DNA of 63,899 nt, filler included. It is 13 parts of 13 records of this genome, joined end to end, with 100 filler letters (N's around TTAATTAATTAA, not from the genome) between each part and the next. Parts side by side here need not be neighbours in the genome. Positions count along the whole stretch, not along the records: positions 12,169 to 15,738 come from SRR15195285_1604; 12 more parts are not named here. One strand, 5' to 3'. The notes beneath the pieces were generated by a model. That model did no database searches. It saw only the letters and a program-made list of their open reading frames with translations, and had not been told where the DNA came from. Both the position numbers and the translations under genes were made by a program. This document shows, one piece after another, positions 1 to 63,899 of this stretch (its first letter is position 1; each line of letters begins with the position of its first letter).

Positions 1-28
1 CACACACACACACACACACACACACACA
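1..28. repeat. (CA)14 microsatellite at contig start
   Basis: Directly visible CA dinucleotide run. Confidence 0.95.
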
Positions 29-668
29 TTTCTCAGCCCGGTCTGCTGCGTTGTTAGGGACGCCTGTCAATTATATTTGAGCACCACATTCTCATGGTTG
101 TCGTACCGGGATAGGATCCTCAAAACCAGGAGTGCCTTGCCACTCCTCGCGAATTGTCTCCTGTGGAGTTGGGGACAGACACCAACCTTTGAGAATGTGC
201 AGAGCTGTAAGGGCGAATGATGTCAACCCTACAACTAATCACAGCTTGGTTCGTAGTAGCATCGATCAGCCCGAGCAGGCAGGATCGTAGTGCTTCCGCA
301 CCGCGTTGTCAAAAGCAAACCAACTCAGCGCCGCAAGTGGTAGCGCAACAGCAACAGCTTGAACCACTCTGTGTTCCACACGCAATGGCAATTTCAGTTC
401 GAGCACCCTGTCAATTTGATGGCCGATTGAAAGGCTCAGTACCGATTGTCTGCGCGGTCTTCATCCATCCATGTCGCTCGACAGCAGCCGAGCGGTTCCG
501 TCGGAGACACTCGCTGAGATAGATGCAGCGAGCAACGATTGGGCTCGCGGAAGAACACCAGAATTGCAACAAGCTGCAGTTACAACGACCCCGGTGCAGA
601 AGACGTGTACTATACACAGTCAGCCACCAGACATTTGGCGAGGAAGGCAACATCAACAACACCTGCGT

Positions 669-1154
669 CTATCTACGCACCAACCCAAGCACTCCGAGCG
701 CAATCCGTTGCCATTGTTCCACGCAGTCTAGCATTGATGCTGCGCTATGGATAGATGTGGCACACCCACGCCTTTGAGCTTTCCCCCGCGCTTCGCGGAG
801 GCTCGAGGCGCGCTGCTTTTCATACTCGTCACTACCCAGTACTCGAAGATGGATGCCGGTCCGGTACTTGAAAATAAGATGGTAGGCTAACACGTGGCCA
901 ACCGTTACGTAAACGATCACTACCGAGCAAACGAGGCCTAAACTACGCCAGAAAAACTCGCGTCTACACTGGTTGACGATGGAACCGAGGCAGGCTAGTC
1001 GCTCAACCTCTGGAGTGTCGACTTTCAGCATACAGCGGAGCGTCCACTCTAACATCGGCAGCGCCGCCGAGACCAAACCGGCCATGCCCACTACAGTTGT
1101 CAAGACGAATATCACCCACTGCGGTCGCAAAAGCTGCGGCCCTGCCTGCGACAT
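669..1154 (-). CDS. Hypothetical small membrane protein (3' end possibly spliced)
   Basis: ORF from ATG 1154 (MSQAGPQLL...) with two hydrophobic segments (WVIFVLTTVVGMAGLVSAAL; LGLVCSVVIVYVTVGHVLAY). It lies divergent from the SET gene. No family recognised. Confidence 0.4.
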   Translation of the reverse strand: MSQAGPQLLRPQWVIFVLTTVVGMAGLVSAALPMLEWTLRCMLKVDTPEVERLACLGSIVNQCRREFFWRSLGLVCSVVIVYVTVGHVLAYHLIFKYRTGIHLRVLGSDEYEKQRASSLREARGKAQRRGCATSIHSAASMLDCVEQWQRIALGVLGLVRR

Positions 1155-2008
1155 GGCATCCGTGCAGCTACAACTCGGAAGATCGTTGAAAGACCGAACC
1201 ATTCTGCCAGTGCACCTGTCTCGGTGTCCTGTGCGGCCTAGAACATTTGTAGCACCATCGCCGGTTCAATGGTTCTCAGCCACTCATCACTTGCCGAGGT
1301 TCGTCCTTAGCCAAAACGTACCCACTACCATATCGATATTCCACCCAGCATACAGTGCGCTCCTCCTACTCTGCGAAACGAAAATGTGTACACACGGCCT
1401 CCGACTATAGCCAGATGGCATTCGTAGGACGTAGCCCCGTCGCCATCCTAGGTCTAGTACTGCATTATACCAGAGTACTGTACTGCACAATGTCGTTCCT
1501 GCCTACCGGTATATAGTGAGGTGCGACGCTGCCTTGGGCACTGCGTGCCTCGCTACGGTACGCTTCGGCAGCCGACCTGGCGCACGCACCCCCAGCCCGG
1601 CTGCTCGGTCGATATACCCATTATGTCGGTATATGTACGAATGCGGTACTCGCGCTCGCGCCGCGCGCGCGACAGATGGAGAGGCATATATATTCCATAT
1701 ATTTATGTAATGCATGGTGCACGCGCGCGCGCGTGCGGGCGCTCTCCGCGCGTATTGCGATAAATATCCGCCGGCGTACGGCGACTTCGTTCTTGATGAG
1801 CACGCGCGCGAGCGAGGCGCGCGCGCGGGAGCGAGGCCGCGGTAGAACACAAGAACAGTCTGCGTCTGGTCCTACCTTAAGGTACAGGTATGCAGGCTAC
1901 AAGAATCAAGATGTAAGTTCGTCAGGTGGTTGCTGATCTGCAGCGAGACTACACGTCAGTTGCGCAAGTTGCGGCCTGGAGCGCTGGGTTCAGGCCGAAC
2001 GTCCAGCC

Positions 2009-2644
2009 ATGGCGCGGCTCGCAGCGCATAGACTGGTGGTGGCGCAGCGCCGACTGCTGGCGCAAGGAGCGTCTTTCCAGTCGCGTCGGCATTGGATCCA
2101 TTGCTCGCGGCGATCGCTCGATGACGTGCCTGGTCATCGCCACCCGGCATTCAAGCTGTCGGCGCGCAGCGACACGGTAGCCGAACACAACCAGAACAAC
2201 GACGACCAGAGTAAGCGGACCGATGCGCCTCGGGCCCTGCGAGCCGCGCGAGCATTACAGACCGGCGAAACTGTCCACCAGTTTCACCCCAGCGTCGTTC
2301 TTGGACCCGAAGCATCACACTGGACGCTGCAGATTGGCGCGACGGAGCACGTCGACTTAAGCCATCACGTACTGCGAAACATTAACCACGCCTGCAAGCC
2401 TAATGTGAAGCTGGACGGCCTGAAGTTCGAGGCATTGTGCAACATTGCGAAAAACGACGAGCTGTTTTTGGACTACAACGCTTCGGAATACGACTTGCAA
2501 GGCGGAACGTTCGTCTGTGCATGTGGGGCCGTGGACTGTGTCGGAGAGGTGCGTGGTTGGGCATACCTAGACGAGGCACAGCGCAGCGCGCGGCAGGAGC
2601 GCTGCCAACCATGGCTGCTAAACGCTAAAAATCGTAGCCGTTGA
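2009..2644 (+). CDS. Small SET-domain protein with post-SET zinc cluster (putative protein lysine methyltransferase)
   Basis: SET signature INHACKPN (NHSCxPN), ELFLDY (ELxxDY), and post-SET FVCACGAVDCVGEV (CxCxxxxC). Confidence 0.88.
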   Translation: MARLAAHRLVVAQRRLLAQGASFQSRRHWIHCSRRSLDDVPGHRHPAFKLSARSDTVAEHNQNNDDQSKRTDAPRALRAARALQTGETVHQFHPSVVLGPEASHWTLQIGATEHVDLSHHVLRNINHACKPNVKLDGLKFEALCNIAKNDELFLDYNASEYDLQGGTFVCACGAVDCVGEVRGWAYLDEAQRSARQERCQPWLLNAKNRSR

Positions 2645-2922
2645 ATTGACCTACACACTGTACACAAGTGTTGCATCGAGGTGTTCCGATTGAGGGAGTT
2701 GTGTCGTGCTCTCCTCGAGACCACGCTTAGGTGACCGCACAGCTCCAGCTCGATACGTGCACTGTTCACGTGGTCTGGTGCTAGTGCCAACGGCTGGAGG
2801 GCAATTACATGTACCTGGGTCCTTGACGATGACAGCGGGAGCCATCTGTACGCTCATGCTTGGCTACTGGCGGCGAGAATGAGGCTGCGCTGCCAGTCGT
2901 GTACCTCGGAGATGATGCCACA

Positions 2923-3679
2923 TTACGAATACCGATAACGTGCCTCACGATCTGCACATGCCTGCTCAAACGCACGTGCGTTTCGACGCTGTTTGTGCCG
3001 CCGCCTTGATAGCAGCTCTGCCATCTCCGCCTTCTCTGCCGTGTCATGCTCCCATGCTACCTTTTGCTGTAGTACCGAGCTTCCGTGTGGCCCGTGCCCG
3101 GAAGTTACAGCTGACACCAGTAGCGAGTCTACCGTCCTCACATTACGACACGTTGTATGCCCGCGATCAGGCGGTGTGCTGGAGCGCAGCGTGCTCCACA
3201 GAGGCTTGCAATCAAATCTTGGGGCGGCAATGGTGTCTGCGAGCCGCTCGGTCAGTCTGCGCTGCTGCCGTGCCGCTCGAGCGCGCCCCGTCCGACTTGC
3301 TGGTGGCGCAGCGAGCTCGCCAGAAGACAGCACGCTCGTAGAGAGTTCTCGCTGGCCTGGAAGTTTGTCATCGACCCACGCACGTAGTTCGTCCCGGGAA
3401 GTACGTGCAGTTGTGTCGGTTGCCGCAATCTTCATCTTCCCCAAGTACAGGTCCTGCTCCCTGCAGCCACAAATCAAGAGCCCTCAGCGAACTGTGCTGC
3501 AGCAAATCAATTTCGGAAAAGCGTGCTGCGCACCCTTCAGGTTCGGGGTGTTCATCTTCACGCCCTCGAGCGTCCGTGCCGTTGGACTTCGGGTGGGCCA
3601 ACCGATTGATCGTCGAGATCCGAGCTTTCGCACTACGCGTCACGCTGGCCTTCTTGCTGCTGCTGCTGCTGCTGCTGCT
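2923..3679 (-). CDS. Hypothetical protein, 5'-partial, probably one intron
   Basis: ORF 2923-3477 can be joined in frame to the upstream ORF (3368-3643 frame) through a GTGCGC...CTGCAG intron. Charged helical C-terminus; no family recognised. Confidence 0.35.
3654..3679. repeat. (TGC)n trinucleotide repeat at contig end
   Basis: Visible run; the contig breaks inside it. Confidence 0.9.
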
Positions 3680-3779
3680 NNNNNNNNNNNNNNNNNNNNN
3701 NNNNNNNNNNNNNNNNNNNNNNNTTAATTAATTAANNNNNNNNNNNNNNNNNNNNNNNNNNNNNNNNNNNNNNNNNNNN
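3680..3779. other. Artificial contig spacer (N44-TTAATTAATTAA-N44). Identical spacers at 8294, 12069, 15739, 21683, 25568, 30427, 34365, 43787, 48216, 52445 and 56939, each 100 nt
   Basis: The same 100-nt layout occurs 12 times, and the 12-mer places stop codons in all six frames. Confidence 0.99.
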
Positions 3780-6700
3780 AGCGAAGAGTCGCACAGCACT
3801 AGCCCGGCGAACATGCTGAATGGCTGGGCCGTTGATGGATGCCATTGGTAGCACTCGGCTGCTTTTCACAACCGATGCCTGCGTCTTTGATTGCTCTGGC
3901 ACGACCAGATCGCCTGGCCAGAGCTCAGTGGGTTCAGTGGCAGTCAGATTAGCCCACACATCTGATAGAAAGTTCTTTGCTTCCACCGAAAACGTGTACA
4001 TGAAGTTCTGTTGCAGATCAGCGGGCCCCAAAACTGGACGAGCACCGGTCAGCAACGACCTGACATGTGCAGCCGTGGCACCGATCGTGGCATCCAGCTG
4101 GTTGCACTCGCCGACTGTAGACCGGCAACTGTCGCTCAACGTCAACTCCGGCCCCACCACATATATAGAAGACAGATATGACAAGCTACTCGCAAATGCC
4201 TCACACACCTCACCATTAGCGCATCCATATGCTAATCCAATAATGGGAATCTGCTTTATCAGCTCTACTGTGGCAGCGCAATCTTCTTCAGCGCCATCTA
4301 GGTAACCGCAGAACCCGCAACTCTCGTCGCACATGTGCTGGAAGATGCAGGTAGGGCAGAAAAAGGTCTCACAATCATTAACAACGTCGTCTCCAATTTG
4401 CAAGTTGCCCGCCAGCGCCTCTGCACATGTCGCACTCGCGGTATACGACATCAGGAGATCCTGATCTAGGCAAGTCGATGAGTCCAAGCTGAACCCGTTG
4501 TCCACACATCGGTAGATCACCGATCCAGATTCGTCCAACATAGGCGTCACATCGATGTCCCATATGAAGCTCAAGTCCCGGCCTCCGCTGTGAAATGAGT
4601 TTCCTGCATTGATTGTCACGGAATCGCAGTGCCCAACAACAGCTGGCACGTCTAGCACTGCCACAGCCTTCTCGGCGTTTTCAGCCTTCTCCAATATAAT
4701 GCTGCCTGATGCCGCGTATGAATTCTCGTTGGTGACTAGAATTGCATCCTCCCGTAGCCGCAAAGAATCGCCAGGCTCAACCATGTTTGGATGAAAATGG
4801 CCCATCACAAGGTCCAAAACCTGATCGTCTCGCCATATGCAGTACGGACCGACACCGTAGCGACCGTCAGCAACCTCGGCTATCATGAACGAACAGCCTC
4901 CAGCGCTCTTCATCCTAGCTTTATTCGTTGAGCGATCAAAGTGCAGACGTATCCGCGAGCCAGCCGAGATGAATGTAGCGTTCATGATCTGCGGTGCAGG
5001 CAAAGGCTTAATGTCCACATGTGTGCGCCGAGCGACCGTCGTGATGTTAAAGAAAGTATCGGACATGTCAACACATACTTCGCAGGTCAACGGGCATAGT
5101 TGCGACAGAATCTTTGTCACAGTGACATCCTCGATCGTCCGTAAACGCAAGGAATCGCAAGGAAAGATGGCGATCGCATCGGCACACGTCGGCACACCAA
5201 AGTACTGCAGAACGTCCGACTCCCCAGAGTTATCACACGCCTGATACAATCGACCAGGATCGGCGTCGATCTCGCAGATAAACGGCATTGTTTTTGAACC
5301 CCAGTTGCCGAGTTCTACACCAACATTGGCTGGGTCAAACGCGACCTGCTGTGTCTTAAGCAACTGGGAAGCTTCATAGAACGAGCCGAGATCATTTGCG
5401 TCATTCAGAAACAGTTGATTAGGCTCTCCTGAGTTTAGAACGATGATATCTGCAGTTCCATCGCCATTGTAGTCCCCCGATATTGCGCCAACGGACCGTT
5501 TTGCATGGCGGGTGATCGGCCTACCAGTCAGCTCCGTAAATGCTCCTGGTATTGTCCTGCTGCCCTTGAAATACTGATTGGGCTGGCCGTAGTTGACCAG
5601 AAAGATGTCCATAGACTGATCATTGTCCCAGTCGAACGTCAATCCACCGTATGTGTTGGTCGCGGTTTGCTCCAACGGGTGCTCAGCAAAATTATCAGCG
5701 TCTGTCATCGTCGCAAATTGATGCACGCCAGTGCACAACCCTGTAAACCAGCACTCGTAGACCAAAGTAGAGTACATTGACGTGTTGAGCAGCGCAATTC
5801 CAGACTGTGACGTCGTCGGTTGCCATGTGATTGTTCCATCTGACGCCTCAACCATGGTCAGCTCACCAACACTACTGAGGTACAACTTGTTGTACACTCC
5901 GTTGATACGCAGCTCGTCTTCAACTCCATCGCCGTTCCAATCTGAAAAAATGTTGCCCGTCACGACTGCACTGCCAGGTAGAGTCTCAGCCATCTTCGAC
6001 TGCACAAACTCGAGGTCCACATGCGTCCCGTCCGTGAACTGCCACACGTTGTCCATCGACGCTGGCTTCACTCGGATGGACGCAGGATCGTCATACGGCA
6101 CCGCGCAATCTGCTGTCGCAGAACCAGAGGTGCCACAGATTGGCAGGCCGCTGCAGTCTCGGTCCAGCCCGGTACAGTCCATTGCATTGCTGTACAGCCC
6201 AGTCATGTACTGACTTGTCAAATCGGATGAATAATGCAGAAGCTGCGTGTACTCCACTTCGGTATTAGGACTTGCCAGATGTCCACCGTAACGATCTAGA
6301 CAGAACAATTCAGCATCCCAGAATGCGCGTCGCTCCTCTGTTCCGAGCAGGTGGTGGTCCACGCCATCGCGCCCCAGCGTCACGTCAACGTCATAAGTGC
6401 CTGCAGGAAGCGTCGGCGCAGAGAAAAACCGAGTACCGGGCTTGGGCGTGTCGTACCCGCGTACGTCCAACTCACAGAACGCTAAGTCTCCATATACCAT
6501 ATTATCGCCAAAGGCAACTCGGATGCTATCAGACACCACGCGCGAAACGAACACGTACCGACCCTCACAGTTACCTGAGTTTGTGGTGACATCGTTGTAA
6601 ATCCGATTCGAGTCCGCGTCTAGTCCCACCTGGTCCTCACTGGTGAACATAAGGCAATAATCGTCACTATCGAACTGTCGAAAGTTACCGTTGTCTGTTA

Positions 6701-8291
6701 CAAACACCTTGGACCCCAGAAACTGATACCAGTAGCTCGTCGTGCTGCCAGTCAGGCTCTTGATGGCAACGAAAATGGAAGTCACTAGATAGTGGGACTC
6801 CAGGTCCAGTCGTACGAAGTCGCTGATGCCCTCTTCGGCACACATGGAGTCTGGGTTGGCAATGCAGTGCCCTACGAAGCAGTCCGCTGTCACACAGTCC
6901 AACGTGCTGCACTCGAACCCCTGGTCCACGAGGTTCGTCGGACGCGCGACAGCGCCCGTCGGGTACGAGTCTTCAAACAGCCACGCGTTCGGGTCACCGG
7001 CATGCGTGACCAGGCTAGGCGTGGCAACAGGAAAGATCCCAAACTGCGGTAGCGTCCAGTCATAATCCCACCTGATCAGCGTCCCTGCGGCCCGAAAGCC
7101 AGACCGCCTTGGCGGCGCACCAAGCCCGGGGAACAGACTGGGCTGGTGAGTAACATTGCCTCCTGTGAGGAATGTTGATGCCGCACCCTGGTTGTGCACG
7201 ATGGTGGCAGCAACATCGTCCGCCCCAGTGTCGGTGGGGTTTCCAAACTCATCGTGGACGAAAGCCGTGACGAAGATGGTGCTCTCTGCCACGGCTGGGT
7301 CGCTCACATACATGTCCGGTATGTACATATAGCTTGAGTCGGGATCAGCAGCGGCCGGCTCGACAATCACCTGCAGCGCACGGCCGCCAACGCGAACGCC
7401 CAGGTCGAACTCGGAATCGGTCGGGTCGTCACGGAAGAATATGTCCATGTAGTACGAGCCCGCCACCGTCTCCGAATAAGTGACGTTCCACAGCCACGGG
7501 GTGTCCTCTGCTGTTGGGCTGAAGCGGATTACGCTCGGTGCGCACGGCGGGGTCAGGCCGAGGCGTGCCAGCAAGTCGTATAGGTCACCCCCGAACGCAC
7601 GGCAGCTGGGCAGGCTGGATCGCGTAGTGAAGTCTGCAGCTGACAGGCCAGCCTCCGCCCCCACACGCACGCGGTCGACATCGACCACCTCAATCGTAAA
7701 CCAGTTGCTCTCGCCGGCAACGACATGAAACTCGGCAGCCTGAACCACGAAATCCAGCGGCGACGGCTCGCCGAGGCGTCGGCGGTGGCTGGGGCCTGCA
7801 CCAGTCTCTACCAGGACGCACGGTGGTCGGGTTCCTTCGCTGCTGCTCGCTCCGCAGGGCACGCCTGCGGCGAGAACCGCGTCGGCGCAGCACCCATCAC
7901 TATCGCCTTCCTGCTGCCCGCATCCCGAGTCGCAGCCGCCGCAGCTGGATGGGCAGCACGCCAGCCGCCCTGTGACGCCCAGCTCCGACACCAGCCCCAG
8001 CGTGCCGCCAAGCCGACCGCACTCCTCGCCTGCCCACCCCGCTGCCGCCTCTCCGAACGCAGCTGTTCCAGAAAGACTCGCCTGCTTCGCCCAGCCGCCG
8101 GTCACCGCACTTGCTGCCACACCGCTCAGCGAACAAACAAACATCCCCAGCAGCACGATCCACCTTGGCCGGCGCCGCCGCCTCCTCTGCTGCGTCGCGA
8201 TAGAGCAGGGCGCAGCCCGACGACTCCGCCCATCCTCATCGCCAGGGTCAGGGCTGTCCATCCCCTCGGCCATCATCACGGCCATCATCAC
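3780..8291 (-). CDS. Large cell-surface protein, 3'-partial: signal/anchor, filamin/Ig-like repeats, F5/8-fucolectin-like domain, C-type lectin, FG-GAP repeats, Cys-rich modules, start of a PKD/REJ-like region (polycystin-1-like)
   Basis: RRRRRRPRWIVLLGMFVCSLSGVAAS leader; AFVHDEFGN...AGTYDVDVTLG (filamin-type); VRLDLESHYLV...CEGRYVFV...LAFCELDVRGY (F5/8-like); FWDAELFC...GGHLAS...WQFTDGT...MPFICE (C-type lectin); DWNGDG, DWDNDQSMDIFLVN, GDYNGDGTADIIVLN (FG-GAP); VVGHCDSVTINAGNSFHSGGRDLSFIW and YTFSVEAKNFLS (typical of protist REJ proteins). Confidence 0.8.
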
Positions 8292-8478
8292 GGNNNNNNN
8301 NNNNNNNNNNNNNNNNNNNNNNNNNNNNNNNNNNNNNTTAATTAATTAANNNNNNNNNNNNNNNNNNNNNNNNNNNNNNNNNNNNNNNNNNNNAGTATGT
8401 CAGCAACCACCACAGATGGAACATCTACTGTTTGCAGTGAGGTCGTTGGCTAGCGTGTATGAATGCAAACTGCTGTAC

Positions 8479-9102
8479 TTACAGCAATGCCTGGGTTTTC
8501 CCACACGAAGGTGGCGACGCGACGAACAACCCAGCTGGTGTGCTGCTCAGGAACAAAACGCGGCAACACCGATGCATCAATGGCAGTAAGCGCCAAGAGC
8601 AACAATGGGTCGATAGAGTGGCACCACTCCGCGGAAATTTTGCGTTGGTAGAGAGTGTATGTTTGCAGCTGGGTTGTGGCTCGGTTGCTTACGCTCGGGT
8701 GTTCGTTGTTGAGCGTCACTACTAGAGCCGCCATAAAGAAGGCCCACAAGAGCGACCACATCATCATGGACCACATCATGTACTGCACAACAAAACACCC
8801 ATCGCACAATACAAAGGTCAATTCGCCGTGAGTCGTTCCAGGACGCAGAAAGGAGCTGCTGAGGACTCGTTCATTGGGTTACCTGCAACATCAACTTCAA
8901 AAATGGTGCAGAGGCAATAGCGGCGAATGCTAGTTTCCATGACCGCGGCGGCTCCTCTTCTCGCTTCTGTCTCTCCGCGGCAGTCCGTGCTGGAAGCCGC
9001 CCGAACTCTTCGGCGCAAATATAGGCGGAAAGAAAGGCTAACAGGGCGACCAAAACAGCATATGCCACCCCGCCGACCCACTCCACAACAGCTCCTAAGG
9101 CC
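8479..9102 (-). CDS. Spliced membrane-protein exons (start unresolved, runs off contig)
   Basis: Hydrophobic exon VGGVAYAVLVALLAFLSAY...LKLMLQ ends at a GTAACC donor. The TTGTGCAG acceptor then leads in frame to YMMWSMMMWSLLWAFFMAALVV..., which ends at a GTAAGT donor. Confidence 0.5.
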
Positions 9103-9286
9103 CTGTGTGTGGGTTGCGTACTATCACTTAGGTAGTCCTGACCCTACCCGTAACCCACCCCGTCGGAGCGGCCGCTCTTTCGCCACCTCCAGCTCCTCTA
9201 TATCTACAGCGCGTGCCTGCGCGTGCCGGTGTAAGTGTAAACATCCCAATGTGAAAGGAGTCTCCTTCATTGACAACACCTCGCAG

Positions 9287-12004
9287 CTAATCCACCTTCC
9301 ATTCTGCAAGACCATGATACGAACTGCTGCCTTCCTTGTAGACGCCGACCCTCCCGGAGCGAGCCTGTACGGTCACGGAATGCACGTAACCTCCCCGCTC
9401 ACGCTCAGCTCGAAGTGCATCGGCATCAGTTGTGCCAAACCGCGGCATAGATTCATCATTCCACTGCAGCCGCAGAGCTGACGGCGTGTCCTCCGCGAGA
9501 AAGATGCGGAATTCGACACGCTGACCCCTCCGCAGTACACCGGTGGACGGCGCCAGAACCTCGTCGCTGTCATTCATAGTGGCGAAGGTGGTAGGTGTCC
9601 ACGTGGTGTCCCTCATTCTCATCCAGTTGGCCTTGCTCACAGGTCGCTCAAGCATCTGGTCGCCAGGATCCTCCGGCAGATGGCGTTCGACGAAGTGCCG
9701 CGGTGCTGTGCACCACCATTCCTTCGCGAAGCGTCGTGTGAAGCCTCTGGAGCTCGCCCTAGCCAGCGTGTCGGTGGAGGTCTGCCGACTCAGCGTGGCA
9801 CCGGAACCTCCCGATGTGCAGCTGCCTGCAGCCCAGCACACGTCGCAGAGATGCCAACTCTTGCTGCCATCGAAGCTCAGGGCATTCCAGCCGTGGCTGT
9901 CGGGCTCGCGATCATCCTCGCCACCTCGGGCATCTCCACCGATGTACTTGCAGGGCACGCCGACCGCGTCGCACAATGCGCACATAAGCGTCGAGTAACC
10001 GGCACAGACTGCAAGCCCAGTTCGCATCACAGTCTCCGCTGTCTGAGAATCTCCGCGGGGTAGTCCAGTCGAATCCTCCTGACGTAGCCTCTCGACATCA
10101 TAGGCGATGTTGCTGGCGATCCAGCGAAACATCACCCGAGCTACCTTTTCTGCGTCACCTCTGAAGGGCTCAGCTAAATGCTCAGCAAGCTGTTGCACAG
10201 AACGCCAGTGCCTGCCTCCCTTTGCTTGCTGTGCTCTCGAGTCACAGTCATGGTAGTCGCTTGAGCACGGGCTCCGGCTTGGCTGCAGGACAGCGGGAAT
10301 GCACAGGCCCTTGGCAGTCACAACCTCTGTCGTGCCATTCGGAAAGGTCGTCTGCTTCTCTCCGCTAGGCAGCACTGTCTCTTTGCGACCGCCCAAGCGT
10401 GTGGGATACGTCACATCGACGTTGCCGTTTGACCACAGGATCTTGACTCTACCGTCTGGGAACGTGGTCTCTTCATTGGCCGTGTACCATCCATCCTTCC
10501 TGACCGTACCATCATCAGCGAAAACAGTCACTTCCGTGCCGTCCGGGAAGGTTGTGTGCGTTGTCCCATCGACCTGCACCGTCACTTTCTTGCCGTCTGG
10601 ATACTTGATCTGCCTCTGTCCATCATCAAAGACAGTCTCTTCCGTGCCGTCACGGTGGGTGATCTGCCTCTGCCCAGAAGGGAAGATGACTTCCCTGCGT
10701 CCGTCTTGGTATTCACGCACCGTCTGTCCGCCCCTCTGTTGGGACCTCTTCACAACAACATCGCTATGCGCTGCCCCCCCTCTCAGGCTGCGACCGTCTG
10801 CGACTGGTTGCTCCACCTTCGCTTTCAGCTTATAGCTCTGCCACTGCGAATCGTCGGTACGCACTGCACAGCAATTTTTGAAATAGCACATGAGCTCCCC
10901 TTGCTGGCCCGGCTGGCCTCGGTAGGTGAAACCGAGGCAGTTTGGTAGAGCCGAGCACCGCACAAAGGCCTCGGACAGCGTGTACAGGCCGCTTTCTAAG
11001 TCATTGCCAGCGAGCCCTCCGACTCTGTGGAAGACTTCACACAACTTGTAGCGTTGCTCCACCTCCGCTTGCTCAGCAGCGAGTCTCTCATGTTCTACCT
11101 TCTCCGTAGTGAGTGAAGCCTCTTCAGCCTCTTGTTCCGCAGGTTGCGCAGCCTCTGCTTGCTCAGCGGCAAGTGCTTGCGCTTGTGAATGTGCGGTGCC
11201 CAGCAGCGGCTCCGTCAGCTCGCCCGTCCCGACGCAGATAGCCAGCCACCTAGCGAACCAGCTTGGCGCATCAGTCGTTGGGCTACTACTAGCCTCGCCG
11301 CAGCTGCGTGCACCTCCTCGGTTCATATCTGGATCATCCGGCGCTTTCGGTTCCTCGTCCTCGGCGACCGTTCCGAGACCACCGCACTGCCCCCGGCTGC
11401 ATAATGTGGTGCGCCTGCCGCACAGTGGCCGATCTGCGGCCTTTGCTACGACGCGGAATCCGTCCGGGATGGTTTTGGAGTAATGGAAGTTCGGGTGTGA
11501 GCCGGCGCACGTGCCGTCCGGCGGGAGCAGCTCAAAGACCGCGTGCTCTGCGTCGCACTTCTTGCAGAAGCGGGCGTTGGCCACGTCACTCATTGCGATG
11601 ACCTTCAGCTCTGGCTCGTCATCGGATGTGAAAGGGTCCGACGCGCCGCTAAGGTTGAGCATGTCGACGACCGCCAGCTCCTTGTAGCTACGCCACTCGC
11701 CGTTTGAGCGGCCGCCGGTCGCGCTGAAGTCGACACGCACCCTGAGGCCCTCTCGCTTGAGCACGGTCCCTTGCGTGCCGGGCTCTTCGATGAGCTCCAC
11801 CACCAAGCCCACGGAGAAGTCCGACGGTTGGTGCGACTCGACCGGCACCTCCATGATCTTCGTGGCAAGAGCGCCAGGCTGCTCGCCGTGCTGCGCCCAA
11901 TGCGCGGCACACCACCGACCAGCTCGCTTCTTAGCCTCATTCTCATGGTGAGCAACACAGCGCTTCTTGGTTCGTTGCTCGGCGGCTTTTTTCGCGGCGA
12001 GCAC
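9287..12004 (-). CDS. Transglutaminase-like (KY/CYK3/hillarin-type) protein with SH3-like, PAN-like and TCP10/CENPJ-C-like repeat domains; probably 5'-partial
   Basis: FRWIASNIAYD, AVCAGYS (Cys), SHGWNA (His), WHLCDVCWAAG (Asp), and FVERHLPEDPGDQML. Gly-turn repeats EYQDGRREVIFPSGQRQITHRDG...TTFPNG lie at about 10315-10725. Confidence 0.85.
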   Translation of the reverse strand: MLAAKKAAEQRTKKRCVAHHENEAKKRAGRWCAAHWAQHGEQPGALATKIMEVPVESHQPSDFSVGLVVELIEEPGTQGTVLKREGLRVRVDFSATGGRSNGEWRSYKELAVVDMLNLSGASDPFTSDDEPELKVIAMSDVANARFCKKCDAEHAVFELLPPDGTCAGSHPNFHYSKTIPDGFRVVAKAADRPLCGRRTTLCSRGQCGGLGTVAEDEEPKAPDDPDMNRGGARSCGEASSSPTTDAPSWFARWLAICVGTGELTEPLLGTAHSQAQALAAEQAEAAQPAEQEAEEASLTTEKVEHERLAAEQAEVEQRYKLCEVFHRVGGLAGNDLESGLYTLSEAFVRCSALPNCLGFTYRGQPGQQGELMCYFKNCCAVRTDDSQWQSYKLKAKVEQPVADGRSLRGGAAHSDVVVKRSQQRGGQTVREYQDGRREVIFPSGQRQITHRDGTEETVFDDGQRQIKYPDGKKVTVQVDGTTHTTFPDGTEVTVFADDGTVRKDGWYTANEETTFPDGRVKILWSNGNVDVTYPTRLGGRKETVLPSGEKQTTFPNGTTEVVTAKGLCIPAVLQPSRSPCSSDYHDCDSRAQQAKGGRHWRSVQQLAEHLAEPFRGDAEKVARVMFRWIASNIAYDVERLRQEDSTGLPRGDSQTAETVMRTGLAVCAGYSTLMCALCDAVGVPCKYIGGDARGGEDDREPDSHGWNALSFDGSKSWHLCDVCWAAGSCTSGGSGATLSRQTSTDTLARASSRGFTRRFAKEWWCTAPRHFVERHLPEDPGDQMLERPVSKANWMRMRDTTWTPTTFATMNDSDEVLAPSTGVLRRGQRVEFRIFLAEDTPSALRLQWNDESMPRFGTTDADALRAERERGGYVHSVTVQARSGRVGVYKEGSSSYHGLAEWKVD

Positions 12005-12701
12005 AGGCGTCCCTGCTGACCCTCGGAGTCACTGAGCCGAGTCACCGTGTCGCACCGGTGGCCAAAGANNNNNNNNNNNNNNNNNNNNNNNNNNNNNNNN
12101 NNNNNNNNNNNNTTAATTAATTAANNNNNNNNNNNNNNNNNNNNNNNNNNNNNNNNNNNNNNNNNNNNCCGGGTTTAAGAAGGAGGAATGGTTAGTCTAA
12201 GTGGTTCGTTTCGGGCTGGCTATACGCAAGTCGGCCAAACAGGCCCTTCAGGCTGGGCATTGACCGCGTTCCCCGAGCTTCGGGCGGTTGTCGATTGTGT
12301 TCTAGTGCGTAACCATACTGGGAGTGTATTTGGTGCAGGCTCCGATCTGCGCATGTGCCATGCACCGCCCGGCCCTTGGCCAGCCGCTCGATCATGTTGT
12401 TCTCTCTACAAGAGGGCCTGCCTCCTGGCGTGCGGCTCACTCAAGGCTCTCCTTCGCCCCCCGCTGACGCGGCTATCCACTTCGTCAATGGGCATCGCAT
12501 TGGCATCCGTTTCCCTGACGACCTGTACGTGCGGCTGCATTTAGGATGGTTATGTGAAGGCAGTCTCGTAGTTTTATACTATAAAAGCACAGAAATATGA
12601 TGTAAAAGCGTAGGTTTATGGTATACAGATATAAAGATATGAAGACTGTACAGCTGTAGTTTAGTTTTACACTACAAAGAATGTGATAACTAAGCAGATG
12701 C

Positions 12702-15304
12702 TCAAAGCGACCGAGCATCAACTGAGCTCAACTGAGCTTCATGCCAACAAGCGGCGTGGTTGATTAATGGTTGGAAGGCAGTTCCTGCGCCCAGTCTTGC
12801 CATCGTGGCTATGCGATCCTGCCTCTCAAGCAACGCCGCACGACTCGCTGCCAAACCAATTGCAGCCGCATCGGCCACGAGAGCCGGGATGATGCTCGCC
12901 TTGACCGGCTCGTCGTGTGAGAGGCCGGGGCCAACCTGCACCTCTGTCAACCACGGCTGTAGCTCATCATCCACGACGAAGTCGGCGCCAAAGAGCTGGA
13001 ACGTGCCTCGTGTCTCGCCCACGCGGTCGGTGAGCTCACGCACCGTTGCGTTCACAGTCCGTATCAAAATCTGACGAATCGTGTGCTGCAGACGCTCCCA
13101 ACTGTCTGAACCATAGCCACGCTGGATCAAGTCGGCTCGAAGCTGCTCGTGCGTCCATTTTAGTCCAAGACTAGCGCCATGGTTTGCCCGTTGCGTCGCA
13201 TTCAGTGCTACCGATTGTAGCTGCCGCCGAGTGTTAGTAATGTGAATTAGGTCGTTGTCGTACTCATCGCGGCGGTAGGCCTGTATATTCAGCCGCACAG
13301 TGCCCGGATGATAGAGCACCACCAGTGGTTCTAGCGAAGCGACCAGCCAATACGTCCGCAGCTCCGACTTTCTGCCATCAAGTAGCAGCGGCTTGTCGAT
13401 GTAGCGTTGTACAATGTATTCTGACGCGAGACCTTGCTCTATCAAGCGTTCTCTCTCGCCACTCTGAGCTGCCCAACGCGCTGGGTCGGGCAGAATTTGT
13501 GCACCTTCGCCGTTTGAGAGGTCAGTGCGCTTCAGAATCCATGGGCCACATGTACCGTGCCCCCCGCCACTGTTGCTGTTGGTGCGTGCACAGGCGGCAG
13601 TCTCGTTGCGAAACGCGACCCAGGCTGCCTCGTCTGCCACTCGGTAAGTAGTTGGCAGAAACGACTTAGACAGGCCCAGTGGGTCGGTGACCCCACGCTC
13701 CTGGTCGTACCGCTGGATATTCTTCGCAAGTTGGGCCTTGTCAACCAATGGGAGATCCCACGGCAGCATGTTCAGTGCTTGCTGCGGAAGGCGAGGCTCG
13801 TAGGCTCCAAGGTAACAGCGGTTGATCAGCCAGAGCACGTCTGCAACCTCCGGTGCATCGGCGATTGACCAACCAGCCGCTGCCAAAATCATTCGTGCAT
13901 TGCGACCCTGAACGTAGAGCAGTGGTCCAGTCTCCGGCTCTTGCTCCTGCCGCAGGGACCGGGGCGCGGAGTTTGTCGCTGTGGAGAGTTTGATGGCGTA
14001 GAGTGTGAGTTCGGCGTCTGGTGCCATATTTAAGTAGCAGCCTACTGGCTTGAAATGCTTGTGCGGCATGTTAAATCCACCACATGGTGGGTCGGTCATA
14101 TTCAGGCACTGCTGCTTGCACGTCGCCACGTCATCCTGCGTTGCATGGGACCACGAACCGAACCATCACGCAACTTTGAGCCGTGCAATAGTATGTACAG
14201 AGGGAACAGGCCTAGCTACAATGTCTGGAAGGTTCGCACCGAGCTGCATTCGCCCATGGAATCTTGGCCGGAGAAACAATCCTTCCCATGCTCTGCTACC
14301 CACGACGTATTAGTGGGTGCAGGTGGAGTTGGGCCCGCTGGGCAGGCGCAGCCAGGTGGGACTGGGGCGCTACAATTCGGGCAAGCCGTGCCACCTGGGC
14401 AGCGCTCGATGGGCACGGAGTGGGGATCACAATGGATGACTGGGGCTGGCGGCGGCGGTGCTGGCGGTGCTGGCGGTGTTGGGGACGGGCTGCTGTCACA
14501 GTAGGCCTTGAAATTCGCCTCCGTACAGTGCTCGGCCTTCAAAACGACCGAATGCTCACCAGCACACAGCAGACAGTCCCCGGCACCCTTCGTCTTTGCC
14601 TTTGCACAGACGAAATTTAGCGCCTTCTGGCATGACGCCGGGATCCCGGGAGTCGGAGCTGGGCTGGGCCCAGGTGGCGACGGCGGCGGGTGTGGAGCCG
14701 GGGGGGAGGGACTGGGTGGCGCCCGGCCGCAGATCGTTGGTTTGGCAGCGCAGCCCCCATTCTTGGTCTTCAGCTGGGCTTCGCCAGGATGAGAGATGCC
14801 CTCCGTGACGGCCACCTTCCGCCCTTTCTTGAACGCGCAGCAGGGATCGCCAAGCTCAAGGCCGTTGTACTGCCCGTCGCGGTCAGAGTCTTTGCAACAG
14901 TATTTGATGCTCCACTCTGGACCCTGATGGTGGTGGTGATCGTCATCGTCGTCGTCCACTTGGTTTTCCCACACACGCTCGACGTCGTCGGCGTGGCAGC
15001 TCTGGAACTGCGTCACTGCGCGCCGCACTTTCACAGGCGCCACCTGCAGATCCTTGGCGAAGGAGAACAGATCGCCACCAGTGGACCAAGATGCATACCA
15101 TGTGTCGCCGCCACCGTAGTCATGGCCGAACTGGTTGAGGTGCGCACCGCCCCGATCGTCACTGTGTCCGATCGCACCATCTGAGCTCTGACCTGGCAGC
15201 GAGTTGAAATATGGGTTGTGGCCGTTCGGGAGCTGGTCCAGGTACTGCGGATGGGCTCCCACGCCAGGGAGAAGCAGTGCCACCGCCCCCAACGTCCACC
15301 ACAT
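12702..15304 (-). CDS. Signal peptide-temptin-like-6Cys module-PAN-like-TTL/TTLL ATP-grasp ligase fusion; join(15304..14240,14135..12702), about 832 aa
   Basis: Signal MWWTLGAVALLLPGVGA; temptin motifs HPQYLDQLPNG, GH...GG..LNQFG.DY and CCKDSDRDGQYNGLELGDPCC...SHPG. A phase-0 intron 14239-14136 (GTGCGA...CGCAG) rebuilds one PAN-like domain. TTL motifs: WILKR...NGEG, IVQRYIDKPLLLDGRKSELRTY, HITN, FQLFGADFVVDDELQPWLTEVQ.GP. Confidence 0.8.
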
Positions 15305-15838
15305 CGCAACCGTGGCACCGTTGTCCAACACGGCCTCAGCCAAGGGAAGGTGTCACGCTCCACATCGCAGCGCTTGGAGTGTCGCCCTGACAGCTGCTGC
15401 TGACGCATTCGGGTCCCTCGCCGGCACTTCCGCGGCAGCGTTCCGCGCACAGGGAGAAGGTTTTCATTTCCCGCGCGCGCGACGATCCCATCATGCAACG
15501 GACGTCGCGGGGCCCGAAATTTCCAACGCGGGCATGAAGATGTGATTCTTACTAGCTAGTAGGTCGGGGTGCATGCATTTTTGCATGCAGACATACTACT
15601 ATTCGAATATACTTTTAGAATACCGCGCGGTACGGTACCGGTACTATCAATCGGATCCCAGACTGTTACGTTCACCCCGACGCCACTTGCGCCCCCGCGG
15701 CCGGCCGGCGGGCGATTTTTTCAGTCAGGCACCCGGGANNNNNNNNNNNNNNNNNNNNNNNNNNNNNNNNNNNNNNNNNNNNTTAATTAATTAANNNNNN
15801 NNNNNNNNNNNNNNNNNNNNNNNNNNNNNNNNNNNNNN

Positions 15839-18800
15839 CCATCAAGTTTCCCCTTCACACGAGCAGTTGATTGCATGGCCATCTTTCTCACAAGCAACAG
15901 GACGAATACCATCAAGCCGCCAACGACAAACAACAGGAGCAGAACTGAACTTGCTGGAAGCGCCGCAGTACCGTCTGCGCCTGCGCCCGTCTCGTTGAGC
16001 AGCTCAGCTGTGATCAGTAAAACCAAAAGTGCGTGCGCCAGCGCGTACATCTTCGACTCCGCGTCTCGCCGAAACGGCCTTACCAGCTCCATCAAGCAGG
16101 CAATCAATAGCATGCAGATCAGAAGCGCAAATCTCCACCTGTATGGCTCTGCCGCTCCCTGACCTCCAAGATACACAACGTTGATGAGAAATTTCTTTGC
16201 GAACTCAACGCAGAACCACCAATACGGACCATCAACCTCGCGCGTTACGAACTCTTCCATCTCCTTCTCCTTGGCCTTCTCCTCCTCAGTTTTCTTGGTG
16301 TAGAGTTGCTGCCGCCTTGTGTAGTCCACCACATACACGTGCGCGTAGAGTGCAGCGTACGGGTCTGTCAGCACGACTTTTGGATCCCACAGGTTCGTGC
16401 GCTGTCGACGAAGATACCACAAGTAAAAGCACGGCAGACCAATCCCAAAAAAGCTCAGCACAAGCAATGCTGCCACGATCGCAGCATAGTGAATTCCAGT
16501 CCAGCACACAGCTCCCAGATCGACGTCTAGTCGCTGTTCTTCAGCGAATTCACGCAATGGTCGGCAACCGAACATGGCCAGAGACCATCGTGTCATCGGT
16601 GCATAGAGGCATATTGACAGCAAGACGAATGAACGTTTCAGCTCGTAGCGATGCAACCGCACCTTCTGGTGGTTCCAGTGCCGCAAGGTTTGGTCAAAAA
16701 ACCGCCCCTGGGACATTCTGTAGACGAGATCAACCACAGTGTACTGCCAACCATTGTGAACAGCTCGATTCCACGCCCAGTAGCCGAAGAGAATTCCGAT
16801 CACGTAGCATACTGGCAGGGCCGAAACCTCTGCGAAAAAGCGTGAATAAACTGACATCGATGCAAAACAACGCGTACGATCAGTATCCAGGTTGAGGTTG
16901 GAGAGGTTCGCAATTGAGGTCAGGATGCCGTAGTCCTGCGAGATCAGTGAGAATGTCTGCAAGAAGAAGACCGCAACCTGTACTGTGTTTTGTGAGCTTG
17001 ATTTGGACTGAAGCACAATGATCACGCCTGAGATGAGGTAAACCATCACTAGGAAAAACGCCGAGCCGACATTGGTGTCTGGACATGGGACACATATCCC
17101 TGTCGATAGCTTGGAGTAACCTTCATCACAGGTTGCACACAGTGGCCCGCTATGTCCAACTGTGCAGCAACCTGAATTGCGATCGCAGACCCCACGGTCC
17201 TCGTCAGTCGCGCCCTCGCATGTACCTACTGCACATGTCATGAGCTGTGGCTCCAGCGCATCAAGTGTTGTATTGTCCAGCCAGTAGCCTTTCCGAGGAA
17301 GAATCTCAGCTTTCGTCACTGGTCCGCCGTGGCAAACGCCACGTGGTGGACAGAGCATGCAGTTTCGATCTTCAACGTACGAGAAGAAGTTCTGCCTGCA
17401 TATGCAGCCAGTACGCTGCTGATTTACTGTCTCCCCTGCCGTTCCACAGGCGATGCACTGGTAACCATTAACAGAATATGTTCCGTCTGCACATAGTGAA
17501 CATCCAGTGGCACCAGTCGGGGCATTGGGTTGGAAGCCAGGGGCACACGTTCCGCATCGTCCATCCTCAGTCAGAGAATCTGGATTGTCCATGTATTTGC
17601 CGTACGGGCAAGCTGCACACTCGCTGACGTCCGCTGTGGGTGCATAACCAGGTTCACAGAGATTGCAGTAGCCGTTCTCTCCCGCCCAGCCCGGCAAGCA
17701 CGGGACGCAAATGGTGCGTTCATTGTTCGGCTGCTTTCCTGTTGGGCACGTGATACAGATGCCATCGGAAGATACTCCGTTTGGAGGACACATCTCACAA
17801 GCAGTACGGGCGGGATTGGGCTGCTGTCCAGCACCACATGGGTTACATGTCCCACCGACCCCCGCAGCGTTGGGGGCACACGGCTGGCACTCAGTCTGAA
17901 TCTCGTTTGGTTCATGTCCACTCGGACACGCCGTACACTTCGGATCCTTGAGGCCGTCAACGTAACATCCCATCCATTCGGCTCCGTAGTCGGTCGCGGG
18001 GCCTCCGCTAGGGCGTAAGTCAAAGACCGCATTTCGCCACGCACATGCGAATAGCTCCGGTGGGTCCTCTGAGCGGATGCCAAATGGTGGAAACATCGAT
18101 GCTGCTGGAGTGCCAAGCAACTCGGACATACCTGCGCGTTCTGCATTTGTTAGATCGTTCCGAAGCTGCCCGCGCGCGCAGTCGTGCAGGCCGTCGCCGT
18201 CCACGTCGCAAACACCACGCCCGTCTGAAGTGTCAGCGGTTGCCAAGCCAAAGTCACCGACATGATTGTCACAGTAGCACAGATTGGTCCACTGTAGACC
18301 CATATAGTCATAGTTGAGAGAACTGCAGAATTCTGCGCATTCAGCTGTCGCAGTGTCCATGGTAAGGTCCATTCCATCGCCGCCCATTCCAGTCTCTCCC
18401 AGTGCTTTGACGTGTCCTTGAAAGTCCCGCGCGGCGAGCACGGCCTGATTGGCCGGGCAGGCTTGACAGAAGGACCGATCATGGCTTGACTCCGTCCCAA
18501 TTTCACAAGGCAAACATTCTCTGCCGTCTGGGCTATGGTAACTGTCCGGGCATACGACGCATTCCTGCGCCCGAAAACGTCCAACCGGTTCGAAACCGAG
18601 CTGGCATGGTACGCACTCACGGCCAAGTGCCGAATGAGTGCCTGCTGGGCACGGCACGCATGCAGTTTGTCCATCGTTGGGCTCAAATCCAGCGGGGCAA
18701 GGAGTACAAAAACGGCCTGGCTGGCTTTGCTCGCCGAACGGACATTTGATGCATACGATGGCGGCAGCATACGCATTCGGCTGCTGCCCCGCAAGGCACT

Positions 18801-21682
18801 GGTGGCACTTTGCACCCTCGCCCAAGAGAGAGTTGGGGACTGTCTCGGTAGCTAGCTGGTACGCTGCGCCGCGAAAGCCATCCTCTCCTTCTAGTGATAG
18901 CTGCGCGGCGAGGTCAAAATCGAAACCCGTTGCCAACTCTTGTGCAATACCAGCTGGTACATGTGGATATGCCAAGGGATCCTCCGCAATATCGGTTACG
19001 CGATTTTCAAAGTCAGCGCTGTAGTATCCGTACGGACAGTCGTAACAGTACACCATTCTGTCGTCACGCTCTTTACCATCTGGGCAAGCGATGCAGATGT
19101 TGCCTGTAGAGCTGATCTCACCGGGTGCACATTCAATACAGTCTGTCTGTTCTTCGTTTGGTTCCAAGCCTGGCGGGCAGCTCTGGCACAAGCCAGCGGC
19201 GGAATACGTCTGTTCTGGGCACGGTACGCACCCTGTTTGTATCGGGTTTGGACCAAATCCTGGAGGACATGCGTTGCAGAAAATTCCATCGGTGGAAACG
19301 AAGTACGCAGGACAAGCTGTACATGAGATCGAGTAGTCAATGAAGTTGCAGCCGTAGCCTGTGTGGAACCCATGGGCCGCATCGCATGGATGAGTGCGAC
19401 AACCGTCCGGACCAGGACCCGTGATCCATGCCGCCTTGTAAATGTCGAATGGTGTCATGCTTGTATCCCACATAGTCCACGGCAATCCAAGTCGCTCCAG
19501 ATGCAGCGCCTCACCGTATTCAGCTTGATTATCTTTGAACGTGCACCCATACACCTTAGTGTCAACACGATAGGCGCGTATCGCTCCCCCTTCACTGTGG
19601 TGTATGACGATGTTATATTCGATCGAGTCGTCTATTGCTTGGTTGCCAAGAAATGACGACCCACGAAGGTCCATAAAGCCAAAATTGATGTCGATAACTC
19701 CACCGTGCTTGGCAATGTTTCTGTCAAACACGGAATCTAGCACGCGAATTGAAGTATCCCAGCCGTCGATCGCGCCACCTGTATCCTCTGCAATGTTGTG
19801 TAAGAACAAAGAATTCTCGATGTCCATTTCGCCTCTTCTGACGCTGATTGCGCCACCACCGAGTGATGCAATCACTTCGCCTTCGACCGCCGCAATAACA
19901 TCAGGGTCTTCGTGCCTCTGAATATTGTTGATGAACTTGCAATCTACCAAAGATATTGTTGCACCATTCCCTTGTATCGCTCCTCCACCGCGCGAAGTCC
20001 CGTCGTTCATATTGTCTTCAAAATGGCACCGCTCCATAGTCACAATGGCACCTTCCAAGTACATCGCGCCGCCACGGTTTTCAACGAATCTGCATTCCTC
20101 CATCACCAGCGAGGCGGCCTCGCCGCGCCCCTCGCCGCTTCCTGACATTGCCCATATCGCACCGCCGTGAATAGTGGAGAAGCCAGAGTTGAAAGAACTC
20201 TTAATAGCACGCAGCTGCCCAGCACGCATATAGATTGCACCGCCTCGAGGAGCAAAGTTTCCTAGAAAATGTACGTGTTCTAGGATGAGCTCTCCAGCGT
20301 GGTTGTATATCGCGCCGCCTTCGTAGCGGTGAATGTCTTGCGGGCCTGCACTACCTGGTGGCATCCCCTGTTCGTCTACATTTATGTAGCGCATGATCAG
20401 CACACCACCTTCAAGAAACATCCGCGCATTGTGCTCAGTAGGGTTACTACGCGTCGGTAGACCTTGCACAATCACCTGGCTGCCCCCGACAATGAGATCC
20501 CGGCCAAAGGTGCCCATGTAATATATGCTGCATACTACTGGGGGATACGGCTGGAGGTCGTAGGTTTCCACAAGGCTAGTGCAAGTGTAGTAGCACGAGG
20601 AGTCTTCGAGCGTGGCTTCTGGATTGAAATTGTTGGCGCGGCTGTCTGTGCATCCGTACGTGTGGACAAGTTCGCACGTGATATTGGACATCAGAGTGCC
20701 GTCGGCACAGTACGGCTGCTGACCAACTGGATCATAAATCTCGGCGCATGTCAAGTTGCAGGTTTCCCCGGCAGCGAGGAAACCATCGTCTGAGCAATTA
20801 CCCCAGAATCCGTACTGCGGCGGTCGAACATTTCCACAATTGAAGAGCTGCGCATGAGTGTACTCGTACACGCACTGCGCGCCGTCATCGTCAACGGCGA
20901 CATCGAATACTGACAACCCTGCCATCATGCCTTCAAAATGCCAGTCGCGCTCACTATCCAGCTTTCCCGCAAGGAATATGTTAGTTGTGAGGTCGAAACC
21001 TGCAAGAGGCATCGATAAATTTCTCGGCGAGAACAGGGTGCCGACGCGCGGCTCCGCTGCGTTGAATGCCAATGCATCATCGCCCGTTTTCAGTGCTTCG
21101 AAGCTAATCTCTGTCTGGTTTGCCGGGTTTCCGTTGATGTAGAGAGCCGCCTGCTGCGGCGTCACCGACAAACCGACGTGGACCCATTGATCACTGAGAC
21201 CTGCGACAATCGAGTCAGAGAAGAAATCGTAGCCAGCCGTTATCTGATCGTCGTCCTCCAAAGAAACCCTTATTGTGGGCCGCTGTTCTCCGAGATCTAT
21301 GTCCCATGTGCACATGAAAAGAATGCTCACCTCGACGTTTGGATCCCCCGGGATTTCGGCCGGCAAGGCATGGTGGTACAGGTACTGTGGACGATCAGGG
21401 CATGGTTCATTCGTTATCCAAAACCCAACCGTAAACTTTCCGTCTGTTGCATACGGAAAATTCTGCACAATCCCATAGGATCCAGGTTGCTCGAACCGCA
21501 CTCCGAAGGGTTTTTCCATGGTTGGGCCCCCATGTAGGTAAACCCTGTACTGGTTGTTAGAAGTGTCCTCTGGTTCTTCCTTGAGCAGGACAAGGAGCTG
21601 TGGATTAGGGCATCCTGGCATAACATCAGGCTCCGGCTCTGGAACCGGCTCAGGCTCGGGCTCGGGCTCAGGCTCAGGCTCA
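15839..21682 (-). CDS. Large receptor-like membrane protein, partial at both ends: LamG-like, GCTD repeat, GGA(I)/FxxN beta-helix, many GCC2/GCC3 (ephrin-receptor-like) Cys repeats, WSC domain, multi-pass TM C-terminus
   Basis: WVHVGLSV...LYING...FEGMMAGLSVFD (LamG); YGCTDSRANNFNPEATLEDSSC; repeated FxxN..GGAI; more than 15 CxxCP.G repeats; GHSGPLCATCDEGY followed by about 7 hydrophobic segments. Confidence 0.85.
21627..21682 (-). repeat. (GAGCCN)n hexamer repeat encoding a (Glu-Pro)n linker; contig breaks here
   Basis: The minus strand reads EPEPEPEPEPEPVPEPEP in frame with the large ORF. Confidence 0.9.
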
Positions 21683-22509
21683 NNNNNNNNNNNNNNNNNN
21701 NNNNNNNNNNNNNNNNNNNNNNNNNNTTAATTAATTAANNNNNNNNNNNNNNNNNNNNNNNNNNNNNNNNNNNNNNNNNNNNGTGAGCCAAGCAGCGCCG
21801 TATAGGGGGTTGCTCAGTGTGCACGCACTGGTACTCTAGTTCTAGCAAGGTTCTGCACGTGTAGTTCGGCGTGTGGCGTATGGGCGAGACCAGTCTCCCA
21901 CACCCTGCTCCCGATGCAGTCTATGACACGTGGGAGCAGGGGATTTTCATTGGCAAGCTTTTCCTATTGTGGTGCTTCGTCAGAGTTCTAAGTACTCCTC
22001 GCCTGCGTATTCTGCTGCATCAAGGCTGACGACGAGATCGCAGGGACGCACATCCACAGTCTGATGTCTCGAGCCATCTGGAAACGAGGGCAGAGAGCAA
22101 GGCCTGCGGCCAAACCCTTGGGCAAGATCGACTGACTGACCGAGGGTGAGCGCGACGGAGGATGATGAGCAACTGCGGCGGCAGCGGCACAGTTCCACCA
22201 CCATTTGCACCACGACTCGTGGCGCTCAATCGTACTCAGCGCTAGCTGTCTGCAACAGGGGCTGCCACAAGTGTGTTGGCAGGCGCCCCGGCGTCACGCG
22301 GCAACATAGTCCGATACAGTAGTGCTCGATATGCTGGGGAAGAGAAGGGGACACGAGAAACATCGATCTGGAAGCAATGAGCTCGGATCAGTTCAAAACA
22401 TCCAAAATGAAATGCCACATGGTGTGCAGTCATGACGCCCTCGTAGGCCGCCGCATTATCTCTCACTCAATTTTCGAAAATGATATTGTGATTACTGTTT
22501 ACGTCATGC

Positions 22510-25216
22510 CTACCATCCCCTCACCCAGCTACGCCGCCCGTCCGGCGTTGTGACAAGTTTTGGCTGAGCAGCAATGGCTTGGACCCAGTCGTGCTCGAAC
22601 GATGGGTTGCAGCTTAGTGTTGCTGCTGACGGTTTTGCTTTGCTTTGTAGCCCAGCAATTTTCGAACAGCGTTGGCGCGCATCGGAAGAGTATCGCTTCG
22701 CTGCTGAGAAGGCGGAGGCGACTGCCCGACCACAGTGCTGTGCATCAACACTCGACGGCTGCCTTTGCGTCCGCTGTTTCTGGGTCTGCTGGCGCATGTG
22801 CGCGAAATTTGGGCGCGCGCTGCTCTTTCCAAAGCCAACGCCACTACTCGCCACATCCGTGGATCCCATGCCATTTTGAGCGAGCTGTCTTACGTAGTCG
22901 GCGCGGTCCTCTACCGATGAGACAGTCTCATCGGCTACAGCTGCATGCTGACGGTTCGAACTCGCGCAGCTGTGGTCACTATTTGGCAGCACTGGCGTGG
23001 TATGAGCAGCCCCACCGGCCGCAGAAGCTTGCTGTTTCCGCTGCTCTCTGGCACTAGCAATTGCTCTCAAGTATGGCTCTGAAGACAGATTAACCGGCAC
23101 CTGTGTGCTGCCGGCTGACAGTCGCGGTGTGGAGACAGTGGGATTTGCATCGGCAGCAGAGGTGGTGGTTGTGACGGCAGCGTCGTCCGTGGTGAGACCA
23201 GTCAGCAGCAGCTTTACCTCGTTTTTCAGTGCGTTGTGCTTGCTCAGCTTGCCCTCGTTCGGCGTCGCAACCATCACGGTCAGAAACGAACCGGTCGGTG
23301 AGAATGAGGAGCCCGTCGGAGAAAATGACGGTGGTGCTAAGTCCTGACATCGAGACAGCCAGTCATCAGTGATACAATCATGTCAGGTTGGGCCAGCTTG
23401 GAATGAATGGTGCACACTATTGCAGTGGCAAATGAGTTGGAGAGGTTGGGAAGGGGGCGAGGGACAATACCACATCCGCTCCATGCACCATCGTTTGTGT
23501 CTGTAGAGGCTCAGTTGTCTCCTGGACCTCATCTGGGTGGTGCTGTTGCAAATGTACTTGCCGCTGTGGCAGCACATCCTCGTCTGAGACAATGCTTGCG
23601 CCATCATCTGATCCGATCTCTGTCCCATCATCTAAGGTAGTGTTTGCGCTATTTTCTGAGGCCATGTTGCTGCCATCGTCTGACTTGTGCGCCGCTTCGA
23701 TCTGCCTGATTCGTTTCTGCTCCTGTGCCTCCAGCCTAATCTTGAACTCTACTGCTCGGCGCTCCCGCTCACTGTGTCGACTGTGTGGTGTGCTGGGTCT
23801 GCCCGAGCTCAACCTATCGACCATTCTTTGGCGCCGTTTTTCGACCTCTGTGAACAACCGCATCCGACTTTCCCGCGCTGAGAGGGCACCCCTGGTGTCA
23901 CCCGTATCTGGCAGCCTTTCCATCTGCCGGACCCCAGAAGCACTCCTCCTACGCATACCGTGCGATTGACTTATTGGTTTGGCTGAATACACAGCAGTTG
24001 GGGCTCCCCACGTTCTTGCGTTGCGATCTGCCTTTGAACGAGTCCGTGCAACCCACAACGCGGACGCCTGCGCTGCGCGTTGCACTGCTGCTTCCGTCTG
24101 CTCACTCTGCGACTTTGTCTTGCGACGCCCGACCGCCACCTTTCGAACCTTCTTTTTATTTTTGATTGTAGCATGCGCGCGTTCCCGAGTTTGTTTCAGC
24201 TTCTTCTCACGCCGTGCTGCCTCGTCTTGCATCCGCTGTGCAAATGCCTCCACCTTCTTCTGCGAGATGAACACCGGCGCAGCGATCTCCGCATTCTCTT
24301 TCTCCAGGGCTTCTGCCCGGAGCTGAGCCGCTCGCTCTTCCCGTATCTGGTGCCACTTCTCAAATCGTTCGAGATTTAGTGCCATCTGTTCCGGAGTGAG
24401 CTTTTCTGCCTCTTCTTGTTCCTCCGGCCTCCCGATCCGCTCCGATGCAGGTCGCCGGACCGACGGTCCCAAGAAGCTGCTGAGACTGCCGTGTGCGGCA
24501 TGTATGCTGCTAGGCTGTGACGCAATCGGACTCGCTTCATGAGCTAAACGGTACAGCCCTACATGACCACGCCACTCTTGTAGACCAAGGCTGCGCCATG
24601 CCGAAGGAAGTTCGTCAGGTTGTCCGATAAACAGAAAGCCGCCTGCTCGTAGGCAGCCGAACTCCAGCAGCTCCCTCAGAAACGTGGCGCACTCGTCCTT
24701 CGAGCAGTATAAAAAGACAGAGTACCGGCAAGTGATCAGATCAAAACTTTTGGTTGGCATAATTTCTCGAACATCTTGCTGTATGAAGGTTGCGTGGCGC
24801 TTGAGGCGCTGTTGCACGGTGTACGTCTGCTGCTGCTCGAGATGCCGAATGTCAAAGCACCGCTCGAGCCATGCCTCCGGCACATCCTGCACGGCATGCT
24901 CTCCATATTCAGCACGCTTCGCAGCGGCAATCGCGTCATGAGATATGTCTGTTCCTAAGTAGCTTAGGTCGACGCCCGGAAAGTGCTCAGCGAGGACTTG
25001 TTCCCACGACATCAGCAAACTGAACACTTCCTCACCCGCAGAGCACCCGCAGCTCCACGCCTCGATCGCCTGCCCAGCACCACGCTGCAGCGCATCCTTG
25101 CCCAGCTCCCAGAGCAGCTCATTCTCGACCACCTCAAACGAAGCTGGGTCGCGGTACAGCTTCGAGTACGTGCGGTAGTTCTTTTTCGACAGCCCCTCGT
25201 GCCCGCGGTCGACCAT
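22510..25216 (-). CDS. CheR-type (glutamate O-methyltransferase) SAM-binding domain followed by a coiled-coil/low-complexity tail; probably spliced to the last exon 23343..22510
   Basis: SKLYRD (T.FFRD), WSCGCSAGEEVFSL (WSAGCSTGEEPYS), GTDIS..AI..A, FDLITCRY..F.Y and GGFLFIGQPDEL. Acceptor ATGTCAG at 23344 opens the frame of ORF 22510-23277; the donor was not pinned down. Confidence 0.82.
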
Positions 25217-25877
25217 CCTCAGCCCAGTATCAACGGTTTCTGCCGTTCCGTTTCTTCATCGTCGACTCGGCTCCCGCCAGCATATCCCTACACACGCAAA
25301 GCGCTGCACATGCACACCCACAATACCACTAGGCCCCCAGTTCAGTCCTGTAGTGGCGGCTTTATGCTGGAGATCTTGGGAACCAGGCCTGATCGGCCGC
25401 GATCAGGGGCTCCATCGGTGAGCGTGCCAGCCAGCCATGCCGGTGCGCGGGTGCGGCGCGAGGTCGCCACTACACCGGCCGGTGGAGTCAGGGGCGGGCT
25501 CACGCGAGCACGTCAGCAGCCGTTGGTCGATTTTGGAGTTTCTTTCGTCCTGTTATCAGAGTCTCTCNNNNNNNNNNNNNNNNNNNNNNNNNNNNNNNNN
25601 NNNNNNNNNNNTTAATTAATTAANNNNNNNNNNNNNNNNNNNNNNNNNNNNNNNNNNNNNNNNNNNNCTCCGAGGGGAGGCGACCACGGGCGAACGGTGT
25701 AAAACTGAATTGCATGTCGGGAAGTGGAAGGCCCGACGCGATCACTTCCCCGGCGTTCAGCCCAGACTAGAAACTCGTACCCGGATCGTTGATCCTTGAC
25801 ACTGTATCGTGGAATCTGTAGTACCATAATTACGAGTTTGTATCCCGGCTGCTAATTCATTGTTTTTCATTTCTTTG

Positions 25878-25933
25878 ACTTACGTGCATCGCACTTCCAC
25901 ATAATACTTACGTGCATCGCACTTCCACATAAT
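25878..25933. repeat. 28-bp exact tandem duplication (ACTTACGTGCATCGCACTTCCACATAAT x2)
   Basis: Directly visible. Confidence 0.9.
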
Positions 25934-26134
25934 ATCATAATTGTACCATTTTCCGGTACAAACTTCGCACATATGTAAAGAACAATACACCGGCGCTTGA
26001 TGTTGCAGAAATGTCACCCTCTGCTCTCTGGGGCACCGGCCGCGCGCCACCATGATGCATCTTGCATGTTGGTTGTTGCCCCCACGCATCGTGTTTCCTG
26101 CATGATTTCAGAATTCTCTACTCGATCTACCGGC

Positions 26135-26169
26135 CGGTGCCCCAGACGGTGCCCCAGACGGTGCCCAGA
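26135..26169. repeat. 12-bp tandem repeat CGGTGCCCCAGA x3 (last copy 1 nt short)
   Basis: Directly visible. Confidence 0.85.
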
Positions 26170-26207
26170 ATTCTCAGAGAGCGTTGGGCGTGAAGGAGGC
26201 ACAGCAG

Positions 26208-26380
26208 CTACAATCTCGTACTTTCATTCGTTTTCAATATATATATTCATTGCGATGATAAATGCGAGTTTACAGAGGTGACGCACAACATCTACAATCT
26301 CGTACTGATTGTATGGATACATTCATCTTCAATATATATATTTACTGCGGTGATGAATGCGAGTTTACAGAGGTGACGCA
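26208..26380. repeat. Imperfect tandem duplication of about 80-90 bp (26208-26285 and 26292-26380)
   Basis: Both copies begin CTACAATCTCGTACT, contain TTCAATATATATATT, and end AATGCGAGTTTACAGAGGTGACGCA. Confidence 0.85.
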
Positions 26381-27033
26381 GGGGCTGAAGAAGAAGAAGA
26401 AGAAGGTCACGGGCGGTGTGCAGGGTCTGTGCGGTGCGTGTTGCTATTGGAACGCAGTGCCGTTCGGCCTCGGGCGTGGGTGAGGGTAGGAGCTGGGGCT
26501 GGAGCTGGGAGGGGAGGGAGGGAGGGAGGGGGGTGCCACAGCGCTGGGGAAGGGCGTGCGCAGGTTGTCGTGAGGAAGCGCGGTGGATTGCGGGCCCCCG
26601 AACGGACAGGAGGGTTGGGGGAGCGTGCATCTCACCGCAGGGAGGGTTGCGACGTTGTGCCTCGCGGGAGGCGGTGCGCTGGGGAAGGTGCGTGGCGGAA
26701 GTTTGGTGGCTCGCTGGGAGGCGCGACCGTGGGGTAATGTGAGCACGGTGGAGTGTGCGTGAACGTGCTGGATACGCCGTGACGACAGCTGGAGCGGACA
26801 AGCTGAGCTGCTGCCTAAGCCGGCCGCCGACAGCAAGCTCGAAAAGCGCGGGCTCACGACAGATATATCCATTCGCCGCAGGGCCATACCACACGGTGCA
26901 GATAGACTGGAGGGTATCTGCACGGTTTCCTGGTTAACGGGCGGTTTGCAGCACGCAGTCTTCTCCCAGACACGCACAGTGTGCACCATATCAGGCGCAG
27001 CATAGAGTGAAAGTCGCAGGTGTGGAGAAGAGG

Positions 27034-30000
27034 ATGGGAGCGTGCGTGCAGGGCGCCGGCCTGCTCCTTGTAGTCTGGGCGGGTGGTGCGGCAGCTCCGG
27101 CGGCGTGGAATGAGACTGGCTCGCTGGCCTGCAGCGGCCACGCGCTCGGGGAGTACACGAACTGCATGGAAACGTGCGGCCTGACGTGCAATGTCACGAT
27201 GTTTGCACGCTGCGATGTCGAGGTGCCAGCGAACAGTACGCTCCCCCACACACACACCTCACCCCACGGCACACGCCCGACTGGCACGCGGTGTCTCGCC
27301 TGTGCGTACTGACCCCGCCGCGCGGCTCCGCCAGGTGGGCGCTGGCAAAAGGCTCATCGCACGGTGGCTGCACTGTGCGCCCGCACTGCCTTCTGCGACG
27401 AACTCATGCTCGAGGTCGAGGAAAACGAGGCGTGCTGCCCGCTCCGCACGCCCGGGCTCAACACGTGCGAGGGTTACGGCCCGATAGAAACGTGCAGCGT
27501 CGAGTGTGCGGCGTCGATTTACATGGAGTTCTCCCGTGAGTGCCTCGCCTACGGATACCGCGCGAACGAAACCGTGCCCAGGAGACAGATGGACGCAACC
27601 CAGAAGATCTGCCGCTCCAACCTACTTCGCTACGGTGCGGAGGCCCTGTACGCCAACAATAGGCTGGCGTACATCCCGTACGGCGGGCTGCTGCTGTTTA
27701 TCATTCCGCTGTTCTTCTTTGGCGTGTTCATCTTCTTCGGCAAGCAGCTGGCCACAATGTTCCGAATGTTGGTGGGCGGGATATCGGTGGGGTTCGCCGT
27801 TGCCTGGCCCACAATATCCCCATACATGGCCTCCTGTGAGATTACATTAGACGGCTCAGATGTAGTCACGATCTGCACGGGTGCTCCGGAGCTGGAGGCT
27901 AAAATGGTCATTGCATTAGGTCTTGCAGTTCTCATCTTCTTCCAGTCTGCATACACGTGCAGGCAGATCGAGTATTTCGGCAATGCCGTGCAAGGCTTCA
28001 CGCTCGGGATAATTTTCATAGTCCTGGTGCTTAATGTAATGATCGCCAGAGATACTGAGAGCCAGAAAAGTTCGGAGTCGTCATGGCTGATGTTGGGCAT
28101 GTACCTTACCATGGGCTCGGTCTTCGCGTCCCTTAACGTCTTCCTGCCCACCGGCGTGAACATACTGGCGAGTACTATGATTGGCACCTACTTTTGCTGC
28201 CAGATTGTATGCATCATCGGATATTTCCAGAACTGGTTCTCCACCTTCCCCGTCTCAGTGATGGCAGCCTCGATGGGCGTGGCAGGCTGCCAAGACGGCT
28301 GGTGCTGGCTTTACGTACTTTTCTGGGTTCTCGTTGGCTTTGTGGGCTGCACCTCGCAGCTGCATGCGGTAGAAACTGCCGAAAAGGTCGAGGAGGGTGA
28401 AGTGGCGCACGGGTGCTGGGCTAGAATAATGTACGTGTCGCACCATGCAGTGGCACTGGTGCTGGACATGGAGGCCTCGATGGCAGAGCATGCAGACTAC
28501 CACACGGCGGAAGAAATGGAGGTGCTTGCTGCTCACCACGCCGCGACCTGGGCCAAGGTAGCAACGTTCACGAGCGATACGTGCATCATGATGTTCGGAT
28601 TTTCGCTCCTCGCTGGTACTGTTGAGCTCTTCGTACGTGGCGTCGACGTCCCAATTTCACTGGGTTTCTATATTTGCGCATCTGCGCTGGCCGCGATGAT
28701 TTTTACGCTCTATGAGATGTCGATTCACAACACGGCCACTGTGACCACTCGTGTCAAAAAATTCGACATTTACATCTGGGGTATTTTCGTCCTTATCCCT
28801 GTCTCGGTGACTGGCTTTCTGTTGTGCATGACACTCGGCATGGAAAGCGACCCGCTGGGCTTACATGACAATTTCGGTGTCGACCTGTTGGTGGACGCCG
28901 AGTGTGATGGCAGCGAGTGCATCGACCAGGCACAGCGCACGATTTTCTTCCGTCACATGCAGGCCGCGGCATTCGCTTACCTCGGACTAATCATCTCATC
29001 TTGCCTGACTGTGACATACGTGACGCGTCACCTTGGTGGGTTGCTATACCTGGCACTGAAAGTGACAAAATTCGTTGCATTCCTGCTGATTGGATACGGC
29101 GCAATTTTCATTACGATCGGCGTTGCGTTCGTTCCACCAGAGGGATCGGGCTATGACGGCGCCTGGCTGTACACAGCGATGGTAGTGATCGGTGGGTTCG
29201 AGTGCTTGACAGGGATCATGGGTATTGCGGGTGCGTGCTCGCACGCCAAGAAAGGTCAGGCTGCCAAGTCGAATGAGAACGGTGCAGCTGCAGCCAAACA
29301 AGTCGAAGCCATGGCCAGCAGTGACGGCAAGAACGAAGACAGCGCTCCAGCGGCCAATGACGACGATGACCCAGGAGAGGTGACCGAGGAAGAACTCCAG
29401 GAGGAGACAGAGGCAATTAAGAGCTTGCGGATATTCGCTGGGCTGCTTGCGCTGATCATGGTGATGAATGTGGGTCTATTCCTCGCAGCAGGTTCGTGGG
29501 CAACTGATGTTGACACCATGAGTGACACGGAGTGGCTCCAGATCAATGGCACTGGCGGCCCGCTGCAGTCTTACTGCACCCAGGTCGGGGACCCAGTAGA
29601 AAACTGCATGGTTACGCGCGAGCAATTCGAGAAGGACATCATGGCGTCGTTCCAGCTTCTGATGGTGGCTGGGATTACTGTCATTGTCTACATGATGGTT
29701 GGTCTCGGGGCCAGCATCTTCGTGATGGTCCAAAAACCAGGGGTCTTGTCGCACGCTGAGGAGATGGTTGCCAAGCACGCGAAGGACTACATCGACGAAG
29801 TGACCGCGGCGGATCTTCGAGAACGGCACGGAAAGGACTCTGGAGTAGAGGCGGTACAGACTTTGCAGGCTGTGAAAGGACAGAGCCCGAACGGAAGGAA
29901 AAAGAGGCGCGTGAAGAAGAACCATGACAACGAGACTACCGAGGAGAAGGCTGCGAGGAAACAGAGGCATGAAAAGAAGAAAGCAGAAAAGAAGAAGAAG

Positions 30001-30216
30001 CAGGAGGAGGAGGATGCTAGTAATGGGTCAGTTGACAACCCCGTGAGCGAGCCGGGCCAGGTATTTGACGTAGAGGATAGCACACCTCGTGCCGCGGACG
30101 GACGCGACGGAGCCGATGGCTCGGGCTCGGATTACTCGGATGACTCTTCTGAGTACGAGTGGCACACGACAGACACTGAGGGTGAGGACGAAGCAGACGA
30201 TTTGCGGGATATTTGA
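27034..30216 (+). CDS. Polytopic membrane protein: signal peptide, Cys-rich ectodomain, TM7S3/TMEM198-like block, tetraspanin-like blocks, charged tail; join(27034..27235,27335..30216)
   Basis: A phase-1 intron GTACGC...CTGAC...CCAG (27236-27334) joins the signal-peptide exon to the 950-aa ORF. About 15 hydrophobic segments. Family assignments are tentative. Confidence 0.75.
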
Positions 30217-30586
30217 GCAACAATGCATCGAGTGTACATTGTACAGTCCTGTACCTTTTTCGTCGAGAGTGCAATCAGTCCATGGGAACGAGCAGCACCG
30301 CCCCATTTGTTTTCACGGTGGTTACCCAGCCCGTGGGTGAGGCCCCGCCACGCCGCACACGCGACATCACATTGCCTCTCGCACTCAGAGCGCTCTCCAG
30401 CACCTCTACCTGCTCGCCTTCGCGTANNNNNNNNNNNNNNNNNNNNNNNNNNNNNNNNNNNNNNNNNNNNTTAATTAATTAANNNNNNNNNNNNNNNNNN
30501 NNNNNNNNNNNNNNNNNNNNNNNNNNCGCTCTAATCGGTGCTTTGACAGTGGTGTGCACATGGTGCCCAGCTGCACAGCCGCGCCG

Positions 30587-44347: not shown

Positions 44348-47300
44348 ATGCTACATGTACTGCACGCGGTGGCAGCTGTAGCTGCGAGCACCGCCGGCTC
44401 CCGTGGGTCACGCTCAGCCGACGGCCAGGTGCAAGGCTTGCCGAGCTTCTCAGTCAACGTGGCACCAGGCGACTGCGGCGTAGCCGGCAGCTCGCCGGAC
44501 TGCGGCCCGGTGCTTCGCACGGCGGTCGAGAAGTGCCGCACGCATGGGACCGGCTGTATGATAGTGCTCGCACCTGGCAGTTACCGCGTCGCGTGCCCCA
44601 ACACCTACAAAGGCCCGTACGGCTACGTCTTTGCTCCAGGTGCGGTCGATCTGAGCAATACGACCGGCATCACCTTCGGCGCCGTGTCGTCTGCCGCACC
44701 TGCAACCTTGAATATCGACTACTTGCAGGCGGGCTGCCCCGCCGTCGGCGCCACGGACGCGAGCGACGTACACATCGCCAACGTTGTGCTTGACACGCAG
44801 CGCCTACCATGGACCAACGCCACCCTCACCTCCTCCGCGGACGGTCGCTCACTAAGAGTGGCGATGACAGAGCCAGAGCGCTCCGAGTGGAATCTGGAGA
44901 AATACCCGTGGCTCAGCTGGACAGATCCCAGGAATAATACTGCGTTGAGTGGCGCCAGCTCAAGCAGCTGGGACGCTGCCACAGGGATAGCGACGTTGCA
45001 CTTTCCGTCGCCACACTACGTCAAGAATGGAACGCACATTTTCACAAGGCACTTCAGGAACATGCCGTCCTGGGGCGTCTATGGACTGCGCGTGCACGGC
45101 GAGTACACGCTTGATGCTGTGCAACTGCTGTCGGCGGGAGGCATGGGTATCCGGTGCGATTTTTGCACAGGCACGTTCTCGTTCTTGAACAGCGCAGTGG
45201 TGCCGGCCGCTGGGCGAGCGATGTCGACCACGGCGGATGGAGTGCATTTTATGCACCACCAAGGCGCGATCGTCATGCGAAATAGCACAATTGCTGGAAC
45301 TGGGGATGACTGCTTCAACGTCCACGGAAATTTCATTGTTATCAGTGACATTCTCGACAGACGCCACACTCTTCACTACATCGATGAGACCGGGCCAGGT
45401 TGGTTTCCAGGCCTGGGCAAGTACTTAGTTGGTGACCGTGTCGCGTTTTTCTCGAGGTTGACGCTGCAACAGATTGGCCCAGAGAATGTCCTACTACGCG
45501 GCAGTGGAGGCTTTGGCGAAAATGCATCGCTTACCTTCCGAGATCCGATCCCAGCAGGTGTACTGCGGTACGATATGCTAATCAGCTTGGATCGGATTGC
45601 ATCCTTAGACACCGAGGGCTGCACGTTTTTACACGGCGGGCGAGGCATGGTCATTAGCTCCGTGGGCGTGCGCATCGTGAACAATACCTTTGAAAACGGT
45701 TTCGGAGGCACGACTAATAGCATACTGTTTCTTGAAGGAGGATGCGGAGCATACGAGGATTATACAGAGGGTCCATTTTCATCGGACATTCTCATTGCTG
45801 ACAACTCGTTCCAAACGAACGAGAACGGGGCGTCAGAGCTTGGGTATGCAGCAGACGGGGCGATCCAGTTTGCAGGCTGCCGTCCGCTTGGAGACTGCTC
45901 TCACCTGCCACCCGGTCCAGCTCCAGCTCCGTCTGTCAGAACTCCGCCTGACACGTTCGGGCCGCAGCCAGTCGGCAAGATATACCCACTGGCGGCAAGC
46001 TCTGCGAACTACGCACGCGCTGTGCTTGTAACGCTGCCGAGCAAGGGCAACCTTTCCCAGCTGATGTACTATGATAACTGTCGCGGGTCGCCTCCAGTGC
46101 AAGGTGTTTCGATGGGCATCTACACGGACACAGGAACGGGGCCTGGGAGCATGCTGTCGCTTGCAGGTCATTGGGGAGGGGGCGACGAACACTGCGTGAG
46201 CGTTGGCTGGCGGACTGCTGCTTTGCGTACACCTGTCCAAGGATACAGCAAAGTATGGCTTGTTCATTGGTATAGTGCAGGCAGCTGGAACACTGTTCAA
46301 ACACTGGGTACGCACCACTTCCTACAGCTTGAGAACGTTTCTGGTCTGCCAACGAGTCTTGCCAGCTCGACATGGAAAACGTATGAGGCGTCTGGGGTCC
46401 CTTTGCGGGTGGGTCTTGGTTCAGATGCACCACCCCCTTCTCCTGCGCCATCGCCGCCGAAACCCCCTTCTCCTGCGCCATCGCCACCGAAACCAATTGC
46501 GCCGGGCAATACTTGCTCATACAATGGCGAAGTTGCCGGTGGGCGCTGCGTATGCGACCACGGGTGGAAAGGCCGCGTGTGTGATGTACTCGACGAGCGT
46601 CCAACGTACTCAAGCGCTGGATACACAGCTGCGGCCAATCGCTCGACTTGGCTTGGCTCTGTAGTACGACGTGGCGCTACGAACGACTACGTACTGCTAG
46701 TTGATGATATCCAGGGACAAAAGTGCGGTGGTGAACCTGCTTACTATCTGACAGCGACGGGATTTGCGAATGGGAGCAACCCGCTGGGTCCCTTTACAGA
46801 CGAGCGTATCATCTCGCCCCAGGTAACGATGCATCCAACGGCAACCATTGCACCGACCGGCGAAATTGTGGTGACGAGTTTCACAAACACAGCGAACAAG
46901 CCACTGCCGTCCTCTACTGATTGTGCAGCGCCAAGCACGGTAATGCCATGCGCTTTGCCAGCCGCAGACTGCCGGCCAAATAAGGGTTATGCCGATGCAA
47001 ATATGACTCTACAGTTGCTTGTCGGAAATGCATCAGCTCCAGAGATGCCATGGGAACACGTACCGATCCTCACCTCCACAGCTCTGCCTGGAAAGTACTC
47101 GACAGACACGGAAGCTATCTGGGGACTGTGGGATCCTTCTCACGTCATCCTACCTTCTGGAGAGACGTTCGTCAGTACTGCGCACGGGAACGTCACCCGC
47201 GGTGTTTTCTTATTCCGCGCGCCGCACTTTCGCGGCCCTTACAGCGCAGTCGGCAGCGGCCCCCTCTTACAGTTCGGCGGCAGACCTGTGCAGGTCTGCG

Positions 47301-48142
47301 ATCCATTCTTATTCTACAACACAAAGCGCAACGCGCTTCACATCATCGCCAATAGTTGTACGGAGAAAGGCTTTCCGGGCGCTCAAGGATATGTGCATGC
47401 TGTAGCATCTGGTCCCCAGTTCGACAATTGGACGCTGACCGAGGGATCACTGGCATGTTTGACGGACGTGCACAGCTCGTCTTGCGAGCACGCGATTGCC
47501 AACACCGTTGCACTAGTCGGCGGCGGTTCCATCCCTTTCACTAGCTCTCGCCAGAGTCTCACAATTCTGTTCGAAGAAGGAACACCCATTGTAGCCTATA
47601 CCAATCTGATCGGGGTGCGCGATGGCAAGAAGTGGACGGGTTACGCACACGTTTCGTCGCTCAATGCGGTACCGATTGGCGAAAAAGGCTCAATGATTGC
47701 CTCGAAGTTCGGCAATTTGCTTAAGGAACAACGACGACCAGCTGACCCACCCACCCACGTCACGTATCCACCGTGTGACCCAAGTGGTTCGACACAACCA
47801 CCTGTCGTGAAGCATCCAGACTCGTTGTACCCTGGACCGGGTCGCATTACTGAGAAAGGTGAGGTGCTTAATCAAGAAGGGCTTACGATCTTCAAAAATG
47901 TCACCATACGCGGCAATCGCTTCCTTGCAAGTGGACGTTTTCTCGATATCGGGGCCGCCAAGGGGATTGTCGTGGAGCACAACGTACTGGTGGCGCCGGC
48001 GAACACTTCATCTCCAAGCTCGAATTTCCGGCTCTATGCGAGCACAGATTTCGATCCGACTTCAATCGAAACCTCGAATGTGTGTCAGATGGAGCAAGGC
48101 GTGGTGAAATGCAAAGTCAGCGTGGTGAAGACGGATGACTAA
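44348..48142 (+). CDS. Secreted GH110-like (alpha-galactosidase) beta-helix protein carrying an inserted beta-rich module, EGF domain and GH43-clan-like propeller
   Basis: Leader MLHVLHAVAAVAASTAG; RAMSTTADGVHF...GDDCFNVHG (GH110 motif); CSYNG...CVCDHGWKGRVC (EGF); STWLGS/MHPT/DPFLF propeller-like motifs; ends VVKTDD*. Confidence 0.75.
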   Translation: MLHVLHAVAAVAASTAGSRGSRSADGQVQGLPSFSVNVAPGDCGVAGSSPDCGPVLRTAVEKCRTHGTGCMIVLAPGSYRVACPNTYKGPYGYVFAPGAVDLSNTTGITFGAVSSAAPATLNIDYLQAGCPAVGATDASDVHIANVVLDTQRLPWTNATLTSSADGRSLRVAMTEPERSEWNLEKYPWLSWTDPRNNTALSGASSSSWDAATGIATLHFPSPHYVKNGTHIFTRHFRNMPSWGVYGLRVHGEYTLDAVQLLSAGGMGIRCDFCTGTFSFLNSAVVPAAGRAMSTTADGVHFMHHQGAIVMRNSTIAGTGDDCFNVHGNFIVISDILDRRHTLHYIDETGPGWFPGLGKYLVGDRVAFFSRLTLQQIGPENVLLRGSGGFGENASLTFRDPIPAGVLRYDMLISLDRIASLDTEGCTFLHGGRGMVISSVGVRIVNNTFENGFGGTTNSILFLEGGCGAYEDYTEGPFSSDILIADNSFQTNENGASELGYAADGAIQFAGCRPLGDCSHLPPGPAPAPSVRTPPDTFGPQPVGKIYPLAASSANYARAVLVTLPSKGNLSQLMYYDNCRGSPPVQGVSMGIYTDTGTGPGSMLSLAGHWGGGDEHCVSVGWRTAALRTPVQGYSKVWLVHWYSAGSWNTVQTLGTHHFLQLENVSGLPTSLASSTWKTYEASGVPLRVGLGSDAPPPSPAPSPPKPPSPAPSPPKPIAPGNTCSYNGEVAGGRCVCDHGWKGRVCDVLDERPTYSSAGYTAAANRSTWLGSVVRRGATNDYVLLVDDIQGQKCGGEPAYYLTATGFANGSNPLGPFTDERIISPQVTMHPTATIAPTGEIVVTSFTNTANKPLPSSTDCAAPSTVMPCALPAADCRPNKGYADANMTLQLLVGNASAPEMPWEHVPILTSTALPGKYSTDTEAIWGLWDPSHVILPSGETFVSTAHGNVTRGVFLFRAPHFRGPYSAVGSGPLLQFGGRPVQVCDPFLFYNTKRNALHIIANSCTEKGFPGAQGYVHAVASGPQFDNWTLTEGSLACLTDVHSSSCEHAIANTVALVGGGSIPFTSSRQSLTILFEEGTPIVAYTNLIGVRDGKKWTGYAHVSSLNAVPIGEKGSMIASKFGNLLKEQRRPADPPTHVTYPPCDPSGSTQPPVVKHPDSLYPGPGRITEKGEVLNQEGLTIFKNVTIRGNRFLASGRFLDIGAAKGIVVEHNVLVAPANTSSPSSNFRLYASTDFDPTSIETSNVCQMEQGVVKCKVSVVKTDD

Positions 48143-48672
48143 GGTTTCTAAGTGAACAAGAAATGAAAGCACCAATCACTGACCACCATAGCCCTTCCGC
48201 GGATGATTTTGCATTNNNNNNNNNNNNNNNNNNNNNNNNNNNNNNNNNNNNNNNNNNNNTTAATTAATTAANNNNNNNNNNNNNNNNNNNNNNNNNNNNN
48301 NNNNNNNNNNNNNNNCAGAATTCCAGGAGTGACCAACCCAGTTGATTCTACTGTACTCTTGATCAGATCCATTCTCCTGAAATGTGAAAAGACTTTCTCC
48401 GAGTGACCGCACCTGCGTGGACCTGAGCAGAAATGACTGGTAGAGTGACTGAAGTTGCAGGCAGGAGCGCTTGCCTGCAACTGATGCAAAAAGCTTTAGA
48501 GTTTATGTCCATTCAGTCATTCTCTCACTGTGTAAGAGCCAACGGCATCAATGCAACTTGCTGTGTTGTTGCTCCAACTTTGGTACTGTTCGAATACCAG
48601 GTAGTCATTATTGACTAGGCACTTTCTGATTGGCACAGGGCCTCAGGCCTATGTGTGCTCTTTGAAGAACGC

Positions 48673-51600
48673 TTAAGATGGTTTTCCTGCGGCTTCTAGC
48701 GCGGCGCGCAGCGCTATGTACTCGGTGTGCAGCGCCGACCGACGCTGCTCGAGCACACGCGCCACATCTTCGACAGCGTCGCGCTCTCGCTTATTCTGCG
48801 CCAGCTTCTGCGCCAGCGCGTGCGCCAGCGCGTGCGCTGTCTCAGCCGAGGATGCCTCTACCAACGATGAGGCCTCAGTCTTGGTCCAGTTCTCGAATGG
48901 CTCGGGTGGGCCGTTGTGGAGCCGGAGCCACTGGATTCGATCGCACGATTCCGGGAGTGTCGCAATCAGCCGATAGGAGCTGTGATGGTACCCCTTGCTG
49001 TACTTATACGACGCGTAGATCGTGCCGGAGAGCTCGCGGTTGGTGATGGTGGCAGTACCATTGTAGGTGTTGCCTGGATCCGTAAACGGCCCCAGCCCAG
49101 TCCACATCAGCTCATTGCCATGCTGCGAGACGTTCACTGTGATCCTGTCGTGTCCCACTGCGGCCCATATGCCTCCCAGTCCAGTGCAACCGGGCATCGT
49201 TGGGGCCACATCGCTGAAAAGCATCGCGGCAAGCCCAGCATCTGGGTCGATACAGCCACTCGAGCGGTTGAGTGGGCTGTTGCATCCACCTGGACGGCGG
49301 GTGCAGTTGGTCAGCGCCATCTCGTTGCTGACGTTGCGCGGATCAAGCAAATTCTCTGTGGCGTAATTGCCACAGCCTGCGTGCTGTGTGTTGAAGTGCC
49401 CGATGTCAAAGTTATCAATCAAGCGATTGCTGAGCGCGGTCGGGTAAGGAGAAACCCCACTGAGCTTCACATTGCTGCCGGCAAGATCGTTTGAAACGAT
49501 GACGTTCAAAAAAGAATTCAGGTTCATGCCATAGCCTTGTGGCGCAGAGAATCGATTTGCTGTGACGACGTTGCTCCGACACTGCATTTCGATGAAAAAA
49601 GCCACTCGACCAGGAAGCGAGGTTGCAACGTCGTTGTTCGTGATCGTGCAATAGCTAGCCATGGCATCAAGGTCGATCCCATAGTGCAGAGGGCCACGGA
49701 TCGTGTTGCGTGTTGTGACAACTCCAAAAGCCCAGGTCAGCCAGATGCCCCGGGAGCCCGTTCCTTGGGCGATGATTGTGTTGTTGATCAGCGACACCGG
49801 TGGCTGAACCTGCCCCTTGAGCAGCAGCTCGGCCAAGGCCAGGTCGTGCGAGTAGGGTAGGCCTTGAGCAAACGGTAGCTGTGTCGCTTGACACCCAACG
49901 GTGAAATACTCTGGACAAGGCGCAAATGCTGGAGAGGTGGCGCCATCGCCATTAAAGACCCTAATTGCATTGCCCCACCCACCTTTGAGTGTCACGCCGG
50001 TGACCTTGGCGTCCCGTGATTGAAAGATGCGGATCCCGATCGTGACAGGAACTGCCGCTGCTGGCTCAGTGTTTTGGTTTGTGTAGTCGAGCAGCTGCCC
50101 CCCCTTGAGACCTGTATTGTTGCCCATGAGTGCCACTAGATGCGGTCCGTACTTGACTTCAGCAGCTGGTAGATAGAGCGGCGGTGGCAGCGTGGAGTTA
50201 CACCAAATCACACTCCGATCGTCCAGCACTAGACTGCGATCGCTCCGGATCGTGATGCCAGTGTGATTTCCGTCAGGGACCACCTCAAAGCTCGAGTGCA
50301 GGACGTAGATCGCCGTGTTCGGGTTGTTATCCAGCAGCTCCTGCAGCCTTGCGGCTGTGTCGATGGGCACAGTAGATCCAGACTCGTCCGTCACTGCGTT
50401 GCTCTTCACAACTACCATCGATTTCAGTTTGTCGTTGATCCCATATGCCGCTGAAGCCTGCGACGACTCGAACTCGTCATCCGTCTTCAAGTTCCGCATG
50501 GGTTCCTGATGCACGTGGTGGATGCACAGAGCGTAGCCGTCAAACAGCGTTGCGTTGACAATGATGCATGGCGCGCCCTGCGTCACGCGCAGCTTCTGCG
50601 CAGCCGACAACGAGCCTGATATTGCTGTCGATTTCTTCAGCCAACTTTCTCCAGTTGTGAGATAAATGCGCACGCCCGGCTTGATCGGCTCGTTGTCCTT
50701 CGTCGACCACTGCTGGATATTTGCCAACCATTCGTAACCAGCGAGCGGCTGGCACTGACTCTCACAAGTGGCAGGCTGCAACGAGCTGTGGTTGAACACA
50801 TGGTGGTGGTTGCGCGAACGATTCGCCGCGGCAGCATCGACGCCAACGCAGCGCTGCAGAACACAGGTCGACCCCACCGAGCCTGGCGGTGCGAGCGGCA
50901 GTCCCGTCCAGTTCAGGGGAGCACCGATAGCGGATGAGTTCAGGAACTGCTGAATCTTCTGGACGTTGTGCAGCGCGGTGGTCGTGTCGGGCCACTTGTG
51001 TTTCACCATCAGTGCCGCCGCACCGCCGGCAGCGACGCCACTCGTCCATTCACTCGGGTGGAGCCGAGTGTTGCTGTTTGCGTGGAAGCTTTGAGCCATA
51101 AGTTTGCCCGCTACCAGTAGGTTAGGTGCATTGTCGACCATCAGCGCTCGGAATGGGATGAAGTACGGCTTGCCTCCCTCGCCGGACGACATCATGTATC
51201 TGAGATTGAATACAATCATAAAAGGCTCTGAGTCTCTACTAGCAGAGTCTGTGCTAGCATTGACATTCGACAACGTACTTTGGATACGTGCAGACCGATG
51301 CCGCCAGGTGGTGCGTGTCATCATTGTAGTCGCCTAGTGCCACGGCATCAGGAAAAGGGTCGCCCGTCCTGCACGCCGCTTTGCCACACCACTGCGAGTC
51401 ACGTAGCTGCGTGTGCAGCAGCTTGTATCCACCAACACCGACGGCGCGTCTGCTGTCTCGCAAATAAGGCCACTTGCTTAGTCCATGTCTGGTGCCTGCG
51501 ACCTCATAATTCAGTCCAAGGTTCTTCGCCTCGAAGGCCAGAGACGAGAGATTGCTCGCCGCCGCGCGCAGGTGAGCGAACCAGCCATATGCCCTAAGGA

Positions 51601-52444
51601 ACAATAGCTTTTCCGTCAGTTTTCCTGAAGCGGCCAGTACGGGTTCTGTCTTGCAAATTCACTAGGAAACCTGGAAATACGCAATTTTCCGTACCGGTCC
51701 TCGAGCAGCCGCAGGGCAGTCAAGTTCACCCCGCCACGCCATCCTTCTGCGCTGGCCGCTTCGGCGCGCACCACCTCCAGTGGTGGAAACAGATACGCAG
51801 TGTCCAGATCGTTGCCGAGGTTCTGCTGCGTGATATCGCCGACGTTTACCGCCGCGAGGCTTTTGTTCGCCCCCGAAAGAGCTCGACGCCAGGACCAGGT
51901 GTGTCGAAACGCCTCGTCAGTCATATTCGATTTCCACGGCGCGCCGGCCGCACCACCAGCCGGAAGAGGTTGCGGTGGCTCTGGGGCGGCGGCAGCGAAG
52001 CGCTGCGCGTAGAAAGTGAGCGTCTGCGCCTGGCCACAGTGGGTGAGGAACTGCGAAGTATCGGAGGAGTTTTCTTGCGGCGCCTCGATGCCTTGCAGGA
52101 ACGGTAGCGACGGCGCTGCCGAGGCGAGCACGTCACCTAGCTCTGTTGCTTCCACAAACACCGCTGCACTAATGTTAAGCAACCGCTTGGAATAGGCAGG
52201 CGACTCCTCTGCAGAGTACCAATCCGGCAGCTCAACCGACAGTCGCTGCGACCACTCATCTACCCCATCCTTCGGGGCGCGCTGTACCACCTCCACTGAT
52301 AGCACGGTCCCGTTGGACGGGTCACGAACGGCGCGTCGCACTGCGGTGCGCAGGAAGAGCCACAGGTTCTTGGAAGCGCGCAGCCGTGGCAGCACCCAAT
52401 CTTTGACCAGCCGGTTCGGACGGTAGCACTGCGTGCTGACCGAG
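48673..52444 (-). CDS. FAD-dependent oxidoreductase (FAD_oxidored-like) fused to a right-handed beta-helix and C-terminal coiled coil; 5'-partial; introns 51694-51594 and 51278-51200
   Basis: VFVEATELGDVLA, GLSKWPYLRDSRRAVG, VALGDYNDDTH, and PYFIPFRAL...NLLVAGK...TRLHPSEWTSGVAAG. Two phase-2 GTACG...AG introns restore the frame. Downstream are GIWL/GIDLD/NTI/NRF beta-helix rungs. Confidence 0.8.
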
Positions 52445-52544
52445 NNNNNNNNNNNNNNNNNNNNNNNNNNNNNNNNNNNNNNNNNNNNTTAATTAATTAA
52501 NNNNNNNNNNNNNNNNNNNNNNNNNNNNNNNNNNNNNNNNNNNN

Positions 52545-53735
52545 CCCGCCGCAGCGCACCAGCAGGGCTGGGCGCATCCCCCCGCCGCTCATGCCTGGGC
52601 ACCGCCCGCCGCCCAGCCCATCGACCCGCGCAAGGTGGACCAGCTGGTGAGCATGGGATTCGCGAGGCCCGCGAGCGAGGCCGCACTGGCGCGGGCGCAC
52701 AACGACGTTGCTCACGCGGCAGCCCTGCTGACCGAGCAGGCGCTGGTTGCGCAGCCCGTGCCAGGCCACGGCGCAGCGGCTGTTGGAGGAGGAGGCGCGG
52801 CGGTGCCAGAGGCGGTGACCCCCGCGGGCGCGGGCTCCGCCGGCACGCGCATGCACGCCGACGCGGAGACGGCGCTGTCATCCATACCGAGCATCGACTG
52901 GACCAAGTGCGACCCCAAGCGCAGCTGCTTCGATGAAATGCTGCGCAACCCGCGCATCCGCGCGAAGGTGCCGCGCATCGAGCCCATGGTGGAGGACATC
53001 CGCTTCAAAGTGTTGGAGCTCCAGTACACGCCGCCGCCGGTTCCGCTCGATGAGAACTGCACTGCGGCGATCGTCGCGTACGCGCGCGCGCGCCCGCGTG
53101 TAGACAGTTTTACTGGCAGAAACCAATACGCTTGACTCTTTCCGCTTCTTTCTACAGGTACACGCACGACTTGGGCACAGGGCAGAAGGATGGCAACCTT
53201 TACTTCGAGCTGAACGTGATGCTCCGCGTCCGTGTTGCCTCAGGCCGCGATGATCTCAAGGCGACGTGGAGTGGCTACATGTTCTACTTCGTCAAGGGTC
53301 TGGCCGAGCTGCCGAATTATCGCGGCGAGTGCTGGCGCGGCTACAACCACGGCACCCGAGCGCAGATCCTCGAGCAATACAGTGTTGGTCGACCGATCCA
53401 GTGGGGCGCCTTCACCTCCGTGACTACCAGCCGCGCCGCCGCGGAGAGCTTTGCGCCGGAGACGCGCGTCCTGTTCAAGATCAGGGTCACTTCAGGTAAG
53501 GCGGAGATCGAGTCGTTTTTGCGTGCAGAGTGTTGTGTCCGGTTTTTGCCACCTCTGACGCCTGGATTGCGCATCGACAGGTCGGGATATCAACGCCTAC
53601 TCCTTCTTCCCGCACGAGGGCGAGATTCTGCTTTCGCCGTCCGCCCGCTTCACCGTGAGCAGTGACCCACGCACGGAAGGCGACTTCTTGGTCATCGATC
53701 TCGTGCAGGTCGCAGGAAAAACATTCGTGTCGTGA
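52545..53735 (+). CDS. UBA domain + R-S-E family mono-ADP-ribosyltransferase (ART); 5'-partial; introns 53078-53157 and 53496-53580
   Basis: KVDQLVSMGF...AL...HNDV..AA.LL (UBA). Spliced ART: AIVAYT, LYFELN..LR, CWRG, WGAFTSVTT, RDINAYSFFPHEGEILLSP; stop at 53733-53735. Confidence 0.88.
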
Positions 53736-54186
53736 ATGCAATCATCCATTCCTACTAAGACGCTGGTCGTGGTAGTTGTCTAGCTAGAGTACGAGTGTTG
53801 CTGCATGCAGTAGATGCTCTTGGCACGCCCCAGTGGAAAGCGAGGTACCATCGGCCGAGCGGCTGTCGTAATGTCAGTATGTTGTCCTAGGCTGCGGTCA
53901 CGACAGCTGCTCGCCACCCGCTGCTAGTGTGTAGCGACCCCGGCTGTGACCCAGACTAAAACGACTTGTGGGGAGATCCGGGCTATTCGCGTAATAGCAG
54001 GCTATAGTTGTCTGCTCACAAAACAGGTGGACCAGAGCTAGAATCATAGAGATGCAACAATCGAATCTCACGCATTAAACAAAGCTCTTGCCGAGCAACG
54101 GGCTCATACCGCACACATATTCATTTCAGGCATACCATCCGACTAGGCTCCCAGGCGGACACAGCAAATGGCGTGATTATCCGTTG

Positions 54187-56650
54187 TTATCTAGCTTTGC
54201 CAACGAAAATGATCAGCGAGTACCGTACTCCTCCATCATTAGCAATGCGCGATACGCCGTGGAGCAGCGTGCTTGCGTGCACTGTCGCCTCACCCTCCTC
54301 TCGCTGCAAGTAGATTCGCAGCCGAGTGAATTGTCAGCGTTCTGGCATACGCGTTCTGGTGCAAGCATTCTACGACGGAATATCGTCTTGTTACGCACCA
54401 CTATTGAAATGACCTGGCCACCGGTCAGCACGAGCAGCTCTCCACCTGAAAGCTCCTTCTCGGAGCACAAGGAGACGTTGCACGTCACTCGGGCCGAGTC
54501 GCAGTGAAATGGAATCCACGGTCTGCACACAGACAGAAACATTCAGACGACATCTCAAGTTGGTTCCGACCAGGAATGAAACAATTGAGCTTGCAAAACA
54601 AGAGCGAAACACAACACTCACCGCCCTCCACTACTGTAACGTCGGACAAACACTTCCACCCCTTCTCTCTGCTCGGCTTCCACTAGGAAGTTTCTTGTTG
54701 TATCGGTTGCTACTAGACTAGGAGCTCCTGCTGCTCCCGACGACGATGCTGACGAATCAAATCGATCAACGAGACCTCCAAGGTGGACCATGTTGGACTC
54801 CCCAACAACGTCAGATATCTGATCAACAGTGAGATTCATCTGAAAGTCTGGCGCGCCATCAACAGTATCGGTACCGTGTGGCTTCAGTCCACTCAGCACG
54901 GCCGCGTCAACAGCCGCACGCAGCGTGACGCACGCCGATGATGGCAACGCTCTCCGCTCTCGCAGAACGCTGCACTCTGGTTTCTGCTGTAATCCTGACC
55001 AGGCAGCTCTATATGCTGGCTCTGGCAGCCGTAAGGCCCGCAGTAGCTGCGCTGGTGTCACTTCACTTGAGCTGTGGTGTTCACGTGGACCTGTATGGAG
55101 CAGCAGAGTTCGAACCTGTGCAAAGCATGCATGCCAAAAACGCAGACGGAGCCAAGTAAAATATGACGGGGTACAGGCGTGCCTCGAGTCGGTAGACATA
55201 TGTTGTCGTTGTGGATCTGCGGTGCGTCTGATTTGATAAGACGTACTGAAGGTGGCATCCGTATTGCTTGCTTGACAAACTCTTCTGATAAGCCCACGGC
55301 GAGCTCCTTCAGGCCGGGCTCGAGCTGCAACCGGACTGCGACACGGTCGCTTTGAATCTCCGGCGCGATCACAATCGCGCTTGATGCAACCGAGGCTGTG
55401 ATACACTCTCGAAGTGTCCTCACAGCATCCGCTAGCAGCTGCGTTTTGTCTAGTCGAAACCCGACCAGTGAGCGTTCACGCGCGCGCATGGACGCTCCAC
55501 CAGCCTGCAGGAGCTGCTGATCAGCTGCAACGGTAGGCCGTGCTCTGAGCTCATCCTCCAGCACGCAGAGCAGACAGCGCCATGCGCGCAACTCGTCATC
55601 TACAGGCAGAGGCTGCCGCATCACGTGAGAAACCTGTGTGCCCCATTGCTCACTGTTGAAACCCATCGCCACCTTGCTCTCTTCGCCCAGCCCTAGACGA
55701 GCAGTGAGGAGGTCTCGTGGTACCGTAAGCCATCTTGCGATCACAATCGTATTCAGATCGCACAGGTTGGGGCCCGGTATGCCAGGCCAGGACGGCCCGA
55801 TCGCGTCGGCATCGCGTAGCAGCACTGCGTTGTCTATGACTGTGCCGATCGTGCAGGCTGCAAACTCAGCAATCTCCACAACCCGAAGCTCCATCTGCTG
55901 TAGCTCGTCGTTGCCATCGCTTGTGTCGCCGTTTGCACGCCCGCCGCATGCTGCCAGGGCAGCCCTTGGCATGTCGTGTATGACGTATGAATCCAAAGGA
56001 TTGCCAGGCACACATACACCAAACTCAAGCAGCTGATCATCGCTGCTCCGCTGGCCGAAACATCGGGTTGCCAACTCACTCCCACTAAGACCGCCGCTGC
56101 CGGCGCGGATGATCAGCTGTCCTTGCTCAACGAAGTGGTCTAGCCCTGCGCTTGCAGAGGGAAGTGCGTCCCCGAGGACTTTCGGCGGCAACACCCACTG
56201 CATTGGCGCTGCTGGAAGCTCACAAAGCACAGCATGTCTCCGAACGTGCGCAAGCGCACCCATCAGCTCTGGCTGGGTCCAGCCGGTCTCTTTCGTTACC
56301 CACGCAGACAGAGATGCAACCCGTGCACATACGAGCTGCTCGATTGGTGCGTAGCACAGTCCAAGGTCACGCACTGGCACACCACAACACGCGCGTACCA
56401 CCACATCACTGCACAGGCCTATGCCATCCGAGTCCCGGCTCCACTCGCACCCGACCTTCCCAGCGTCAGCGTCGTCAGCCTCGAGCAGCTTGAGGGCTAA
56501 CTCTTGCTGCCACGCATCGCCATCATCCACTGCGACCAAGTCCTCGTAAGGCACACAAGCCAGTACCTCGTACGGCCATGCCGTGCCGCAGCTCACACGC
56601 CTGTGCGTCTGACTCGCTGTCGCAGCAGCTGCACTGGTACTGCTGCTCAT
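54187..56650 (-). CDS. Degenerate SET/Rubisco-LSMT-like region fused to a Fe(II)/2-oxoglutarate dioxygenase; introns 55246-55116, 54621-54523, 54398-54304
   Basis: CFGQRSSDDQLLEFGV..PGNPLD and RPTVAADQQLL...FRLDK.QLL (LSMT-like). After splicing: VFVRRY...PWIPFHCDSARVTCNVSL...GGELL...GEATVHASTLLHGVSRI...RYSLIIF (HxD...H...RxS). Confidence 0.78.
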
Positions 56651-56907
56651 GGTGCGCCGGCGGACTGCGCCCCCATGTAGATACTGTGCGTGTAGTACAG
56701 CCCAAGCAGCCCCGCGAACACCGTCGCGATCCCAAAGTACCTGCCACATGGACCAACACCAAAGCCTTGAGCAGCCAGCACTTATTAAACAGCGCAGAAC
56801 CCCTAATACAAAGCGGGCGGGGTTACTGCGCCCTGTTGACCCGTCCCCTACTGTGTACATCTATGGCGTCGAATGACAGCCATGTTTTCCTCGGCTATCA
56901 TCCGTAC

Positions 56908-56938
56908 GCTCTGTCTCTCTCTCTCTCTCTCTCTCTCT
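56908..56938. repeat. (CT)n microsatellite at contig end
   Basis: Directly visible. Confidence 0.9.
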
Positions 56939-57225
56939 NNNNNNNNNNNNNNNNNNNNNNNNNNNNNNNNNNNNNNNNNNNNTTAATTAATTAANNNNNN
57001 NNNNNNNNNNNNNNNNNNNNNNNNNNNNNNNNNNNNNNTACTGCACCGAAGACCGGATCAGTGCTGGGAGCCCTGCTGGATCGGATGCATGGCCGCGCCG
57101 GCGCGGGTCTACTGTACAGCTGATACGATGCGGCCGCGGCGCGCCGGCGCGCCCCGCCCATGCACGAGCACGCGCACAGTTGCCACGCACGCACGACAGA
57201 AGATCGCCTGTTCCATTCATTAGGG

Positions 57226-60225
57226 ATGGAGGTGATGTTGCTGGCTTTGGTGGTGGGACCGTCAGTGCAGGCGAGCACAGTAGGACTCAACACCGCTGCA
57301 GGTGACAACTGCATCGAGGCCTTAACGACGCTCTGCCCTGAGTGGCAACCCAAGCAGCAGTGTCAGGTGTGCGCTGGGGTGCACCAGCACGCGCTGCGAG
57401 TGGCCGAGTGCACACCACAAGAAATCCGCACGTTCTGCAGCTTGGGAGACACCTGTGGCACCGTTCCACTTTCATGCGCTCCCAACTGTGCCAGCGCCAT
57501 CGTCAAGCAGCTGACGCAGTGCAGTGCATCGGGTGGTGGCACGGTGACGCTCTCGGCTGGGATCTACCATTGCAACGACACAGCAGCACCTGACTACCAG
57601 CCAATGCTGCATATTGAAGGCATCAAAAATGTCGCATTGATCGGAGCGGCGGGTAGTGGAAAGTTCAATAGCGCAAGTCCAGACCCTACAGCGACGACAC
57701 TCTTGTTCCATGGGATGAAAGCAGCGTTCGAGATCGGCAGCTCGTCGAACATCAAGGTTCAAAACATCCAGATTGACATGGTGCGGCAGCCCTATACATT
57801 CGGAAAAGCTACGGCCGTCACAGCGACCAGTTTTACTTTGGAATGTGAGTGCAGTTGGCATTACTGCGTCCACACCCGGAGCCTCAGATCACCCTGCGCA
57901 TCTGAACCGTTGAATCGCTGCTTCGCTACCCCGCGTCGTGAACAGTCGACGCAAAGGCATACCCATTTCCGACACCTGTCCCAAACTACTTGCTCAAGGT
58001 CCAAGCAATCATGGGGTTCGACACACATCATTGGCGAATGGCGCATAATCCAGTGGATATTTACGCGACGTCAGAACCGTACAATCTCACTCTCGACGGC
58101 AGTGGGTTGCTGACAGTGCACAACTGTGGGTCTGAAAACAACATTCGCGTCGGCGACTCATACATACTGAGACATCAAGTGTACAGTCTGAATGGGTTTA
58201 GCTTCCAAAACTGTTCCGACGTAGAGTTGCAAGGTGTGCAGCTCTTCTCGATACCAGGTGAGCCACTGCCTCAAAGCGCAAAAATACTGGCTACCGTGCC
58301 ATCGAAACAAGACAGCTGCTGTCCAGAGCAGCAAGCGATTGAGGAGATTGTCGTGAGATGGTCGTCAGATGCAGGTCTTGACTACATTATTTTGTCTGAT
58401 GTAGGAATGGGGTTCTACATGGGCCAAGTCCACAATGCACATCTGAAAAACTGTGGGGTGCGCCGGCGGTCCGGCCGACCGATGTCCATCACTGCGGACG
58501 CGTCGCATTTCAACGAATGCTCGGGTCACCTGCATTTGGAAGGCGTTCACATGGAGGGGCAGGTGAGTGCTCCTCTGTTTGCACGAAGTTGAAATTGGAA
58601 GCCTTGGTAGTCGTCTAATCTTCGTTTTCCATGACTTCCATCGGTGTCAAAATGGTGCAGGGTGATGATGGGTGCAATATTCATGGAATGTTCCACGATG
58701 TTCGTGACACTGGAGATGGCAGCACGTTTGAGCTCGGGAGCCGTCCAGCTGGTGGTATCTCACAAATGAATATCGGTGGGCGTTATGAGTTTCGCAACCG
58801 AAACAACTGGGTAAGGCTACACAGTCAGATGCGCCTCAGCTTTGTGCAACTGAGATCAGACTGTGTGCTCGGCTTATGTGCTGATTATCTTCGGCACGGC
58901 GTTGGCTGCTGATGATCGGATTGCTCGCAGACGATCGAAGGTGTTGGCACCTGCACAGCCACATCCATAGTCGGTAGCAAGCAGCATGCAACATTTGAGT
59001 TTGGAGATCCACCAGGGAAGCGCACTGCAATCTCGAAGTTCGCGTTGCTCACAGACATTTCTCTGCAACCATCTGTACTGATTGAGTCATCATATTTTGG
59101 CAATAACCGCGCACGTGGGACGTTGATCAAGACGAGCAACGTCGTTGTCAAGGACAGCGTCTACAATGCCACCTCGGACCATTGCATATTGGCCTTCCCA
59201 GATGGATGCTACTGGTCTGCCGCCCTCTCTGAATTGTGCTTCTCTATTCTTGCTTCGGGAAAAGACAAGGTCGATTTATCATGAAAAATAGATTCTGGTT
59301 TGGTACTGATGTACACTCATCGTGGCGCAGGTTCGAGTCGAATGGATTCAGCAACTGGAGCGTACTTAACAACACGCTGATAGGCTGCGGAGCCGGGTCG
59401 ACACAGGCCGACATCTTCGTCGCTGCATGTGCACCAATTTATGTGGACGGCCTCCCGACAAAGAATGGCAACCCGATCCAATCGGGCCAGCCCTTTGCAA
59501 ATGGTCGCATTGTTGCAAACAGATTTGTTCAGCCTGGACCACCTCACCAAGCGATTCAGCTGTACGGTTTCGACGGGCTGGTTGTTCAAGACAATCAGCT
59601 GACAAACCCTCGCGCTCCTGCGACAGCAGACACCCTGCCTCGCCCCGCAACGGTTTCAACCAAAAGTGGCAGCAGTACCACACTCGATGTTTGGGCTGGA
59701 TTATGCAATGGGTTCTGTTCGAGTTTTGATGGGTTCGATGTGTCGCCGAGTGGAGCGGTTCTAAACGGCTGGGTTGTGGACACAGATCTTACCAAGAATG
59801 TCTCCAGCTACGTTTCTATCCAGGTCGACGGGGAGGAAGTCATGACTGCGCTGGCAGATGGCTTGCGCCCAGACCTTGTAGGAGTAGTGTGTAAGGAGCC
59901 ACAACACGGTTTCAGCGTAAAGCTTCCGGAGGCCATAGCAAAGACGCTCTTGTCGGGAAATCATACGCTTGCAGTCTTTGCACGACGCCAAGACAACAGC
60001 AAAGTTATGGTGAACAAGAACCAGAAGCTTTATTGCGTTAACCACTACCGGGAGTCGTGCGCTTTTCCACAGGACTGCAGCTGTGGTGCGCCACTGCCGT
60101 CTCGTCTGTTCGTGAGCAACTCGGTGAGCTGCTTGGTCGAAGGCAACACGTGTGAAGGCAAGCCGTGCACGAACAGCGAGCCGACAAATGGCTGTGTGCC
60201 AACGCCCGGCGTTGCAAACAAATGA
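57226..60225 (+). CDS. Secreted GH110-like beta-helix glycosidase with N-terminal 6-Cys module and a bacterial Ig-like insert; introns 57845-57945, 58258-58404, 58563-58660, 58811-58930, 59215-59330
   Basis: Signal MEVMLLALVVGPSVQA. Spliced RPMSITADASHFNECSG...EGQGDDGCNIHG; GNNRARGTLIKTSN; GWVVD...VDG...RPDL...HGF...GNHTLAVFA (Ig-like). All five GT-AG introns keep the frame. Confidence 0.85.
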
Positions 60226-60485
60226 ACGCCGCTGGGCGGCGCCGACAGTGCCTGTCTAGTCTGTCTTGTTGTGCTGATCCACACGCTGAAAAAAAGCTGT
60301 GTATTGGAACGACGATATACCACGTTTGTCCACGTCGTCACACCAGTTTCGCAACCGTTGCGGAACCAGCAAACTAGACAAATTCACTATAACAATATGG
60401 AGCGCGACTACAATGATCTTGGTCGGTCGACCGAGCGCATCTCACGCGCGGCATCCAGGTGGTAGATTTAAAATATGTAGGTCAC

Positions 60486-63400
60486 CTAACAGCGCAGAAG
60501 CTTGAAAACTTTGGGCATGACCAGTGCCTTCAAGTTGGCTAGCGGTGCTTCGACGAGGAAAAAACAGACTGTCGAAATCAACAACCCCACCACGCAGTTC
60601 GTGATGTAGTAGGCCACGCCCAGAAGGTCGTAAAAGTTCAGTGGATTAGGGTTGGAGCCGAATATCACCTGCATCCAGAGTGGATGGCAGAGGTACCTGC
60701 ACGCGAGAGTTTACACCATGAGAAGAAAAGGAAGATAAGGAGCAATTCAGGCTAACTGTGTACTCACCAGCCGTAAGTCAGCCTAGCAAAAGGCGTCCAA
60801 AAGTTCCAGCTCAGAAATCTTGCAATCGGCCCGCCCTTGCACGTCAGTGCAGCGTAAATCAGGTAGGCTACAGCACCACCCCAGGCAGTGCGGCGAAAGA
60901 TGATATAGATCGCGTCCCATGTAGGATTCCATTGGCAGGTGTTGTCCATCCAGTTGCCGTGCGGCCGCGCCCACCAGGGTGAGAATACAGCAACCGCCAT
61001 GATAACTAGTGCAGCGAGATATCCAAAGACAATCGCCACAGTACTCGGAGCTGGCATGTGCCCTGCTTTACTTGACGACTGCGATTGGAAGCAAGCGAGC
61101 ATCACGCCCAACAGAAAGGGGCCACATCGCGTCCAGGGTTTGTTGTACTCGAGAGTATTTTCGTTTCCTTCAAAGTGATGCGTTCCAGTGCGATGCGCAC
61201 CAACTCCTGCTTCACACATGTTGTAGTCGGCATGTACAACTAGAAAGAGAAGGTAGCCCAGTGACCCAAGAATCATCATGCTCATCGTTAGGTATCCAGC
61301 ACTTGGACGCCAGCGAAAAAGGCACAGGAGCCAAGGAGTCAGCATGTGCAGCTGAAAGTCTACGCTGAGATACCATGAGTGACCCATGCAACCCAAGCCA
61401 CCGATGTGTTTGTACCTACACCACAACACCGTTCAGACGGTAAGCCGAATTGAAAGAAGTCATCGCGTCAGCTATCGTTGGTGACAGCGACATTATGCAT
61501 ACCAGTCTGGCTGTGAGCGGTCGATTTTCATCGAGTCAGCAAACTGATTCGGGTACATGTTTGTGATGTAGAGCAAGTTAGTCCAGACGTATTCTTTGCA
61601 GAAGTCGTAGTCACGGCCGATTCCATTGTGAGAGCTCCCATCTCGCTCTCCGTGCGGACCAGTCTGTGTCCACCACATCCAAAGCAGCAACGTCATGCCT
61701 AGAAAACTTGGGTTGTAAAAACAGTAATGGTGGACAACTGGCGTACGTAATCATCCATCTGCGTGGCGGCATCCCAGGTGGCAGCCGGTCCAGTAAGTAC
61801 ATGTGGGATCAGGAACATGTAGACCATCAGCATGAAGAAGTAGAGTGGGGTCAGCCTCAACCATCGATCAACAAACGCCGAAAAAGCGAGCGCCGGAGGA
61901 GAGGGCACTTTCCTCCCGGCCTTATCCATGGCACTGAGCTTCCTTAGGCCGACATACGCTCCGAGGAATCCACTGAGCACGAAGAAAGTATCTACAGAAA
62001 ACTGCCCGTTAGAGATCATAATGGTGGGGAGGCGAGCTTGAATCGTCTCGTCAAAGGCCTGATTGGCAACACCGCCACCAGCCATTGAATTCATATAAAG
62101 GTAGGTGTGGCCGAGCACAACCCAACCCATCGACAAGACTCGCAGACCGTTGAGGATTCGCATCTCTGGAACACCTCCATCCTTCTTGCGCAGGCCGGTG
62201 CGGAAGTTCTCACCCATATCCCAACATGCTAGGACTTTGTGGCAGAAACCACCGATTCCGGGACTGTCAGCTTCGGGTTTGACCAGGCCTGTGGCGCTGC
62301 TGTTGCTACCGTTAGCAGTACGCTGGCTATTTACTAGCAGTGGCGCAGCTATGCTGGTGCCTTGCAGACTGTTTCCCCCGACACCAATTGTGGGAGCACT
62401 AGCGGCGCTAGACCGAGCACTTTCGCCGTCCTGTACAAACTGCCAAAGCTCAGAACGAGACATGCGCTTTATCGCGGCCTCAACCTCCGAGCCTGTGCAC
62501 GAAGTCATCGCAGTAAGGCAGCAAGTAGTGGCCCGTCGAAATGCAAGCAGTGGGAACTAAAGCCGAGTGAGATGTATGTGGCGGCATGATCCGTACAGCT
62601 CATGGCACCGTTGCCTTGCTGCTCCAGTAGGTTCTTGGCACGCATAATGACGTTCTCCTCCATCGGTATTGCAGAGTCGCAGCCAGCGAGGCCAAGCCAG
62701 TCACGACCAGTTGCACTGCAGAGAGTGGCAATGATGCACAGAGCTGCCAGCACAGCGATGGCGGCGACGATCGGGACGCCGTGATATCCGACGGCGTTGA
62801 GTGGGGGCGCCATCGGTTGGTGTGCATACTGAAAGTCGAGCCAAGAGTGGTCCAAACCATACTGCGCGTACGCGTTGGCAATGGCACGGACATCTCGCTG
62901 GTTGTTGCACTCCTCTGGGACACACAGATCTAGCTCTAGATCTTTGTACTGGTTCGTCCCGCTGCAATCCTGATATCCTAAGGGTGGCTTCTCGCCGTTG
63001 CACATGAAATGAGACTGCCAGAAGTAGTACGTATCCAAGGCTACGCATTGGTAGAAATGACCGTGGACACCCATGTGCGTGCTCCAAGATGAGAGCGCTT
63101 GGTACGCGTCCTTGATCGCCTTACTGGGTGGATGGCCCGTCCCTTTGCCAGCCCCGACTGGCTGTAGCCGTCTGCTGGCAATGTCGCTGGTGTTGAGCGT
63201 CTGCTTTGGTTTGAAGATATCGATCATGCTCATCAGCTTCGAGTGACATGTCGGCGAAAACATCGTGCGAATCCGGCAGCCGTCCTGGTTACAGTCAAGA
63301 TTGCTGTTGCAGAACGCGTCGACCACGTCGTGTGAGCAGTTCTTGGCGCCAGCCTTCGATAAGTCGATCGGGCATTCGGCCTCGCACAGGAGGTTCTTGC

Positions 63401-63707
63401 CATAGTCGTTCGGGCAGACTGCGGGGATCGGTGGCTCTGTCCGCTGATCCCCCGCCATTTTCTGCAGGCAGTACTGCTCGTGCTGCGTCAACGGTCGCTC
63501 GCCCGTTTGCCCCCTGTCCAGCCAGCGTTGGACGGACTCGGGAAGCGTGGTCGTTGCGCCGTCACCCGCCTCCAGCTGTACCACAGGTGTCTTTAGCGGC
63601 CGCAACGACAGCGGCGTCTGCAGCATTTCCGAGTAGCTCAACGGCTTCTGCCCAGCGGCCGCACCAACCGTCAGCAAGACCGCCACAGCGACTCCACTGC
63701 CGCTCAT
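60486..63707 (-). CDS. NRF6/O-acyltransferase-like (acyltransferase-3 family) membrane protein, multi-exon
   Basis: Signal MSGSGVAVAVLLTVGAAAG; LNGLRVLSMGWVVLGHTY; SVDTFFVLSGFL; RWLRLTPLY; WTNLLYITN; CMGHSWYLSVDFQLH; YNKPWTRCGPFLLG; ARLTYG-WYLCHP; FLVEAP. Introns include 62608-62493. Confidence 0.9.
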
Positions 63708-63899
63708 ACCGCTCTGCCTGCGCAATGTGGCTTGCCGTTGCGTGTGTGTATACGCAGCTGCACTGCAAGCACCTCGTTCACCCGCGCCGGCGCTGCTGCT
63801 GATGTCGGCTAAACGAATTGCGGCCGGCGCGCGCACCACTACAGCGCGCGCCGCCACTATTTAAAATAGGGGATAAATCCGAGATCGGTCCCGATTTTT

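Follow-up and report, generated by a model that had tools for sequence, protein, structure and literature searches.

A spliced protist gene joins a temptin domain to a tubulin-tyrosine-ligase-like enzyme with a predicted signal peptide

Enzymes of the tubulin tyrosine ligase (TTL) family are known as cytosolic writers of tubulin modifications, with a few other cytosolic or nuclear substrates, and the characterised members all ligate amino acids to protein carboxylates. What would such an enzyme do behind a signal peptide? This question is raised by a locus in the DNA analysed here (the window, a stretch of 63,899 nucleotides made of 13 parts of one genome joined by filler), where the minus strand of positions 12,702 to 15,304 carries two open reading frames (ORFs). 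A sequence-only reading had proposed that these are two exons of one gene, and that its product is a TTL-like (TTLL) enzyme of the secretory pathway fused to a temptin domain. The coordinates and reading frames given there were correct. The host of the gene is a marine flagellate, probably with picozoan kinship.

The two ORFs are one spliced two-exon gene. Coding exon 1 (15304-14240, minus strand) starts with an ATG at 15304, a Met whose equivalent is also used by relatives, and encodes aa 1-355 by its ORF and sequence; coding exon 2 (14135-12705, minus strand, stop codon at 12704-12702) is an ORF of 477 aa (aa 356-832), and the spliced product of both is 832 aa long. Between them lies an intron of 104 nt (14239-14136, minus strand, GTGCGA...CGCAG) with GT..AG ends, situated between codons, which is the phase-0 intron that had been proposed to join the ORFs. 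A short RNA contig of run X1 (161 nt) aligns to 14021-14134 and 14239-14285 and skips exactly the 104 bases from 14136 to 14239, with one mismatch and at a depth of ~4; seen on the plus strand, the skipped segment begins with CT and ends with AC. The junction evidence is this single contig from one of four RNA runs, the other three having no coverage of the junction. Independent support for the join comes from the relatives P0004, P0012 and P0015, in which the joined block runs unbroken across the junction. In P0002, which is 84% identical, the gene call starts within the intron at the same position, and retention of the intron leads to an in-frame stop after seven codons. RNA contigs from metatranscriptomes of three studies match parts of both exons at 98-100% identity; in exon 1 they cover 14722-15139 and 15078-15249 (identity 99-100%), and in exon 2 they span 12832-13822. 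One could still suppose that a secreted temptin-like protein and a TTL-like enzyme are encoded by separate genes that were joined by an assembly or contig artefact, as the ORF track alone gives two ORFs and the splice evidence comes from a single contig. We give this hardly any credence: the skip runs exactly from GT to AG and leaves the reading frame intact, uninterrupted single ORFs hold both temptin and TTL domains in P0005, P0009/L081, P0041 and L082, and exon 2 has no Met upstream of the TTL domain that is common to the relatives.

The product begins with a predicted signal peptide, MWWTLGAVALLLPGVGA (15254..15304, minus strand; aa 1-17), assigned heuristically and with cleavage predicted before His18. 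This leader has a hydrophobic core and small residues at -3 and -1; its hydrophobicity is modest (KD19 1.09) and it has no basic n-region. The N-terminus of relatives is likewise hydrophobic and non-conserved; conservation sets in with the block after it, HP(Q/E)YL..PNGHN. All four temptin-TTL relatives with a complete N-terminus (P0005, P0009, P0041, L082) have a hydrophobic leader that stops just before the conserved His, and L077 has the same leader as far as its contig reaches. Elsewhere in the 832-aa product the only hydrophobic stretch in a hydropathy scan is a helix of the TTL fold, which is amphipathic, contains Asp and Arg and reaches a KD19 of at most 1.72, in agreement with the earlier claim that no transmembrane segment lies between signal and enzyme. 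In the product, 29 Cys are grouped in discrete modules, the linkers are rich in Ser and Pro, and there are six N-x-S/T sequons.

Directly after the leader lies the temptin domain (14729..15253, minus strand; aa 18-192). Exon 1 matches the Pfam profile Temptin_C (PF24784) with an E value of 5.4e-21 and 75.3 bits against a cutoff of 27, the best stretch being aa 124-174, and in the ESM Atlas its nearest clusters, from molluscs and oomycetes, are without exception Temptin_C (score 0.95). A search towards a deeper temptin alignment yielded only three close relatives with the temptin part. Temptin is a protein of the water-borne pheromone complex of Aplysia, with homologues in molluscs and oomycetes; like it, the product described here is disulfide-rich, and heuristics predict a signal peptide for it. 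Known temptins are small stand-alone proteins (136-199 aa in the Atlas clusters), whereas here the domain is the head of an 832-aa enzyme. Another feature unlike known temptins is an insert of six Asp and four His, the Asp6-His4 tract (14927..14956, minus strand; aa 117-126, read from the sequence), which is retained in P0005, P0009, P0041, P0044, L077 and L082 and may bind metal.

The part between temptin and enzyme, all of it on the minus strand, consists of Pro/Ser-rich linker 1 (14633..14722; aa 195-224, from the sequence), a conserved 6-Cys module (14498..14632; aa 225-269) with the spacing C-x7-C-x10-C-x2-C-x12-C-x8-C, a low-complexity Pro-rich linker 2 (14435..14497; aa 270-290), a second Cys-rich stretch recognised by the positions of its six Cys (14342..14431; aa 292-321), and a 'PAN-like' block of six Cys encoded on both sides of the intron (first half 14240..14308, aa 333-355; second half 13986..14135, aa 356-405). 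The 6-Cys module can be aligned with P0003, P0005, P0006, P0009 and P0012 and has no match in Pfam. As to the last block, the claim of one PAN-like domain split by an intron holds as regards the split, the two halves being contiguous in P0004, P0012, P0015 and P0120, and is tentative as regards the PAN label: the PAN_1 and PAN_2 matches, at E 0.05-0.2, reach 12-14 bits where the cutoff is 21. They come from a Pfam scan of nine relatives at E up to 10, which gave weak matches in two, PAN_1 over the second half of the block in P0106 (E 0.053) and P0012 (E 0.2); these are two of the four scanned proteins that carry the block unbroken or its second half. A profile of the block from four sequences had no matches among PDB sequences at E up to 10, and an AlphaFold2 model of P0120 from seven aligned rows had a pLDDT of 37.7, unusable for the fold. 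The overall order of the product is as first described: hydrophobic N-terminus, temptin, Pro-rich linkers, 6-Cys module, further Cys-rich sequence and a complete TTL ATP-grasp domain. A spike in RNA depth with loose ends at 14445-14487 should not be taken for expression of the gene; low-complexity linker 2 attracts unrelated RNA contigs to this Pro-rich stretch.

The TTL-family ATP-grasp ligase domain (12726..13937, minus strand) occupies aa 422-825 of the full-length product, or aa 67-470 of exon 2. That it is complete, as had been claimed, is seen in both profile and structure. Exon 2 matches Pfam TTL (PF03133) over profile positions 8-279 of 292, with E 4.8e-39 and 134.8 bits against a cutoff of 20.1. 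Its AlphaFold2 model has a pLDDT of 83.3 and is confident in the TTL part; Foldseek finds TTLL6 with E 8e-21, and VIA gives Z 35.4 for TTLL6 (rmsd 2.8 over 347 residues) and Z 29.9 for TTL, while sequence identity to the solved structures is 18-23%. Two motifs deviate from the family. The KSELR motif (13356..13370, minus strand; K611-R615) is the counterpart of KFDLR in TTL and TTLLs according to HMMER alignments to TTLL7 and TTLL6. The TEVQ motif (12936..12947, minus strand; T752-Q755) aligns to LLEVN of TTLL6 and to LLQIN of the TTLL7 crystal construct; it keeps the catalytic, Mg-binding Glu, and the next Asn is replaced by Gln, so that the second Mg ligand is Gln (E-V-Q) where canonical TTLLs have Asn (E-x-N). 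Both deviations had been pointed out before, and both are signatures of the whole subfamily and not decay of this copy: the K and R of KSELR and the E and Q of TEVQ are invariant in 25 relatives, and Gln at the second Mg-ligand position is the rule throughout this subfamily. In exon-2 numbering, the catalytic set that is invariant in all 25 aligned relatives, and that aligns with its counterparts in TTLL6 and TTLL7, consists of the two N-domain lysines K133 and K202, the hinge residue Q243, K256 and R260 of KSELR, H298, N301, D385 and E398 of TEVQ. The ATP, Mg and catalytic positions are thus kept, in a TTL fold that the VIA comparison bears out, and the identity pattern indicates strong constraint over the active-site strands. 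Immediately ahead of the ATP-binding WILK strand, two Cys flank a loop of variable sequence. The temptin-clade proteins compared (P0004, P0005, P0007, P0009 and P0044) all retain this pair; the bacteria-like P0021 lacks it, as does P0033, a member of the signal-peptide group.

With the TTL and TTLL glutamylases and glycylases of PF03133 (structures of TTL, TTLL6, TTLL7 and TTLL11) the domain has in common the three-part ATP-grasp fold, the ATP-binding lysines, the hinge, the K..R motif, HxTN, the Asp and the catalytic Glu; the chemistry is therefore presumably the same, with an acyl-phosphate intermediate that is then attacked by an amino acid. It differs from these cytosolic enzymes in its predicted luminal or extracellular location, in KSELR for KFDLR, in Gln for the Mg-ligand Asn, and in ending soon after the TTL fold, with no microtubule-binding extension.

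The earlier reading knew of no TTL-like enzyme joined to temptin. This holds for the literature that was searched, where none was found: judged by titles and the openings of abstracts, a ligase fusion is absent from the temptin papers among the matches listed, which are nearly all on animals, mainly molluscs. It does not hold for sequence data, as the temptin-TTL fusion is present in at least seven other environmental sequences, that is at least eight with the window. In both trees the ligase domain of the window clusters with short TTL-like proteins bearing signal peptides. This clade has a sporadic group of bacteria-like proteins as its neighbour and is separate from the canonical TTLLs of the Asn type. 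In the sister group (P0033, P0037, P0038, P0048, P0050 and P0053), each of the six proteins starts with a signal peptide or signal anchor that leads straight into the TTL domain. Gln-type TTL-like proteins, either short eukaryotic ones or bacteria-like ones of ~390 aa such as P0021 from a Chthoniobacter metagenome-assembled genome (MAG), make up the nearest groups in the two trees. They share KSE(L/I)R and TE(V/I)Q.GPGLS with the window protein, at 34-39% identity across the whole domain, but lack temptin and the Cys-rich modules, and the bacteria-like forms also lack a leader and lie on gene-dense contigs.

Because a signal peptide, a temptin domain and cysteine-rich modules are joined to an intact enzyme, the protein probably acts within the secretory pathway or outside the cell, a location predicted from sequence features by heuristic means. 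The contrary view would be that the N-terminal stretch is not a signal peptide, and that the protein stays inside, with tubulin or some different protein of the flagellate's cytosol as its substrate. Axonemal dynein is present, so the organism has flagella; the leader is weak by simple hydropathy, and in the IQ-TREE phylogeny the clade of 17 rows also includes three proteins that have a coiled-coil N-terminus and lack a leader. Temptin, however, is a family of secreted proteins, and modular cysteines and Ser/Pro linkers of this kind are ill-suited to a cytosolic protein. Furthermore, every complete relative has a variable leader followed by conserved sequence, and both the position of the domain in the trees and the end of the protein after the TTL core speak against a tubulin-modifying TTLL. 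A cytosolic role is accordingly regarded as highly improbable.

The reading towards which we lean, with somewhat more than even confidence, is that of a soluble 832-aa protein of the secretory pathway with an active TTL-family ligase that acts on luminal cargo or at the cell surface. The signal peptide would direct entry into the ER, where the temptin domain, the cysteine-rich modules and the proline-rich linkers would fold. The C-terminal domain would be an active ATP/Mg-dependent amidoligase, which would activate a substrate carboxylate as an acyl-phosphate and link it to an amino acid through the amino group of the latter, in the way that tubulin is modified by TTL and TTLLs. It would act on cargo in the ER or Golgi lumen, or at the cell surface, and its likeliest targets would be secreted or surface proteins, modified on acidic side chains or at the C-terminus; temptin and the Cys-rich modules may serve as targeting, metal-binding or substrate-binding parts. 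Secretion, catalysis and the kind of substrate are all inferred. Extracellular ATP is scarce, and a secreted ligase must therefore act in the lumen or use pericellular ATP. The scarcity of ATP outside cells could equally be cited for a pseudoenzyme, in which the TTL domain would have no ligase activity and would serve a secreted protein with an adhesive or signalling role as a module that binds nucleotide or acidic ligands. Such a module would also fit the change from Asn to Gln at the Mg ligand and the inactive versions of the CPED1 ATP-grasp domain that are reported for some animals in PMC2824669. Nevertheless, the full catalytic set is invariant across the 25 relatives, bacteria-like ones included, the Gln is fixed in the whole subfamily with no sporadic loss, and the active-site strands are under strong constraint. 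We therefore consider a pseudoenzyme very unlikely.

The only precedent found for a secreted TTL-like enzyme is a prediction from 2010 for animal CPED1/C7orf58 (Anantharaman and Aravind 2010, PMC2824669), and the earlier reading had named it correctly: in that paper the protein is predicted to be secreted, to have a TTL-like ATP-grasp domain, and to ligate amino acids onto surface proteins or glycans. No experimental test of this prediction was found in the literature searched. Compared by its published description, CPED1 is like the window product in being a predicted secreted protein with a TTL-like ATP-grasp domain. It combines that domain with cadherin-like and PC-esterase domains, neither of which is found in either exon here (Pfam, E up to 1), where the partners are temptin and the Cys-rich modules, and it is animal-specific whereas the window gene is from a protist. 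The window gene shows that the idea of a secreted TTL-like enzyme is not an animal oddity: many eukaryotic sequences from the environment have a signal peptide or anchor ahead of an intact ligase domain, and the window gene is transcribed in the sea. A wider proposal, which we put forward tentatively and with considerable doubt, is that protists have a whole branch of TTL-like amino-acid ligases in the secretory pathway or at the cell surface. These would write marks resembling glutamylation, glycylation or tyrosination on secreted and surface proteins, or amino-acid amides on glycans, and so form a luminal analogue of the tubulin code; in the temptin-fused form, targets would be found by a metal-binding temptin head and the Cys-rich modules, and the branch would share ancestry with the sporadic bacterial group by gene transfer, in either direction. 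If the enzyme is active, amino-acid branching of secreted proteins or glycans would be a new class of extracellular modification, the question would arise of where luminal ATP is spent, and tractable entry points would be at hand, for example the anchor-bearing P0035, which is labelled as a diatom in EukProt. If it is inactive, it would be a case of the ATP-grasp fold being reused as a binding module.

As regards the acceptor, ligation may be onto secreted proteins or glycans. A secreted enzyme with a non-protein acceptor would join an amino acid or amine to carboxylates of glycans (e.g. the uronic acids of surface or extracellular polysaccharides) or of a small molecule. Peptide-glycan copolymers were raised as an option for CPED1 in the 2010 paper (PMC2824669). 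In the Chthoniobacter MAG the gene for P0021 is followed directly by genes for a Wzx-type flippase, a CheR-type methyltransferase and a GT4 glycosyltransferase, and locus L016 sits in a cluster of the phosphonate type that includes PEP mutase, a TPP decarboxylase and an aminotransferase. Weak matches to the 'sugar-transfer associated ATP-grasp' family occur in P0032 (2e-5), P0041 (0.002) and L082 (0.004), all below the curated cutoff, but these may reflect the shared ATP-grasp fold alone. Every TTL-family enzyme assayed acts on proteins, which also counts against such an acceptor, and a polysaccharide context is seen in one of 24 loci (L001 and 23 loci scanned with Pfam). No partner recurs across the scanned loci. 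Taken together, a non-protein acceptor is unlikely, though it deserves more weight than a pseudoenzyme or a cytosolic role.

The neighbourhoods behind these counts come from a metagenome scan in which 80 loci were kept, ORFs were called in 32, and eight near-duplicate loci were removed before the list was trimmed further; Pfam was run on 138 neighbour ORFs from 23 loci. No Pfam family occurs in more than four of the 23, and a glycan substrate as the main explanation was dropped on this ground. The bacteria-like form itself is sporadic: in a sample of 401 genomes from the phylum to which the Chthoniobacter MAG belongs, one had a match (E up to 1e-20), and this was the MAG itself. The most frequent neighbours are Glyoxalase (four loci) and DUF6691 (three, in related loci), followed by Aminotran_5, Spermine_synth, SurE, Peptidase_S8, Lactamase_B_2, TPP enzymes and YidC/YidD, each in two of the 23 loci.

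On the minus strand of the window, two open reading frames make up one spliced, expressed gene for an 832-aa protein with a predicted signal peptide, a temptin domain and cysteine-rich modules, ending in an intact ligase of the tubulin tyrosine ligase (TTL) family. This gene, proposed in the sequence-only reading, is real, and its interpretation there is supported by a spliced RNA contig, the domains and the intact catalytic set. The exon 1 frame runs from an ATG at 15304 to 14240, and the exon 2 frame from 14135 to a stop at 12704-12702. The 104-base intron joining them, placed exactly by the earlier reading at 14239-14136, starts with GTGCGA and ends with CGCAG. When it is removed, TCG (Ser355) meets GAT (Asp356) in frame; when it is retained, a stop follows 7 codons on.

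Public runs containing this stretch come from 13 studies overall, and 19 of the 24 listed are recorded as RNA, all of them marine or aquatic metatranscriptomes. RNA contigs from four runs were placed on 12650-15400 at ≥90% likeness. Spliced reads across 14239/14136 had been suggested as a check, and a 161-nt contig from run X1 (depth ∼4, one mismatch) skips precisely those 104 bases, matching 14021-14134 and 14239-14285. On the plus strand the skipped bases have the ends CT..AC, equivalent to GT..AG in the gene's own orientation. This is the one contig that spans the junction; those of the remaining three runs stop short of it. Further contigs with 98-100% identity cover 12832-13822 (runs X1, X5 and X6), 14722-15139 (X3) and 15078-15249 (X1), and because they fall on both exons, both are transcribed in nature. 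A spike in RNA at 14445-14487 is made up of foreign contigs that match the proline-rich stretch and have loose ends. Sequence comparison with relatives independently supports the splice: the block DCF.GQDNMGTC..DDVA.CKAQC runs uninterrupted in the related proteins P0004, P0012 and P0015, and in P0002 (84% identical) the gene call begins within an intron at the equivalent position. At the other end of the gene, the frame extends 15 residues (12705-12749, minus strand) past ...LINHAA, the point at which every relative stops, the 97%-identical P0001 among them. This extension is without RNA contig cover, and could reflect either a recent change of stop codon or truncation of a relative.

In Pfam, exon 1 matches Temptin_C (E 5.4e-21) and exon 2 matches TTL (E 4.8e-39), and every one of the ESM Atlas clusters nearest to residues 1-200 is Temptin_C (score 0.95). 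Between these domains lie two smaller modules. The 6-Cys module (aa 225-269) has no Pfam match, and is kept in the relatives P0003, P0005, P0006, P0009 and P0012. The "PAN-like" block is likewise a conserved 6-Cys unit, at most tentatively a PAN domain: Pfam PAN matches, in two relatives, are all sub-threshold, its profile found no match among PDB sequences, and fold prediction, made on the uninterrupted block of the relative P0120, gave a pLDDT of 37.7, too low for use. Within the temptin domain, directly ahead of a D-x-D-x-DG..NG.ELGDPCC motif, six Asp are followed by four His in an unbroken tract (aa 117-126; 14927-14956, minus strand). The tract is present, with varying length, in every other temptin-TTL fusion with a known N-terminal part, and resembles a site for divalent metal.

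An AlphaFold2 model of exon 2, built with 25 relatives in the alignment, has a mean pLDDT of 83.3, with residues 67-470 confident and the first 66 disordered (exon-2 numbering, which starts at aa 356). Its best Foldseek matches in the PDB are TTLL6 (E 8e-21), TTLL11 and TTL, and VIA-align superposes it on TTLL6 with Z 35.4 (rmsd 2.8 Å over 347 residues) and on TTL with Z 29.9. Invariant across the 25 sequences are the N-domain lysines K133 and K202, the hinge Q243, K256, R260, H298, N301, D385, E398 and Q400, so that the catalytic set is intact. The full TTL fold and these residues bear out the claim of a complete TTLL ATP-grasp domain. HMMER alignment to TTLL7 and TTLL6 places KSELR on KFDLR, GADF on GFDI and TEVQ on LLEVN, confirming the earlier observation that EVQ and SELR replace EVN and FDLR. 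The lone systematic departure is a Gln where TTL and the TTLLs have Asn after the catalytic Glu, an Asn that is also usual in ATP-grasp enzymes generally. The Glu and Gln of TEVQ presumably correspond to E331 and N333 of TTL.

The N-terminus of the product is the leader MWWTLGAVALLLPGVGA, followed by HPQYLDQLPNGHN. The fusions P0005, P0009, P0041, L077 and L082 have leaders of differing sequence, all hydrophobic and all ending just ahead of a shared conserved His block. Past residue 17, the sole hydrophobic stretch is an amphipathic helix of the TTL fold. Temptins are secreted proteins. The 29 cysteines of the product fall into separate clusters, and it also has two Ser/Pro-rich linkers and six N-x-S/T sequons; the modular cysteines and linkers would fit an oxidising compartment. 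A further pair, C537/C551 (13652-13696, minus strand), flanks a variable loop just ahead of the ATP-binding WILK strand. The pair is retained in those members of the temptin clade that were compared (P0004, P0005, P0007, P0009 and P0044), is missing in the bacteria-like P0021 and the short form P0033, and is likely a disulfide in keeping with such a compartment. The C-terminus has no KDEL-type end. Taken from the leader, the conserved mature start, the temptin identity, and the cysteines and linkers, secretory routing is quite probable, which favours the luminal or extracellular TTLL enzyme predicted earlier. With cleavage at the predicted signal-peptide site, the conserved His18 (HP.YL; 15251-15253, minus strand) would be the first residue of the mature protein. 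An N-terminal His holds the metal in some copper-binding proteins; that His18 might do the same is pure speculation.

The combination of Temptin_C and TTL recurs in seven other sequences: P0005, P0009, P0006 (read from precomputed domains), P0041, P0044, L082 and L077. P0009 corresponds to one open frame of 666 codons on a contig of 2508 nt (L081), L082 is a 687-aa single ORF on a GC-rich genomic contig, and the L077 fusion is split between two frames of a 2079-nt contig. Relatives vary in how the middle modules are ordered: P0005 has the "PAN-like" block ahead of the 6-Cys module, and P0006 is without that block. These two are near-identical, differing in the block and a Pro-rich linker, which could be due to alternative splicing, a paralogue, or assembly collapse in proline repeats. 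On L082, the neighbour of the fusion gene (54-1355 for the neighbour) is an alpha-L-arabinofuranosidase B (5.7e-118) that looks secreted and has a Pro-rich linker and, as its tail, a weak PAN_4-like part.

Searched exhaustively with HMMER, 1.84 billion representatives yielded 6280 TTL-family proteins at E ≤1e-3 and just 57 at E ≤1e-30. A motif and hydropathy scan covered 178 proteins, 136 of them with a near-complete domain. These comprise canonical Asn-type proteins without (32) or with (1) an N-terminal hydrophobic segment, Gln-type proteins without (53, mostly ∼380-400 aa) or with (24) such a segment, 11 members of the gene's own clade, and 15 with an unclear motif. In a FastTree phylogeny of the 136 rows, the sister group of the gene's clade (support 91) consists of six short proteins in which TTL directly follows a signal peptide or anchor, with support 99 for the two together; 49 bacteria-like rows form a clade of their own (support 96), and the Asn-type rows lie beyond a weak branch of 80. 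In an IQ-TREE of 62 chosen rows, temptin forms and the six short forms share a 17-row clade (SH-aLRT 99), which also includes three leaderless coiled-coil proteins and adjoins the bacteria-like rows (81), separate from the Asn-type outgroup. Rows were picked by similarity to the query, which puts branch position within the whole family and direction of transfer outside the reach of these trees. The wider Gln-type secretory branch appears unstudied.

The bacteria-like P0021 comes from a Chthoniobacter MAG, where its gene is upstream of a Wzx-type flippase, a CheR-type methyltransferase and a GT4 glycosyltransferase. This polysaccharide-gene context did not generalise, and a P0021-type gene occurs in one of 401 genomes sampled from the phylum. 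A metagenome scan kept 80 loci, with ORFs called in 32, most of these gene-dense (coding fraction ∼0.8-0.9). When 138 neighbour ORFs of 23 loci were compared with Pfam, no partner recurred, so the bacterial context gives no substrate. Among individual loci, at L013 (88-831) a relative adjoins a SET-domain protein, and on L016 (1320-7026) a phosphonate-type cluster (PEP mutase, TPP decarboxylase, class-V aminotransferase) encloses a relative with a longer ORF (4004-5866).

The closest concept to the temptin-TTL protein is CPED1; its closest sequences are uncharacterised. For CPED1, Anantharaman and Aravind 2010 (PMC2824669) proposed amino-acid ligation onto surface proteins, or peptide-glycan copolymers. 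Our search, largely of literature outside subscription journals, found no other relevant work, no link between temptin and a ligase, and no secreted or diatom TTL-like enzymes; one later paper that mentions both CPED1 and ATP-grasp is a human genetics study. Judging from fold, residue conservation and family behaviour, the enzyme would most likely join an amino acid, in an ATP-dependent manner, to a carboxylate of a secretory-pathway substrate, with proteins more likely acceptors than glycans.

The window is eukaryotic, with long intron-poor genes and an axonemal dynein heavy chain encoded by a single open frame of 2696 codons (34416-42503, minus strand). Among named sequences, the dynein motor matches EukProt SAG31 best (84% identity), with green algae and land plants next (72-74%), and one partial TTL relative carries the label SAG25. 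A preprint assigns both labels to picozoan single-cell genomes from Schön et al. 2021; from these matches, the source is therefore probably a picozoan or relative, a picozoan-like flagellate. Upstream of the gene, a giant ORF of ∼1950 aa (15787-21726, minus strand) combines a (Glu-Pro)n tract with a right-handed beta-helix, numerous Cys-rich repeats and a multi-pass C-terminal portion, and a second gene with an EP-repeat match (Trypan_PARP, 5e-6) is found at 30479-34417 (plus strand). Acidic surface tracts of this type might be candidate targets of a secreted glutamate-directed ligase. The downstream neighbour (9290-12028, minus strand) joins CPAP/Tcp10 G-box repeats to a transglutaminase-like core (Pfam 9.5e-22 and 7.3e-13), an unusual pairing.
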